Positions 1 through 64,000 of a DNA stretch of 64,000 nucleotides are shown piece after piece; within the stretch, counting starts at the first letter, position 1; each line of letters opens with the position of its first letter. The DNA is from an uncultured Gemmatimonadales bacterium (GTDB taxonomy: Bacteria; Gemmatimonadota; Gemmatimonadetes; Longimicrobiales; RSA9), in contig OY970192.1 in the NCBI GenBank assembly GCA_963708135.1, positions 4,032,001 through 4,096,000 on the forward strand. Reading direction: 5' to 3'. Position numbers and translations under genes: made by a program. The notes under the pieces were generated by a model that made no database searches, was not told the origin of the DNA, and saw only the letters and a program-made list of their open reading frames with translations.

Positions 1-579
1 GAGCTCGGCGACGGGCTGATCGCGAGCCGGTCCATCGACAACCGGATCGGCGCTTTCGTGGTGCTGGAGGCGCTGCGCCTGCTGGCCTCGGGTCCGGAGC
101 CCGCGGCCGAGGTCGTTGCCGTGGCGACGACACAGGAGGAGATCGGCCACTCGGGCGGGGGGGCGCGCACCAGCGCCTACCGGCTCGAGCCGCAGGTTGC
201 GCTGGTGGTGGACGTCACGTTCGCGTCGGACGCGCCGGGGATCGAGAAGAAGGAGGTTGGCGAGCACAAGCTGGGGAGCGGACCGGTTCTGACCCGCGGC
301 TCGGCGGCGCACCCGCTGGTGTTCGAAACGCTGGTGGAGGTGGCGGAACGGGAGAAGATTCCCTACACCATCGCGGCCTCGCCGCGCTACACGTCGACGG
401 ACGCGGACAACATCTATCTGACGCGCGCGGGCGTGGCGACGGGCGTGATCTCGGTGCCCAACCGCTACATGCACTCGCCGAACGAGATCGTGAGCCTGGC
501 GGACCTGGAGCACACGGCCGCGCTGATCGCGGCCTTCGCGCAGGGGCTCTCGGCGGACACGGACCTGGTGCCGCGCTGA
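1..579 (+). CDS. M42 family metallopeptidase (5'-partial)
   Basis: Frame open from base 1; SIDNRIG, QEEIG, VDVT, TDAD and RYMHSP motifs. Confidence 0.9.
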   Translation, partial: ELGDGLIASRSIDNRIGAFVVLEALRLLASGPEPAAEVVAVATTQEEIGHSGGGARTSAYRLEPQVALVVDVTFASDAPGIEKKEVGEHKLGSGPVLTRGSAAHPLVFETLVEVAEREKIPYTIAASPRYTSTDADNIYLTRAGVATGVISVPNRYMHSPNEIVSLADLEHTAALIAAFAQGLSADTDLVPR

Positions 580-601
580 CGGCGCCCACCGGCGGAGCGC
601 C

Positions 602-1231
602 ATGAAGGTCATCGACATCAGCCAGCCGCTCGGGCGCGCGACGGCGCCGTGGCCGGGAGACGCGCCGTTCCGCCAGGCGTGGACGATGCTGCGCGAGCGC
701 GGGGACAGCGTGAACGTGGCGGAGGTGAGCCTCAGCGTTCATCTGGGCACGCACGCGGACGGCCCCGCGCACGTGGCGGATGGTGCTCCCGCGATCGGCG
801 CCCTCGACCTGGATGCCTATCTGGGGCGCGCGGTCGTGGTGGATGCCCGCGGCCACGGTCCGCTGCTGGGTCCCGATCTGCTGGACGGGCTGGATCTGGC
901 GCGCTCTCCGCGTGTGCTCCTGCGCACGCGCGATGCGGTGGACCCGGAGTCCTTCCCGCCGGAGTTCCCGGCGCTGTCGTCCGCGCTGGCCCTTCGTCTG
1001 GCGGAGGAGGGCGTGCTGCTCGTGGGAACGGATGCACCGTCGGTGGATCCGGCGGAGTCCAGGGAGCTCGAGGCGCACCGGATCCTCGGCGAGGGCGGCG
1101 TCGCCATCCTGGAGAACCTGGTGCTCACGGGAGTGGAGGCGGGCACCTACACGCTGCTCGCGCTCCCGCTCAAGCTGCTGGACGCGGACAGCTCGCCGGT
1201 GCGGGCGGTGCTCCTGGAGGGGCGGCTATGA
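602..1231 (+). CDS. kynB: Kynurenine formamidase / cyclase family
   Basis: HLGTHADGPAH motif; GTDAPSVD, ILENL, SPVRA. Confidence 0.85.
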   Translation: MKVIDISQPLGRATAPWPGDAPFRQAWTMLRERGDSVNVAEVSLSVHLGTHADGPAHVADGAPAIGALDLDAYLGRAVVVDARGHGPLLGPDLLDGLDLARSPRVLLRTRDAVDPESFPPEFPALSSALALRLAEEGVLLVGTDAPSVDPAESRELEAHRILGEGGVAILENLVLTGVEAGTYTLLALPLKLLDADSSPVRAVLLEGRL

Positions 1232-1701
1232 CGGTTCCGATCCAGATCTCGTGGGACCTTTACCAGGGGAGGATCTCCGTCTGGTGCGAGTGCCTGGCCG
1301 CGGGCGTCCGGCGCGCCGTGCTGCTCCCCCGGCTGGACACCATTTTCTCCCCCACGGCGGAGGATCCGGCCCGGGAACTCCGCTACGAGTCGCTGGACTG
1401 GCGGCTGGTCTCGCCCACCGAGGGGGACTGGGAGCGCTACCAGGCGATGGCCGCGAAGCAGGCCGAGCGGCTGGCGATCAGCGTGCGAGCACAGCGGGTC
1501 GAGAACATCGCCCGCTGGATGGGCGGCCGGCAGGTGGCGGTCCCCCAGTATCACCTCTGGCTCTTCCGCGACGCCGCGGTCGGGCGGACGATCGAGCAGC
1601 TCTACGACGAGCCGGACGCGCTCGAGCGCCGGCGGCTCTGGAGATGGCTGCTGGCGTGGACAGCGCCGGTGGCGAGCGAGAAACCCTACGACGCGAGGTA
1701 A
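1228..1701 (+). CDS. Hypothetical protein (MTVPIQISWDLY...)
   Basis: ATGA overlap with the kynB stop, GGAGG upstream, protein-like composition. Confidence 0.75.
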   Translation: MTVPIQISWDLYQGRISVWCECLAAGVRRAVLLPRLDTIFSPTAEDPARELRYESLDWRLVSPTEGDWERYQAMAAKQAERLAISVRAQRVENIARWMGGRQVAVPQYHLWLFRDAAVGRTIEQLYDEPDALERRRLWRWLLAWTAPVASEKPYDAR

Positions 1702-1709
1702 GACGGGCA

Positions 1710-2180
1710 ATGGTGGATGCGGGCAAGGTGGTGAAGCGGATCCAGGAGATGCGCGATGACGGCTACCTCTCCGATGCGATCCTGCGCGAGACCGTGAAGC
1801 AGCTCCGGGCCGGCGACCCCAAGAACAACTGGGTCGGCGTGTACCTGTTCAACCCGGACGAGCAGATCCTCTGGCTCCACAACTACGTGGGCGCCCCGAC
1901 CGAACACGCGCGCATCCCGGTCGGCGAAGGCGTCTGCGGGACGGCCGTCGCCGAGAAGGAGAACCAGAACGTGCCCGACGTCACCAAGGCCGAGAACTAC
2001 CTCGCCTGCAGCCCGAAGGTGAAGTCGGAGCTCGTGACGCTCATCCGGGCCGGTGACGATATCTTCGGCCAGATCGACATCGACAGCCATACCGCCGGCG
2101 CCTTCACCGGCGAGGACGAGGAGGTCGTCGCTCTCGTGGCCGAGAAGCTCGCCGAGGTCTTCATGGCGGAGCGCCGCTGA
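1710..2180 (+). CDS. Stand-alone GAF protein, free methionine-R-sulfoxide reductase-like
   Basis: WVGVY, GEGVCG, YLACS, SELV and IDIDS motifs of the fRMsr/MsrC family. Confidence 0.8.
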   Translation: MVDAGKVVKRIQEMRDDGYLSDAILRETVKQLRAGDPKNNWVGVYLFNPDEQILWLHNYVGAPTEHARIPVGEGVCGTAVAEKENQNVPDVTKAENYLACSPKVKSELVTLIRAGDDIFGQIDIDSHTAGAFTGEDEEVVALVAEKLAEVFMAERR

Positions 2181-2187
2181 CGGCGCC

Positions 2188-2994
2188 ATGACCGATCGGC
2201 CGCGCGCGGGCCCCCTCCGCGTCTTCCGCGCGCCGAACCCGTCGCCGCTGACGCTGGACGGCACGCGCACCTATCTGGTGGGGGCTCGCCGGGTCGCCGT
2301 CATCGACCCGGGCCCCGATCTGCCCGCCCACCTGGACGCCCTCGCCGGGGCCATCGGCGCGGGCGCCGAGGTCACGGTCGTCCTCACCCACTCACATCCC
2401 GACCACGCCGCCGGCGCCGCCCGCCTGGGCGAGCGCCTGGCGGCCCCGGTCCGGAGCGCCGCCACCGGAACGCTGGCCGAAGGCGACGCCGTGGCCACGG
2501 ATGCCGGCCCCCTCCTCGCGCTCGCCACGCCGGGCCACGCGCCCGACCACATCGCGTTCCACTGGCCCGCGGCCCGGGCGGCGTTCGTCGGCGATCTCAT
2601 GCTGGGCGGCCAGGACACGGCCCTGGTCGCACCGCCGGAGGGCCACCTCGGCCACTACCTCGCCTCGCTCCAGCGGATCCGCTCCCTCGGAACGACCGTC
2701 CTGTACCCGGCCCACGGGGAACCCTTCGACGAGCCGGCGGACGCACTCTCCCGCTACGTCTCCCACCGGGCCGAGCGCACCCGCGCGGTGCTGGCGGCGC
2801 TGGACAACGGTCCCCGGATGCTGTATACGATCCTGGATGCGGTGTACGGCGCCGCACTGGCCGAGCCGCTGCGCGACGCCGCGGCCGGGGCGACGCTGGC
2901 ATACCTCGACCAGCTCCGCCTGGCGGGGCAGGTGCGCCGGCTGCCGGGTGGCTGGTGGGAGAAGGTGGAGGGGGCGGGTAAGCGGGGGCGGTAG
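2188..2994 (+). CDS. MBL-fold metallo-hydrolase
   Basis: APNPSPLTLDGT, THSHPDH, TPGHAPDH, PAHG. Confidence 0.9.
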   Translation: MTDRPRAGPLRVFRAPNPSPLTLDGTRTYLVGARRVAVIDPGPDLPAHLDALAGAIGAGAEVTVVLTHSHPDHAAGAARLGERLAAPVRSAATGTLAEGDAVATDAGPLLALATPGHAPDHIAFHWPAARAAFVGDLMLGGQDTALVAPPEGHLGHYLASLQRIRSLGTTVLYPAHGEPFDEPADALSRYVSHRAERTRAVLAALDNGPRMLYTILDAVYGAALAEPLRDAAAGATLAYLDQLRLAGQVRRLPGGWWEKVEGAGKRGR

Positions 2995-2996
2995 AC

Positions 2997-4202
2997 ATGA
3001 GCGGCCGGCCGGCGGCGCGCAGACGGCCGCCGGCGCGCGGACGGCGACAGGAGCGAGGCGTGACGACTGAGGGGAATGCATTGGAGACGGGGGACGCGGA
3101 CGCGCGGGTGCTCGAGCGGGTGCGTCGGTACGTGGAGCGTGAGAGTCCGAGCGGCGACGTGGAGCGGGCGGTCGCTCTGGCGGAGCTGATCGGGGCCGAG
3201 CTGGCGGATGCGGGGGCGCGCGTGGAGCTGGAGGAGGCGCCGGGCTGGGGGCGACACGTGCGGGCGGAGCTGGCGGGGGCGGAGCAGGAGCTGGAGCCAG
3301 TGCTGGTGCTGGGTCATCTCGACACGGTCTTTCCGGTCGGGACCCTGGCCGGGCGGCCGTTCCGTGTGGTGGAAGGGCGGGTGGAGGGGCCGGGCGTGTT
3401 CGACATGAAGTCGGGAGTCGCGGCGGTGGTGGAAGCGCTCGCGCGGTTGAAGGAGGCGGGGTCGCGGCCGCGGCGCCCGGTTCGGGTGCTCGTGACATGC
3501 GACGAGGAGGTGGGCTCGCCGACATCGCGTCCGCTGATCGAGGCGCTCGCCCGGGGTTCGGCTGCGGTGCTGGTGCCGGAGCCCTCGCTGCCCGGTGGTG
3601 CCGCCAAGACCTCACGCAAGGGGGTAGCGGTCTACGCGCTGCGGGTTTACGGTCGGGCGTCGCACGCGGGGGTGGACCCTGAGCGCGGGGTGAGCGCGAT
3701 CGCGGAGCTGGCGGAGCAGATCCGGGCCGCGCTTCGGCTCGCGGATCCCGCGGTGGGCACGACGGTGAACGTGGGCACGGTCAGGGGCGGCACGGCGTCG
3801 AACGTGGTCGCGGCGGAGGCGCATGCGGAGGTGGACGTGCGCTTCGGGACGCTGGCGGAGGGAGAGCGGGTGGACGCGGCGCTCCGCGGGCTGCGCGAGC
3901 GACTCCCGGGCGCACGGCTGGAGCTCGAGGGCGGGATCAATCGTCCGCCGCTGGAGCGGACACCGGGGGTGGTGGCGCTCTACGAGACGGCACGTCGGCT
4001 GGCGTCGGGGCTCGGCTTCGAGCTCGGGGAGGGCTCGACCGGAGGCGGCAGCGACGGCTGCTTCACGGCTGCGCTGGGGGTGCCGACGCTGGACGGGCTG
4101 GGCGTGCAGGGCAACGGGGCGCACGCGGTGGACGAGCACATCGTGCTGGCGGACCTTTTGCGGCGGGTGGATCTCCTCCGTGGCCTGCTGGTGACGCTGT
4201 GA
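2997..4202 (+). CDS. M20 family metallopeptidase (carboxypeptidase G2-like); alternative GTG start at 3060
   Basis: GHLDTV, GPGVFDMKSG, DEEVGS, GGGSDG, GAHAVDE. Confidence 0.9.
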   Translation: MSGRPAARRRPPARGRRQERGVTTEGNALETGDADARVLERVRRYVERESPSGDVERAVALAELIGAELADAGARVELEEAPGWGRHVRAELAGAEQELEPVLVLGHLDTVFPVGTLAGRPFRVVEGRVEGPGVFDMKSGVAAVVEALARLKEAGSRPRRPVRVLVTCDEEVGSPTSRPLIEALARGSAAVLVPEPSLPGGAAKTSRKGVAVYALRVYGRASHAGVDPERGVSAIAELAEQIRAALRLADPAVGTTVNVGTVRGGTASNVVAAEAHAEVDVRFGTLAEGERVDAALRGLRERLPGARLELEGGINRPPLERTPGVVALYETARRLASGLGFELGEGSTGGGSDGCFTAALGVPTLDGLGVQGNGAHAVDEHIVLADLLRRVDLLRGLLVTL

Positions 4203-5023
4203 CGGACGGGATCACGATCAGGCCGCTGGCGGGCGCGCGGGAGTACGAGGCGTGCGTGGCGCTGCAGCGGAGTACGTGGGGCTCCGACTTCACCGAGGTG
4301 GTTCCGCCGGCGCTTCTGCGCATCGCGCAGCACACGGGCGGCGTCGCATCCGGGGCATTCGACGCGGAGGGATCGCTGGTCGGATTCGTATTCGGCATCT
4401 GCGGCTCGGAAGACGGGCGCCTGGTGCACTGGTCGGACATGCTGGCGGTTCGCCCGGAGCTGCGCGACCGGCACCTCGGCGAGCGGTTGAAGCGACATCA
4501 GCGCGACAGCGTGCTGGCTCGCGGGATCACGCGCATGTACTGGTCGTTCGAGCCGCTCGAGTCGAAGAACGCATATTTCAACTTCGCGCGCCTGGGGGCG
4601 GTGAGCCGGGAGTATCAGCGTGACCTTTACGGCGAGACGGACTCCGAGCTGCACCGAGGCATTGGCACGGATCGGCTGATCGCCCTGTGGGCTCTGGACA
4701 CGGAGCGGGTGGAGCTCCGCCTCTCGGGGAAGGAGCGTCCCCCCGCGCCGGCAGACGTCCGCGCCGTGCCGGTGGTGAATCCGGTGACCGAGGGCACATG
4801 GCCGCGCTGCGGGCCGCCCGACCTGGACGTGGATGCGGCGCGCGTGCGGGTCGCGATTCCGCGCGACATCCAGTCGCTCAAGTCGGCCGCGCCGGGGCTG
4901 GCCGCCGAGTGGCGCGCCCACACGCGGTCCGCCCTCATGACCTACATCGAGCGCGGCTACACGGCGGTCGAGCTCCTCGGCTCGGGCAGCTGGAGCTCCT
5001 ACCTGCTCGACGCCGGATCCTAG
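4199..5023 (+). CDS. GNAT-family acyltransferase (D-amino acid N-succinyltransferase-like)
   Basis: HWSDMLAV, WSFEPL..NAYFNF..LG and YG..TDRL motifs; overlaps the M20 stop. Confidence 0.75.
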   Translation: MTDGITIRPLAGAREYEACVALQRSTWGSDFTEVVPPALLRIAQHTGGVASGAFDAEGSLVGFVFGICGSEDGRLVHWSDMLAVRPELRDRHLGERLKRHQRDSVLARGITRMYWSFEPLESKNAYFNFARLGAVSREYQRDLYGETDSELHRGIGTDRLIALWALDTERVELRLSGKERPPAPADVRAVPVVNPVTEGTWPRCGPPDLDVDAARVRVAIPRDIQSLKSAAPGLAAEWRAHTRSALMTYIERGYTAVELLGSGSWSSYLLDAGS

Positions 5024-5042
5024 CTCGAGCGGGCGCCGTCTA

Positions 5043-5072
5043 TTGCCCTGCCCGCCTCGCGCGTCCTACAAT
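5043..5072 (+). promoter_or_regulatory. Putative sigma70 promoter TTGCCC-N18-TACAAT
   Basis: Near-consensus hexamers upstream of the GGDEF gene. Confidence 0.5.
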
Positions 5073-5107
5073 GGTCTTGCTCTCGAACGAAGGACGACGC
5101 GACAGTC

Positions 5108-6547
5108 ATGATGGCGCCGCCATCGCTCTCCCTCTATCCCGGCCCCGCCGAGCGCTACACGGTGCTGCTCGACCTCGCGCGCTCCATGGCGGCCAGCCGG
5201 GAGCCCGACGAGGTCTACGAGGCGATCCACACCCAGGTGCATCGCGTTCTTCCCGCCTCTTCCTTCACTCTCGCACTCGGCCGTGGCCCGCGCCCGCGGC
5301 CGGCGTTCCACGTCGGCCCCGGCGACGGTGCGCTGCTCCTGTCCGGTGAGGAGCAGGAGCACCTGGGCGCGGGAGACTTCGTCCTGCGCGCCCGCCTCGG
5401 CGAGCCGGGCCTGCAGCTGCTCGTGCCGCTGCTCTCGGAGGGCGGTACCCTCGGCTACGTGGTGGCCGCGCGGGGCGAAGGCCGTCCCTTCGACGCGGCG
5501 GACGCCCATTTCCTCCTCGCCGTCGGGCGGCTGGCCGGCATCGCGCTGGAGAACGTCAACCTGTTCGGGGAAGCCAGGCGCCGGAGAGAGGAGGCGGAGC
5601 TGCTCGCCAACGTCTCGCGGGAGCTGGGGGCCTCGCTCGAGATCGAGCAGGTGGTGGCGCGCGTAGCCGACCGGGCCCGTCAGCTGACGAAGGGGCCCGC
5701 CACAGTCTGGAGCGTGGAAGGGCGTCGGATCCGGGCGGTGGCGGTGGCGGGTCGGGCGCGGCCGCTCCAGGGCGAGGAGCGGCGGCTGCCTGCGCAGGCG
5801 CTCGCCCCGGTGACGCGCGGGGAGTACCGTGCGTGGGCGGCGGCCACGGTACGGGCGCTGCGCGCGGCGCTCGGCCTCACGGGGGCGGGGGAGACGCCGA
5901 TCCCTCTGGTATCCAGCGATCGGCTGGTGGGGGTGCTCGTAGTCGGGCAGGGCGAGGAGCCCCTGGCGCCGGAGATCCGGGCGCTGGCCGCGCGCATGGC
6001 GGCGCACGCGGCGTCGGCACTGGAGAACGCCCGCCTCCACGCCGAGGTCCGGCAGCTCTCGCTGACGGACCCGCTCTGCGGCCTTCCCAACCGGCGGCAG
6101 CTCGACCTGGTCCTGGAACGGGAGTTCTTCGCCGCCCAGCGCGGGCGCGCGTTGTGCCTGGTCCTCTACGACCTCGATCGCTTCAAGGAGTACAACGACT
6201 CGCGCGGCCACCAGGCAGGGGACGCCGCGCTCATCCGTTTTGCCAGCGTGCTGCGCACGTTCACGCGCGCCATGAACCTGCCCGCCCGCTATGGCGGCGA
6301 GGAGTTCGCGGCCGTGCTCTCGGACACGACGCTCGAGGGCGGGCGGATCTTTGCCGAGAAGGTACGGCGCCGCCTCTCGATCGATACGCGGGGCGCGCTC
6401 TCGGTGAGCGCCGGCGTGGCGGCGTACGCCGAGTGGATGCGGCACCCGGCGGAGCTGCTTGCCGCGGCCGACCGCGCGCTCTACCGCGCGAAGGAATCCG
6501 GGCGCGACCGCGTGCAGCTCGCGGATCCCCGCCCCGCCCGCCGCTGA
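5108..6547 (+). CDS. GAF-GAF-GGDEF diguanylate cyclase
   Basis: ALENARL, DPLCGLPNRR, DLDRFKEYND, RYGGEEF. Confidence 0.9.
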   Translation: MMAPPSLSLYPGPAERYTVLLDLARSMAASREPDEVYEAIHTQVHRVLPASSFTLALGRGPRPRPAFHVGPGDGALLLSGEEQEHLGAGDFVLRARLGEPGLQLLVPLLSEGGTLGYVVAARGEGRPFDAADAHFLLAVGRLAGIALENVNLFGEARRRREEAELLANVSRELGASLEIEQVVARVADRARQLTKGPATVWSVEGRRIRAVAVAGRARPLQGEERRLPAQALAPVTRGEYRAWAAATVRALRAALGLTGAGETPIPLVSSDRLVGVLVVGQGEEPLAPEIRALAARMAAHAASALENARLHAEVRQLSLTDPLCGLPNRRQLDLVLEREFFAAQRGRALCLVLYDLDRFKEYNDSRGHQAGDAALIRFASVLRTFTRAMNLPARYGGEEFAAVLSDTTLEGGRIFAEKVRRRLSIDTRGALSVSAGVAAYAEWMRHPAELLAAADRALYRAKESGRDRVQLADPRPARR

Positions 6548-6598
6548 CCGCCCTCCGAGCCGCTTCCCCAGCCGCGCTCGCCGGCCTGCTTCTTCGCT

Positions 6599-8086
6599 TC
6601 AGAGGTCCCGCGCGTCTCGATCTCCATCTCCCGGCAGCGAATCCAGCAGCTCCCAGGCGCGCCTCACGTGGTGCTCGCGGGTCCGCAGGTTCCCGACCGC
6701 CAGCCGAAGCGCGTAGCGCCCCTTCGCCCGGGTGTGCGAGAGGAAGACCTCGCCCGTCGCATTGACGCGCTCGAGGAGGCCGGCGTTGAGGATTTCGAGC
6801 TCGGCCTCGTCGTCGCACCCCGGGGGATGGCTCCGGAACACGACGACCGAGAACGGCGTCGGCGCGAGGCGCTCGAAGCGCGGGCTGGCGTCCACCCATC
6901 CCGCGAAGAGCCGGGCGAGCCGGATGTGCTCGGCGAGCCGGGCGCCAATGCCTTCGGCGCCGAACCAGCGCAACACGAACCACAGCTTCAGCGCGCGGAA
7001 CCGGCGTCCGAGCGCAACGCCGTAGTCCATCAGGTTGAGCGCTTCCTCCCCGGTGGTGGTGGTGAGATACTCGGGCACCAGGCTGAAGGCGCGGCGGAAG
7101 AGGTCGAGGCGGCGGGTGAAGAGAGCCGAGCAGTCGATCGGCACGAACAGCCACTTGTGCGGATTCATCACCACGGAATGGGCGCGCCCGCAGCCCTCCA
7201 GCACCCCCTCCATCCCTGGAACGAGGGTGGCGGCGCCGGCATAAGCCGCATCGACGTGCAGCCAGATGCCTTCGCGCTCGCAGAGGTCGGCGATCGGGCC
7301 CACGGGATCAACGGACGTGGTGGAGGTGGTACCCACGGTGGCCACGACCGCGAGCGGCCGGATGCCGGTCGCCCGGTCCTCGGCGATCGCACGCTCGAGC
7401 GCCGCCACGTCCATGCGGTAGTCGTCGTCCGTCGCGATCCGGCGCACGCCGGAGAGCCCGAGGCCCAGCGTGATGACGGCCTTGTCCACGCTGGAGTGCG
7501 CCTCCTCCGAGCAGTAGACGCGGAGCCGCGGCAGCTCGGGCCGGCCGGCGAGCCCCTCTTCCCGGATGCGCAGCTCGGGGGCCAGCTCCCGGGCCGCGGC
7601 GAGCGCCCACAGCGTGCTGGACGATGCGGTGTCGGCGATCTCCCCGGCGAAGCCGTCGGGCAGCCCGATCAGGCGGCGCAGCCAGTCCAGCGTGACCTGC
7701 TCGAGCTCGGTCTCCGCCGGTCCCGTCCGCCACAGCATGGCGTTCACGTTGAGCGCGGCAGAGAGCGCCTCGGCGAGGATCCCCGGCGCGGAGCCGGTGA
7801 TCGAGAAGTACGCGAAGAACCCCGGATGATTCCAGTGGGTGGTGTTCGGGAGGATCAGCCGATCGAAATCGTCGAGGATCGCCTGCATCGGCTCGCCCCG
7901 CCGGGGAGCCTCCGCCGGCAAGCGGGCGCGGACGTCTCCCGGCTCGAGGGCGGGGAGCACCGGCCAGCGCTCGGGGTGCTCGAGGTAGGTGGCGATCCGC
8001 TCGATGACGTCCGCGCCGAAGCGGCGGAACGCCTCCGGGTCCATGTCTCCCGGAGTCTCTCGCGGAACCGGCTCTTCCGGCAGCAT
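6599..8086 (-). CDS. PLP-dependent group II decarboxylase (aromatic-L-amino-acid decarboxylase-like)
   Basis: THWNHPGFFAYF, HVDAAYAG, NPHKWL, GRRFRALKLWFV; start chosen at the ATG just after a -10 box. Confidence 0.9.
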   Translation of the reverse strand: MLPEEPVPRETPGDMDPEAFRRFGADVIERIATYLEHPERWPVLPALEPGDVRARLPAEAPRRGEPMQAILDDFDRLILPNTTHWNHPGFFAYFSITGSAPGILAEALSAALNVNAMLWRTGPAETELEQVTLDWLRRLIGLPDGFAGEIADTASSSTLWALAAARELAPELRIREEGLAGRPELPRLRVYCSEEAHSSVDKAVITLGLGLSGVRRIATDDDYRMDVAALERAIAEDRATGIRPLAVVATVGTTSTTSVDPVGPIADLCEREGIWLHVDAAYAGAATLVPGMEGVLEGCGRAHSVVMNPHKWLFVPIDCSALFTRRLDLFRRAFSLVPEYLTTTTGEEALNLMDYGVALGRRFRALKLWFVLRWFGAEGIGARLAEHIRLARLFAGWVDASPRFERLAPTPFSVVVFRSHPPGCDDEAELEILNAGLLERVNATGEVFLSHTRAKGRYALRLAVGNLRTREHHVRRAWELLDSLPGDGDRDARDL

Positions 8087-8172
8087 GGCGGCAAGGTAGC
8101 CGGCGGTCGCTGCCGCGTCCACCGGAGGGCGAGGCGTTGAGCCGCTCCCGCCGGGGCCGTATGTTGCTGCCC

Positions 8173-9711
8173 ATGACTCGGCCCCGACTCATCTCGCCCA
8201 GGCGCCGCCGCGCGGCGCTGCTCGCCCTCGCATTGTTCCTCGCGGCGGTCCAGGGCTGCGCCCCGCTGCGGGGCGGGCCGCACCCGTCGCCCGCCCGCGG
8301 CCTGGCGGCGGGGATCGACTCGATCATCGGCGCGCCCCCCCTCGACCGGACCCACTGGGGCATCGAGGTCTTCGACCCGGCGTCCGGCCGTGTCCTCTAC
8401 GCGCACGACGCCGACCAGCATTTCATCCCGGCCTCGAACACGAAGCTCGTGGCCACCACCACGGCCATGGCGCTGCTCGGCCCCGATTTTCGCTACGAGA
8501 CGCCGGTGTACGCGCTGACCCGGAGCGGCGCCCGCGACTCCGTCGCCACCGGGCTCGTGATCGTCGGCAGTGGGGATCCGACGCTCTCGGATGCGTTCAC
8601 GGCGACCCATCCGGGCATGCTCGCCGCGATCGCCGATTCCGTTCGCGCCGCCGGCATCCGCCGCATTGATGGCGACCTCGTGGTCGACGCCAGCGCGTTC
8701 GAGGAGCGAGGCGTTGACCCGTCGTGGGAGCTGGGCGACCTGATCTGGTACTACGCCGCGCCGATCAACGCCTTCGCGGTGGCGGAAGGAACACGGCGCC
8801 TGGTCCTCCTGCCGGGCTACCTCCCCGGGCAGCCAGCCGGTGTCCGCTTCCTGGGGCCGGACCCCAGGACGGCCGTGCAGAACGATCTCATGACCGGGCC
8901 CTCCGACGCGCGCCGCCGCTTCAACGCCGAGCGGCGCCCGGGGATCGACACCCTGTTTCTGGCGGGCATCGTCCCCGCCGGCGCCGCGCCCGACACCCAG
9001 ACGCTCACGGTGGTCGAGCCCGCCGCGTACGCCGGACGGGCGCTACGCGCAGCGCTGGCGGGACGAGGGATCCCGGTCTCCGGCGCGGTGCGGGTGGTCT
9101 ACGACACCGCGGAGGCGCGCGCCCTCGGGGTCGGCCCCGGCCGGCTGCACAGCATCCGCGTCGCCGACTGGACCTCCCCGCCGCTCGCGGAGATCGTGAC
9201 GGCCATCCTCAGGCCCAGCGACAACTGGATGGCCGAGCAGGTGCTGAAGACGATCGGGCTGCAGAAGCAGGGCTGGGGGAGCTGGCGCAACGGCATCGCG
9301 GTCGAGGATGAGTTCATGACGGGGCAGGTCGGGGTGGACAGCGCCGCCCTCTGGCTCCGCGACGGCTCCGGCCTCTCGGCCCAGGACCTCCTCACCCCCG
9401 CCGCGATCGTCCGGATCCTCTCCTATGTCCGTACCCAGCCATGGGCACCCGACTACATGACAGCGCTGGCCGCCCCGGGACTGAAGGGGTCCACCCTCTC
9501 GCACCGGCTCACCGCCCTCGAGGGCCGGCTGCACGCCAAGACCGGCAGCATCACGCACGTCAATTCCCTCAGCGGGTACCTCCGAACAGACAGTGGACGA
9601 GAGCTGGTCTTCAGCATCCTGAGCAACGGCTCGAGCGTGCCGGCCGGCCGCGTGCGGGCGGCTATCGATGCCATCGTGACCCGGATCGCCTCTGAAGGAG
9701 CCAACAGATGA
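8173..9711 (+). CDS. dacB: D-Ala-D-Ala carboxypeptidase/endopeptidase (PBP4, peptidase S13), probable lipoprotein
   Basis: PASNTK, SDN, DGSGLS and AKTG motifs; lipobox-like VQGC. Confidence 0.9.
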   Translation: MTRPRLISPRRRRAALLALALFLAAVQGCAPLRGGPHPSPARGLAAGIDSIIGAPPLDRTHWGIEVFDPASGRVLYAHDADQHFIPASNTKLVATTTAMALLGPDFRYETPVYALTRSGARDSVATGLVIVGSGDPTLSDAFTATHPGMLAAIADSVRAAGIRRIDGDLVVDASAFEERGVDPSWELGDLIWYYAAPINAFAVAEGTRRLVLLPGYLPGQPAGVRFLGPDPRTAVQNDLMTGPSDARRRFNAERRPGIDTLFLAGIVPAGAAPDTQTLTVVEPAAYAGRALRAALAGRGIPVSGAVRVVYDTAEARALGVGPGRLHSIRVADWTSPPLAEIVTAILRPSDNWMAEQVLKTIGLQKQGWGSWRNGIAVEDEFMTGQVGVDSAALWLRDGSGLSAQDLLTPAAIVRILSYVRTQPWAPDYMTALAAPGLKGSTLSHRLTALEGRLHAKTGSITHVNSLSGYLRTDSGRELVFSILSNGSSVPAGRVRAAIDAIVTRIASEGANR

Positions 9712-10154
9712 CGAAAGCGAAAGCGGCAGCCCTCATCGCGGTAGGCGTCGTCCTGGCCTTCCTGATCGGCTTCGGCTGGCAGTACACCCGAGCCACGCGC
9801 TTCAGCGCGGAACTCGACCGTGCGGATCAGGCACTCGCCTTCCAGCGCCTCGAGGCGACGCTGGGCGCCGCCACCATCGAGGCGCAGGGCGCGGCTTACG
9901 AGCCCGCCCGAAAGCTCGCAAGCGACTTCTTCACCGGGCTCCAGCACGACATTGGCCAGGCCCCCGCAAACGCCACGGCCGGGCTCCGCGCCATCCTCGG
10001 CCAGCGCGACGCGGTGATCACAAGCCTCTCGCGCTCCGACCCGCAGGCCGGGAACGTCCTGGCCGACCTGTTCGAGCAGTACCGCGCCGCGCTCGGCGAG
10101 ACCATTCCGGCCCCCGCGGCGCCGGCGGGGAGCACCGCCGCGCCGCCCCACTGA
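9708..10154 (+). CDS. Hypothetical membrane-anchored protein
   Basis: N-terminal TM helix, helical body, overlaps the dacB stop, SD-like GGAG. Confidence 0.75.
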   Translation: MTKAKAAALIAVGVVLAFLIGFGWQYTRATRFSAELDRADQALAFQRLEATLGAATIEAQGAAYEPARKLASDFFTGLQHDIGQAPANATAGLRAILGQRDAVITSLSRSDPQAGNVLADLFEQYRAALGETIPAPAAPAGSTAAPPH

Positions 10155-10208
10155 GCCGCGCGAGCCGGCTCCGCGCCGGCTTCGCCTCTGACCGCGTCCA
10201 GCCCGCGC

Positions 10209-11096
10209 TCAGCGCCCCGCCGCCGCCCGCTTCTCTCGCCGGCGCCGCTGCGCCAGCGCGCGGCGGGTGGCCCGGTACCCCTCCTCGATGAAGTATTCCG
10301 TCCTGTCGAAGTCGAACGTCGAGAAGCCGTCCAGCCGCGGCCTCACGTGGACCAGGGCCGGGCCGTCCCACGCCGCAAGCCGCGCCTGCCGCTGCGCGTG
10401 CGCCATGATGTCGTACACGCGGTGGTGAATGGCCACCATGCCCTTCGACAGCGTGTCCAGCGCGTCCTTCCGCTCCCCTGCCGAGACGTCAACCGCGATC
10501 ACGAGATCCGCCCCCCGCTCCGCCGCCCGCGTGATCGGCAGAGAGTCTCCCACGCCCCCATCCACGTAGTGCACCCCATCGATCTCCGCGGGCGGAAAGA
10601 ACAGCGGCAGCGCCGAGGAAGCGTAGACCGCGTCCGGAATCGGCACGTCACGGCGCCCATCCCAGCCGAACCACTCCATCCGGCCCGTGTCCAGATCCAC
10701 CGCGTTCATCGACAGCGGCAGAGCGAGCCGGCTGAACCAGCGCTCCGGGACCACCCGGTCGATGTAGGCGCGGAATGCCTCGTCGCGGAATACGCTCGCC
10801 TGACGGATGCCGTTGATCAGCAGCGAGCGGCCGTTCATCGAGACGATGTCCTTCTTCTCGAGCGAGAGCGCCTTCGAGGCCAGCTCCTCCCACCCCTCTC
10901 CCGCCGCCAGGCACGCACCCACCAGCGCCCCGATGCTCGTCCCCACGATCTCCGACACCTCGATCCCGCCCTCCACGATCGCGCGCCACGCGCCGATGTG
11001 CGCCAGCCCCTTGATCCCGCCGCCACCGAGCACCAGCACCACCCGCTGGATCGCCGCTCCCTCCTCACGCGCGCGCGCACGTTTCAGATCCGTCAT
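10209..11096 (-). CDS. Patatin-like phospholipase
   Basis: GGGGIKG, GTSIG and DGG motifs. Confidence 0.9.
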   Translation of the reverse strand: MTDLKRARAREEGAAIQRVVLVLGGGGIKGLAHIGAWRAIVEGGIEVSEIVGTSIGALVGACLAAGEGWEELASKALSLEKKDIVSMNGRSLLINGIRQASVFRDEAFRAYIDRVVPERWFSRLALPLSMNAVDLDTGRMEWFGWDGRRDVPIPDAVYASSALPLFFPPAEIDGVHYVDGGVGDSLPITRAAERGADLVIAVDVSAGERKDALDTLSKGMVAIHHRVYDIMAHAQRQARLAAWDGPALVHVRPRLDGFSTFDFDRTEYFIEEGYRATRRALAQRRRREKRAAAGR

Positions 11097-11251
11097 CCGT
11101 GCTCCTCCCCATTTCTCCGATCCAACTCCCGGACTCGTCCTGGCCCCATCCTCAGGGAACGCGCCACCCGCCGCCGAAGCGACGCACGGCCACCCCTTTC
11201 TACCCTCGGCCGCCCCTCGCGGGGTCCGCGTCCGCACGCGGCTTTCCGCCC

Positions 11252-11280
11252 TTGACACCATTTCCGGCCGCGGGTAGGTT
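11252..11280 (+). promoter_or_regulatory. sigma70 promoter of the suf operon, TTGACA-N17-TAGGTT
   Basis: Perfect -35, 17-bp spacer, TAnnnT -10. Confidence 0.75.
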
Positions 11281-11288
11281 CATAAGTT

Positions 11289-11307
11289 GATATCGAGAAT
11301 CATTCTT
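11289..11307 (+). promoter_or_regulatory. Fur-family operator GATATCGAGAATCATTCTT
   Basis: 14/19 match to GATAATGATAATCATTATC; internal inverted repeat AGAAT-C-ATTCT; AT-rich island just after the -10. Confidence 0.65.
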
Positions 11308-11361
11308 GATGCCTCCGCTTCGCGGAGCCCGTGCACCGCCGGAAGGACGAGGACCAAGGGG

Positions 11362-12135
11362 ATGAACGAGCCGCTGCTGAAGATCTCGAATCTCCACGCG
11401 AGCATCGCGGAGGATGGGACGGAGATCCTGAAGGGGGTGGACCTGGAGCTGGGAGAGGGCGAGATCCACGCGATCATGGGCCCGAACGGCTCGGGGAAGA
11501 GCACGCTCTCGAAGGTGCTCTCGGGCCATCCGGCATACGAGGTGACGGAGGGGGAGGTGTCGTTTCGGGGGGGGAACCTGCTGGAGCTGGGGGTGGACGA
11601 GCGGGCGCGGGAGGGGCTGTTCCTGGCGTTCCAGTACCCGGTGGACATCCCTGGGGTCTCGATCGCGAACTTCCTGCGGACGGCGGTGCAGGCGCGCAAT
11701 CCGGAGGAGGAGGTGGACATCTTCGACTTCCAGGAGGAGCTGCTGGAGAAGATGGCTCTGCTGGAGATGGACCCGAAGTTCGCGGAGCGGAGCGTCAACG
11801 ACGGGTTCAGCGGCGGAGAGAAGAAGCGCAACGAGATCCTTCAGCTGGCGATGCTGCGGCCCCGTCTGGCGGTGCTGGACGAGACGGATTCCGGGCTGGA
11901 CATCGATGCGTTGAAGGTAGTCTCGCGGGGCGTGAACACGATGCACCGCGAGGATCCGAAGGCTACGTTTCTGCTGATCACGCACTACCAGCGGATTCTG
12001 GACTACATCCGGCCGGACCGGGTGCACGTGATGGTGGCGGGGCGGATCGTGGAGTCGGGCGGTCCGGAGCTGGCGGAGCGGCTGGAGGAACAGGGATACG
12101 ACGTGTGGAAGACGGAGCCGGCGCCGGCGCTTTGA
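11362..12135 (+). CDS. sufC: Fe-S cluster assembly ATPase SufC
   Basis: [28 protein letters not shown]. Confidence 0.97.
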
Positions 12136-12185
12136 GGCGCGCGGCCGAACGGGCGCGCGAGTGAGGTTCTGAGAGAGGTTGGACG

Positions 12186-13601
12186 ATGCCGCAGAACGAG
12201 ACGGTCCAGGGGCTCGGGCTCGAGGAGTACAAATACGGCTTCATCACGGCGGACAAGCCCGTCTTCAAGGCGCAGAAGGGGCTCTCCGAGGAGGTGGTGC
12301 GGCAGATCTCGGCGCACAAGGGGGAGCCGGAATGGATGCTGAAGTTCCGGCTGAAGGCGCTCCGGATCTACGAGTCGAAGCCGATGCCGACGTGGGGTGG
12401 GGATCTGTCCCAGCTGGATGCGACGCTGGACGAGATCTACTATTACCTGAAGCCGCAGGAGCGGATGGAGCGCTCCTGGGACGATGTTCCGCAGGAGATC
12501 AAGGATACGTTCGAGAAGCTGGGGATCCCGGAGGCCGAGCGGAAGGTGCTCGCCGGGGTGGGGGCGCAGTACGAGTCCGAGATGGTCTACCACTCGCTCA
12601 AGCGGGAGTGGGAGGAGAAGGGGATCATCTTCGACTCGATCGAGGACGGACTGCGAAAGCACCCCGAGCTGTTCCGCGAGTATTTCGGCACGGTGATTCC
12701 CCCGGCGGACAACAAGTTCGCGGCGCTGAACTCGGCGGTGTGGTCGGGCGGCTCGTTCGTCTACATCCCGAAGGGCGTGAAGGTGGAGACGCCGCTGCAG
12801 GCCTACTTCCGGGTGAACGCGGAGCGGATGGGCCAGTTCGAGCGCACGCTGATCATCGTCGATGAAGGGGCGCAGGCGCAGTACATCGAGGGGTGCACGG
12901 CGCCGGTCTACTCGACGGAATCGTTTCACTCGGGCGTGATCGAGATCATCGTCAAGCCGAACGCGCGCTTCCGCTACGTCACGATCCAGAACTGGTCCAA
13001 CAACATGTACAACCTGGTGACGCAGCGGGCGCTGGTGCACGAGCACGGCAAGATGGAATGGCTGGACGGGAACCTGGGCTCGAAGCTGACGATGAAGTAC
13101 CCGTCATGCTACCTGGTGGGGGCGGGAGCGCACGGCTCGATCCTGTCGATCGCGTACGCGGGCAACGGGCAGCACCAGGACACGGGCGGCAAGGTCGTCC
13201 ACGCCGCACCGCACACGACGTCACAGATCATCTCGAAGTCGATCTCGAAGGGAACGGGCCGGGCCTCCTACCGCGGGCTGGCCAAAGTGTATGACGGCGC
13301 GACGGGCGCGAAGTCGAACGTCGAGTGCGACGCGCTGCTGCTGGACGAGACGGCGCGGACGGACACGTTCCCCTACATCGAGATCGAGGAGAACACCGCC
13401 AACATCGGCCACGAGGCCACGGTCTCGAAGATCGGCGACGAGCAGCTGTTCTACCTCATGAGCCGGGGACTCTCCGAGGGGGAGGCCTCGGCCATGATCG
13501 TGCGCGGCTTCATCGAGCCGATCGCGAAGCAGCTGCCACTCGAGTACGCGGTCGAGCTGAACCGGCTGATCGAGCTGGAGATGGAGGGGAGCGTTGGCTG
13601 A
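12186..13601 (+). CDS. sufB: Fe-S cluster assembly protein SufB
   Basis: AQYESE, GQFERT, EGCTAP, HEATVSK. Confidence 0.97.
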
Positions 13602-14931
13602 GTCGTCCACGGCCGTGACGCCCGCGCTGGAAGCGGAGGGTGTGAACGACGCCTTCAACCGCGCGGCCGTGGAAGCCGCGGGCGCCGACGAGCCGGAGTG
13701 GCTGCGGCAGCGCCGGCTGGAGGCCTGGCAGGTCTACGAGCGGACTCCGCTGCCGACCCGGAAGATGGAGGAGTGGCGCTACACGGACGTCTCGCTGCTC
13801 TCGCTGGACGCCGTGCGCCTGGCGGCCACTCCCGCAGACGCGCCGGTGCCGGGCGAGGCACGCCTGCTCCTGCGCGACCGGATCGCGTCGGGCAAGGTGC
13901 TGCAGGTGGGCTCCCGCATCGTCGAGGTCGAGCTGAACGACGCGCTGCGCGCGAAGGGCGTGATCCTCATGGACCTCGGGCGGGCGGTGTGCGAGCACGG
14001 TGAGCTGGTGGAGCGCTACCTCGCCACGCGCGCGCTGCCGGCGGAGCGGGGGAAGTTCGAGGCGCTCTCGGCAGCGCTGTGGAAGTCCGGCGTTTTCCTC
14101 TACGTGCCCCGGGGGGTCCGGCTGACGGAGCCGGTGCGGGTGGCGCGCTGGTTGCCGGAGGCGGGCATCGCCGTGCTGCCGCGCACGCTGATCCTGGCCG
14201 AGGAAGGCAGCCACGTCGCGTACGTCGAGGAGTTCGCCTCGCCGGCCTTCGAGACGCCGGCTCTCTCGCTCGGCGGCGTGGAGGTGTTCGCCGGGGACGG
14301 CGCGGACGTGCAGTACGTGGCTCTTCAGCGCTGGGGCCGCGGCGTGAAGCACCTGTCGATGCAGCGGACGCTGGCGGGGCGGGACGCGAACCTGGACTCG
14401 CTGGTGGTGAACCTGGGCGCGTCGGTGGCGCGGGTGGACCTGGCGGCGGCGCTGGAGGGACCGGGCGCCCGCAGCGACATGCTGGGTCTCTACTTCGGCG
14501 AGGGCTCGCAGCACTTCGACCACAACACGCGGCAGGACCACACGGTGCCTCACGCCACCAGCGACCTGCTCTACAAGGGCGCGCTGTACGATGAGGCAAG
14601 GGCGATCTTCCGGGGGCTGATCAAGGTTTTCCCGAAGGCGCAGCGTACGGACGCGTATCAGACGAACCGTAACCTGCTCCTGTCGGACAAGGCGCAAGCG
14701 ACGTCGTTGCCGAACCTCGAGATCGAGGCGGACGACGTACGTTGCTCCCACGCGGCGACGGTGGGGCACCTGGATGACGAGGAGTTGTTCTACATCATGA
14801 GCCGGGGCGTGCCGCGCCGGCAGGCGGAGCGCCTGGTGGTATTCGGCTTCTTCGGCGAGGTGCTCGAGCGGCTGCCGCTGCCGGGCGTGGTCGAGGAGCT
14901 GCGCGCGGCGATCGAGCGGAAGATCGGGTAG
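13594..14931 (+). CDS. sufD: Fe-S cluster assembly protein SufD
   Basis: [30 protein letters not shown]. Confidence 0.95.
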
Positions 14932-15243
14932 GTGCCCGAGGGCTACATCCGGGTGGCCTCGGTATCGGAGGTCGCGCCGGGGACGCTGCTGGGCGTGGAG
15001 GTCGAGGGGCGCCGGATCTGCCTGGCCAACGTGGACGGCGAGATCTACGCGCTGCAGGACAACTGCTCGCACGAGGACTTCCCGCTCTCGGCCGGCGATC
15101 TCGAGGACGACGAGTTGACCTGTGCCTGGCACGGCGCGCGCTTCGACGTCACGACCGGCCGGGCGCTCTGCCTTCCCGCCATCCGGCCCGTGAGGACGTT
15201 CGACGTGAGAGTGGAGGGCGACGCGGTCTACGTCGCCCCCTGA
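14932..15243 (+). CDS. Rieske [2Fe-2S] ferredoxin
   Basis: CSH...CAWH ligand motifs. Confidence 0.92.
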   Translation: MPEGYIRVASVSEVAPGTLLGVEVEGRRICLANVDGEIYALQDNCSHEDFPLSAGDLEDDELTCAWHGARFDVTTGRALCLPAIRPVRTFDVRVEGDAVYVAP

Positions 15244-15261
15244 CCGCAATTGGAGGAACGC

Positions 15262-16545
15262 ATGGCCACCCGCACCGAGCATTCAGCCCGCGGGGAGCCG
15301 CGCGTCTCCGCCCCGCCGCTGGACCTCGCCTCGGTCCGCGCCGAGTACCCCGCCCTGCACCAGGACGTCAACGGCTATCCGCTGGCCTACCTGGACAGCG
15401 CCGCATCCGCCCAGCGACCGCGCGCCGTGATCGACGCGGTGCGGCACTTCTACGAGCACGACAACGCCAATGTGCACCGTGGGCTGTATGCCCTCTCCCA
15501 GCGGGCGACGGACCGCTTCGAGGCGGCCCGGGAGACGGTCGCGCACTTCGTGAACGCGCGCGAGACGGCCGAGCTCGTCTGGGTGCGCGGCACGACGGAG
15601 GCGGTGAACCTCGTGGCCGCCACGTGGGGCGCGGCGAACCTCGCTGCGGGCGACGAGATCGTCCTCACGATGCTCGAGCACCACTCGAACATCGTGCCGT
15701 GGCAGCTCGCGGCGGAACGGTCGGGCGCCGTGGTACGCTGGCTCGACATCGACGAGGAGGGGCGGCTCCGGCTGGACCAGCTGGACGAACTTCTCGGTCC
15801 ACGCACGAAGCTGGTGGCCGTGGGGCACGTCTCGAACGCGCTCGGCACCGTCAACCCCGTGCGTGAAATCGTGGCTCGGGCCCACGCGGTGGGCGCACGC
15901 GTGCTGATCGATGGCGCGCAGGGTGCCGTCCACCTGAGCGTCGATGTGCAGGCGCTCGACTGCGACTTCTACGCTTTCTCCGGCCACAAGATGGGCGCTC
16001 CGATGGGGATCGGCGCGCTGTGGGCCCGGCGCGAGCTGCTGGAGGCGATGCCGCCGTACCAGGGCGGCGGCGAGATGATCGACCACGTGGGCCTGGACGG
16101 CTCGACCTGGGCGGCGGTGCCCCACAAGTTCGAGGCCGGAACGCCGAACGTGGCCGGTGCCATCGGGCTGGCCGCCGCGCTGGACCATCTCGGCGCGGTA
16201 GGCTGGGAGGCGATCCGCGGGCACGAGCGGGAGCTCGTCGCTTACGGGCTGGAGGTCCTCCCGCGCGTGCCAGGGCTGCGGCTCTTCGGCCCTCGTACCG
16301 AGGACGACCGGGTGGCGGTGTTCTCGTTCGAGCTGGAGGGCGTCCACCCGCACGATGTCGCGACCGTGCTGGACGCCGAGGGCGTGGCCGTGCGCGCGGG
16401 TCATCATTGCGCGCAGCCGCTCATGCGGCGCCTCGGAGTCCATGCCACGACCCGTGCCTCCTGCTACCTTTACAACACGTTCGACGAGCTCGACCGCCTG
16501 GTGGCGGCGCTCGGCTCCGCGAGACGGCTGTTCCATGGCGAATGA
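15262..16545 (+). CDS. sufS: Cysteine desulfurase SufS
   Basis: YLDSAAS, SGHKM, RAGHHCAQP. Confidence 0.96.
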   Translation: MATRTEHSARGEPRVSAPPLDLASVRAEYPALHQDVNGYPLAYLDSAASAQRPRAVIDAVRHFYEHDNANVHRGLYALSQRATDRFEAARETVAHFVNARETAELVWVRGTTEAVNLVAATWGAANLAAGDEIVLTMLEHHSNIVPWQLAAERSGAVVRWLDIDEEGRLRLDQLDELLGPRTKLVAVGHVSNALGTVNPVREIVARAHAVGARVLIDGAQGAVHLSVDVQALDCDFYAFSGHKMGAPMGIGALWARRELLEAMPPYQGGGEMIDHVGLDGSTWAAVPHKFEAGTPNVAGAIGLAAALDHLGAVGWEAIRGHERELVAYGLEVLPRVPGLRLFGPRTEDDRVAVFSFELEGVHPHDVATVLDAEGVAVRAGHHCAQPLMRRLGVHATTRASCYLYNTFDELDRLVAALGSARRLFHGE

Positions 16546-17002
16546 ACCCACGACGCCCGCACTGGCCTCGCTCTACCAGGAGCTGATCCTGGAGCACTAC
16601 AGGCACCCCCGGAACCAGGGGGAGCTGCCCGAGGCGGATGTGGACATCCGGATGAACAACCCCACCTGCGGCGATGACGTCCACCTCCAGCTGCACGTCG
16701 AGGGTGGCACCATCCGGGACGTGAAGTTCACCGGCACCGGCTGCTCCATCTCGCAGGCGTCCATCTCGATGATGACGCAGCTCCTCGCCGGGCGGACGCC
16801 GGAGGAGGCACGCGGCCTCGCGGAGCGCTTCACGGAGATGATGCGTGGCGATGCGGAAGCGGCGCGGGACCGAAGCCTCGGGGACCTGCGCGCGCTGTCC
16901 GGCGTGAGCGCGTATCCGGTACGGGTCAAGTGCGCGCTGCTGGGCTGGAACGCGCTCACCGAGGGGCTGCGGCGCCTTACGGACGACGCGCGGCAGGAGT
17001 AG
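16535..17002 (+). CDS. sufU: SUF system sulfur-transfer protein SufU
   Basis: LYQELILEHY, NPTCGD, GCSISQAS, RVKCA. Confidence 0.95.
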   Translation: MANEPTTPALASLYQELILEHYRHPRNQGELPEADVDIRMNNPTCGDDVHLQLHVEGGTIRDVKFTGTGCSISQASISMMTQLLAGRTPEEARGLAERFTEMMRGDAEAARDRSLGDLRALSGVSAYPVRVKCALLGWNALTEGLRRLTDDARQE

Positions 17003-17040
17003 CGCGACCAGGGCCGCGGCGCCGCACGGAGGAGGACGGC

Positions 17041-18339
17041 ATGGGCAACGGCGGAGGCGGGCGACGGGTCGTGATCGTGGAGGGCGTGCGGACGCCGTTC
17101 TGCAGAGCGGGCACGGAGCTGCGCGACATGAGCGCGATCGACCTGGGCACGATCGCCGTGCGCGAGCTGCTCGAGCGCGCCGACATCGCGCCGGAGACGG
17201 TCGAGCACCTGGTCTACGGCACCGTGGTCCATTCGGTGCGCGCACCCAACATCGCCCGCGAGGTCTCCCTCGGCGCGGGGCTACCGCCGACCGTCCCATC
17301 CTTCACGGTCAGCCGCGCCTGCGCCTCCGCGAACCAGGCGATCACCTCCGCGGCCGAGAGCATCGGGCAGGGCTATGCGGACGTGGTCGTGGCCGGCGGC
17401 GCGGAATCCCTCTCCGACATCCCGATCCTCGTGGGCAAGGGGATGCGCGACGCGCTTGTGTCCGCCTCGAAGGCGCGCAGCGTGAGCGCCCGCGTGAAGG
17501 CGTTCGCCGGGCTGCGGCCGCGCGACTTCGTCCCGATCACGCCCGCCATCGCCGAGCCGACCACGGGCGAGACGATGGGCGAGAGCGCGGAGCGGATGGC
17601 CAAGGAGAACCACATCTCGCGGGAGGCGCAGGACCGCTGGGCGCTGCGCTCGCACCAGCGGGCGCTCGAGGGGACGCGCGACGGGCGGCTGACGCGCGAG
17701 ATCGTGGCCACGTACATCCCGCCGGACTACTCCCGCGTGGTCACGGAGGACAACGGGATCCGGGCCGACACCAGCCTGGAGAAGCTGGCCGCGCTGAAGC
17801 CGGTCTTCGACCGCCGCTACGGCACCGTGACGGCGGGCAACTCCTCTCCGCTCACCGACGGCGCATCGGCGGTGCTCCTCATGAGCGAGGAGCGGGCGCG
17901 GGCGCTCGGCGTCGAGCCGCTCGGGGCGATTCGGAGCTGGGCGTACGCGGCGCTGTCCCCGTCGGACCAGCTGCTGCAGGGGCCGGCCTACGCCGCACCC
18001 CTCGCCCTGGACCGGGCGGGGCTCGGGATGAAGGACATCGAGCTGATGGAGATGCACGAGGCCTTCGCGGCGCAGGTGCTTTCGAACCTGCAGTGGCTGG
18101 ATTCCGAAACCGTCGCGCGCGAAAAGCTCGGCCGCGCGGCGAAGGTCGGCATTCCGGATGAGGACCGGATCAACGTGATGGGCGGGAGCATCGCGATCGG
18201 ACACCCGTTCGGGGCCACGGGGGGCCGGCTGACGATCACGCTGCTGCAGGAGATGAAGCGGCGCGGCCTCGGCCTGGGCCTCATCACCGTCTGCGCGGCC
18301 GGCGCCCTCGGCTTCGCGATGGTCGTGGAGCGAGACTGA
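17041..18339 (+). CDS. fadI: Acetyl-CoA C-acyltransferase (thiolase, FadI-like)
   Basis: SRACAS, HEAFA, GHPFGATG, VCAAG. Confidence 0.85.
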   Translation: MGNGGGGRRVVIVEGVRTPFCRAGTELRDMSAIDLGTIAVRELLERADIAPETVEHLVYGTVVHSVRAPNIAREVSLGAGLPPTVPSFTVSRACASANQAITSAAESIGQGYADVVVAGGAESLSDIPILVGKGMRDALVSASKARSVSARVKAFAGLRPRDFVPITPAIAEPTTGETMGESAERMAKENHISREAQDRWALRSHQRALEGTRDGRLTREIVATYIPPDYSRVVTEDNGIRADTSLEKLAALKPVFDRRYGTVTAGNSSPLTDGASAVLLMSEERARALGVEPLGAIRSWAYAALSPSDQLLQGPAYAAPLALDRAGLGMKDIELMEMHEAFAAQVLSNLQWLDSETVAREKLGRAAKVGIPDEDRINVMGGSIAIGHPFGATGGRLTITLLQEMKRRGLGLGLITVCAAGALGFAMVVERD

Positions 18340-18342
18340 GCG

Positions 18343-18816
18343 TCAGGCGCGTCCGGCCTCGCGGACCGCCTCCTTGATGCGGCGGAAGGGTGGCAGCACG
18401 GACGGGTTCTCGTCCATCCAGGCGAACACGACGCGGCCATCGCGGCTGACGACGAACGCCGCCCGGTTCGATACGCCCTTCAGGCCGTAGAGCTCCTCAC
18501 GCAACACGCCGTAAGCGGCACTGGCCTCGCGGTTGAAGTCGGAGAGCACCGGAAATGGCGCGTTGCACGCCTCCGCGAAGCGCTGGTTCACCCAGGGGGA
18601 GTCCACGCTGATCCCGAGCACCTGCGCGCCCAGGCTCTCGTAGAGCCCGTAGTCCTCCGCGACGCCGCAGATCTCCTCGGTACACGTCGAAGAGAACGCG
18701 AGCGGGAAGAAGAGGATGACGAGTGTACGCCCGCGATAGTCCGACAGCCGCACCGGCGGCTCCTTCGGGCGCTGGAACAGTCTGAAATCCGGCGCGATAT
18801 CCCCCACCTGCAGCAT
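18343..18816 (-). CDS. Peroxiredoxin (AhpE-like)
   Basis: FFPLAFSSTCTEEIC, GISVDS, LSDF, NRA. Confidence 0.85.
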   Translation of the reverse strand: MLQVGDIAPDFRLFQRPKEPPVRLSDYRGRTLVILFFPLAFSSTCTEEICGVAEDYGLYESLGAQVLGISVDSPWVNQRFAEACNAPFPVLSDFNREASAAYGVLREELYGLKGVSNRAAFVVSRDGRVVFAWMDENPSVLPPFRRIKEAVREAGRA

Positions 18817-18870
18817 TGCCCCGCCTCGTTCTCGTGAATCAGGGTCGCGAGTCCCGCATCGGGGCTTCCC

Positions 18871-19824
18871 TCACGCTGGTTCCTCCCTTGCCGCCCGGCC
18901 GGCACCCCCGGCACGCCGGAGGACGTGGCGCAGGCCGCGCCACCCCGCCAGCGCCCGCATGTCGTCCTCGTCGCCCCACCGCCCGTCCGAGCGTTGCGAG
19001 ACCGTGAGCAGGCCCGCCACGCGCTCGATCGATCGCTCCATCTCCGGAGCGGCGTACCCACGCTCGACCGCGCGCATGAGCAGCGCCATGCTCTCGAAGG
19101 GATCCACGCCCGCCCAGGTTCCTTCGCCGCGCTGGGTGCGCGCCAGCGCCGTCAGTCCCTGCGCCACCGCCTCGACATTGCGTTCCGTCCCGGCCGCCTC
19201 CAGGAGGGCGGCCAGCACCGCGTGGGCGGCGTGGGCCGAGAACACCGGCTCGCCCTCCGGCGCGGCCCAGATCGAGAGGATCCGCCTCAATGCCTCGATG
19301 TGCAGCTGGACGGCCGTACCCGTGCCGCCCCAGACCAGCACGGCCCGGAGCGCAGCGGAGGACAGCACGAGCGCCTGCTCTGCCCCCGGCCCGGCGCCCG
19401 CCAAGGGCGGGCCCTCCTGCACCGGGTCGCCCGGCCCCGGCGCATAGAAGCCCGCCGCGAAGTGGTGGCACAGCCCGACCCCGTGAGCCGCCGGCGTGCA
19501 GCCATCGCCGAAGCGACCCGGCCGGCCCGCCTGCGTCCGCAGCCAGTCGAGCGCCGCCTTCGCCGCGGGCTCCATGGACGCGCCCTCGCAGCCGAGCTCC
19601 CGGAGCCGGACGAGCGCCGCCGCCGTGCGGGCGATGCTGCCCTTCCAGCTCCCGTCGGGCCCGTGTCCCGCGACCAGGGTCGCGCACCAGCCCGCCACCA
19701 GCGTCGCGTCCGCCGGCGCCGCTACCCCACCCTGCCTGCGCGCCAGCACCCCCGCCGGCGTCCGCTCCGCCAGCAACCAGGCCTCCAGCCGCGCGAGCGA
19801 CCGCCTCAGATTCTCTTCGTTCAC
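18871..19824 (-). CDS. Hypothetical protein with prenyltransferase/squalene-cyclase-like QW repeats
   Basis: HGPDGSW, QRGEGTW and QRSDGRW repeats separated by helical segments. Confidence 0.55.
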   Translation of the reverse strand: MNEENLRRSLARLEAWLLAERTPAGVLARRQGGVAAPADATLVAGWCATLVAGHGPDGSWKGSIARTAAALVRLRELGCEGASMEPAAKAALDWLRTQAGRPGRFGDGCTPAAHGVGLCHHFAAGFYAPGPGDPVQEGPPLAGAGPGAEQALVLSSAALRAVLVWGGTGTAVQLHIEALRRILSIWAAPEGEPVFSAHAAHAVLAALLEAAGTERNVEAVAQGLTALARTQRGEGTWAGVDPFESMALLMRAVERGYAAPEMERSIERVAGLLTVSQRSDGRWGDEDDMRALAGWRGLRHVLRRAGGAGRAAREEPA

Positions 19825-19878
19825 GGGCGATCCCGTCGCCTCATGTCCGGCACCCGAGCGGCCGATACTTCAGCTGCA

Positions 19879-19917
19879 GGTGTAACGGAACATTCTCTTG
19901 TCGGTGTAACGAAACAT
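19879..19917. promoter_or_regulatory. Tandem direct repeat GGTGTAACGRAACAT x2 (candidate operator)
   Basis: 14/15 identical copies at 19879 and 19903 in a divergent, AT-richer intergenic region. Confidence 0.5.
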
Positions 19918-20073
19918 GTCACGTCCGGGCCCCCTCGGGCGTTGCCATATAGAGCGGAAATCACGGTCCGGCAGCGGATTGCCGGATCGGCGGCGGAGGG
20001 CACGGAAAATGCCCTCGTCGCCCTCGACCCGCCGCTTGGCGGGTCCCCGTTCACGCCGAACGCGGGAGGCCCT

Positions 20074-20232
20074 ATTCGCACCTTGAGTGTCAGCCTGTTG
20101 GCAGTCGCCGCCATCGCGGCGAGTCTCCTGATCGTGCGCCGCGAGCAGCGGCCGCAGCACGGGCTCGTCCCCGCCGGTGAGGTCCTGCCGGCCGAGCAGT
20201 CGCTGGACGCGATCCGGGAAGCCGGGCTCTAG
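20074..20232 (+). CDS. Small single-TM protein, about 50 aa (start ATT 20074 or TTG 20083)
   Basis: GGAGG at 20065-20069; RTLSVSLLAVAAIAASLLIVRR...DAIREAGL; GC3-rich codons. Confidence 0.55.
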   Translation: MRTLSVSLLAVAAIAASLLIVRREQRPQHGLVPAGEVLPAEQSLDAIREAGL

Positions 20233-20458
20233 TCGAGCTCGCACTCGCCGGGTATGGTCAGGCGCGCTCGTCCCAATCGGGGCGGGCGCGCCTCTGTTTT
20301 TCCCGCCGCCTCAGCTCGCCGACGAAGAATGGTCGTGGATGGTCTTCCGTCGGGCGGGCGTTCGGACGAGGACGAGAGAGAAGAAGCCGGTGCCGGGACG
20401 CGGGGGGCCGGGGGCGCAGCCGACGAGCGGCGCGAGAGCGTCAAGGAGCAGGATTCGC

Positions 20459-20692
20459 CTATTCAAAGTGGACGCGGTTCTTCTCAATGTAACTGCTCCA
20501 CTCCGGCGGCACGTCGGTATCGGGAAAGATTGCGGTGACCGGGCACTCGGGCTCACAGGCACCGCAGTCGATGCACTCGTCGGGATGGATGTAGTACTGG
20601 TCCTCCCCCTCGTAGATGCAATCGACCGGGCACACCTCGACGCAGCTCGCGTCCTTCACGCCGATGCACGGTTCCACGATCACGTAAGGCAT
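20459..20692 (-). CDS. Dicluster (7Fe-type) ferredoxin
   Basis: [14 protein letters not shown] and [12 protein letters not shown]. Confidence 0.95.
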
Positions 20693-20800
20693 GTCGGAAA
20701 GATCCCTTCCGCCTGTTTTCATCGAACGGTTGTTCGGTTGTCGGAACGAAATAGTGCAACGGCGCCCGGGGGGTCGCAAGGGGCGGGGGGCAGGGGCGGG

Positions 20801-21385
20801 TCAGGGACGAACGGAATCGAGGAAGCGCCGGCGAAACATCGGGCACCACCAGCGGTAGCGGCGGGCGAGGGGGTGCTGCGCGCGGTCGGCGACCGGCGCA
20901 TAGACGGCACACGTCTGGTGATGGACTGCCGCCCACTCCCGAAGGGGACGCAGGTGGAGATGGCGGGCGTGGTCGAGGCGTTCGGCGAGCGCGAGCGCGA
21001 GCGCCCGCGGGGGCAACGCCAGGAGGGCCTCCAGGAGCAACTCGTCCTCCATGGGGCCGGGCACCTGGCGCAGGAGCTCGATCACGGCCGGTCCCGCCGT
21101 GGCGGCGATGCTGGCTTCCGGGGGGGTCCGCTCCGGCGGCAGCCGGTCGCAGAGGACGGCCGCGCTGAGGAGCTCGCCGTCGCCCGCGGCCGCGTCCTCG
21201 AGCAGGATCAGCGCGACCCGGCCCGGATGGAGCGCGTCAGGGTGCTCCTCGTGCAGCGTGCGAGCGCGCCAGTCGAGCGACAGGCGGAAGGAGGCCTCGA
21301 GCCGTTCCAGCGAAGCGTCCTCGAGCCCGGCACGACGGCCGGCATCGAGCAGGCGCCGCATCATGGCGTCCGCGCGAGCCCCCAC
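20801..21385 (-). CDS. HD-domain-like protein (degenerate)
   Basis: LHPGRVALIL, AAVLCD and ERLDHARH resemble the RelA/SpoT-type HD hydrolase layout. Confidence 0.55.
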   Translation of the reverse strand: MGARADAMMRRLLDAGRRAGLEDASLERLEASFRLSLDWRARTLHEEHPDALHPGRVALILLEDAAAGDGELLSAAVLCDRLPPERTPPEASIAATAGPAVIELLRQVPGPMEDELLLEALLALPPRALALALAERLDHARHLHLRPLREWAAVHHQTCAVYAPVADRAQHPLARRYRWWCPMFRRRFLDSVRP

Positions 21386-21386
21386 G

Positions 21387-21962
21387 TCAGCGGCCCGGCC
21401 GCCAGGGCGTCTCGGGCGTGGCGGCCCTGTGGTTTGCGAGGCGCGCCCAGACGAAGAGCAGATCCGAGAGCCGGTTCAGGTAGACGAGCGGGGGTGCCTC
21501 AACGCCTGCCGCCGGATCCGCGGCGAGCGCGACCACGCGACGCTCCGCGCGCCGGCAGATGGTGCGGGCCAGGTGCAGCGCGGCCCCGGCGGGGCTGCCT
21601 CCGGGCATGATGAAGGCGTGCAGCGGCGGCAGCTCGGCCTCGGCTTCGTCGATCCAGCGCTCGAGATCGCGCACGCGCCCGTCCGGCAGGCCCGGGAGCG
21701 CCGGCGCCCGGCGGCCCTGCGGAGCGGGGGGCGTGGCCAGGTGGGCGCCGATGGTGAGCAGATCCGGCTGAGTCGAGGTGAGCCGGGCGTGCAGCTCCGG
21801 GTCCCGGATTGCTGTCAGTGCGACGCCGAGCGCCGCGTTCAGCTCGTCCACGGCACCGCAGGCCTCGACCCGTGCGCTCGCCTTGGAGACGCGGCCGCCG
21901 CCGAACAGGCCGGTCTCTCCCTCGTCCCCCGTACGCGTATAGATCCGCTCCACCACGGCCAT
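21387..21962 (-). CDS. ATP:cob(I)alamin adenosyltransferase, PduO type
   Basis: IYTRTGDEGET, DELNA, RTICRRAER, YLNRLSD. Confidence 0.95.
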   Translation of the reverse strand: MAVVERIYTRTGDEGETGLFGGGRVSKASARVEACGAVDELNAALGVALTAIRDPELHARLTSTQPDLLTIGAHLATPPAPQGRRAPALPGLPDGRVRDLERWIDEAEAELPPLHAFIMPGGSPAGAALHLARTICRRAERRVVALAADPAAGVEAPPLVYLNRLSDLLFVWARLANHRAATPETPWRPGR

Positions 21963-21971
21963 CCTCCTCTG

Positions 21972-22892
21972 TCAGTTAACCGCGGGCTCCAGCACTTCGA
22001 GGGTTGCCGCCCCGGCATCGAGACGCGCACGACAGCCCAGCGGCAGGGTCCAGTTGTCGCGCACGTGGCCGACCGGCAGGTCGAGCACTGCGGGCACCCC
22101 CAGCCGATCGGCGAGCTCCGCCAGCACCTCGGCGACGGGCCGGTCGTTCTCCGACTCCGGGATCTCGGTGAAGCGGCCGAAAGCGAGGCCGGCCACGCCG
22201 TCGAGGCCGCCGGACAGCAGCAGCTGCGTCAACATGCGGTCGATGCGGTACACGGGCTCGCCCACATCCTCGACGACGAGGATGGCATCGCGGGCGAGCA
22301 GCGCGTGAGGGGTGCCACAGGAGGCCGCCAGGAGGGCCAGGTTGCCGCCGGCCAGCCTGCCTTCGGCGACGCCGCCCGCGAGCGTGCGCGGCGCCGCTCC
22401 CGCCGCCGGCAGCGGCAGCGCTCCGGGCGCGCTCGCCTCCATCAGGACGCGCCGAAAGCACGTGTCCGTCGCCGGCGTCACCTCCTCGCCCGGGTGCGGC
22501 CCGTGGAACGAGACGAGCCCGGCTCTCCGGAGAGCGAGGTGGAGGGAGGTGATGTCGCTGAAGCCGATGACGGGCCGGGGCAGGCGGAGGAGCGGCGAGA
22601 GGTCGAGCAGCGGCAGGATGCGCAGCACGCCGTAGCCGCCGCGCAGCATCCAGATGGCGTCGATGGAAGGGTCCTCCATGGCGTGCTGGAGGTCTGCCGC
22701 GCGTAGTGCGTCCGAGCCGGCCAGATAGCCGAGTCGAGCCCGGACGGAGGCGCCCAGCACGGGCTCCAGCCCCAGAATGCGGCAGCGGGCGAGGGCGCCC
22801 TCGATGCGCGACGCCGTCACGGGTCCGGCGGGCGCAACGAGCGCCACGCGCGCGCCCTCACGCAGGCGGGGGGGCCGTATGATCTCGTCCAA
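21972..22892 (-). CDS. ldcA: LD-carboxypeptidase (peptidase S66)
   Basis: RGGYG, GFSDIT, GGNL, EDVGE, PVGH. Confidence 0.9.
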   Translation of the reverse strand: MDEIIRPPRLREGARVALVAPAGPVTASRIEGALARCRILGLEPVLGASVRARLGYLAGSDALRAADLQHAMEDPSIDAIWMLRGGYGVLRILPLLDLSPLLRLPRPVIGFSDITSLHLALRRAGLVSFHGPHPGEEVTPATDTCFRRVLMEASAPGALPLPAAGAAPRTLAGGVAEGRLAGGNLALLAASCGTPHALLARDAILVVEDVGEPVYRIDRMLTQLLLSGGLDGVAGLAFGRFTEIPESENDRPVAEVLAELADRLGVPAVLDLPVGHVRDNWTLPLGCRARLDAGAATLEVLEPAVN

Positions 22893-23033
22893 CGGTGCCT
22901 ACCCTCCGTACCGGGAGCCAGGGACGGGCTGAGATTACTGCGGCGGCCCGGGCCGGCGCCACCCGGCGCGCTGGTGGGGTGCCGTGCTCCGGCGTATCTT
23001 GGCGTCCAGCCCCAACTCTCGCAGGAGAGCGCC

Positions 23034-23486
23034 ATGGCTCCGGACTCCGGGAACGCGGCCCGGGAGGCGAACCAGCTGTACTGGGAGACCGAGGTGTCCG
23101 TGGCGGACATTGCGGACCGCCTCGGCCTCTCCCGCCGCGGTCTCTACGAGGTCGTCAGGCCCGCGCCGGCCGGGGCGCCGTGCCCCGCGTGCGGCTCGGA
23201 CCTCATGTTCACGAACCGACTCGCGCGGTCAACGGGCTCGGCCGCGTGCCCGGCATGTGGCCGCGAGGAGGCCCTGGAGTCGGTCGAGGCCGAGGAAGGC
23301 CTCGCGGCCGACACCGGTCTCCCGCCAGACCTCGAGCAGGAGCTCGACGCGGCCCGCATGTCCCCGCTCGAGACCGACGCGGCACTCGCCCGCGCGCGGG
23401 CTCTCTCGCTGGGCGGCGCCCTGCTGACGGGCGTGATCGCGGGGGCGCTCGCGGCGCTGCTCTTCGGGCCTCGCCGCCGGCCGTGA
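23034..23486 (+). CDS. Hypothetical HTH + zinc-ribbon + C-terminal TM protein
   Basis: SVADIADRLGLSRRGLY, two CPAC motifs, hydrophobic C-terminal helix. Confidence 0.7.
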   Translation: MAPDSGNAAREANQLYWETEVSVADIADRLGLSRRGLYEVVRPAPAGAPCPACGSDLMFTNRLARSTGSAACPACGREEALESVEAEEGLAADTGLPPDLEQELDAARMSPLETDAALARARALSLGGALLTGVIAGALAALLFGPRRRP

Positions 23487-24832
23487 GGGGCGACGATCTG
23501 CCACGCATCGTCGCTCCGCCCCCCGGGCCGGCCTCGCGCCGACTGGCCGAGCGGCTCTCCCGTGTCGAATCCCCGAACATCACGCAGACGGAGGCGGCCG
23601 TGTTCTGGGCGGCCGCGCGCGGAGCCAACGTCGAGGACGTGGACGGCAACGTCTACATCGACCTCACGGCCGGCTTCTCGGTGGCGGCGGCCGGGCACGC
23701 CAACGAGCGCGTGGCGGCGGCGGTCGCGGAGCAGGCGAAGCTGCTGCCGCACGCGCTCGGCGACATCCACCCGGCCCGGCTGAAGGTCGAGCTGCTCGAA
23801 CGTCTGGCCGCGCTGGCTCCGGGCGAGCTCTCGGTTTCGATCCTCGCCAGCGCCGGCGCGGAGGCCGTGGAGGCGGCGCTGAAGACAGCGGTGCTCGCGA
23901 CGGGGCGGCCGGGCATCGTCGCCTTCGAGGGCGGTTACCACGGGCTCACCTACGGCGCGCTCGCCTGCACCTGGCGCGAGGACTTCCGCGCGCCGTTCCG
24001 GGCGCAGCTGTACGACGGCGTTCGTTTCGCACCTTTTCCGTACGCTTTTCGCTGGGCTGGCGAAGGAGATGTGTCCGTGGCGGCGCTCGCCGCGCTGGAG
24101 AGGATCCTGGAGGAAGCCGAGGGCTCGGCCGCGCCCGTCGGAGCGGTGCTGCTCGAGCCGATCCAGGGGCGGGGCGGCCTCGTCGTGCCACCGCCGGGCT
24201 TCCTCGCCGGTGTCCGGCGGATCACCGAGCGGCGCGGGCTCGTCCTGATCTTCGATGAGGTCTACACGGGGTTCGGACGGACCGGTCGCTGGTTCGCTTG
24301 CGAGCACGAGGGCGTCGTACCCGACATCCTGGTGGTGGGCAAGGCGCTGTCGGGGATGCTGCCGCTGAGCGCGGCGATCGGGACTCCCGCGGTCATGCGC
24401 GCCTGGCCGCCCTCGCGCGGAGAGGCGGTGCACACGAGCACGTTCCTGGGCAGTCCGCTGGCGGCGGCGGCGGCGCTGGCGCAGCTGCGAGAGATCGAGG
24501 AGCTCCGGCTGCCGGACCGCGCGGCGGCGCTGGGGGCGCGGCTCGGCGCCCGGCTGGAAACGTGGGTTGAGCGGTTCCCCGCGGCCGGCGAGACCCGGGG
24601 TCGCGGGCTGCTGCGTGGCGTGGAGCTGGTGGAGGACCGGGAGACGCGGCGACCCGGGCGCGCGCTGGCCCTGGCGGTGGTGGACGGGGCGCTCCGCAGC
24701 GGCGTGCTCCTGCTGGCGGAAGGAGGCGATCTGAACGTGCTGGCGTTCGTCCCGCCGCTCGTCATCACCGAGCGTCAACTCGACCACGCCCTGGACGTGG
24801 TCGAGCACGAGCTGGCGCGCCGGGGCGGCTGA
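23483..24832 (+). CDS. Class III PLP aminotransferase (GabT-like)
   Basis: GAEAVE, YHG, EPIQG, DEVYTGFGRTG, GKAL. Confidence 0.9.
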   Translation: MRGDDLPRIVAPPPGPASRRLAERLSRVESPNITQTEAAVFWAAARGANVEDVDGNVYIDLTAGFSVAAAGHANERVAAAVAEQAKLLPHALGDIHPARLKVELLERLAALAPGELSVSILASAGAEAVEAALKTAVLATGRPGIVAFEGGYHGLTYGALACTWREDFRAPFRAQLYDGVRFAPFPYAFRWAGEGDVSVAALAALERILEEAEGSAAPVGAVLLEPIQGRGGLVVPPPGFLAGVRRITERRGLVLIFDEVYTGFGRTGRWFACEHEGVVPDILVVGKALSGMLPLSAAIGTPAVMRAWPPSRGEAVHTSTFLGSPLAAAAALAQLREIEELRLPDRAAALGARLGARLETWVERFPAAGETRGRGLLRGVELVEDRETRRPGRALALAVVDGALRSGVLLLAEGGDLNVLAFVPPLVITERQLDHALDVVEHELARRGG

Positions 24833-24842
24833 TTCCAGCTTG

Positions 24843-25625
24843 CTACATCGCGATGATGTGGTATCCGGCGTCGACAAAGAGGATCTCGCCGGTGACGCCG
24901 CGCCCCATGTCGCTGCACAGGAAGAGGGCGGCGCTTCCGACCTCGTCCTGCGTCACGTTGCGCCGCAGCGGCGCGCGCTCCTCCGCGATGCCGAGCATGG
25001 TACGGAACCCCTTCACGCCGGCGGCGGCCAGGGTCTTGATCGGCCCGGCGCTGATGGCGTTGACGCGAATCCCCTCGGGGCCCAGGTCCGCGGCGAGGTA
25101 ACGAACGCTGGCCTCGAGGGCGGCCTTGGCCACCCCCATGACGTTGTAGTTCGGCACGACCTTCTGGGCGCCGTAGTAGGAGAGCGTCACGATGTTGCCG
25201 CCGCTGGCCGCGAGCAGCGGCGCGGCGCGGCGCGTCAGATCCACGAGCGAATAGGCGCTGATCTCGAGGGCGCGCAGGAAGCCGTCGCGGCTCGTCTCCA
25301 CGAACCGGCCATCGAGATCCTTGCGGTCCGCGAAAGCGATGGAATGGACGAGCACATCCAGTCCACCCCAGTGCTCCCGCACCTGACGGAAGACGGCGCC
25401 GAGCTCCTCGTCCGAGGTCACATCGCATGGCAGGATCAGCTCCGCCCCGATCTCCTCGCCGAGCGGGCGCACCCGCTTCTCCATGGTCTCGTTGACGTAG
25501 GAGAGGCCGATCCGCGCCCCCTCGCGCCGCATGGCCTGGGTGATCCCCCAAGCAATGCTCCGCTCGTTCGCCACCCCGAACACCAGCACTCGCTTGCCGT
25601 CGAATAGACCCGCGCCGCTACCCAT
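24843..25625 (-). CDS. fabI: Enoyl-ACP reductase
   Basis: GVANERSIAWGI, HSIAFA, YNVMGVAKAALE, AGPIKTLAA. Confidence 0.95.
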   Translation of the reverse strand: MGSGAGLFDGKRVLVFGVANERSIAWGITQAMRREGARIGLSYVNETMEKRVRPLGEEIGAELILPCDVTSDEELGAVFRQVREHWGGLDVLVHSIAFADRKDLDGRFVETSRDGFLRALEISAYSLVDLTRRAAPLLAASGGNIVTLSYYGAQKVVPNYNVMGVAKAALEASVRYLAADLGPEGIRVNAISAGPIKTLAAAGVKGFRTMLGIAEERAPLRRNVTQDEVGSAALFLCSDMGRGVTGEILFVDAGYHIIAM

Positions 25626-25774
25626 CGTTCACCTGTTCGCCGGTTCAGGAGGAGTGCGGGCTCGACCACCCGTCACCGTTGCGGTAACTTGGGTGCCGTA
25701 CGGCGCGGGGGCAAGGTTCGACCGGGGCGGTGAGCATTGCCTTTTTTAGAGTTAGCAGCCACTTTAGAGGCCGT

Positions 25775-26758
25775 TTGGCGAAGAGCTCAGCAAGAGTCCT
25801 GGTCACGGGGGCGACGGGGTTCGTCGGTTCGCATCTGGTCGAGGCGCTGACGGCGGGGGGGTTCGCCGTGCGCGCGCTCGTGCGGGCCACGAGCGACGTC
25901 CGAAGGCTGCGCGAGCTGGGAGTAGAGCAGGTCGTCGGCTCGCTGGAAGACCCGGCCTCCCTCGCGCGGGCGGTGAACGGCGCCGACACCGTGCTGCACC
26001 TGGCCGCGCTGGTTCGCGCGCGCGGGCCGGCGGAGTTCGCGCGCGCGAACGCGAGCGGCACCGAGGCGGTGGTCCGCGCGAGCGCGGAGGCGGGGGTCGG
26101 CCGGCTGGTGTACCTCAGCTCGCTGGCCGCCGTGGGGCCGGTGCGGGAGGGGCGAGCCGTCGAGGCCTCGGACGAGCCGCGCCCGCTTACGGCATACGGC
26201 AGGACCAAGCTGGCGGGCGAGCGTGCGGTGCTGGGTGAGCGGCGGCTGCACGGGGTCGTCCTGCGGGCGCCGGCGGTGTACGGGCCGGGGGACCGCGAGC
26301 TGTTCACCTTCTTCCGGCTGGCCGCGCGTGGCGTGTTTCCGCTGCCCGGCGGCCCCGAGCGCTCGGTCCAGCTGATCCACGTACGGGATCTGGCCCGTGC
26401 GCTGGTCCTTGCCGGGAGCGCTCGGGAGGCGGAAGGTGTGTACCACGTTGCGGACCCGACGGCGTACGGCTGGCCGGCGCTGGCCCGGGCGATCGGGGTG
26501 GCGGTCGGGCGGGAGGTCCGCATCGTGCGGCTCCCGCCCAGGCTCGTTACCGCGGCAGCGGCGGGAAGCGAGCTGGCGGCGGCGCTGGTGAGGCGCGCGA
26601 CGATCTTCGACCGGGACAAGGCGCGCGAGTTGCTTGCCCCGGGGTGGTTGTGCGAAACTGGAGCGGCTCGGCGGGAGCTCGGGTTCGAGACCGAGATTCC
26701 GCTGGCCGAGGGACTCGGCGAGACCGCGGCGTGGTATCGAGCGCGCGGCTGGCTGTAG
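25775..26758 (+). CDS. Extended SDR / NAD(P)-dependent epimerase-reductase (candidate 3-keto-sphingolipid reductase)
   Basis: VTGATGFVG, YLSS, YGRTK, VYGPGD; first gene of the spt operon. Confidence 0.8.
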   Translation: MAKSSARVLVTGATGFVGSHLVEALTAGGFAVRALVRATSDVRRLRELGVEQVVGSLEDPASLARAVNGADTVLHLAALVRARGPAEFARANASGTEAVVRASAEAGVGRLVYLSSLAAVGPVREGRAVEASDEPRPLTAYGRTKLAGERAVLGERRLHGVVLRAPAVYGPGDRELFTFFRLAARGVFPLPGGPERSVQLIHVRDLARALVLAGSAREAEGVYHVADPTAYGWPALARAIGVAVGREVRIVRLPPRLVTAAAAGSELAAALVRRATIFDRDKARELLAPGWLCETGAARRELGFETEIPLAEGLGETAAWYRARGWL

Positions 26759-26785
26759 CTGGCTGGTCTGAACTGGTGGAGATCG

Positions 26786-27967
26786 ATGAGCTTATTCGAT
26801 AAGTGCAGACGCTTCACTCGGGCCCGGGAGGCGCAAGCCGCCGGTTACTACCCGTACTTCACGCCGATCGAAGCGTCGTACGATACCGAGGTCGTGATCC
26901 GCGGCCAGCGGAAGGTGATGGTCGGCTCGAACAACTATCTCGGGCTGACGCACCATCCGCGTGTGCTGGAATCGGCCGAGGCGGCGCTGCGGCGCTACGG
27001 GAGCGGGTGCACGGGGAGCCGGTTCCTTAACGGGACGCTGGATCTCCACGAGGAGCTCGAGGAGCGGCTGGCGCGCTTCATGGGGAAGGAGTCGGCGCTG
27101 GTGTTCAGCACCGGCTACCAGACGAACCTCGGGGTGATCTCCGCGCTGGTGGGGCGGGACGACCACCTGTACTCGGACAAGCTGAACCACGCGAGCATCG
27201 TGGATGGGTCGCGGCTGGCGTTCGGGGTAGTGCACCGGTACACGCACGGGGATCTGGCGGCGCTGGAGCGGGAGCTCTCGCGCTCACCGCAGGACGCGGG
27301 GAAGCTGATCGTCACGGACGGCATCTTCTCCATGGAAGGCGACATAGCGGATCTCCCGGGGATCGTGGCGCTGGCGGAGTTCTACGGGGCGGAGGTAATG
27401 GTGGACGACGCGCACTCGCTGGGAGTGCTCGGGGAGCGCGGCGGCGGCACGGCGCAGCATTTCCGGCTGGAGGACAGGGTCGCGCTGGTGATGGGCACGT
27501 TCTCGAAGTCGCTGGCCTCGATCGGCGGGGTGATTGCGGGGCCGGAGCCGGTGATCCACTACCTGAAGCACCACGCGCGCTCGCTGATCTTCAGCGCGAG
27601 CATGCCGCCGTCTGCGGTGGCCTCGGTGCTCGCGGCGCTGGACGTGATCGAGGAGGAGCCGGAGCGGCGCGCGGCGCTGTGGCGAAACACGCGTCGCATC
27701 CAGCAGGGCCTGCGGGCGCTGGGCTACGACACGGGGAAGAGCGAGACGCCCGTGATCCCGGTTCTGATCGGCGACATGGAGCGGATGCTGGTGTTCTGGA
27801 AGGAGCTCTTCGACTTCGGCGTGTTCACGAACCCGGTCACGCCGCCAGCGGTGCCGGAGAACTCGTGCCGGCTGCGGATCTCGGTCATGGCGACGCATAC
27901 GGACGAGCACATCGACTTCGTGCTGGATGCGTTCGCGCACGTGGGACGCCGGATGGCGGTGATCTGA
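26786..27967 (+). CDS. spt: Serine palmitoyltransferase (alpha-oxoamine synthase family)
   Basis: YPYF, GSNNYLGL, GCTGSRFLNGT, DDAH and GTFSKS (SPT-type PLP lysine motif); next to a ceramide-synthase-like gene. Confidence 0.8.
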   Translation: MSLFDKCRRFTRAREAQAAGYYPYFTPIEASYDTEVVIRGQRKVMVGSNNYLGLTHHPRVLESAEAALRRYGSGCTGSRFLNGTLDLHEELEERLARFMGKESALVFSTGYQTNLGVISALVGRDDHLYSDKLNHASIVDGSRLAFGVVHRYTHGDLAALERELSRSPQDAGKLIVTDGIFSMEGDIADLPGIVALAEFYGAEVMVDDAHSLGVLGERGGGTAQHFRLEDRVALVMGTFSKSLASIGGVIAGPEPVIHYLKHHARSLIFSASMPPSAVASVLAALDVIEEEPERRAALWRNTRRIQQGLRALGYDTGKSETPVIPVLIGDMERMLVFWKELFDFGVFTNPVTPPAVPENSCRLRISVMATHTDEHIDFVLDAFAHVGRRMAVI

Positions 27968-27971
27968 GGGG

Positions 27972-29159
27972 ATGGCGGCGAACGCGCAGGACGCGGTAGG
28001 ACGGCAGGTGGAGCAGGGTGGCAGGAGCACCGGAGAGGTCCAGGTCAGGCCGGTAACGAGCCGGCGTGAGCTGGACCTCTTCATCAAGCTTCCCTGGAAG
28101 ATCTACCGGGACGATCCCGCGTGGATCCCGCCTCTGCTGATGGATGTCCGGAACGTGCTGGACCGCGGCAAGCACCCGTTCCACGAGCATGCGGAGGTGG
28201 AATACTTCCTGGCGTGGCGAGACGGCTCGGCGGTGGGGCGGATCGCGGCGATCGTGAACCGCCTGCACCTCGACTTCCACGGCGACAAGCTGGGGTTCTT
28301 CGGGCTGTTCGAGGCGCCCGACGACGCCTCCGTCTCGGCCGCGCTGCTGCGCGCGGCGGAGGCATGGCTGCGCGAGAGGGGCATGGAGCGGGCGCAGGGG
28401 CCGCAGAACCTGTCCACGAACGAGGAGCTGTGCAGCCCCGGAGTGCTGATCGAAGGCAACGACCAGCCGCCGTTCATCATGATGGCGCACACGCCGGCGT
28501 ACTACGCCCGCCTGCTGGAGGACGCGGGGTACCAGAAGGCCAAGGACCTGCTGGCGTACAAGGTCCTGCCGAATCCTCCGGAGCGGCTGGTGAAGGGGGT
28601 GGAGCGGGTGGTCCGCTCAAAGGCGGCGGGGCTCACGCTGCGCAAGTTCAACCTGAAGGACTTCGACGCCGACGTGGCGCGCATGAAGGAGGTCTACAAC
28701 AGCGCGTGGGAGCGGAACTGGGGCTTCGTGCCCATGACGGACGCGGAGTTCAACCACCTGGCCAAGCAGCTCAAGCCGGTAGTGGACCCGGACTACGCCC
28801 TGATTGCGGAGGTGGGAGACGAGCCGGTCGGTTTCGCGGTCGCGCTGCCGGACTACAACCAGGCGATCCGGCACACGGATGGCCGGCTCTTCCCGCTCGG
28901 GCTGCTGAAGCTGCTGTGGTACCGGCGCAAGATCAACCAGCACCGGGTGATCACACTGGGGCTGAAGCCGGCGTATCGGCGTTTCGGGGTGGACGCGATG
29001 ATGTACCTGCGGATGTTCGAGACGTCGAGGGACCTCGGGCACGCGGGCGCCGAGGCGTCGTGGATCCTGGAGGACAACTGGGAGATGCGGCGGGGTCTGG
29101 AGCGGATGGGCGCCTGGACGTACAAGACATACCGGCTGTACGAGAAGCCGCTCGGCTGA
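27972..29159 (+). CDS. Bacterial ceramide synthase-like GNAT N-acyltransferase
   Basis: VGRIAAI, GFFGLFE, MMAHTPAYY, WERNWGFVP, SWILEDN; directly downstream of spt. Confidence 0.75.
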   Translation: MAANAQDAVGRQVEQGGRSTGEVQVRPVTSRRELDLFIKLPWKIYRDDPAWIPPLLMDVRNVLDRGKHPFHEHAEVEYFLAWRDGSAVGRIAAIVNRLHLDFHGDKLGFFGLFEAPDDASVSAALLRAAEAWLRERGMERAQGPQNLSTNEELCSPGVLIEGNDQPPFIMMAHTPAYYARLLEDAGYQKAKDLLAYKVLPNPPERLVKGVERVVRSKAAGLTLRKFNLKDFDADVARMKEVYNSAWERNWGFVPMTDAEFNHLAKQLKPVVDPDYALIAEVGDEPVGFAVALPDYNQAIRHTDGRLFPLGLLKLLWYRRKINQHRVITLGLKPAYRRFGVDAMMYLRMFETSRDLGHAGAEASWILEDNWEMRRGLERMGAWTYKTYRLYEKPLG

Positions 29160-29171
29160 AAGCGCCGGTCC

Positions 29172-29591
29172 TCAGGCGGCGGCGCGCGGGCTGGCGGCGG
29201 GCAAGGCGAGCGCGATGGTCCAGCTCGAGGTGGAGATCTGGTTCTCCACCGTGAGGTGGACCTCCTGCCCGGGGCTGACCAGAAGAACCTCCGTCTGAAA
29301 ATACGAGTTGGAGCCGATCGGGTCGACCAGCAACCGGAGGTCGGACGCGGTGAGCAGCTCGCGCGGCAGCCTGAAGACGGCCTCCCGCCCCGTGGTCACG
29401 TCGCCGAGCCGGTAGCGCACGCCGGTGCGGGTGGCGTAGATCACGACATCGCTCCAGTTGTGGTTGGTCACGCGGACGGTGATCGGCTCCTGGGGCTCGT
29501 ACTCGTCATTCCCCTTGTGCTTGAACGGATAGAAGCAGGCGGAGAGGGCGAGGGCAGCGATCGCGGGGGTGGCAAGGCGTCGGATGATCAA
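29172..29591 (-). CDS. Small lipoprotein (beta-sandwich-like)
   Basis: AGGAGG plus TTG start; lipobox LSAC. Confidence 0.75.
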   Translation of the reverse strand: MIIRRLATPAIAALALSACFYPFKHKGNDEYEPQEPITVRVTNHNWSDVVIYATRTGVRYRLGDVTTGREAVFRLPRELLTASDLRLLVDPIGSNSYFQTEVLLVSPGQEVHLTVENQISTSSWTIALALPAASPRAAA

Positions 29592-29743
29592 GGGGACCTC
29601 CTGCCGAAGGCGCGGCGGAGCGGGTTCTCCCGGCGAGCGCGGGACCAGGGAAGGAATACACCGACCCTCGGGCGGAGTTCTCCATCCGGTCGGGGTGCAC
29701 CCAGACATCTAGCCGGCCGGGGGCCGGAGCGGATCCAGGGAAG

Positions 29744-30709
29744 ATGGCGCAAGCGCAGCAGCGCTCGGTCGCGGAAGGCGCGGCGGGGGTGTCCCTCGAG
29801 GAGCGTCCCGACGGGGGCGGACTCCAGGACAGGCGGGCGATGGACCGCCAGTTCGGGGTCTACGCCATTCTCTCCAGCACGGCGCTGGCCTTCGCGCACC
29901 GCCCCTCCACCTGGCCGCTCATCGCGGCGCTGCACCTGACGGCGGCAGGCCTCGCGGCCGGGCTCGGACCCTTTGCGCGGGTCACGGGGACGCTGCGGCG
30001 GCGCCTGCCGGGCGTGACGGAGCTGCTGCACGACTGGTATCCGCTGATCCTCATGCCGCTCCTCTATACGGAGCTCGCGACGCTGAACCTCGCGGTCTGG
30101 GGCGGGCGGTACTTCGATCCGGTCATCCTGTCGGTGGAGCAGGCGGTCTTCCACGCGCAGCCGAGCCGGATGCTCTGGCAGCGCTTCCCGTACCTGCCGC
30201 TCTCGGAGCTGCTGCACAGCGCGTATCTCTCCTATTACCTGATCATCTACGTCCCGCCGATCGTGCTCTACGCGATGGGCCGGCGGGGGGATTTTCGGCG
30301 GCTCGTGTTTCCGCTCATGCTCACGTATTTCGTGCACTACCTGGTCTTTGTTTACTTCCCGGTCCAGGGTCCTCGCTACCTGTTTCCGGCGCCCGGCGGG
30401 GCGCTGGCGCGGGGACCGGTCTACCGGCTCGCCCACCACATCCTGGAGTCCGGCTCGAGCCGCGGGGCGGCGTTCCCGTCATCCCACGTGGCGGTCTCCA
30501 CGGCGCAGGCCCTGCTGGTAAGGCGCTTTCTGCCACGCCTGTTCCCGTACGTCGCGGTGGCGGCGCTGCTGCTTGCCGTGGGCACCGTCTATGGCGGATT
30601 CCACTACGCCACGGACGCGTGCGTCGGGTTTCTCATGGGGATTCTCCTGGTGCTCCTCGCCCCGAGGGTGAAGCGGCTCCTGCTGGCGCGTTCCGGGGCC
30701 TCCGCGTGA
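29744..30709 (+). CDS. PAP2-superfamily membrane phosphotransferase/phosphatase, Aur1/IPC-synthase-like
   Basis: Multiple TMs; YLSYY, FPVQGPRY, AAFPSSH, FHYATD. Confidence 0.75.
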   Translation: MAQAQQRSVAEGAAGVSLEERPDGGGLQDRRAMDRQFGVYAILSSTALAFAHRPSTWPLIAALHLTAAGLAAGLGPFARVTGTLRRRLPGVTELLHDWYPLILMPLLYTELATLNLAVWGGRYFDPVILSVEQAVFHAQPSRMLWQRFPYLPLSELLHSAYLSYYLIIYVPPIVLYAMGRRGDFRRLVFPLMLTYFVHYLVFVYFPVQGPRYLFPAPGGALARGPVYRLAHHILESGSSRGAAFPSSHVAVSTAQALLVRRFLPRLFPYVAVAALLLAVGTVYGGFHYATDACVGFLMGILLVLLAPRVKRLLLARSGASA

Positions 30710-31440
30710 GCCGACGGCGCCTGCTGCTCGCGGGCGCGACGGCGCTCGCGGCCGTGATCGTATGGAGCGCGTCCGCGGCTCTCCCGTGGCCCGCGCGGGC
30801 GTGGACAGCGCTCCTGCTGACGCTGCTGCCGGTGGTGATGACTGCGCAGGCGGCGGCGGTGGGCGAGCTGCGGGGGGAGGTGCCGCGCACGGCGATCTAT
30901 GCCAGTTCTGCGGTGGCGCTGTGGGGGCTGGCGGCGATCACCGTGATCGTCACCTGGCGCAGCCATCTCGGCCGGGCGAATCTGCGGCTGGTGCCGCTCG
31001 GGCCGGGGCCGCTCCTGGGCTGGGCAGCCGCCACGACGGCTGCCGGGCTGGCCGTGCTGTTCGCCTGGCGGCTGCTCGGCGCGCGGGAGTCGCCGCTGCT
31101 GCGGGACCTGCTCCCGGTGACGGGCCGTGACCGGCTGGGATTCATCGGGCTTTCGGCAACGGCCGGAGCGACCGAGGAGCTCGTCTTCCGCGGCTTCCTG
31201 CTGTTCGCGCTGACGGCGGCCTCCGGATCGGTGGGACTGGCGCTCGTGCTCAGCTCGGCGGTGTTCGGCGTCGCCCATGCATACCAGGATGCGGCGGGCT
31301 CGGTGCGGGCGGGTGTGCTGGGCGCCCTGCTGGCGGGGTGCGCGGTGCTCGCCGGAAGCCTGTTTCCCGCGATGCTGGCCCATGCCGCCATCGACCTGCT
31401 CTCGGGTCTCTGGCTCTCGCGCTGGCTCGTCGGCGACTGA
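30706..31440 (+). CDS. CPBP/CAAX-family intramembrane metalloprotease
   Basis: EELVFRG, FGVAH, HAAID. Confidence 0.9.
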   Translation: MSRRRLLLAGATALAAVIVWSASAALPWPARAWTALLLTLLPVVMTAQAAAVGELRGEVPRTAIYASSAVALWGLAAITVIVTWRSHLGRANLRLVPLGPGPLLGWAAATTAAGLAVLFAWRLLGARESPLLRDLLPVTGRDRLGFIGLSATAGATEELVFRGFLLFALTAASGSVGLALVLSSAVFGVAHAYQDAAGSVRAGVLGALLAGCAVLAGSLFPAMLAHAAIDLLSGLWLSRWLVGD

Positions 31441-31468
31441 GGTGGCGGCGCGCGGAGAGGAGGAGCGG

Positions 31469-32038
31469 ATGGGAGGCGATGTGGAGCGTTGTGGCTGGGC
31501 AGGGACGGATTCGCTGTACGTGGCCTACCACGACACGGAATGGGGCGTCCCGGAACGTGATAGTCGCAAGCTGTTCGAGCACCTGCTGCTCGACGGGATG
31601 CAGGCGGGTCTCTCCTGGATCACCATCCTGCGCAAGCGGGAGGGTTACCGGCGCGCGTTCCTGGACTTTGACCCGGAGCGGATCGCCCGGTTCGGCGATG
31701 CGGATGCGGCGCGCCTCATGGCGGATCCCGGGATCGTGAGGAACCGGCAGAAGGTCGCGGCGGCGATCGGCAATGCGCGTGCGTACCTGGACGTCGAGCA
31801 AGGCGGGAGCTCCTTCTCGGGGCTCCTCTGGGGATTCGTGGGCGGGACGCCCCGGGTGAACCACTGGCGCGCCCTGTCGGATCTTCCCGCGCAGACACCG
31901 GAGTCGACCGCGATGAGCAAGGAGCTGCGGCGCCTCGGGTTCCGCTTCGTCGGCCCGACGATCTGCTATGCGTTCATGCAGGCGGCGGGTCTGGTGAACG
32001 ATCACCTGGTGCGCTGCTTCCGGCACGGCGAGGTCTAG
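31469..32038 (+). CDS. tag: DNA-3-methyladenine glycosylase I
   Basis: RCGW, YHDTEWG, QAGLSW, NDHLVRC. Confidence 0.95.
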   Translation: MGGDVERCGWAGTDSLYVAYHDTEWGVPERDSRKLFEHLLLDGMQAGLSWITILRKREGYRRAFLDFDPERIARFGDADAARLMADPGIVRNRQKVAAAIGNARAYLDVEQGGSSFSGLLWGFVGGTPRVNHWRALSDLPAQTPESTAMSKELRRLGFRFVGPTICYAFMQAAGLVNDHLVRCFRHGEV

Positions 32039-32039
32039 A

Positions 32040-33059
32040 GTGGCGTTGAGGCGGACGCCCGCGCACCGAGCGCCGGACGGCCGGTTCGTGAACCCCTGGC
32101 CGACGGCGGAGGGGGCCGAGCACGGCGCCGGCGACATGCTGCGCTGGATGTGGGAGCGACAGCGGAACGGGGTGGCGCCGAACCCTCCGGCGGAGGCGCT
32201 GCCGGTGGTGGAGAGCGACATCGCGGCGCCGCGGGGCGCGCCGGGCGAGCTGCGCGTCACCTGGGTCGGGCACTCGACGCTCCTGGTCCAGATCGGACCG
32301 TACAACGTACTGACGGACCCGGTGTGGGGCCGGCGTGCCTCGCCCGTTTCCTGGGCGGGTCCGGCACGGCTGGCGCCGCCGGGCATCGAGCTCGATGCAC
32401 TGCCGCCGATCGACGCCGTTGTGCTCTCGCACGATCACTACGACCACCTGGACGACCCGACCGTCCGGCGGCTGCACGAGCGCTACCCGGACTCACTGGT
32501 GTGGCTCACCCCACTTGGCTACAGCCACTGGCTCAGGCGGCGCGGGATCCGGCAGGTGGGCGAGCTGGATTGGTGGCAGGCGGCGACACTGGACACGCAG
32601 GGCGCACCGCTGTCGCTGCGCCTCACCCCTGCGCAGCACTGGACCCGGCGCGGGCCCGGCCGGCAGCGGCGGCTGTGGGGCTCGTGGGCCCTGCGAGGGC
32701 CGGGCGGCGCCAGCTTCTACTTCGGCGGGGACACCGGCTACTTCCCCGGCTTCCGTGAGATCGGCGAGCGGGCCGGGCCGTTCGATGCGCTGGCGCTTCC
32801 GATCGGGGCGTACGAGCCGCGCTGGTTCATGCGGCCGATGCACATGAACCCGGAGGAAGCGGTGCAGGCGTATGGCGAGCTGGGCGGCCGCGGCACCTTC
32901 GTCGCGACGCACTGGGGCACGTTCCGGCTGACGGACGAGCCGGTGCTGGAACCGCCGGTCCGGGTGCGGCGTGCATGGCGCGCGGCGGGCCGCGCGGACG
33001 CCGCTCTGGCCGTGCTCCGCCACGGCGAGTCCATCCGGATTCCGACGGAAGCGGCGTGA
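32040..33059 (+). CDS. NAPE-PLD-like MBL-fold phosphodiesterase
   Basis: WVGHST, SHDHYDHLD, PAQHW, GDTGY, PIGAYEPRWFM, HWGTF. Confidence 0.85.
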   Translation: MALRRTPAHRAPDGRFVNPWPTAEGAEHGAGDMLRWMWERQRNGVAPNPPAEALPVVESDIAAPRGAPGELRVTWVGHSTLLVQIGPYNVLTDPVWGRRASPVSWAGPARLAPPGIELDALPPIDAVVLSHDHYDHLDDPTVRRLHERYPDSLVWLTPLGYSHWLRRRGIRQVGELDWWQAATLDTQGAPLSLRLTPAQHWTRRGPGRQRRLWGSWALRGPGGASFYFGGDTGYFPGFREIGERAGPFDALALPIGAYEPRWFMRPMHMNPEEAVQAYGELGGRGTFVATHWGTFRLTDEPVLEPPVRVRRAWRAAGRADAALAVLRHGESIRIPTEAA

Positions 33060-33390
33060 AGCGGCCGGCAGCAGCCGCGCCCGGACGGACCACGCGGTGC
33101 GGGGGTGTCGGATCGCGACGGGCGCGAGCAAAAAGTAGCGGGTGGCCGCGGTGTCGGCGCAGCGCGCAACCCGATCGGCCGGGGGCACGAAACGCGAGCG
33201 AGAGGGAAAACGTAGTGGAACGCTAGGGAGTTTCGCGGCGAAGAACGAGGATGGCGCGGGCCCCTCGAAGCGTAGATTGGCGCCGGGGGTGTAGGGAACG
33301 GGGCTTGCGGAACGTTCCTATTGGAGGGGGATAAGAGAAGAGGGCCACGACTGATGGAGGACGGGGTCTTCGAGGGAAGGGAGCAGGATC

Positions 33391-33810
33391 GTGATCATTC
33401 CCTGCAGCTACGAGGAGCTGATGGCGCTGACGTCCGGCGCGGAACGCGTGCTTGGCGTGCTGGCCGGAGGCACGGGCGTGCTGGCGCCGCCCGAGGAAAC
33501 GGCGGAGGTCGAGGCGCTGCTCAGCCGGCTGGACGGGGACCTGGAGGTCCACACGCTGGCGGAGCAGCAGCGCGTCGCCCACGCGGTCGAGTTGATCCTG
33601 GAGACGCTCCGGGAGCGGATGGACGAGGCGGTGCTGACGCAGCACGTGGGGGCGGAGGACGCCGTCGTCGCCTACTTCGACTATGCGCACGTACTCACGA
33701 TCGATGACCGGCTGTCGCGCGTTGGCGCGCAGATGACGGGCATGATCGAGCTGATGACCGGGGCTCCGCCGGACGAGGACACGGCGCGGGAGATCAACTT
33801 CGGGGACTGA
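33391..33810 (+). CDS. Hypothetical acidic helical protein
   Basis: 139-aa ORF with SD-like upstream sequence and GC3-biased codons. Confidence 0.75.
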   Translation: MIIPCSYEELMALTSGAERVLGVLAGGTGVLAPPEETAEVEALLSRLDGDLEVHTLAEQQRVAHAVELILETLRERMDEAVLTQHVGAEDAVVAYFDYAHVLTIDDRLSRVGAQMTGMIELMTGAPPDEDTAREINFGD

Positions 33811-33912
33811 TCCGGGCAGGGACGGGAACGAGGTCGGCGGGCCGACCCTCGAGAGGGCCGGCCCGTGGCGTATCCGGTATCCCAGCACGGACCGGGAAAC
33901 GGTCCACTAGAA

Positions 33913-35079
33913 CTAGACGACGTTGTACTCGCCCGTCGCCGAAGCATCCTCGAAGCGGGTCCACCGGAGTGGCTCGATATCGACGGTGCGGGCGCGGCCG
34001 TCGAGGATCTCCTCTGCCAGGAGCAGCCCGGCGACCGGGCCGTGCATGAGGCCGTGGCCGCTGAAGCCGGTGCAGGCGTAGAGCCCGTCGATCTGCGGCA
34101 GACGCCCGAGGATCGGCTGGTCATCGGGAGTCACCTCGTAGAGCCCGGCCCACTCGGCCGCCAGACCGGCCTCAGCGAGGAGCGGGAGCCTCTCGATCGC
34201 GTGGGCGATGTGGACGGCGCGCCACTCGGGATCCACCGAGGTCTCGAAGCCCGGCGGCTCGTCGGGGTTGGACATGCCGGTCAGCACGCCGCCGCTCTCA
34301 CGGTGGAAGTAGAGGGCGCGGCTGAAGTCGATCACGAAAGGGAACTCCGGCGCCAGCGCCGGGAGTGGCGTGGTGACGGCGATCTGACGGCGCACGGGGC
34401 GGACCGGGAGATCGATGCCGGCCAGGCGGCCGACCTCGCCCGACCATGGCCCGGCGGCGATCACGACCCGGGGCGCATCGATGTCACCGAGCGGGGTGGT
34501 CACGCCGAGGACGCGACCGGCCTCCGCCCGGATGGCGAGCACGGGCGCACGCGTGAGCAACGTCGCCCCCAGGCGGCGGGCGTTCCGCAGATAGCCCGAG
34601 AGCACGCCGTGCGGGTCCACCAGCCCATCCCGCGCGCAGAAGCTGCCGCCGAGGATCCCCTCCAGCGTGACCTGCGGCACCAGGTCCGCGATCTCGGCCG
34701 GACCCACCATCCGGCTGCCCACGCCCAGGCGGTTCTGCAGCGCCACGGCGGCGCGGAACCGCGCCAGGTCGCCTTCCCCGTCCAGCAGGAACAGGTAACC
34801 GCAGAGCCGCAGCTCGACCTCCTGCTCCAGCTCCTCCGGGAACCGCTCCAGCATCGCGATGCTCTCCCTCGAGAGCTCGACGTTTACGGCCGTCGAGAAC
34901 TGGTGACGGACGCCACCCGCGTTCAGGCCGGTGGCGCCCGCGCCGAAGAGCTCGGCGGCCTCGAGCAGGACGACATCGCCGCACCCCCGGGCGGCAAGGT
35001 GATACGCGGTGCTGGCGCCCATCACGCCGCCCCCGATCACCACCACCTCCGCCGTGCCCGGCAGACGTCCTCCGCTCAT
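33913..35079 (-). CDS. FAD-dependent oxidoreductase (DAO / sarcosine oxidase beta-like)
   Basis: IGGGVMG, AAGPWS, WAGLYEVTPD, GFSGHG. Confidence 0.9.
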   Translation of the reverse strand: MSGGRLPGTAEVVVIGGGVMGASTAYHLAARGCGDVVLLEAAELFGAGATGLNAGGVRHQFSTAVNVELSRESIAMLERFPEELEQEVELRLCGYLFLLDGEGDLARFRAAVALQNRLGVGSRMVGPAEIADLVPQVTLEGILGGSFCARDGLVDPHGVLSGYLRNARRLGATLLTRAPVLAIRAEAGRVLGVTTPLGDIDAPRVVIAAGPWSGEVGRLAGIDLPVRPVRRQIAVTTPLPALAPEFPFVIDFSRALYFHRESGGVLTGMSNPDEPPGFETSVDPEWRAVHIAHAIERLPLLAEAGLAAEWAGLYEVTPDDQPILGRLPQIDGLYACTGFSGHGLMHGPVAGLLLAEEILDGRARTVDIEPLRWTRFEDASATGEYNVV

Positions 35080-35424
35080 GGCTCGGCGCCGCTGCTCACG
35101 ACCCGTTTCCCCATGGGCGCCAATGTAGCGCGCCCGGCCCGTCGCGACACCGGGCCGGGTTCGCGGCGCCGCGGCCGGCCCCGCCGCGGCGGTCGTGAGG
35201 ACGGTCGCTCCGGTCCCGCTCCCGGTGCTCCTCGGCGGCCGTACTCCGGCGCATGGGTGGGCGCCGTGCCGAGAATCAGTAGTGTTCTACAGATTCCGGA
35301 TGGGAACAGATCCGGCGAATGGAGCGTATCTCCGGCAGGTACTGGAACCGTGGCGGCGCTCCGGTTAGCTTTTCCGGGCGCACACGATGACAGGCAATGA
35401 GGATCCTCCGGGAAGGGAGGCCGA

Positions 35425-36144
35425 GTGACGGGGCTGGGAAGGCGTGCATCGGCATACTGGGAGCGCGTGCGGAAGCCGGCGATGATGTTCGTGGTAGGGA
35501 TGGCGCTGGCGGGTCCGTCGAGCGCGTTCCTGGTCCAGGAGCGGGCGGCGCGCGCGGTAGCGCCCGCCGCGCCGGAGGCGCTGGCGAGCGGCATCGACTG
35601 GAACACGGCAGACATGACGGAGCGTCGCGCGGCGCTGACGCTGCGGCTGGCGCAGCTCTTCGATGTCCCGCTGGGTCTGGCGACGGAGATCCATTCCGCG
35701 GCTGAGCAGGAGGGGATTCCCGCACGGCTGGCGTTCGGGCTGGTGCGCACGGAGTCGAGCTTCAAGCGGACGGCGGTTTCACCGGTGGGGGCGGTGGGGT
35801 ACACGCAGCTCATGCCCGCGACGGCGCGGCTCTTCAGGCCGGGGCTGACGCGGCAGGAGTTGTTCGAGCCAGCGGTGAACCTGCACGTGGGGTTCCGCTA
35901 CCTGCACGAGCTGATGGACCGCTACGATGGCGACGTCCGGCTGGCGCTCACGGCGTACAATCGTGGTCCGGGGATCGTGGACCGGCTGGTGGAGCGTGGC
36001 CGCGACCCGGAGAACGGGTATGCCGACCTGGTGTTGCGGGACCCTGCGTCGGAGCCGCGAGGGACGAGCACGCCAGTGGTGCTCGCCGCACGGCGGACGA
36101 AGGTGGTGCGCAAGGGACGCGGACGGCGGCGGCCCGCCAGCTGA
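35425..36144 (+). CDS. SLT-domain lytic transglycosylase
   Basis: TES, GAVGYTQLMP, AYNRG; N-terminal hydrophobic segment; basic C-terminal tail. Confidence 0.9.
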   Translation: MTGLGRRASAYWERVRKPAMMFVVGMALAGPSSAFLVQERAARAVAPAAPEALASGIDWNTADMTERRAALTLRLAQLFDVPLGLATEIHSAAEQEGIPARLAFGLVRTESSFKRTAVSPVGAVGYTQLMPATARLFRPGLTRQELFEPAVNLHVGFRYLHELMDRYDGDVRLALTAYNRGPGIVDRLVERGRDPENGYADLVLRDPASEPRGTSTPVVLAARRTKVVRKGRGRRRPAS

Positions 36145-36242
36145 CGGCGTCGGACGCCAGAGTCGGGAGCGCCGGTCCTCCACGCTGGAGGGCGGGCGCT
36201 TTCTCGTGCTGTCGAGCAGGAGCCCGGCGCTCGGGGCTCGGA

Positions 36243-37337
36243 TCAGTCGCCGAAGGAGATTCCGACGTCGCGGGCGGTGAGGATGATGTCGGAGTCGAGA
36301 GCGACGCGCTTGAGCTCCCGGACGGCGTCCTCGATCGGCACGGCGCGCATCTCGGCGTCGGCGAAGGCGACCATGCTTCCGAACCTCCGCTCCGCCACGA
36401 GGCGGACGGCGGCGGCGCCGAAGCGCTGCGCGATGAGGCGGTCGTAGGCGGTGGGGGTGCCACCGCGCTGGAGGTGTCCGAGCACGAGGGAGCGGGACTC
36501 GCGGCCGGTGCGGCGGGAGATCTCGTCGGCGACCTGCTCGGCAATGCCGCCGTAGCGGGCCTCGCGGCCCGGCTCGGCTCTGCTCAGGAGCTCGGCGTAG
36601 CCGCCGGCCGGCGTGGCGCCCTCGGCGGCGACCACGATCGCGAAGCGGCGTCCGGCGTTGTAGCGGGCCTGGATCTTCTCGGCGACGCGGTCGTAGTCGA
36701 AGGGGATCTCGGGAACGAGAATGACATCGGCGGTCCCTGCGAGGCCGGCGTAGAGCGCGATCCAGCCGGTGTGGCGGCCCATCACCTCGACGACCATGAC
36801 GCGCTCGTGGCTCTCGGCGGTGGAGTGCAGCTTGTCGATGGCGTCGGTCGCGGTCTGGACGGCGGTGTGGAAGCCGAAGGTCAGCTGAGTGCAGGCGAGG
36901 TCGTTATCGATGGTCTTGGGCACGCCGACGACGGGGAGCCCCTTGGCGGCGAGACGGCTCGCGATGCGGAGCGAGCCGTCTCCGCCGATCGCGATGAGCG
37001 CATCGAATCCGTGGCGGCGGAAGGCGGCGAGCACCTCGTCGGAGCGGTCCACCGTGGCCACGACGCCGCCCGGTCCGGGAAGGGGCCACTCGAAGGGGTT
37101 GCCGCGGTTGGTGGTCCCGAGGATGGTCCCGCCGATGTGGGTGATGCCGCGGACGGACTCGGCATAGAGGCGGGTGATCGCGTCTTCGCCGAGCAGGCCG
37201 CCGTAGCCCTTCCGGACGCCGTAGACCTCCCAGCCGCGGTGTATGGCGGACAGGACGGCGGCGCGCAGAACCGCGTTCAGGCCGGGCGCGTCGCCGCCGC
37301 CGGTGTTGAGCGCGATTCGCTGGATGGCTCGGGGCAT
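36243..37337 (-). CDS. pfkA: 6-phosphofructokinase (group III type)
   Basis: GGGDAPGLN, GGDGS, PKTIDND, EVMGR, LGHLQRGG. Confidence 0.93.
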   Translation of the reverse strand: MPRAIQRIALNTGGGDAPGLNAVLRAAVLSAIHRGWEVYGVRKGYGGLLGEDAITRLYAESVRGITHIGGTILGTTNRGNPFEWPLPGPGGVVATVDRSDEVLAAFRRHGFDALIAIGGDGSLRIASRLAAKGLPVVGVPKTIDNDLACTQLTFGFHTAVQTATDAIDKLHSTAESHERVMVVEVMGRHTGWIALYAGLAGTADVILVPEIPFDYDRVAEKIQARYNAGRRFAIVVAAEGATPAGGYAELLSRAEPGREARYGGIAEQVADEISRRTGRESRSLVLGHLQRGGTPTAYDRLIAQRFGAAAVRLVAERRFGSMVAFADAEMRAVPIEDAVRELKRVALDSDIILTARDVGISFGD

Positions 37338-37349
37338 CGGGTCAGCGGC

Positions 37350-37568
37350 TCAGGCGAGGGCGTCGCGGATCTCTTCCCAGGACGGGTGCCGGCCGGTCCG
37401 GCGCTTCGAGAAGATGAGCTCCCCATCGCGGCTCACCTCGAAGACACCGCCTCTGGACTCGACCAGCTCGACGTCGGTGCCGGGGAACGCTTCCGCGATC
37501 GAGGCCTCCAGCCTGGAGGCACGCGGGAAGTAGTTTCAGACGCCGCAATACTCGATCCTGACGTGCAT
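37350..37568 (-). CDS. SelW/SelT/SelH (Rdx) family selenoprotein, 72 aa, Sec at codon 11
   Basis: MHVRIEYCGV-TGA-NYFPRA...GGVFEV...LIFSK...HP; SD GAGGAG; hairpin downstream of the TGA. Confidence 0.9.
37504..37520 (-). promoter_or_regulatory. Candidate bacterial SECIS hairpin GCCTCCA-GGC-TGGAGGC
   Basis: Perfect 7-bp stem beginning 15 nt 3' of the in-frame UGA. Confidence 0.6.
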
Positions 37569-37647
37569 CGGCCTCTCCTCGGGAAGACGGCTTCGCCGGC
37601 CGGGCGCGGTCCGCGGAGCCCCTGGAGCCGCGCCTCGTCGCGCGGAA

Positions 37648-37676
37648 AGCGTAGCAGGCGGCTTGCGGCGCGTCAA
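37648..37676 (-). promoter_or_regulatory. sigma70 promoter TTGACG-N17-TACGCT for selenoprotein-pfkA
   Basis: Near-consensus hexamers with 17-bp spacer. Confidence 0.6.
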
Positions 37677-37808
37677 CGGAGCGCGCGCCCGAGCCGGATC
37701 GGCGGGGTCGCCACCCCTTCCTCACCTTCGGGTGCGGCTTTAGGTTGAGGCGGAAAGGCGTGCGGGCGCGCGCCTCGTGCCCGTTCTCGGGGGAAGGACC
37801 GAATTGAA

Positions 37809-38105
37809 ATGCCGACCGAAAAGGACATCCGAAAGGTGCTCCGCCGGGTCAAGGACCCGGAGCTGAACCTCGACGTGGTGGTGCTCGGACTCGTCTACGG
37901 CGTGGAGGTGCAGGACTCGCACGTGCACGTGACGATGTCGCTGACGACGCCGATGTGCCCGGCGGGCGGGCAGATCGTGGAGGAGGCGAAAGCGGCGGTC
38001 GAGTCGATGGAGGGGGTGGAATCCGCGGACGTCGAGCTGACCTTCGAGCCGCCGTGGTCGCCGGACCGGATCGATCCGCTGATCCGCTCCGCGCTGGGGA
38101 TCTGA
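37809..38105 (+). CDS. DUF59/SufT-like metal-sulfur cluster assembly factor
   Basis: DPEL, LGLVY, LTTPMCP, FEPPW. Confidence 0.92.
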   Translation: MPTEKDIRKVLRRVKDPELNLDVVVLGLVYGVEVQDSHVHVTMSLTTPMCPAGGQIVEEAKAAVESMEGVESADVELTFEPPWSPDRIDPLIRSALGI

Positions 38106-38163
38106 GGCGGGGCCGGGGGACGCGGCCGGTGGGACGCGGGGGCCCGACGCGGATGCGCGGGGC

Positions 38164-38961
38164 GTGAGGGTCCGAGAAGCGGGATCCGGTGAAGCCGTGC
38201 TGCTGGTGCACGGCTTTCCCTTTTCCTCCCGGCTCTGGGCTGAGCAGCTCGCGCGGCCGCCGGAGGGATGGCGCCTGATCGCGCCGGACCTGCCGGGCTT
38301 CGGCGAGAGCCCACCTCCGGCCGCGGCCGTCGATGCGTATTCCATGGACCTGTTCGCTGACGTGCTCGCGGCGCTGCTGGACGAGAAGGGGATCGGGAAG
38401 GCGGTCGTGTGCGGGCTGTCGATGGGCGGCTACATCGCCCTGGCGCTCTGGAGGCGCCACCGCGACCGGGTCGCCGCGCTGGTGCTGGCGGACACCCGTG
38501 CCGAGACGGACGACGCGGCGGCGCGAGCGGCGCGCGCGAGCTCCACGGCAGGGGTGCGGGCGCGCGGCTCCGTCGCGGAGGCGGTGGAGTCCATGCTGCC
38601 GCGCCTGCTTTCCGCCGCCACGCTCCGGGACCGACCGGGCGTCGTGAAGCGGCTCCGCGGCATGATGGAGACGACGCCAGTGGAGACGTTCGCCCGCGCC
38701 CAGACCGGCATGGCCGTGCGACCGGACTCCACCGGGCTGCTCCCGGCGATCGACGTGCCCGCGCTGGTGGTGGTAGGCGCGGAGGACGGCATCACCCCGC
38801 CCGCCGCAGCCCGGGCGATGGCGGCGGCGATTCCGGGGGCGGCGCTCCGGGTGATCCCGGCAGCGGGCCACGTGACGCCGCCGGAGGTACCGGCCGCGTT
38901 CGGCGCGGCACTGTCCGGCTTCCTGGAAGGACTCAGGCCTCGTCGCCCGCCTGGGCGATGA
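38164..38961 (+). CDS. Alpha/beta-fold hydrolase
   Basis: [25 protein letters not shown]. Confidence 0.9.
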
Positions 38962-41452
38962 GCTCGAGCTGGGTCTCTCCGTCCGATTCGTCGTCCTCGC
39001 CACCCGCCGTCCCTCCCTCCTCCCGCTCCTTGGCCACGCGCGCGACCTCGACCACGCGATCGCCCTCCCCGAGGGGGACGAGCCGGCGGCCCTGGGTGTT
39101 GCGGCCCTGCTCGGGGATCGCCTCGGCCGCGAGGCGAGCCGCCACGCCGCTGGCGGCAATGACCATCAACTCGTCGCCGGCCAGGAGCTCCTTGGCGGCG
39201 ACGACGGCGCCGGTGCGGTCGGAGACATCGAGGGTGATGTTGCCGAGGCCGCCGCGCTTCTGGATCGGGTAGGCATCAATGGGCGTGCGCTTGGCGTAGC
39301 CGAGGGCGGTGACGGTGCAGAGGCTGGCCTCCCGGCGCACGACGACCATGCCGACAATGGCGTCGTCGCCGCGCAGCTTGATGCCAATGACGCCCTGGGC
39401 CGTCCGACCCATGGTTGGCACGTCGATCTCGGGGAAGCGGATGGCGCGGCCGGCGCGGGTAACGAGGACGACGTCGTTGGAGCCATCCGAGAGCTGGACG
39501 TCGAGCAGCTGGTCGCCCTGCTGTATCCTGATGGCGTTGATGCCGCCGGTGCGGATGTTGGCGAACTGGTCGAGGGCGGTCCGCTTGACGTTTCCGCCCG
39601 CGGTCAGGAACAGGAGCAGGCGGTCCTCGCTGAACTCGGAGACGGCGACGAGGGCGGCGAGGCGCTCCTGCCGCTCGAGGTCGAGGAGCTGGGCGACGGC
39701 CTTTCCGCGGCTGGCGCGGCTGCCCTCGGGGACATCGCGCACGGGGATGGCGTGCGCCTGGCCCTCGGCGGTGAAGAAGACGAGCGTGTCCGTGGTGCTG
39801 GCGATGAAGACGTGCTCGAGGAAGTCCTCTTCGTAGCGCTCCATCCCGGCGAGCGCCTTGCCCGAGCCGATGCGGCGCCGGTAGAGCGACATCGGGACGC
39901 GCTTGATGTAGCCCTGGTGGGAGACGGTGATGACCACGTCCTCCTGGGCGACGAAGTCCTCGACGGAGAACTCGGCCTCGCCGGCCACGATGGTGGTGCG
40001 GCGGGGATCGCCGAAACGCTCGACGACGGAGTCGAGCTCCTCGATGAGCACCTCGAGCTGGCGCTTCTCGCTGCCGAGGATGCCCTCCAGCTCGCGGATC
40101 CGGCGGCGCAGCTCCTTCAGCTGGCTGCGGAGATCCTCGGTCTCGAGAGAGGTCAGTCGGCCGAGGCGCATGTCGAGGATCGCCCTGGCCTGGGCCTCGG
40201 AGAGCTCGAAGCGCTTCTGCAGGCGGGCGGACGCATCCTCGCGGTCGCGGGCCTTCCTGATGATGGCGATGACCGCGTCAATGTTGTCCAGTGCGACGAG
40301 CAGGCCCTCGACGATGTGTGCTTCCTGGCGGGCCTTCTCGAGGTCGAACTGCGCGCGGCGGCGGATCACCTCGATGCGGTGGTCGCGGTAGCATTCGAGG
40401 ATCTGTCTGAGGTTCATCTCCTTCGGCCGGCCGTGGTCGAGCGCGAGCATGATGGCGCCGAAGGTGGATTGCAGGTAGGTGTGCTTGTAGAGGGCGTTCA
40501 GGATCGGCTTGGTCTGCGCGCCGCGCTTCAGCTCGATGACGATGCGCATGCCATCGCGGTCGGACTCATCACGCAGGTCCGCGATGTCCTCGACCCGGCG
40601 CAGGCGGGCCAGGTCCGCGATCTGCTCGATGACCTTGGACTTCGAGACGCCGTACGGCAGCTCCGTCACGACCAGCTGCTCGCGCCCCCCGCGGCGGGTC
40701 TCCTTCTGCACCCGCGCCCGCATGATCATGCGTCCGCGTCCGGTCCGGTAGGCGTCCTGGATCCCGCCCGCGCCGATGATGAACCCGCCGGTCGGGAAGT
40801 CCGGCCCGGGGACGTGGGCGATCAGGTCATCCAGCGTGCAGTCAGGGTGGGCGACGAGGTGCTTCACCGCGTTCGCGACCTCGCGCAGGTTGTGGGGCGG
40901 GATATTGGTGGCCATGCCGACCGCGATGCCGCTCGAGCCGTTGACCAGCAGGTTGGGGAGCCGGGACGGCAGGACCGTCGGCTCCTCGAGGCGGTCATCG
41001 AAGTTCGGCGCGAAGTCGACCGTGCCCCGGTCGAGGTCGGTCAGCAGCTCGACGGACAGCGGGGTCAGGCGGGCCTCGGTGTAGCGGTAGGCGGCCGCGT
41101 TGTCGCCATCGACCGAGCCGAAATTCCCCTGGCCGTCCACCAGCGGATAGCGCAGCGAGAAGTCCTGCACCATACGCACGAGCGCGTCGTAGACCGCGGT
41201 GTCGCCGTGCGGGTGGTACTTGCCCAGCACCTCGCCCACCACCGTCGCGCTCTTCTTGTAGGGGCGGGTCGGGCCGAGGCCCAGCTCGCTCATGGCGTAC
41301 AGGATGCGCCGGTGCACGGGCTTCAGCCCGTCCCGCACGTCCGGCAGCGCGCGCTGCACGATCACGCTCATGGAGTAATCGAGGAAGGAGTCCCTCATCT
41401 CCTCCTCGATGAGGCGGGGCACCACCCTCTCGCGCCTGGTCGGCATCGCCAT
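38933..41452 (-). CDS. Type IIA topoisomerase subunit A (GyrA/ParC paralogue)
   Basis: [15 protein letters not shown], catalytic RYTEARL, C-terminal pinwheel repeats. Confidence 0.93.
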
Positions 41453-41687
41453 GCTGGTCGGTCTCCGTCAGTTCAGAACCACATTCATCGCCACTCGCCC
41501 CGCCTCCTCCCCGAGGGAGAGGAATAGGGCGCCGGCGAAGGTGAGTAAAGGGGAGCGGGCACCGGCGGCGCGTCGCGGCGGCGCGGCGCGCATCTTCGGG
41601 TTCCGTTCGGCATGCGTAAAGTGGCCCCGGAGGGTTCGGCGCGCCAGGGCGTGCACCGTGCGGGGGCGGGAGGTCGGGTTCGGGCGG

Positions 41688-41939
41688 TCAGGCGGGAGCG
41701 GATCCCTCGGAGCGGAGCAGGTCGGCGATGCGGGTGCGGAGCGGCTGGGGGCAGGGCTTCTGGCCCTGAGCAGCGCTGTGGAGCGCGTCCTGGAAGGCAG
41801 TGGAGAAGCGGAGCACGGGGTAGCACCCCTGGCAGACTTCCATGTGGTGGCGAACGGCCTGGGCGTCCTCCTGGGGCAGCTCGCCGTCGAGGTACTCGTA
41901 GAGGCGGGCGAGGGCCTCGATGCACTCGTTTCTGCTCAT
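41688..41939 (-). CDS. Zinc-binding anti-sigma factor (zf-HC2, RsrA-like), soluble
   Basis: C...YLDGEL...HMEVCQGC; overlaps the sigma stop codon; no TM. Confidence 0.88.
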   Translation of the reverse strand: MSRNECIEALARLYEYLDGELPQEDAQAVRHHMEVCQGCYPVLRFSTAFQDALHSAAQGQKPCPQPLRTRIADLLRSEGSAPA

Positions 41940-42553
41940 TGCGGGCCTGGCGTGACGGCGTCCGGCCGCGGCCGGGACGCGAACTGGTAGAGGGCCTGCT
42001 GGAGGAGCCGACGTCCGCGGAAGAGACGGCTCTTGACGGTGCCGACGGGGATGGCGAGGACGTCGGCGATCTCGGCGTAAGCGAGGCCCTCGAGATCGCT
42101 CAGGACGACGGCGTCGCGGAAGTCGGGCGGCAGCGCCTCGATGGCGGCGAGGATGGTGTCGTCGATGAGGGACGAGAAGAACTCGCCCTCGGGATCGTAC
42201 TGATAGGCGGCGGCAAAGACGGGGATCTCGCTCGTACGCACCTTGCCCGTGTCGGCTTCCTGCGCGGCCTGGCGGACGGTCTCGTCGCGCCGCTGGTCGC
42301 GCTTTCGCTGCCGGAGGAAGACGTTCCGGCAGATAGTAAAGAGCCAGCTCTTCGCGCGGGTTCCCGGCGTGTACTGCTCCCAGGCGCGGAAGGCGCGCAG
42401 GAAGGTCTCCTGGACGAGGTCCTCCGCGTCGGCGGCGGAGCCGCTCAGCCGGAGGGCGAAGCGGTACACGGCGTCGAGGTGAGGCAGGGCCTCTTCCTGA
42501 AAGGATCTGGTCCGGTCGTCCATGTCGACTGGAGGTGCAGAAGGTCGGTCCAT
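41936..42553 (-). CDS. ECF sigma factor (SigR/SigH-like)
   Basis: AEDLVQETFLRA, WLFTICRN, YAEIA, GTVKSRLFRGR. Confidence 0.93.
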   Translation of the reverse strand: MDRPSAPPVDMDDRTRSFQEEALPHLDAVYRFALRLSGSAADAEDLVQETFLRAFRAWEQYTPGTRAKSWLFTICRNVFLRQRKRDQRRDETVRQAAQEADTGKVRTSEIPVFAAAYQYDPEGEFFSSLIDDTILAAIEALPPDFRDAVVLSDLEGLAYAEIADVLAIPVGTVKSRLFRGRRLLQQALYQFASRPRPDAVTPGPQ

Positions 42554-42604
42554 GCAGGAGAGTACGGTCGCGGCCGGCCCAAGTCAAAGGGGCCTGGCGG
42601 GGGC

Positions 42605-42919
42605 TCAATCCCAGATCTCGAGGGTCTCCTCGAACTCCGCCGCCATGCCGGGATGGCCGTGCGTTCGGGCGGCCTGGACGCCCTTTCGGTAGGCGTCGCG
42701 CGCCTCGTCTTCGCGCCCGAGACGGCGCAGCGCGTTGCCGAGGCGGCCCCAGGCGTTGCCCTGGTCATCGGCGAGGGCGAGGTACTCCCGGAGCTCGTCG
42801 ACGACCTGCTCCCAGCGTCCCTCCTTCTCGTACTCGGCAGCCAGCCCGAAGCGGAGGCGGGGGTCATTCGGGTTGCGCTCCATCATCTTCCGCAGCGCGT
42901 CGATCCTGGGATTCTCCAT
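42605..42919 (-). CDS. Small TPR protein
   Basis: Two TPR-like helical pairs (FGLAAEY; AWGRLGNAL..LGR..EA..AY..G). Confidence 0.8.
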   Translation of the reverse strand: MENPRIDALRKMMERNPNDPRLRFGLAAEYEKEGRWEQVVDELREYLALADDQGNAWGRLGNALRRLGREDEARDAYRKGVQAARTHGHPGMAAEFEETLEIWD

Positions 42920-42939
42920 CCGTCCTCCCACTGGTGGCG

Positions 42940-43412
42940 GCCTGCGGCCCGAGGCCGAGGCGGGCCGCGAGCCGGAGCGCGTCGAAGGGCGCCTCGACCT
43001 TGGCGTCGTTGTCGAAATATACGTACACGTCCGCGCGTCGCGGCGCGCGGGCCCGCAGCCGGGAATGGCCGCGGCATCCGCGGGGGCGCGCCCCGTCCGC
43101 CACGCGCGGATGCGATCCGCCCAGCGATCGAGCTCGCCGTCGGTGTACGAGCGGGTCGCGCAGCTTCTTCATGTGGGTGATGAAGCGGCTCCCCTTGAGG
43201 GCGAAGGCGAAGCCGGCCGGCGTCTCGGCGTACCAGCGGCGGTAGCTGTCCGGCGTCTGGAGCGAGTAGAAGGACCCGTTGATCTCGATGGTATCCAGGC
43301 GACGACTGGCGTACTCCAATTCGCGGCGCCGGGGCAGCGTCCCTGGATAGAAGACGTCCCGCCAGCCTTGGTAGGTCCAGCCCGAGATCCCGATCCGCAC
43401 ACTACCCGACAT
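42940..43412 (-). pseudogene. DUF72 protein remnant with internal deletion and frameshifts (3' end approximate)
   Basis: N-terminal GISGW...EINGSFY...ITHMKKL joined directly to C-terminal motifs YTD.ELDRWA (shifted frame) and YVYFDND. Confidence 0.75.
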
Positions 43413-43694
43413 CCCCCCCGCCTGCAACGGTCCGGAACGTTTCCGGGCGCGTGCGCCCTCAGCGCAAGAGGCGCTCCTGCACGCCGGGGGCGGCGGTCGA
43501 AGCCGCTCCTGGGGAGCGGCGGGACGTGGAGTCCCCAAGATCGGATGCATGCTTCCGCAAGCGATTTGGCGGCAATGACTTGACCAGCGCAGCGGTCCGG
43601 TGCTTGCAATCGGGACCGGTGTGGACGCGGGACAACGGCTGCGCCGAAGCGGGCGGGTTTCGAATAGATCGGGGAGGCGAAGTTGAGACACGGG

Positions 43695-44231
43695 ATGGGG
43701 CGGCTGGCGGCCCTGCTGATCCTGATCGCCACGACGGCGGCCGGAGGGCAGGAGCCGCGCAGCTGGGATGCCAAGGCGAGCTCGCCGTCGGATTCGGTCC
43801 TGGGCACGGGCGCTTCGGCCCGGCTGGTCGTGGCGCCGGCGGTCCTGGAGCAGTGGAACTACCTGTACCGCTACGTCAACGAGGTGGAGTTCGTGCTCTG
43901 CCTGGAGGGGCAGGAGCGGGACGGCAAGACCTACATCACCGGCTTCCGGCTGGCGCGGATGGAGGCGGCGGACGCGAACAGCGTGCGCTACGAGCCGTGC
44001 ACGTCGGGGGCCTACATCGGGACGGCGCACAACCACCCGCCCAGCTCGCGGGGCGGGGGGCTGTGCTATCCCTCGGTCCCGGACCGGCAGAGCTTCGCGG
44101 CGGACGGGCGGGCGCTGGTGGACGTGGTCCTGTGCGGTGAGAACCGCTTCATCTGGTCGCTGAAGGATGGCACGTCCGGGGGCACTCCCGCGGCGATCGC
44201 GGCGGCGCGGGCGAGCGGGGGCTCGCCCTGA
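43695..44231 (+). CDS. Secreted JAB/MPN (JAMM)-like protein
   Basis: Signal peptide; E...IGTAHNHP...PSVPD. Confidence 0.6.
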   Translation: MGRLAALLILIATTAAGGQEPRSWDAKASSPSDSVLGTGASARLVVAPAVLEQWNYLYRYVNEVEFVLCLEGQERDGKTYITGFRLARMEAADANSVRYEPCTSGAYIGTAHNHPPSSRGGGLCYPSVPDRQSFAADGRALVDVVLCGENRFIWSLKDGTSGGTPAAIAAARASGGSP

Positions 44232-44315
44232 CGGGCGGACGCAGGGCGACGCCGGGGGGGTGATCGTCGGACGGCCGGCTTCGGGGGCGGCGCATCCCCG
44301 AACGTGACCGCCGGA

Positions 44316-46052
44316 TCACCCTCCGATCATCTCCCCACCTCCGACGGCCTTCTGGCCGACAATGAAGACGATGGCCATCAGCACGATCAGGAGCACGGCA
44401 TAGGCGGCGGCGGCGCCGAAGTCGTAGGCGCGGAGCTGCGAGAGGATCTCGACGGAGATCGGGCGGGTGGCGTGCGTGTAGAGGATGATGGAGGCGACGA
44501 ACTCGCCGAGGGCGGTGACGAAGGCGAGCAGGGCGCCGGCCACGAGGCCCGGGAGCACGAGGGGGAGCACGACGCGTCGCATGGCGTGGATCCAGGAGGC
44601 GCCGAGGGAGGCGGCGGCCTCCTCGAGGGCGGGATCGAGCTGCCGGAAGCTGGCGAGCGCCGCGCGGGTGACGAGGGGAATGTCGCGGATGAAGTAGGCG
44701 AGCGGCAGGATGAGCGCGGTGCCGATCAAGATGAAGCGGCCGGCCCACGGCTGGCTCGCGCTGAAGGTGGTGGCGAGCGCGATGGCGAGGACGGTGCCGG
44801 GGAGCGCCCAGGGCAGGGCGACGAGGAACGAGAGCAGCCCCTTGCCGCGCCCGCCGCGCCGGACCAGGAGGTACGCGGCGAGGAAGGCGACGGCGAGGTC
44901 GGCGGCGGTAGCCAGCGTCGCCATGCGGAGCGAGTTGAGCACGGGGGCGAGCCGCTGCGCCTGGGTGAACAGGTCGCGGTAGTTGACGAGGGAGTACACC
45001 GGAGGCAGCAGCTCGGTGGTCCAGCTGCCGGCGGGCACGAACGACACGAGCACGACAGTGAGATGGGGCAGCACCAGGAAAGCGACGATGGCGGCCGCGA
45101 GCGGCAGCGCCCAGGCGCGGCGCCGGCGCGGGAAGCCGCCCGCCGTCCCCTTGCCCGCGCCGGTGTAGAGGCGACCCGCCTCGTAGCGCTGGAGCATGGC
45201 GAGGAAGAGGAGCGAAGCGGCGGCGAGGACGACAGTCTCGACGGCAGCCATGGAGAGGTCGCCGTTCAGCTTGCTGGCGAAGATCTGCGTGGTCAGCACG
45301 CGGAAGCCGCCGCCGAAGATGTAGGGTGCGCTGAAGGAGCCCATCGAGGTCATGAAGACGAGCAGCGCGGCGCCGGCAATGGCGGGGGCGAGCATGGGCA
45401 GGGTGACGCGCCGGAGCGTGGTCCAGCGGCCGGCGCCGAGCACGGCGGCGGCCTCGACCTGGGCCGCGTCGGCGCGGGCGAGGGCGGCGCTGGTGAACAG
45501 GTAGAAGTAGACGTACATGCTGTAGGCGTGGACGAGCAGGATCGCGCCGGGTCCGTTGAGCAGCCAGGGCGGATTGGCGAGCCCGAGCGCGAGCTGGATG
45601 CCGCGGGTGAAGAAGCCGGTCTCGCCATAGAGGAACAGGAACGCGATGACGCCGACGAGCGGAGGCAGCAGGACGGGCAGCGAGGCGAGCGCGGCCAGCA
45701 CGCGGCGGCCGGGGAACTCGTAGCGCGCGAAGAGGAAGGCGAGAGGCACGCCCACGAGCCCGGAAAAGAGGACGCTGAGCGCGGAGATCCAGACGCTGTT
45801 CCAGAGGGCGCCGCGCTCGGCCGCGCTCTCCCAGAAGCGGACGTAGTTGGCGAGCGTGAGGCCTCCGGGGCGGTGGAGGCTGTCGCCGAGCACGAACACG
45901 TTCGGGTACAGGACGAGCCAGAGAAGGAGCACCAGCAGCGCCAGGCCGGCCACGCCGAGGGCGCCCCGCGGCGGGCGGAGCGCAGCGCGCAGGCGCGTCG
46001 CGGCACGCGGCGGCGCGGATGACGAGGCGGGAGCGACGGCCGGCACGCTCAT
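44316..46052 (-). CDS. ABC transporter permease (Fe3+/thiamine FbpB type, two TM modules)
   Basis: Two EAA..LGA loops. Confidence 0.92.
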   Translation of the reverse strand: MSVPAVAPASSSAPPRAATRLRAALRPPRGALGVAGLALLVLLLWLVLYPNVFVLGDSLHRPGGLTLANYVRFWESAAERGALWNSVWISALSVLFSGLVGVPLAFLFARYEFPGRRVLAALASLPVLLPPLVGVIAFLFLYGETGFFTRGIQLALGLANPPWLLNGPGAILLVHAYSMYVYFYLFTSAALARADAAQVEAAAVLGAGRWTTLRRVTLPMLAPAIAGAALLVFMTSMGSFSAPYIFGGGFRVLTTQIFASKLNGDLSMAAVETVVLAAASLLFLAMLQRYEAGRLYTGAGKGTAGGFPRRRRAWALPLAAAIVAFLVLPHLTVVLVSFVPAGSWTTELLPPVYSLVNYRDLFTQAQRLAPVLNSLRMATLATAADLAVAFLAAYLLVRRGGRGKGLLSFLVALPWALPGTVLAIALATTFSASQPWAGRFILIGTALILPLAYFIRDIPLVTRAALASFRQLDPALEEAAASLGASWIHAMRRVVLPLVLPGLVAGALLAFVTALGEFVASIILYTHATRPISVEILSQLRAYDFGAAAAYAVLLIVLMAIVFIVGQKAVGGGEMIGG

Positions 46053-46061
46053 CTCCCGCCT

Positions 46062-47141
46062 TCAGGCGGGGAACGCCCGGCCGAGCATCCCGGGCCGGAG
46101 CGTCACGCGCACGGTGGCTCCGACGGGCGCGGCATCGGCGGCCGCCTCGACGAGCAGCGGCGTGCCGGCCACATCCACGTGGTAGAAGGTGGCGGCGCCG
46201 GCGAAGCGGCGGCCCACGACGACCCCGGAGAGGGCGTTGGCGTCGGCCGCGGCGGCGTCGCGCGGGGGCTCGGCCGAGAGCGCGAGCGACTCGGGGCGGA
46301 CCAGCAATCGGACGCGGCTCCCGGCGTCGAGCGCCGGAGGATCGGCGGCCGTGGCAGGCCAGCGGGCATCGCCCTGGATCTCGCACAGGATGCGCCCCTC
46401 CGGCTCCACACCGGCCACGTGGCCATCGAGGAAGCCGGCGCGCCCGAGGAAGCCGGCCACGAACGGGTTGGCGGGTTCGAGGTAGAGGGTCTCGGGGGTG
46501 CCGAGCTGCTGGAGGCGGCCGTGGTCGAGGAGCGCGATGCGGTCGGAGAGCGCGAAGGCCTCCTCCTGGTCGTGGGTGACGAAGAGGGAGGTGATGCCGA
46601 GGCCCTTGAGCAGGGTCCGCAGCTCCTCGCGGGTGCGCTCGCGCAGGGCGGCATCGAGGTTGGAGAGCGGCTCGTCGAGGAGCAGCAGGGGCGGCTCGGG
46701 CGCGAGCGCGCGGGCCAGGGCGACGCGCTGCTGCTGGCCGCCAGAGAGCTGCTGAACGCGGCGCGGGCCGTACCCCGGCAGGTCCACGCGGGCGAGGGCC
46801 TCCTCGACGCGGCGGGGGATCTCCTCGGCGGGCACGCGGCGCGCCTTCAGCCCGAAGGCCACGTTCTCGAAGACATCGAGGTGCGGGAAGAGCGCGTAAT
46901 TCTGGAAGACCATGCCGACGGCGCGCCTCTGCGGGGAAAGGCCCGTGACGTCGCGGCCGTCCAGGAGCACGCGGCCGGCGGTGGCGAGCTCGAAGCCGGC
47001 GACCATGCGCAGCGTCGTCGTCTTCCCGCAGCCGGAGGGGCCGAGCAGGGTGACCAGCTCGCCGCGGGCCACCTCGAGCGAGAGCGCATCGACCGCCAGG
47101 ACCTCGCCGAAGCGCTTGCTGACCCCCTCGAGGCGGAGCAT
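46062..47141 (-). CDS. ABC transporter ATP-binding protein (FbpC/PotA type)
   Basis: GPSGCGKT, LSGGQQQ, LLDEP. Confidence 0.93.
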   Translation of the reverse strand: MLRLEGVSKRFGEVLAVDALSLEVARGELVTLLGPSGCGKTTTLRMVAGFELATAGRVLLDGRDVTGLSPQRRAVGMVFQNYALFPHLDVFENVAFGLKARRVPAEEIPRRVEEALARVDLPGYGPRRVQQLSGGQQQRVALARALAPEPPLLLLDEPLSNLDAALRERTREELRTLLKGLGITSLFVTHDQEEAFALSDRIALLDHGRLQQLGTPETLYLEPANPFVAGFLGRAGFLDGHVAGVEPEGRILCEIQGDARWPATAADPPALDAGSRVRLLVRPESLALSAEPPRDAAAADANALSGVVVGRRFAGAATFYHVDVAGTPLLVEAAADAAPVGATVRVTLRPGMLGRAFPA

Positions 47142-47151
47142 GGCGCGGCGC

Positions 47152-48201
47152 TCAGCTCCGGCCGCGCACGTGCTCGTCCCAGTAGCGCATCCAGTCGGGT
47201 CCGCGCTCCTGGAGGCGCCGCCAGTCGAGGGGCTCCGGGACGATCCGGCGCAGCGCATCGCGCAGATGGGGCGGGAGCGAGTCCGGGGGCACGTCGGCGC
47301 GGGCGGGGAGCCGGTCGAAGCTGCGCGCGGCCAGGAGCGTGCCTTCCATGCCGCCCACGAACTCCACGAACTGGCGGGCGAGCTGGGGGTGGGGCGCGCC
47401 CTTCGGGATGGCGATGGCGTCCACGAGCAGCGGCGTACCGCTTGTGGGAAGCGTGTAGGCGATGGGCAGCTTCGTGCGGGCGCGCAGCTCGTCGATGTCG
47501 GGCATGTCCCATAGGGTCACGAGACCTTCCCGCCGTGCGAGCTTCTGGTAGAGCAGCGTGGGGTTCAGCACGTACTCCTTGGTCTGCGCGTCGAGCCGGC
47601 GCAGCCACTGCCAGCCCTGGGCGGTATCGCCGGTGGCGCGAATGGAGCGGTCGAGGACCATTCCGAAGATGGTGCGCATGGTGCCGCTGGCGAGCGGGTC
47701 GCGGATGAGGACCTGCCCCTTCCAGCGCGGATCGAGCACCTGCTCCCAGTCGTGCGGCGCGGCCGAATCGGGCACGGCGTCACTGTTGTAGGCGATCACC
47801 TCGGGGGTGAGGTAGGTGCCATACCAGCGGCCGGCGGAGTCGCGATCCACGGCGGGCACGGCGGCGCCCCACGCCGGACGGATCGTCTGGAGCAGCCCCT
47901 GATCGGCGGCGCGCTGGAAGATGGCGGCCGGCGCGCCGAACCAGACATCGGCCTGCGGGTTGGCCTTCTCGGAGCGAATGCGGTCGAGCACCTCCTGCGA
48001 GCCCATGTCGATCCACTGCACGTCCACGTCGGGATGGAGCTGCTCGAAGCGCTGCTCGAAGGCGGAGAGCAGCGCCCGCCCGTGGGGCGAGTAGACGACG
48101 AGGGGCGTGCGCGCGTCACCCGCGCACGCGGCGAGCACGGGCAGGAGAAGCAGCGCGGCGGCGCGGGCGGCGCGCCGCGCGGGCGCGCCCCCGCGACTCA
48201 C
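47152..48201 (-). CDS. ABC transporter substrate-binding lipoprotein
   Basis: LAAC lipobox; NPQADVWFG; DPLASGT. Confidence 0.9.
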   Translation of the reverse strand: MSRGGAPARRAARAAALLLLPVLAACAGDARTPLVVYSPHGRALLSAFEQRFEQLHPDVDVQWIDMGSQEVLDRIRSEKANPQADVWFGAPAAIFQRAADQGLLQTIRPAWGAAVPAVDRDSAGRWYGTYLTPEVIAYNSDAVPDSAAPHDWEQVLDPRWKGQVLIRDPLASGTMRTIFGMVLDRSIRATGDTAQGWQWLRRLDAQTKEYVLNPTLLYQKLARREGLVTLWDMPDIDELRARTKLPIAYTLPTSGTPLLVDAIAIPKGAPHPQLARQFVEFVGGMEGTLLAARSFDRLPARADVPPDSLPPHLRDALRRIVPEPLDWRRLQERGPDWMRYWDEHVRGRS

Positions 48202-50906
48202 GGGTTCACTCCCTTCGCGCCCAGGCTGAGCAGGTTCGCGAAGAGGCGATACGCGCCGGGGACGCCGGCGGGGAGCTGCCGGAAGAGCGAGAGCCCGGTG
48301 TACACGTAGGTGCCGCGCCCGTACGGCGCCACCAGCAGCGCGCCCTTGAGCGGCGGGCTCGCGGGGTCGTTCATCTCGAGGAGCGGCGTGTAATGGCTGT
48401 CCCAGTCGTGGGGGAAGTAGAGCCCGCGCTCCTGGACCCAGCCCTTCCAGTCCCCGGGGCCGAGCTTGTTGGGGAAGCCCAGTGCCTTGCTGGACGGATC
48501 GAGCTCCGTCACGGGCGCGGTCTCGTCCGTCACGCGGTCGGCCGGGCGCGCGTAGCTGAGCGGGTACGGCGCGAGACCCGGGTCGGCGTAGCCGTACTGC
48601 TGGTACTGCACGATGAGCGTGCCGCCGTTGCGGACGTAGTCCAGGACGCGCCGGTTGTGCGCGAGCAGGTCCTGGCGCACCTCGTAGGCGCGGATCCCGA
48701 CCACGATCACGTCGTAGGCGGACAGGTCACCGGAGGCGAGGGTGGCGGCATCGATCGGCGTGACGTCGACGCCGAGCTGGGCAAGGCCGGCGGGAACCGC
48801 ATCCCCGGCGCCCATGATGTAGCCGACCTTCGGCGTGCCGGCGACCTTCACGTCGAGCGCCCGCACGAGCACGTCCGATGGATGGTAGAGCATGTGCGGC
48901 CGGATATGGGGGTAGTCCACGAGCTCGTAGCCGCGGTCGAAGCGCGTGCCGGCGTCGCTCGTGAACGCCGCCTTCACGTGGTACTCGCCCGCGGCGGCGC
49001 CCGGCGCGGGGATGACCTGGAACTCGGCCACGCTGCTCTCGCCGGCCTTGTCGAATCGAACCGGGATGGACGCCGGCTCCGCCCGCCAGCCGGCGGGCAG
49101 CTCGAGCGCGAGCGCGCCGCTCTCGCCATCCGGGGCCTGGGCCGCCAGGTGCACGGACACGTGCAGCGGTTGCGCCTCCCGGCCCAGCGGCAGCACGGCC
49201 ACGCGCGGATCGACGTCCACGGAAACGGCCGGCACGACCCGGACGGGGCGGTGGAACTCGCCCGACTGGCGGCTGGCGCCCACGAACATCGCCTCGCGCG
49301 TGGCCGGCACGGTCGCGCCGTCCACGCCCACCTCGAAGGTGGCGCGGACGGGCGGCGGCGCGAACGGCTGGTTGCGGATGGCTGGATCCTCGGGCCAGCG
49401 GTACATGTCGCCGTCGCGCGGCTGCTTGAGGAAATACGCCTCCGTCTCCTCCGCGTCGGCCGGGACGTTCACGCGCCAGGTCTCGACGCCCATCGTGTGC
49501 GGCGCCACGGTGTCTCCGGGCAGGGGGGCGGCGGGATCCGGCGCGGCCAGCCGGCCGCCGCGCATCCGGCCGCCGGCCTCCGCGGCCTGCCCGGGCGGCA
49601 CGCGCGTGGCCGTCCAGCCCGCGGGGAGCAGTGGCCGCGCCACCGCCCGGACGGGCCGGTCGCCGCCGTTCCAGACGCGGGTCTCGACCTGGAAGCTCTG
49701 GCCCGGCACGACGAGCTCATCGGAGGCGACGGCGTCGATCACGATGCCGGCGGCACCGATCAGCGCCGCGGCCACGTCCTCCCGCTCGTGGCCGACCACG
49801 AAGCCCAGGTCCTCGGTGGCGGCGTCGTGGCGGGCGGCGACGCGGCCGTCGGCGGTGGCGAGGAGTCCGGCCATGCGGGAGAGGCGGGGCACGAGCGTGC
49901 CGGGGTCATAGGGATCGAACCCGCCGCGCAGGCCCGCGGCCGCGCTGTCGTAAGCCGTAAGGGCGCGGAGCAGGGCCGGGTCGCGGTCGGCGGCCGGGAG
50001 GTCGGCGGCGCGCTGGGAGAGCAGCGTGTCGACGTCGCCGAAGAGAGACGCCTCGTGGGCCGGCGCCGCGCCCTTCAGCGCGCGATCCTCGAGGAGCACG
50101 GCGCCGGTGTGGTGCGGCCCGGGCGGCGCCACGCGGCCCATATCCTGGGAGCGGTGGCGGCTGCGCGCCTCCATGGCGGCCTGATAGTAGGAGCGGCCGA
50201 GCAGCGGGTCGTACCCGGTGGGGACGTGGACCATCTCCGCGTCGGACGCGAAATAGGCGCCCTGGTAGAGCTTCTGGGCGGCCCACGGCCGGAGCCCGCG
50301 GCGGAGCTGCTCGGGGAAACGGGCGGGGTCGGCGGCGGCCTCGAACGCCTCGCGCGCCACGATGCCGGCCACCTGGTGGTGCCCGTGGCCGTCGCGCGGG
50401 GTGCCCGTGAAGACGGAGACGACGACATCCGGGCGGAACTTCCGGATCACCGCCACGACATCGGCGAGCACCTCCTGGTGCGGCCAGTGGCCGAACGCCT
50501 CGGCCGCGCTCTTGGAGAAGCCGTAGTCGAACTCGCGGCCGAAGAACTGCCCCGCACCGTCGAAGCGGCGGGCGGCGAGCAGCTCCTCGGTGCGGATGAG
50601 GCCGAGCGCCTCGAAGAGATCCGGCCCGATGGCGTCCTGGCCGCCCTCGCCGCGGGTGAGTGACATGTAGGCCACGTCCGCGCCGCGACCGAGCGCCAGC
50701 GCGGCCAGGAGCTGGGTATCCTCGTCGTCGGGATGCGCACCGATCATGAGCACGCGCTCCGTGGGCCCGACGCGGCGGAGCGCGAGCCCGAGCGCGGTGG
50801 CGCCGTGGTACTCGGAGGCGGTGGACTGGGCCGCGGCAGAAGGTGCCGTGGCCACGCAGGCGAGCGCCGCGCAGAGGGCGGCGCGCCGCAGAATTGTGTT
50901 GGTCAT
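48198..50906 (-). CDS. Secreted multidomain PIG-L/LmbE family deacetylase
   Basis: Signal peptide; AHPDDE, RGEGGQ, HGHH; Ig-like middle; GATase-like C-terminus. Confidence 0.88.
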   Translation of the reverse strand: MTNTILRRAALCAALACVATAPSAAAQSTASEYHGATALGLALRRVGPTERVLMIGAHPDDEDTQLLAALALGRGADVAYMSLTRGEGGQDAIGPDLFEALGLIRTEELLAARRFDGAGQFFGREFDYGFSKSAAEAFGHWPHQEVLADVVAVIRKFRPDVVVSVFTGTPRDGHGHHQVAGIVAREAFEAAADPARFPEQLRRGLRPWAAQKLYQGAYFASDAEMVHVPTGYDPLLGRSYYQAAMEARSRHRSQDMGRVAPPGPHHTGAVLLEDRALKGAAPAHEASLFGDVDTLLSQRAADLPAADRDPALLRALTAYDSAAAGLRGGFDPYDPGTLVPRLSRMAGLLATADGRVAARHDAATEDLGFVVGHEREDVAAALIGAAGIVIDAVASDELVVPGQSFQVETRVWNGGDRPVRAVARPLLPAGWTATRVPPGQAAEAGGRMRGGRLAAPDPAAPLPGDTVAPHTMGVETWRVNVPADAEETEAYFLKQPRDGDMYRWPEDPAIRNQPFAPPPVRATFEVGVDGATVPATREAMFVGASRQSGEFHRPVRVVPAVSVDVDPRVAVLPLGREAQPLHVSVHLAAQAPDGESGALALELPAGWRAEPASIPVRFDKAGESSVAEFQVIPAPGAAAGEYHVKAAFTSDAGTRFDRGYELVDYPHIRPHMLYHPSDVLVRALDVKVAGTPKVGYIMGAGDAVPAGLAQLGVDVTPIDAATLASGDLSAYDVIVVGIRAYEVRQDLLAHNRRVLDYVRNGGTLIVQYQQYGYADPGLAPYPLSYARPADRVTDETAPVTELDPSSKALGFPNKLGPGDWKGWVQERGLYFPHDWDSHYTPLLEMNDPASPPLKGALLVAPYGRGTYVYTGLSLFRQLPAGVPGAYRLFANLLSLGAKGVNP

Positions 50907-50979
50907 CCGGCAAAAGCTAGGCACCGGCCCGAGGGATGCAAGGGAGGCGGGGCCGCGGGCCGGACGTACGGCCGCCGCC

Positions 50980-52128
50980 TCAACCGGCTCGACAGAAGCG
51001 CTCGGCGGCCGCCACGAGAACGCGCGCGTTCTCGACGACGGAAGCCACATCGACCCACTCCACGGCCGCGTGGGCGCCCTCGCCCGCCGCGCCAATGTTC
51101 ACGGCCGGGATGCCGGCGCCGGCGAACACCGCGGCATCCATCCAGTAGGCGACGCCGACCTCGCCGGGTTCCCGGCCCGTCACCTCCGTCGCGGCCTCGC
51201 GGACGGCGGCGGCGAGCGGGTGCGCGCGGTCGCACTCGAGCGGCTCCCGGCTGAAGATGCGCCGGGCCGCCGCCTCTTCCCCCGCCGCGCGGACGACGGC
51301 CTCGACCTCCGCCTGGACCGCCTCCGGCGTCTCCCCGGGGAGCGTGCGCCGCTCGACGCGAAGCGTGCAGGACTCGGCGTAGGTCGAAAGGCCGCTGCCG
51401 CCCTCGACGGCCGCGGAGTGCATCGAGGCGGGGCCGACGAGCGGGTGGGTGCGGGCGCGCAGCGTCTCGCGATCGAAGGCATCGAGCGCCGCGATGATCT
51501 TGCCCATGCGCGCCACCGCGCTCACGCCCACGTCCCAGCGGCTGCCGTGCGCCGCGGTCCCGCGCGTCTCGAGCTCGAGCCAGACGAAGCCCTTGTGCGC
51601 CAGCACGAGCTCCCCCGCGCTCGGCTCCGTGACGATGCAGCCGTCCGCGTCCGGGTGCCGGCGGACGAAGTCGTCCGCGCCGATGCTGGCGTACTCCTCG
51701 TCGCAGACCAGGGCGACGAGGACCGTCCCGTCGAGCTCGCCCTCCTGGAGCGCGGCGGCGGCGGCGAGGATCGCGGCTACGCCGCCCTTCATGTCATAGG
51801 CGCCCCGGCCGTAGAGGCGGTCGCCCTCGACGCGCGGCTCGAACGGCGCGGTCGTCATGCCGCGCGCGGAGACAGTGTCGAGGTGTGCGCACAGCGCCAG
51901 CGTCCGCCCCCCTCCACCGCCGACGCGCGCCACCGCGTTCGGCCGTCCGGGCGCCGCCTCCTCCAGCCACGCCTCGACCCCGCGGGCCGCCAGCCAGTCG
52001 CGCGCGAACGCGGCGATCTCCGCCTCGCCGCCCGGCTCGTCGGGGGCGAGCGTCGGGTTCACCGACGGGATGCGGACGAGGTCGCCGAGCAGGGCCTCGA
52101 TCTCGGCACGGGAGAGGGGATCGCTCAT
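50980..52128 (-). CDS. ArgE/DapE-like M20 deacylase
   Basis: AHLDTV, GRGAYDMKGG, DEE, AHAAVE. Confidence 0.88.
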   Translation of the reverse strand: MSDPLSRAEIEALLGDLVRIPSVNPTLAPDEPGGEAEIAAFARDWLAARGVEAWLEEAAPGRPNAVARVGGGGGRTLALCAHLDTVSARGMTTAPFEPRVEGDRLYGRGAYDMKGGVAAILAAAAALQEGELDGTVLVALVCDEEYASIGADDFVRRHPDADGCIVTEPSAGELVLAHKGFVWLELETRGTAAHGSRWDVGVSAVARMGKIIAALDAFDRETLRARTHPLVGPASMHSAAVEGGSGLSTYAESCTLRVERRTLPGETPEAVQAEVEAVVRAAGEEAAARRIFSREPLECDRAHPLAAAVREAATEVTGREPGEVGVAYWMDAAVFAGAGIPAVNIGAAGEGAHAAVEWVDVASVVENARVLVAAAERFCRAG

Positions 52129-52315
52129 GCGGTGCACCCAGACTGGGGATGGGACCGGCGCCGGGGCATGGGCATGGCCGGCGGCGAGCCGGCGCCAAGA
52201 TATGGGCGCGCGGCTCACAGCGCGAGCACCAGCGCGCCCCTGGAGGCGCTGGAGGAGATGAGCGCGCACGAGGCGGCGAAGATGCCCACGCGCACGGGGT
52301 GCCGGACCCGCTAGA

Positions 52316-54395
52316 CTAGACCAGCTCCGGCTCGAGCTGGTGAACGGGCGTGCCGGGCGTCCAGGCGGTGATGCGTCCGGCAATGGCGCTGGCGGCCACG
52401 GTGTAGGGCGAGGCCAGGTAGAGCTGGCCTGGCCCGGAGCGGCCCGGGAAGTTCCGGTTCTGCGAGCTGATGGTCACCTCGTCCGCCGTCCGGCTCGTGC
52501 CCGGGCCGGCGGCAATGCAGGCGCCGCAGCCCGGCTCGATGAACTCCGCGCCGATCTCGTCGAACAGGTCGAGGTATCCCTTCTTCTCGCAGTACTGCCG
52601 GACTTCCTGGGAGCCGCACTGGATGTAGAGCCGCACGTCCGCGTGCACGCGCTGGCCGGCCTCGCGCGCCTCCGCGAAGACGGCCGCGTACATGTCCATG
52701 TCCTCCTTCTTCCCGGCCGTGCAGGAGCCGGCGTAGGCGGCGTCGATGCGGATCGGCTCGTCGGAGAGCTCATCGATGTAGAGCCCGTTCCCGGGATCGC
52801 CGGGGAGCGCGACCATCGGCCGCAGCGCGGAGGCGTCGATCTCGATGAGCTTGACGTAGTCGGCATCCGGATCGGAGGCGAGGCCCTCGACGAGCGCCTC
52901 GGCGCGGGCCCGCTCCATCCCGCGCTCCGCGACGAGGTAGTCCACGGCTTTCGCGTCGGGCGCCACGATCCCGGTGAACGCACCCACCTCGGCGGCCATG
53001 TTCGTCATGGTGGCGCGCTCGTCCACGGACAGCGCCTCCACCGCCTCGCCCGCGTACTCGATGATCTGGCCGATCGCGCGGCCGTCCCGGATGTAGGGGT
53101 GGCGCAGGATCTCGAGCATGAAATCCTTGGCCGTGACGTTGACCGGCTTCCGGCCGCGCACCAGGACCTTGAAGGACGGCGGCACCGAGACGCGCACGTC
53201 CTTCGTGATCCAGGAGTTGAAGATCGCAGTGGTGCCGATGCCGAAGGCGACGGCGCCGATCGCGCCCGAGTGCGGCGTGTGGGAGTCCGTCCCCACGATG
53301 AGCTGGCCGGGCTCCGCGTAGGTCTCGAGCATCTTCGAGTGGCATATGGCCTCGGAGCCCAGGCGCAGGCCGAGACGCTCGCCGTAGTAGATGACGCCCT
53401 GCTTCTTCGCGAACTCCTCCTGCTTGTCCTTCAGCTGCCGCGCCACGTCCAGCAGCCCCATCTGTACCCTTTCCTGCGGCATCACCTCGTGCAGGTAAGT
53501 CGAGATGGTCGCGGAACATGATGACGGTCGAAGGATCCGTGACGCGGGCATCGGCGCCGACCTTGTGCTCGAAGAAGATCGCGGCCATCGGGCTCACGTA
53601 CTCGTGGCTGAAGCGCCAGTCCGTCTTCACGAAGCCGCTGTCGCCGGCCCGCACCCACGGCACGCCGAACTCGCCCTTCGCCGCGTCCACGACCCAGTGC
53701 CGGGCGAAGATCTTCTCCGCGATCGTCATCGGCCGGCGCGAAGCGGGCGGCGCCGCGCCCGAGGCCGCCCCCTGCGACTCGATGCGCGGCAGCGAGACCT
53801 TCCCCTGGAGCCGCGCCACGTTGTACTCGAACAGGCCGCCGTACTCGATGATCTCGCGCGTGATCGGGTCCATGCCGGCGGTGAACACCTCGAGCGGGAT
53901 CTGCTCGCCGTCCCGGATCCGGTCGATCAGCGAGAAGTCGGTCGAGGTCAGCACGCCGAGGTTCTGGCAGTTCTCGTTGTAGATGCGCTCGATGTTCTCC
54001 GCGATCACGACGCGGATGCCGGCCATGAGCTCCGCGTACGGCGACTGCTCGCGGGAGCTGCCCTTGCCGCGCCGCTTCCCGCTCACCGAGCAAACGAAGC
54101 CGCCCTTCCTCACGCTGCCGCGCGTGACCGGGAACTCACCGCCGGCCTTGAGGCCGAGGTAGGGGAAGTCCCCGAGGGTCTCGTCGAAGTAGTAGCAGAT
54201 GTAGGCGGGCGTGATCTCGTCGGTCGAGATCTGGTCGCGCAGCCCGGCGCCGAGCGCGGTCTCGAGGTCGATGTCCTCGCCCTCGAGCTGCCGCCGCATG
54301 AGATCGGCGTCATCCACCAGGAAAAGAATACGGCCATTGAAGCGGAGCAGCGGCGCGCGCTTCTCCACGGCCAGGTGCAGCAGGTCTTCACGCAT
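52316..54395 (-). pseudogene. Single-chain aconitase-family dehydratase (N-terminal swivel domain) with one extra base at about 53501; pseudogene or sequencing error
   Basis: ISTDEITP, GKGSSRE, FRDHL|TYL frame junction, TDSHT, GSCTAG, PGCGAC, NRNFPGR. Confidence 0.8.
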
Positions 54396-54522
54396 GCGGG
54401 CGACCCCCGGGCATGGCGGTTCGACGGGTTCCGACAAGTGGTACCGGAAAGGGCGTAAAGTGTGCCGCGGCGCAACTCGCCGGCAAGTGGGCAGCCGTCC
54501 AGAGCGCACCTGGCCCGCGAAG

Positions 54523-54550
54523 CCCGAACCCCGAGCCCCGAACCCCGGGG
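54523..54550. repeat. Short heptamer tandem repeat (CCCGAAC-like, about 4 copies)
   Basis: CCCGAAC CCCGAGC CCCGAAC CCCGGGG. Confidence 0.5.
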
Positions 54551-54564
54551 CGGGCCGGGCGAGG

Positions 54565-54957
54565 CTACGGCTTCAGCCCGTCGAGGAACCAGCGCGCCCG
54601 GACGCCGTCGGCGTCGGTGCCATTGCCGGAGATCTCGGCCATGATCTCGGTGGCGCGCTCGTGCCAGCCGAAGAAGAACGCCTGGACGCGCGGGTCCTGC
54701 AGCCCGAGGGCCTCGCCGCACGTCCGGCGCCACTGCTCGAGAAGCGGGCCGTCGATCACGCCGGATTCCGCCGCGGGGGCGACGACGTGGCGGAGGTACT
54801 CGGCGGGCGGCGGCGCCTCGAGCGTCTCGAGCGTGAGGGCGCAGTCGGCCGCGCTCCGGCCGGCCTCGCGTCCGACGATGAGGGCGCTGGCGCGCTGCGG
54901 GAGGGTGAGCCTGTCGTAGGCGGATGAGAGCAGGAGCAGGCGCTGCGGTTGATCCAT
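54565..54957 (-). CDS. Hypothetical protein (MDQPQRLLLL...; alternative start 54978)
   Basis: Protein-like composition; promoter-like TTGCGG-N18-CATACT upstream. Confidence 0.65.
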   Translation of the reverse strand: MDQPQRLLLLSSAYDRLTLPQRASALIVGREAGRSAADCALTLETLEAPPPAEYLRHVVAPAAESGVIDGPLLEQWRRTCGEALGLQDPRVQAFFFGWHERATEIMAEISGNGTDADGVRARWFLDGLKP

Positions 54958-55131
54958 AGGCGGCGTAAGTATGGGCATTGGCCCGCGGGAGCCGCAAGAA
55001 ACCGCCGGCGGAACGAGCTCGCGCATGGGGGCACGGGACACACCGGGGCACGCGACGGTTGCCCCGGCGGCCGCGGATTCGGTATCGTGGAGCTTCCTTC
55101 CGCCGCATCCAGCCACAACCAGCGAGGGCTC

Positions 55132-57175
55132 ATGCGCACAACCCGTATTCTCCCGGGCATCCTGCTGCTCGCCGTGGCGGCGCCGCCGGCGCGCGCGCAG
55201 CAGCCGGCGTCGGACCGGCTGCAGCTCGAGCAGTACCTGGACATGGAGGACGTCGGCCAGCCGCAGCTCTCACCCGATGGCCGGCAGATCGTCTATACCC
55301 GGCGGTGGGTGGACAAGAATGCACGACCGTCACGAGTCGGCGCTGTGGATCGTGGACGCGAACGGCGGCCGGAACCGCTTCCTCGTAGACGGGCGGGATG
55401 CGCAGTGGTCGCCGGACGGCCGCCGGATCGCGTACCTGGCGGAGGGCGACCCCAGAGGAGCGCAGATCTTCGTGCGCTGGATGGATGCGACGGGCGCGGT
55501 CACGCAGGTCACGCGGCTGACCGAGACGCCCGGCGACCTCACGTGGGCGCCGGATGGCCGGAGCATCGCGTTCCGGATGCTCGTGCCGGAGAAGAACGGC
55601 TGGAAGGCGGAGGCGAAGGTGGCGGGGATGCGGCCGGCGGGTGCGAAGTGGACGGAGGCGCCGCGGGTCGTGGACCGGCTCCACTACCGACAGGACCGGG
55701 TCGGCTACCTCGAGGATGGCTATCGTCACATCTTCACGGTCTCGGCGGACGGCGGCACCCCGCATCAGGTGACCGACGGCCCGTACGAGGATGGCGCGCC
55801 GGCGTGGGCGCCGACCGGCCGCTCGATCTATTTTTCCGGGCTGCGCGAGCCGGATGCGGAGTACGCGTGGCGTGAGTCGGAGGTCTACGCGGTGGACGCG
55901 GCGGGCGGGCAGGTGCGGCAGCTGACGCGGCACCCGGGGCCGGACAACGGGCCGGTGGCGAGCCCGGACGGCCGCCTCGTCGCCTTCACGGGGTTCGACA
56001 AGACGGACGACACCTGGCGCGACGCAGACCTCTACGTGATGGCCGCCGACGGCTCTGCGCGCCGCACGCTGACCACCGGCTTCGACCGCACGCCGCGCGA
56101 CGTGCGCTGGGCGCCGGACGGGAGCGGGCTCTACTTCAACGTGGATGAGGCGGGCTCCCGGAACCTGTACTTCGTGGCGCTCAAGGGCGGAGCGCCGAGG
56201 GCCGTCACGAAGGGCGCGCACATCCTGGGCGTCACCGACCTCGGCCGGACAATGGCGGTCGGGACGGAGTCCTCGCCGCAGATGCCGGGACGCATGGTCG
56301 AGGTGGACCTGCGGTCCGGCGCGGTCACGCCGCTGGTGGATGTGAACGCCGACATCCTGGCGGGCAAGGATCTCGGCTCGCTCGAGGAGATCCGCTATCC
56401 GTCCGAGGACGGCATGAAGATCCAGGGCTGGATCCTCAAGCCGCCGCACTTCGATCCGCAGCGCAAGTACCCACTGCTGCTCTCCATCCACGGCGGCCCG
56501 CACGGGATGTACGGCGTCGGCTTCAATTTCGGCTGGCAGGAGTGGGCGGCCAACGACTATGTCGTGGTCTACTTCAACCCGCGCGGCAGCACCGGCTACG
56601 GCAGCGCGTTCGGCAACGCAATCAAGAACGCATACCCGGGCAAGGATTTCGATGACCTGATGACCGGCGTCAACTCGGTCGTGGCGCGCGGCTACATCGA
56701 CACGCGCGACATGTTCGTCTACGGCTGCAGCGGCGGGGGCGTGCTGACGGCGTGGACCGTCGGGCACACGGACCGCTTCGCGGCGGCCGCTTCGCTGTGC
56801 CCGGTCATCGACTGGATCAGCTTCGTCGGCGTGACGGACGGCCCCGGGTGGTACTACAACTTCAAGAAGCTGCCGTGGGAGGACCCGAGCGAGCACCTGC
56901 GCCGCTCGCCGCTCATGTACGCCGGCAACGTGAAGACTCCGACCATGCTCATGACGGGCGTGCTCGACCTGCGCACGCCGATTCCGCAGACCGAGGAGTT
57001 CTACCGCGCGCTCAAGCTGCGCAAGGTGCCCACGGCCATGGTGCGGATGAACGGCGAGTACCACGGCACTACGTCGAAGCCCTCGAACTTCCTGCGCACT
57101 CAGCTCTACCTGCGCAGCTGGTTCGAGCAGTGGGCGGGGAGCAAGCGGGTGGCGCGGGCGACGGACGGAAAGTAG
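55132..57175 (+). pseudogene. Secreted S9 family peptidase with one extra A at about 55318; pseudogene or sequencing error
   Basis: Signal peptide and SPDG repeat in one frame, continuing ...VDK|MHDR... in the next; HGGP, GCSGGG, GVLDLR, EYHG. Confidence 0.85.
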
Positions 57176-57301
57176 CGGAGCTGCGGGCGCCCGCCCTGTC
57201 CCCTCCACCCGACACGGGGGACGCGGGGCGACACCGAGCGACGTGACGGCGCGGCCGCGGGCGCCGGGCGACTCATGGCCCGGCGTTCGACCGCGCGACC
57301 G

Positions 57302-58273
57302 CTACCGCAGCCGCAGCTCGACCACGACCGGCCGGTGGTCCGACGCCTCCGTATCGGGCACGGCGGCGGAATCCACCTCGAACGGCCCCCTGACGAGCAC
57401 GTAGTCGATCCGCTCGCGAGGCGCCTCGGCCGGATACGTGAAACCGGGAGGCGACGCGCCCGGCGCGCTCGCCCGGCCGGCGGCGGCGGCCGCGGACCAG
57501 GCGTCGCCGAGCGTGGCGAGGAGGGGGTGGAGCTCGGCGGCGTCCGGCGTCGCATTCAGGTCCCCCACGAGGATCAGTGGACCGCCGCTCCGGCGAAGCA
57601 CTCGAAGCATCTCCGCCACCTGAGTCCGGCGCACGGCGGGATCGCGGCGGTAGTCCAGGTGCGTGGCGAGGAATCGGACGCCGCGGCCGCCGACATCCAC
57701 CGTGACCTCGGGGAAGCCGGGGGCCGGGGCGGGCACCGGATGTAGCGTCTGCGTGGACAGCCGGGTGAGCGGGTGGTTCACGGCGGCGCGGATCCGGCAG
57801 CGGGCGAGGATGGCCAGGCCGAAGCGCCGCCGCGGACTGCCGGCCGCCGGCGGAGGCAGGTCGTAGATCGGCGCAAAGAAGACGCCCATGCCGAGCGAGT
57901 CGGCGAGCGCAGCGGCCTGGTCCACCCAGCCGCTGCGCGCGCCGAAGTGGACATCCACCTCCTCGAGGCCCACCAGGTCGGGCGAGGCCGCGCGGCTGGC
58001 CGCCACGACGCCGGCCAGCCCGAACCGGCCCGCGGCGATGTTGTAGGTCAGGACACGGAGCGCCGTGCCGCCGCCGGGGGCGGGCCGGCCGCAGGACGCG
58101 GGCAGTGGGGGCGTGGCCGGGCCGCGGAAGCCGGGCACGCGCGAGGACGCGGCTGTGGGTGCGGAGGACCGCGGGCCCGGCGAGTGGGCGCAGGCGCCCA
58201 GCAGCAGGGCGGCGAGCGCGCCGCATGTGAGGGCCGTCTCCGCGCGGGCGGCGGAGTAGCGCGGTGCGCTCAC
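57302..58273 (-). CDS. Endonuclease/exonuclease/phosphatase family lipoprotein
   Basis: LGAC lipobox; TYNI, LEEVD, THLD, GDLN, RIDY, SDH. Confidence 0.88.
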   Translation of the reverse strand: MSAPRYSAARAETALTCGALAALLLGACAHSPGPRSSAPTAASSRVPGFRGPATPPLPASCGRPAPGGGTALRVLTYNIAAGRFGLAGVVAASRAASPDLVGLEEVDVHFGARSGWVDQAAALADSLGMGVFFAPIYDLPPPAAGSPRRRFGLAILARCRIRAAVNHPLTRLSTQTLHPVPAPAPGFPEVTVDVGGRGVRFLATHLDYRRDPAVRRTQVAEMLRVLRRSGGPLILVGDLNATPDAAELHPLLATLGDAWSAAAAAGRASAPGASPPGFTYPAEAPRERIDYVLVRGPFEVDSAAVPDTEASDHRPVVVELRLR

Positions 58274-58310
58274 CCGCTCGCCACCGTTCGTTTCCCGCCG
58301 TCCGCGCATG

Positions 58311-59636
58311 CTACAGCAGCACGCCGCGCAGGAGCAGGCTGGCCACGGTGAAGTAGATGATCAGCCCAACCACGTCCACGAGGGTGGCGACGAAAGGAGC
58401 GGACGCGCTGGCGGGGTCGAAGCCGACCCGTCGCAGAAGGAAAGGCAGCATGGAACCGGCGATGGTGCCCCAGGTGACCACGCCGACAAGGCTGGCTGCG
58501 ATGGTGAGGGCAATGAGCAGGTAATGCACGCCGTACACGTTGCCGATGGCCTGCCACGCCAGGATGCGCAGGAAGCCGATGATGGCGAGGGCCACGCCGA
58601 GCACGACGCCAGCGGCCAGCTCACGGCGGATCACGCGGAACCAGTCGCGCAGCCGCACCTCGCCCACGGCCATGGCACGCACCACGAGGGTGGAGGCCTG
58701 GGAGCCGGAGTTGCCGCCGCTCGAGATGATGAGCGGCATGAAGAGCGAGAGGACGAGCGCCTTGCCGATCTCCGTCTGATAGAAGCCGAGCGCTGTGGCC
58801 GTGAACATCTCGCCGACGAAGAGGATCGAGAGCCAGCCGGCGCGCTTCCGGACCATCTTGAAGAAGCCGATGTCGAGGTAGGGCGCGTCGAGCGCCTCCA
58901 TGCCGCCGTACTTCTGGACGTCCTCGGTGGCCTCCTCGCGGACGACGTCCACGATGTCGTCGACGGTCACGATGCCCTTCATGTGGCCGTCGGCGTCGAT
59001 GACCGGGATGGCGACGAGGTCGTGCTCCGCGAACAGGTCGGCGAGCGCCTCCTGGTCCATCTCCTCGTGCGCGGCGACGAGGTCGGTGTCCATGATCTCG
59101 CGCACGGGGACGCGCGGCGGCGCGGCGAAGAGCTGGCGCAGCGAGACGACGCCGACCAGGCGCTGCTGCGGGTCCAGCACGTAGGCGTAGTAGAGGGTCT
59201 CGACGGCGGCGGTGGCGGAGACGGCCTGACGGCGGAGATAGCTGATGGCCTCGTCGACGCTCATGTCGGCCCGCACGCGCGCGAAACGCGGGTTCATGAG
59301 GCCGCCGGCGTCGTCCTCCTCGTAGGCGAGGAGGGCGGTGACCTCCTTGCGGGTGGCGGGATCGAGGAGCTCGAGCAGCTCCTGGCGGCGGTCCTCGTCC
59401 GCGGCCTGGATGACATCCGCCACGTCGTCGGGGGCGAGGAGGCGGATCCAGAGGCGGCGCTGTCCGCGCGAGAACGCCTCCAGCAGCTCGGCCTGCTCGC
59501 GGGCGGGCAGCGCGAAGAAGAACTCCTCGGCCTCCTCGGCATCGAGGAGCATGAAGCCCTCGACGCGCTCCGCCGTGGACAGGAGCGACCAGGTCTCCTC
59601 CAGCTCCTCCGGGTCCAGCTCGCGGTGCTCGATCAT
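58311..59636 (-). CDS. mgtE: Magnesium transporter MgtE
   Basis: AGGLM, CBS pair, GGNSGSQ, DPASASAPFVATLVD. Confidence 0.95.
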   Translation of the reverse strand: MIEHRELDPEELEETWSLLSTAERVEGFMLLDAEEAEEFFFALPAREQAELLEAFSRGQRRLWIRLLAPDDVADVIQAADEDRRQELLELLDPATRKEVTALLAYEEDDAGGLMNPRFARVRADMSVDEAISYLRRQAVSATAAVETLYYAYVLDPQQRLVGVVSLRQLFAAPPRVPVREIMDTDLVAAHEEMDQEALADLFAEHDLVAIPVIDADGHMKGIVTVDDIVDVVREEATEDVQKYGGMEALDAPYLDIGFFKMVRKRAGWLSILFVGEMFTATALGFYQTEIGKALVLSLFMPLIISSGGNSGSQASTLVVRAMAVGEVRLRDWFRVIRRELAAGVVLGVALAIIGFLRILAWQAIGNVYGVHYLLIALTIAASLVGVVTWGTIAGSMLPFLLRRVGFDPASASAPFVATLVDVVGLIIYFTVASLLLRGVLL

Positions 59637-59677
59637 AGGCGGATCCACTGCGTTCGGGGTGCGTCCGCTCGGTCGTC

Positions 59678-60094
59678 TCAGTCGGTCGTGCCGCCGGCTC
59701 CTTCCTCCGCCTCCAGGCCGTCGACCCTGTGCTGCCACCGCTCGTCCTCCGGGAGGTCGTGCGGCCTGTACATGATCACCTGCGCCCGCTCGAGGGTGAT
59801 GAGCCCGCCGTCGATCATCCGGTCCAGCTCGGGGAGCAGCGCGCGGATGCGCTCCTCCTCCTCGACCACCTCGACCACGATCGGCTGGTCGAGGGACAGG
59901 CGCAGGATCTTCTCCGTGTGTAATCGGGCGTGCGCGCCGAAGCCGCCGATGCCGCGCAGCACGGTGGCGCCCGCAAACCCACGCGCGCGGAAGAGGCGGA
60001 CCAGCTCCTCGTGGAGCGGCTTGCCCTCCCACTTGTCGCGCTCGCCGATGAAGACGCGCATCAGCGTCCGCTCTCCGATGAAACGGTGCGGCAT
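59678..60094 (-). CDS. DUF190 (PII-like) protein
   Basis: RVFIGE, AGATVLRGIGGFG, LSLDQPIVVEVV. Confidence 0.9.
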   Translation of the reverse strand: MPHRFIGERTLMRVFIGERDKWEGKPLHEELVRLFRARGFAGATVLRGIGGFGAHARLHTEKILRLSLDQPIVVEVVEEEERIRALLPELDRMIDGGLITLERAQVIMYRPHDLPEDERWQHRVDGLEAEEGAGGTTD

Positions 60095-60095
60095 G

Positions 60096-60479
60096 TCAGC
60101 GCCTCCCCTGCAATGCCACGACGGCCAGGGCGAAACCGGCGAAGGTGGCCACCAGGCCCACACCCACGCTCGCGGCCAGGTAGCCCGCCGCGCGCGCCCA
60201 CTCGCCGTCGCGCAGCAGCATCGCCGTGTCGTAGCTGAACGTGCTGAACGTCGTGAACGCGCCGAAGAAGCCGATCGCGACGAACGCGCGCAGCTCCGCG
60301 CCGACGTCCACCGCGCTCATATAGCGCAGCGCGATGCCGAGCCCGAGGCAGCCGGCCACGTTGACGAGCAGCGTGCCCCAGGGGAAGCCGCCGCCCGCCC
60401 AGCCGTGGACCCAGCCGCCCAGGCCGTAACGCGCGATTGCGCCGAGCGCGCCGCCGAGGGCAATGTACAAGAGCAACAT
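60096..60479 (-). CDS. crcB: Fluoride channel FluC/CrcB
   Basis: GGALGAIARY, FPWGTLLVN, GFFGAFTTFSTF. Confidence 0.95.
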   Translation of the reverse strand: MLLLYIALGGALGAIARYGLGGWVHGWAGGGFPWGTLLVNVAGCLGLGIALRYMSAVDVGAELRAFVAIGFFGAFTTFSTFSYDTAMLLRDGEWARAAGYLAASVGVGLVATFAGFALAVVALQGRR

Positions 60480-60607
60480 CGGCGGCAAGTCTACGGGAGC
60501 GGCGGTGGGCCGGGCAAGCCGCGCATCCTCCGGCCCTTTCCCACGCGACGCCGCCGTTCCCCGCGCCGCCGGCGCGCCGCCTGTCGCCCTCGCGGAGCCA
60601 GCATCGC

Positions 60608-61552
60608 TTGATTACGATTGCCACGGTCACGCCGAACCCATCGCTCGACCTGCTGTTCGAGGCCGGCGCGCTCGTCTGGGACGACGCCAACCGCCTCGAT
60701 CCGCCCCGCCGCCGCGCGGGCGGGCAGGGGATCAACGTGGTCCGTGCGGCGCGCTCTCTCGGAGGCCGCGCCGTCGCCGTGGCACCGCTCGGCGGCGGGA
60801 TCGGCGCGACCCTGGCCGCCATGCTCGAGGCGGAGGGCGTGCCGCTCCGCACCGTGCCGATCGCCGGGGAGACGCGGCTCTTCGTGGGCGTCCGCGAGAC
60901 CGGATCCGGCCGGAGCATGCTGCTCAACCCGCGCGGGGTCGGCCTCGCGCCGGAGGAGGTCGCCGCACTCCTCGCCGCGGTCGAGCGCTGCCTCGACGAG
61001 GATGCGCCCGCCTGGCTCGGCTGCTGCGGCTCCGTTCCTCCAGGTCCGCAGGCGACGCTCTACGCCGCCATCGGCCGGCGCGCCCGCGCCCGCGGGATCC
61101 GCTTCGTCCCCGACTGCGATGGCGAGGCGCTGCACCTGGCCGCCGAGGCCGGCTGCGACCTGCTCGTGCCCAACGAGCATGAAGCCGCACGGCTGCTCGG
61201 CGCCACCGTCGATGATCCCGCCTCCGCAGCGCGCGCGGCGCGCGCGCTGCTCCGCTACGGGCCGGCGCTCGCCGCCGTCACGCTCGGCGCGCGCGGTGCC
61301 GTTGCGGCCACGGCCGCCGGCGCCTGGCATGCCCGCCCACCCTCCATCCCCGCCGGCAGCGCCGTCGGCGCGGGCGACGCCTTTCTGGCCGCCCTGCTCC
61401 TCGCGCTCGACGCGGACGCCTCGACGCCCGATGCGCTGCGCTCCGCCGTCGCGGCGGGCTCGGCCGTCCTGCTGGCCCGCGGCGAGGCGATCCTCGACCC
61501 GGCGGTGGCGGAGCGGCTGAGCGGAGAAGTCGAGGTCTCCCGCATGGAGTGA
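60608..61552 (+). CDS. 1-phosphofructokinase-family (PfkB) hexose kinase
   Basis: TVTPNPSLD, GGQGINV, PNEHE, VGAGDAF. Confidence 0.88.
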   Translation: MITIATVTPNPSLDLLFEAGALVWDDANRLDPPRRRAGGQGINVVRAARSLGGRAVAVAPLGGGIGATLAAMLEAEGVPLRTVPIAGETRLFVGVRETGSGRSMLLNPRGVGLAPEEVAALLAAVERCLDEDAPAWLGCCGSVPPGPQATLYAAIGRRARARGIRFVPDCDGEALHLAAEAGCDLLVPNEHEAARLLGATVDDPASAARAARALLRYGPALAAVTLGARGAVAATAAGAWHARPPSIPAGSAVGAGDAFLAALLLALDADASTPDALRSAVAAGSAVLLARGEAILDPAVAERLSGEVEVSRME

Positions 61553-61675
61553 GCGGGCGGACGGCCCGCAGGCCGGCATCGTGGCCGCCGGGGCGCTCCG
61601 GGGGCGGCCGCCGGTGGCTGCCGGCCGGCGCGGCCCGGGCGCGAGGCCCGGCCGCCCGGCGCGGCGGGCCCCGCG

Positions 61676-61870
61676 TTACGGCTGGCTGGTAGTCGTGTCC
61701 GGCACGACGTTCACGTCCGGCGTCACCACGGTCTGCGTGTCCGGCTGCACCTGCACGGCGCCGGGCTGCACCTGCACCTCGTCGCTGTTCGGGGTCTCCT
61801 TGTGGGTGACCTCGCACGCGGCCATGGCCATCACCGCGAGAGCCGCGGCTGCATAGGCGGAAATCCGCAT
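61676..61870 (-). CDS. Small lipoprotein (64 aa) with VQVQP repeats
   Basis: MAAC lipobox; AGGAG SD upstream. Confidence 0.75.
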   Translation of the reverse strand: MRISAYAAAALAVMAMAACEVTHKETPNSDEVQVQPGAVQVQPDTQTVVTPDVNVVPDTTTSQP

Positions 61871-62106
61871 TTTCTGTCTCTCCTGTGATAGGGTCCACTT
61901 CAACCTGTCGCCCGGCTCAAGGGCAAGATCCGGGCCGAGATGCGGGATCCGCAGCCGCTCCATGACCTGGCCTTGTGCGCGGCCGATTCCTGCGGAATTG
62001 GGAGCTCCGTCGGGAACAGTTGTGTAGGCGAGCGGCCGCGCGCTCCGCGCTGGATCCGGCCGATCCGGCCATTCCCGCGCCCCGCGGCCGGCGCGGAATT
62101 GGCGCC

Positions 62107-64000
62107 ATGCACGCCAGTCCGCCCCCCGCCTTCGACCGGCTGCTCCGCCGGACCACCCGCCGTGACCGGCTGGCGCCGCTGCTGCGCGCGCTCGGACTCG
62201 AGCCGTGCGCGGTCGAGGTCGAGTTGGAGGGTGGCGGCGGCGAGGGGGAGGCGGGCCGCGAGGTTCGCTACGCCGCCATCGTCGCGGAGCGGGGCGGGCT
62301 CACGGCGCTGCTCGCCGAGCTCGAGGCGGAGCCGGCGCCGGAGGGCGTGGCCGCGCTGACGCGGCGGCTCGCCCCGCGCGACCCCCGGCCCCGCCTCTTC
62401 CTCTTCGCCTCGCCCGGCTACCGGCGTCTGGCCTTCGCGTCGGCGGGGCTCGAGGGGGAGGTGCGGCAGCTCTTCGTGGACCGGCTGCGCCCGCGGCAGA
62501 CGGACCTCGAGACGCTGGCGGAGATGGCCGCGCGGGAGGGCGAGGGCGGGGTGGCGCTGGCGCTTCGACATGCGCGGGCGCTCGACCGGACGCGCGTGAC
62601 CCGCCGCTTCTTCGCGGACTTTCGCGCGGCCAGGGCGCGGGTCGCGGGCGCATGGCGGGGGCTGGCGCGCGGCGACGCCTCCGCGCGCGCCCAGCTCGCG
62701 CTGCTGTTCCTCTCGCGCCTGATGTTCCTCTACTTCCTCCAGCGGCAGGGCCACCTGGCCGGCGCGCCCGACTACCTGCCGGGGCTGCTCCGGCGATGGC
62801 AGCGCGGGGACGTGCGGAATGGGGGTGGGAGCCCGGGGACGAGCACGCCGACCGCGGCGGCGGGGCGGCGGGATGTCCATGCCACGTTCTTCCGCTCGGT
62901 GCTCCAGCCGCTGTTCTTCGGGGCGCTCAATACCCGCCCGGAGGCGCGCGACGCGGAGGCGCGGGCGCTCGGCCCGCTGCCGTACCTGAACGGCGGCCTC
63001 TTCGAGCGGCACGGGCTGGAGCGCCGACACCCCCACCTGGACCTCCCGGACGCGGCCGTGGCGGCGGTGTTCGACGAGCTGCTCGAGCGCTACCGCTTCA
63101 CGACGCGGGAGGCCTCGCAGGCGGCGGTGGACGGAGCGCAGGACCTCGGCATCGACCCGGAGATGCTCGGGCGGGTGTTCGAGGGTCTGATGGCGCCGGA
63201 ACGGCGCGGGGCGACGGGGACCTTCTACACGCCGGCCCGGGTGGTGGACCGGCTGGTGCGCGAATCGCTGGCGGCGGGGCTGGGGACGCGGGCGGCGCTG
63301 GACCCGGAGCGGGCCGCGGCGGTGGTGGAGCGGGGGGAGGTGGCGGGGCTCACGGCGCACGAGCGGGCGAGGCTCGCGGCGGCGCTCCGCGAGCTGCGGG
63401 TGCTCGATCCGGCATGCGGCTCGGGGGCATTCCTCGTCGGCGCGCTCTCGCGCCTGGCGCGGATCAGGACGGCGCTGGCGGGCCCGGAGGTGGACGTACG
63501 CGCGCTCCGCCGCGAGATCGTGGCGAAGTGCCTCCACGGGGTGGACCTCCAGGAGGACGCGGCCCTCCTCTGCGCGCTCCGCCTCTGGCTGGCGCTCGCC
63601 GCGGGGCCCTCGCGGGGCGGTGGCGCGGTGGCGGCGGGTCCGTCGCGCGGCGCTGGCGCCGCGCCGCCTGCCGGGCCGCGGACCGCCGCACTGGATCCCG
63701 TGGTCCCACCGCTCCCGAACCTCGACCGGCGGATCCGCCAGGGCGATGCGCTGCTGGACCCGCTGGACCTGCTCTCGGCCGGACCGGCCGGCGGCGCCTG
63801 GCGGGGGGCGGCCGTGGACGGCCGCGTCCGCGCCGCGGTCGCGGCCATGCGGCCGCTCGGCGAGCGCTACCTGACGGCCGATCCGGCCGAGCGGCCCGCG
63901 CTGCGGCGTGGCCTCGCCGCCGCGGAGACGGAGCTCGCCACCGCCTGGACGCTGGCCGTCGAGGCCCGGCTCCGGGCGCGGCTGCGGGAGCTCCGCGCCG
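62107..64000 (+). CDS. Type IIG / Eco57I-like N6-adenine DNA methyltransferase (3'-partial; absent from the ORF track because it has no stop in the window)
   Basis: Translated by eye from 62107: SRLMFLYFLQ, PYLNGGLFE, DPEMLGRVFE, GTFYTP, VLDPACGSGAFL, GVDL. Confidence 0.88.
   Translation, partial: MHASPPPAFDRLLRRTTRRDRLAPLLRALGLEPCAVEVELEGGGGEGEAGREVRYAAIVAERGGLTALLAELEAEPAPEGVAALTRRLAPRDPRPRLFLFASPGYRRLAFASAGLEGEVRQLFVDRLRPRQTDLETLAEMAAREGEGGVALALRHARALDRTRVTRRFFADFRAARARVAGAWRGLARGDASARAQLALLFLSRLMFLYFLQRQGHLAGAPDYLPGLLRRWQRGDVRNGGGSPGTSTPTAAAGRRDVHATFFRSVLQPLFFGALNTRPEARDAEARALGPLPYLNGGLFERHGLERRHPHLDLPDAAVAAVFDELLERYRFTTREASQAAVDGAQDLGIDPEMLGRVFEGLMAPERRGATGTFYTPARVVDRLVRESLAAGLGTRAALDPERAAAVVERGEVAGLTAHERARLAAALRELRVLDPACGSGAFLVGALSRLARIRTALAGPEVDVRALRREIVAKCLHGVDLQEDAALLCALRLWLALAAGPSRGGGAVAAGPSRGAGAAPPAGPRTAALDPVVPPLPNLDRRIRQGDALLDPLDLLSAGPAGGAWRGAAVDGRVRAAVAAMRPLGERYLTADPAERPALRRGLAAAETELATAWTLAVEARLRARLRELRA

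Follow-up and report, generated by a model that had tools for sequence, protein, structure and literature searches.

Among the closest described systems is the ceramide pathway of Caulobacter crescentus and Escherichia coli BL21, for which PMC9386255, PMC11087976 and PMC11324152 describe clustered genes for Spt, bCerS (aca, YghO) and CerR (epi). According to PMC9386255, ECD_02850, ECD_02852 and ECD_02854 are homologous to the Caulobacter genes, and the BL21 serine palmitoyltransferase (SPT) makes 3-oxo-sphinganine. In Bacteroidota the genes form an spt-bCerS-cerR operon, and the Sphingobacterium multivorum SPT (PDB 8GUH, 3A2B; PMC10196870) is the closest solved SPT to the synthase described here. 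The cysteate fatty acyltransferase (CapB/SulA) of the sulfonolipid pathway shares the alpha-oxoamine synthase fold (PMC13692747). Two enzymes that act on ceramides are also relevant, namely the yeast inositol-phosphoceramide (IPC) synthase Aur1 (PDB 9VJ4, 9IVC), a PAP2_3 family member, and the PI-dihydroceramide synthase BT_1522 of Bacteroides thetaiotaomicron, which lies in an inositol operon (PMC9246714, PMC8791184).

The window, a 64,000-nucleotide stretch of a Gemmatimonadota (Longimicrobiales-like) genome, encodes the same three enzyme families and, judged by sequence, contains a further member of the known Spt-bCerS-CerR pathway (Table 1). We propose, with a probability of about 0.86, that the predicted products of the cerR, spt and bcerS homologues at 25775–29159 convert serine and fatty acyl thioesters into dihydroceramide. 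The initial annotation had described three genes separated by 27 and 4 bases, with fabI head-to-head with the first, and the ORF list bears this out; the motifs YPYF, GCTGSRFLNGT, GTFSKS, GRIAA, GFFGLFE and WGFVP were all found in the translations. While its trio stands, its boundaries left out a fourth gene, a better-conserved partner than fabI, which encodes a PAP2 enzyme.

Table 1. Genes of the putative ceramide cluster and its flanks (window coordinates)
Feature	Position	Strand	Length (aa)	Remarks
fabI, enoyl-ACP reductase	24843..25625	-	260	Divergent neighbour
CerR-like extended SDR reductase	25775..26758	+	327	Probable TTG start; TGATGFVG and YGRTK motifs
Spt	26786..27967	+	393	Bacteroidota-like type; PLP lysine K241 within GTFSKS
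bCerS/YghO-family tandem-GNAT N-acyltransferase	27972..29159	+	395	Ceramide synthase homologue
Lipoprotein-like ORF	29172..29708	-		Between bCerS and PAP2; LSAC lipobox; no Pfam match
Aur1/IPC-synthase-like PAP2_3 membrane enzyme	29744..30709	+		Invariant H248, H287, D291; Pfam PAP2_3
CPBP/Rce1-like intramembrane protease-family gene	30706..31440	+		Pfam Rce1-like; overlaps PAP2 stop codon (GTGA)

When the three E. coli BL21 sphingolipid proteins were used as queries, their best matches in the 5.45-Mb genome all fell inside 3.4 kb, for which the probability by chance is roughly 1.5e-6. Of 30 relative loci, 28 carry the trio and the other two are interrupted by contig ends; it was also seen in 69 of 80 loci from a genome collection spanning several phyla. 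As the best matches are clustered and the arrangement is conserved, we conclude that the clustering is not due to chance. Both spt and bCerS were found in 77 of 151 sampled Gemmatimonadetes genomes, about half, with whole families lacking the cluster, and the two genes are adjacent in 74 of these 77. In this order of Gemmatimonadota the genes run cerR-spt-bCerS, whereas the arrangement elsewhere is spt-bCerS-cerR, so that the locus differs in this respect from the Bacteroidota operon. Chitinophaga, Dyadobacter, Runella, Pedobacter and others have the same trio side by side, with matches at 52–60%, 42–45% and 29–36%.

Against solved structures, the synthase scored 443 bits with S. multivorum SPT, in an alignment ungapped over 385 residues, compared with 273 for KBL, 253 for cysteate acyltransferase (253 and 235 for CapB/SulA) and 232 for BioF. 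It is the reciprocal best match of E. coli BL21 Spt (42% identity), though of a Bacteroidota-like type. The NCBIfam SPT models NF047600, NF047599 and NF047603 gave 545, 415 and 335 bits, short of their cut-offs of 640, 500 and 670, so that the synthase lies under the NCBIfam Bacteroidota cut-off. Other non-Bacteroidota cluster SPTs also miss the NF047600 cut-off (510–588 bits), which indicates that this model is clade-limited. Scores with the BioF (412 bits, cut-off 426) and KBL (318 bits, cut-off 493) models were likewise below threshold. As it falls below both the SPT and the BioF cut-offs, the synthase would receive a generic name, and not BioF as the initial annotation had predicted of automated pipelines. 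The label "hypothetical" predicted for the GNAT does occur, as one of several public names of its relatives (hypothetical, N-acetyltransferase, YghO or dATP pyrophosphohydrolase).

Phylogeny against KBL and BioF upheld the SPT-type identity first suggested from motifs. The synthase falls in a Gemmatimonadota clade (support 97/93) nested in a 35-row group (89/93, not starred) that includes all six rows above an SPT cut-off and none above a KBL or BioF cut-off. The cysteate clade is also nested in this group, as is a single unexplained paralogue. The synthase lies outside the KBL, BioF and cysteate clades, the last being a separate long branch, and the genome carries a separate KBL-clade gene. 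The tree has no ALAS row; the synthase scored 257 bits on the NCBIfam ALAS model. Of 25 active-site residues of S. multivorum SPT, many of which bind PLP and are not serine-specific, 21 are identical in the synthase and the remaining four match the E. coli BL21 SPT residue.

Use of another amino acid, whether through BioF or KBL chemistry, with cysteate to give a sulfonolipid, or with alanine or glycine to give 1-deoxy bases, appears very improbable. The BioF model score of 412 bits and the BioF/Kbl subfamily score of 414 would be compatible with it, as would the reported ability of S. multivorum SPT to take alanine and glycine at low efficiency. However, the synthase is 170–210 bits nearer to SPT than to the KBL, cysteate acyltransferase or BioF structures, lies outside their clades and retains the serine-contacting residues, and Pfam annotation of the neighbourhood revealed no bio genes near it.

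For bCerS and CerR, the E. coli BL21 and Roseomonas homologues served as references, standing in for the Caulobacter proteins. The GNAT is 39% identical over 383 aa to BL21 YghO, a published homologue of the Caulobacter ceramide synthase, and is the only match of YghO in the genome, reciprocally; it is 43% identical to a Roseomonas sphingolipid-locus protein. Its earlier designation as a bCerS homologue is thus supported through these two proteins. The predicted model (pLDDT 91) has a tandem-GNAT fold, and the top fold matches were tandem GNATs (E 1e-13); no solved bCerS structure was among the matches of the structure searches. The SDR, which has Pfam matches to Epimerase/3Beta_HSD, is the reciprocal best match of BL21 epi/cerR (33%; 129 bits, against 60 for the runner-up in the genome). 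In a tree made with FastTree only, from sequences of uneven composition, it forms a clade with BL21 epi/cerR (local support 95) that excludes seven in-genome paralogues. Its longest ORF opens at GTG 25730 (342 aa), but the TTG at 25775 follows an AGAGG motif and appears the more likely start.

The gap between the divergent fabI and SDR genes is 104–149 bases, depending on the SDR start. Co-regulation of fabI with the ceramide genes, raised in the initial annotation, was not borne out, as a fabI orthologue lies next to the SDR in only 2 of 39 informative related loci (L031 and L116), both from very close relatives. That fabI belongs to the unit, with a shared divergent promoter coupling fatty-acid elongation to ceramide synthesis, is therefore unlikely. 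The head-to-head arrangement, kept in L031 and L116, would suit such coupling, and as AcpR and AasR were not found, Spt may draw on housekeeping acyl-ACP. In L124 and L133 this position is taken by a different, FabL-like SDR, which scores 149 against a family cut-off of 328. Moreover, fabI is missing from the slot in the other 37 loci, and the gene preceding the SDR in most loci of the family, on the same strand, encodes a class-III aminotransferase, which makes fabI look inserted. This fabI, a housekeeping gene, is the only close copy in the genome; the NCBIfam FabI models were its top 12 matches, all just or well under cut-off. A consensus promoter was sought for the divergent pair and not found. 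We conclude that fabI is probably a lineage-specific neighbour outside the pathway.

Downstream, the lipoprotein-like ORF is not part of the ceramide pathway. It has five paralogues in the genome, occupies the slot between bCerS and PAP2 only in loci L031, L032 and L116, and probably starts downstream of 29708. The Rce1-like gene is a family-level partner of the cluster, lying nearby in 19 of the 20 loci from the same family and in none of the 20 from other families.

The PAP2 gene is present in 70 of the 77 class genomes with spt and bCerS and in 5 of the 74 without, and in 68 of 71 genomes no more than 1.5 kb separates it from bCerS, though gene order has changed; in the source genome an opposite-strand gene stands between the two. 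As these genomes are kin and the pattern follows families, this co-occurrence amounts to a few events and not 151. The linkage recurs in different families, and also at loci of Eisenbacteria and Krumholzibacteria. By contrast, no full-length PAP2 match was found in four environmental Bacteroidota genomes that carry the trio. In a profile search yeast Aur1 was the best match (E 4.5e-5), and it was also the best match of the predicted fold (Foldseek E 2.6e-4; Z 16.0 over 263 residues), with the whole protein covered, though at 15–18% identity and an rmsd of 5–6 A, and lipid phosphatases have the same fold. H248, H287 and D291 are invariant in 24 sequences and align with H255, H294 and D298 of Aur1, a His/His/Asp triad that is catalytic there. 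We somewhat favour PAP2 as the enzyme by which a membrane phospholipid would give up a phosphate-linked head group to ceramide. The likely product is a phosphosphingolipid whose head is inositol or ethanolamine.

That the enzyme is instead a lipid phosphatase or phospholipase, with ceramide-phosphate or a lipid carrier as an example of its substrate, is rather doubtful. The fold is common to LpxE (Z 12.8), PgpB and YodM (Z 10–13), YodM was the best PDB match in a single-sequence search, homologues are publicly named phosphatase PAP2 family, and only 4 of the best 30 Bacteroidota homologue loci have a gene resembling cerR or bCerS as a neighbour within 1.5 kb. However, Aur1 ranked first in the profile search and both fold searches, PAP2 (like Aur1) is without the arginine of the SR..H...D motif of the phosphatase YodM, and its tie to the ceramide genes is tight across families and in both other lineages. 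Head-group transfer is thus preferred. The genome has an inositol-phosphate synthase gene beside a CDP-alcohol transferase gene, and a phosphatidylserine decarboxylase gene, so both inositol and ethanolamine donors are plausible; inositol-phosphate synthase, found in 143 of 151 class genomes, does not track with PAP2. A GT4 glycosyltransferase gene adjoins the cluster in 4 of 8 PAP2-less clusters and 0 of 30 with PAP2, which fits an exchangeable head-group slot.

This PAP2 gene differs in its context from BT_1522, lying with ceramide genes and not in an inositol operon. Its closest Bacteroides match also lies outside the BT_1522 context, between a cerR-like gene and dusB. In Bacteroides finegoldii a relative overlaps the cerR-like gene, and overlapping or following placement was also seen in Prevotella; from its position, the B. 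finegoldii protein is a candidate ethanolamine-phosphoceramide synthase. We found no identification of a bacterial enzyme of this kind in print. A 2022 paper reported that a homologue of the insect enzyme was not found in B. thetaiotaomicron, and that residual IPC was present in a BT1522 mutant. We tentatively raise the idea, which we consider less probable than not by some way, that ceramide-gene-linked PAP2 proteins are a second bacterial ceramide phosphotransferase class, distinct from BT_1522, that makes ethanolamine-phosphoceramide, the most abundant sphingolipid of Bacteroides.

Reciprocal best matches, trees and synteny back the ceramide pathway of the initial annotation, and the activities of the steps proposed here are all inferred from homology, conserved residues, predicted folds, gene order and co-occurrence. 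First, Spt would use PLP bound to K241 to form 3-ketosphinganine, condensing L-serine with either a long-chain acyl-CoA or housekeeping acyl-ACP; the tandem GNAT would N-acylate the 3-ketosphinganine to 3-oxo-dihydroceramide, and the SDR would reduce the ketone with NAD(P)H. H287 of PAP2 would then accept phosphoinositol (or phosphoethanolamine) from a glycerophospholipid, releasing diacylglycerol, and the phospho-head group would pass to the ceramide 1-OH. The acyl donor and head group we infer, as we do the order of the second and third steps, by analogy with Caulobacter and Bacteroides fragilis mutants. In contrast to the Caulobacter and BL21 pathway, no AcpR, AasR, LptF2/G2, Roseomonas-type ceramide kinase or CDP-alcohol head-group orthologues were found in the genome at E 1e-4, and an Aur1-like gene is linked instead. 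In single-protein BL21 queries, AcpR had no match at E 1e-4 and AasR gave weak generic partial matches (21–28%, with one short 37% stretch), none in the locus. Since these queries turned up no AcpR/AasR pair, the organism probably does without the rhodobacterial carrier system.

The same genes could act in a eukaryote-like order, with the SDR reducing 3-ketosphinganine before the GNAT acylates sphinganine, but this seems fairly unlikely. One group has put forward reduction first for Caulobacter, and sphinganine accumulates in B. thetaiotaomicron, but its KDSR is a different gene, and mutation of cerR, in Caulobacter as in B. fragilis, leads to accumulation of keto-ceramide. Caulobacter CerR is reported, in PMC11087976, to be periplasmic; the SDR read from the TTG opens directly with the nucleotide-binding strand, without room for a signal peptide, which, if that start is correct, favours early reduction. 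Acylation before reduction remains our preferred order.

A further lineage adds modestly to this known pathway, given that Spt-like genes had already been traced to 38–40 phyla in a metagenomic study of 2024. The presence or absence of the cluster among Gemmatimonadetes families offers a ready contrast for lipidomics of cultured strains, and its distribution bears on the interpretation of soil ceramides as eukaryote-derived. The linked Aur1-like gene provides a handle on which bacterial enzyme puts phosphoethanolamine on ceramide. If a second phosphotransferase class does exist, Gemmatimonadetes, which are common soil bacteria, would be a phylum-wide source of phosphosphingolipids, and some lineages would substitute a GT4 glycosyltransferase, giving glycosylceramide.

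The initial annotation described four open reading frames, gaps of 27 and 4 bases and a set of protein motifs, and all of these were found in the window. Judged from its sequence, the cluster of cerR-like SDR, spt synthase and bCerS/YghO-type GNAT genes (the trio) is a well-supported new member of the ceramide pathway, itself already known, in a Gemmatimonadota genome. The host genome (G000), treated as Gemmatimonadota because its closest named relatives are Longimicrobiales and Gemmatimonadetes records, is a single contig of 5.45 Mb with 72% G+C, and the G+C content of the region is the same as that of the remainder of the window.

Features of the ceramide locus, the host genome and compared loci (L-numbers)
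Feature	Coordinates	Strand	Remarks
fabI	24843-25625	-	
cerR-like SDR	25775-26758	+	probable TTG start at 25775
spt synthase	26786-27967	+	
bCerS/YghO-type GNAT	27972-29159	+	
Lipoprotein-like gene	29172-29708	-	
PAP2_3 membrane protein	29744-30709	+	beyond short opposite-strand lipoprotein gene
140 aa protein	33391-33810	-	downstream of cluster
317 aa protein	18871-19824	-	
Additional alpha-oxoamine synthase	G000:C1:4706612-4707967 (L254:5613-6968)		
Tandem PAP2_3 matches	G000:C1:1229853-1231396		
CDP-alcohol phosphatidyltransferase and myo-inositol-1-phosphate synthase	G000:C1:2318319-2320302 (L256)		genes overlap
cerR-like SDR then Aur1-like PAP2 (B. finegoldii, Prevotella)	L156:6721-8684; L158:6639-8591		
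Cluster-adjacent GT4	L137:8503-9621; L136:3341-4525; L140:8841-10256; L153:5551-6726		

The top NCBIfam model for the synthase was the Bacteroidota serine palmitoyltransferase (SPT) at 545 bits, which does not reach the cut-off of 640; scores were 412 bits on the BioF model (cut-off 426) and 318 on the KBL model (cut-off 493). The best solved structure was the S. multivorum SPT (443 bits, gap-free), ahead of KBL (273 bits), cysteate acyltransferase (253 bits) and BioF (232 bits). Among 25 PLP-serine site residues named in the accessible text of PMC10196870, many of which are general PLP contacts, 21 are identical in the window synthase. The four that differ are the same as in the E. coli BL21 SPT, which produces 3-oxo-sphinganine in vivo according to the accessible part of PMC9386255. 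In a tree of 49 rows (one partial row excluded), labelled via a family scan of 33 proteins, the window synthase lies inside a Gemmatimonadota clade (97/93) whose branching tracks families, and this clade is nested in a 35-row group (89/93) containing all six rows above an SPT cut-off. A long-branch Bacteroidota clade within the 35-row group is the cysteate enzyme family. As the synthase groups with SPT rows, KBL and BioF rows form separate clades and the S. multivorum SPT is the best structure, the original assignment to the SPT type is upheld.

The genome has two further members of the synthase family, of which one falls in the KBL clade and the other is unplaced. The additional alpha-oxoamine synthase listed in the table forms a long branch within the tree group that contains the SPTs, scores under every family cut-off and adjoins a zinc-type dehydrogenase gene. 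Priestia megaterium plasmids (H48, H49) encode a protein approximately 50% identical to the window Spt over its full length, and these records are not among the best 40 of 46 bCerS matches.

The E. coli BL21 yghO, epi and spt genes, named as homologues of the Caulobacter ceramide genes in the accessible part of PMC9386255, were used as stand-ins for them. The GNAT, which had been proposed to be a ceramide synthase, is 39% identical to BL21 YghO over 383 residues and is the only YghO match in the genome, which supports homology to bCerS. Its structure is predicted to be a tandem GNAT fold (pLDDT 91), and no solved bCerS was found in the PDB when the GNAT was used as a single-sequence and a profile query. 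The window SDR is 33% identical to BL21 Epi/CerR (129 bits, with the next paralogue in the genome at 60 bits). In a FastTree tree of 47 SDRs it groups with BL21 Epi/CerR and Bacteroidota cluster SDRs (support 95), and seven in-genome SDR paralogues fall outside this group. When used to query this genome, BL21 AcpR returned no match and AasR weak generic matches. A 48% bCerS homologue was found in four genomes of one genus (G057, G043, G130 and G162) that have no synthase match at E 1e-90. Neither spt nor an SDR gene is nearby in the two loci fetched, those of G057 and G043 (L141, L142), where it is a stand-alone bCerS-like acyltransferase.

Of 30 loci from the same family and order (own locus counted), 28 keep the three genes of the trio together and the remaining two are truncated at contig ends. 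The trio is likewise intact in 69 of the 80 genome-collection loci, mainly Bacteroidota. When an even sample of 151 genomes of the class Gemmatimonadetes was queried, the synthase was present in 79 (E <= 1e-90) and the GNAT in 82 (E <= 1e-60); both were found in 77 and are adjacent in 74 of those. With these queries, three families are mostly without them (synthase in 2/32, 1/31 and 2/10). Outside the family, each of the 18 fetched loci with a synthase has the SDR beside it.

The divergent fabI had been suggested to be co-regulated with the ceramide genes. Among 39 loci with sufficient upstream sequence (38 of the 40 fetched plus the close relative L031, with the duplicate L034 excluded), just two have a fabI orthologue placed head-to-head with the SDR, which argues against this proposal, and co-regulation in this genome has little support. 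In two further loci the same slot holds a different FabL-like SDR that scores under the cut-off. A class-III aminotransferase gene directly precedes the SDR in most same-family loci and, because it runs into the SDR there, fabI resembles a local insertion. A promoter and terminator scan of the region returned no promoter-like and one terminator-like site, not above shuffled sequence.

Several neighbouring genes were judged not to belong to the pathway. Upstream, those for a class-III aminotransferase, an LD-carboxypeptidase and a cobalamin adenosyltransferase have a linkage confined to this family; downstream, the metallo-hydrolase gene is linked only in the closest relatives (L031 and L116) and tag only in L124. 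The lipoprotein-like gene matches no Pfam family, has five paralogues elsewhere in this genome and separates bCerS from PAP2 only in the closest relatives. The 140 aa protein, also without a Pfam family, is conserved at 17 of the 20 same-family loci and at no locus outside the family. The 317 aa protein has a weak match to the C-terminal part of squalene-hopene cyclase (E 1e-4, below cut-off).

The PAP2 gene, the fourth in the locus, follows bCerS in this family and cerR in other families, where the gene order is spt-bCerS-cerR. It was found in 70 of the 77 class genomes with spt and bCerS versus 5 of the 74 without, a co-occurrence that represents a few events because the genomes counted are kin, and it is <=1.5 kb from bCerS in 68/71 genomes. 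Outside the class, it was found in four loci (Eisenbacteria, Krumholzibacteria and one unclassified), and a match in Nonomuraea was weaker than these. Yeast Aur1, the inositol-phosphoceramide (IPC) synthase, ranked first in both fold searches with the predicted PAP2 model (pLDDT 90; Foldseek E 2.6e-4; Z 16.0, rmsd 5.0, 263 residues), above LpxE (Z 12.8), PgpB (12.0) and SMSr (11.3). H248, H287 and D291 are invariant across 24 sequences (one row is a frameshifted ORF) and align with H255, H294 and D298 of Aur1. An arginine ahead of the final His motif is present in the phosphatase YodM but absent from the window PAP2. The two additional tandem PAP2_3 matches in the genome are too dissimilar for tblastn with the window PAP2.

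An inositol-phosphate synthase gene adjoining a CDP-alcohol transferase gene is present in the genome, as are genes for phosphatidylserine decarboxylase and LpxC. PI and PE are therefore both possible head-group donors for PAP2, and LPS production is likely as well. The inositol-phosphate synthase was discarded as a head-group marker, as it is in 143/151 class genomes and non-discriminating; its distribution suggests that nearly all Gemmatimonadetes have inositol lipids or solutes. A GT4 glycosyltransferase gene adjoins the trio in four of eight Gemmatimonadetes clusters without PAP2 versus none of 30 with it, and is a candidate ceramide glycosyltransferase. The B. fragilis ceramide glycosylation enzyme AgcT is a GT4, according to the accessible text of 10.1101/2023.05.23.541633.

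In the plasmid collection, the top match to the window PAP2 was a Bacteroides finegoldii protein (30% identity), whose gene overlaps that of an SDR that grouped with the cluster CerR-like proteins in the tree. The same pair was found in Prevotella. This context differs from that of BT_1522, the known PI-dihydroceramide synthase of Bacteroides thetaiotaomicron, as it appears in the accessible part of PMC9246714. In what is accessible of PMC8791184, no ethanolamine-phosphoceramide synthase was found through homology and IPC was residual without BT1522; we found no identification of this enzyme in the literature searched, with most subscription papers outside its coverage. The cerR-adjacent PAP2 of B. 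finegoldii and Prevotella is a candidate for it. The Bacteroides link consists of two complete records and one ending at a contig edge. Against a general role, four trio-bearing environmental Bacteroidota are without a full-length PAP2 match, and a cerR- or bCerS-like gene is <=1.5 kb away in 4 of the 30 best Bacteroidota PAP2 loci. A PAP2 homologue was found in 55 of 251 Bacteroidota genomes, and the Prevotella PAP2 had no match at E 1e-30 in 251 Bacteroidota genomes, a sample containing no known-positive genome. Of 20 Bacteroidota loci fetched, 12 (L205-L215, L221) carry a separate conserved cassette comprising an extended SDR, a CPBP/Rce1-like gene and an Aur1-like PAP2, with spt and bCerS absent within approximately 6 kb. 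Its SDR is a paralogue outside the CerR clade. The cassette recalls the PAP2-CPBP pair of the window, and the two CPBP proteins are scarcely similar.

In the proposed pathway, Spt would condense serine with an acyl thioester, bCerS would add the amide-linked chain and CerR would reduce the ketone. The Aur1-like enzyme would then take a phosphate-linked head group off a glycerophospholipid and pass it to ceramide via a phospho-histidine. Phospho-histidine chemistry is a property of the Aur1/SMS family. The placing of acylation before reduction comes from cerR mutants of Caulobacter (PMC11087976) and B. fragilis (10.1101/2023.05.23.541633), as described in the accessible text of each, and in the literature, so far as accessible, this order is contested.

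A literature search for Gemmatimonadota together with sphingolipid and serine palmitoyltransferase found no reports, and the main texts searched are without the name. Spt-like genes occur in 38 phyla according to the accessible part of PMC11334938, and Gemmatimonadota may be among them. The candidate Aur1-like partner makes one question testable, the identity of the bacterial ethanolamine-phosphoceramide synthase.
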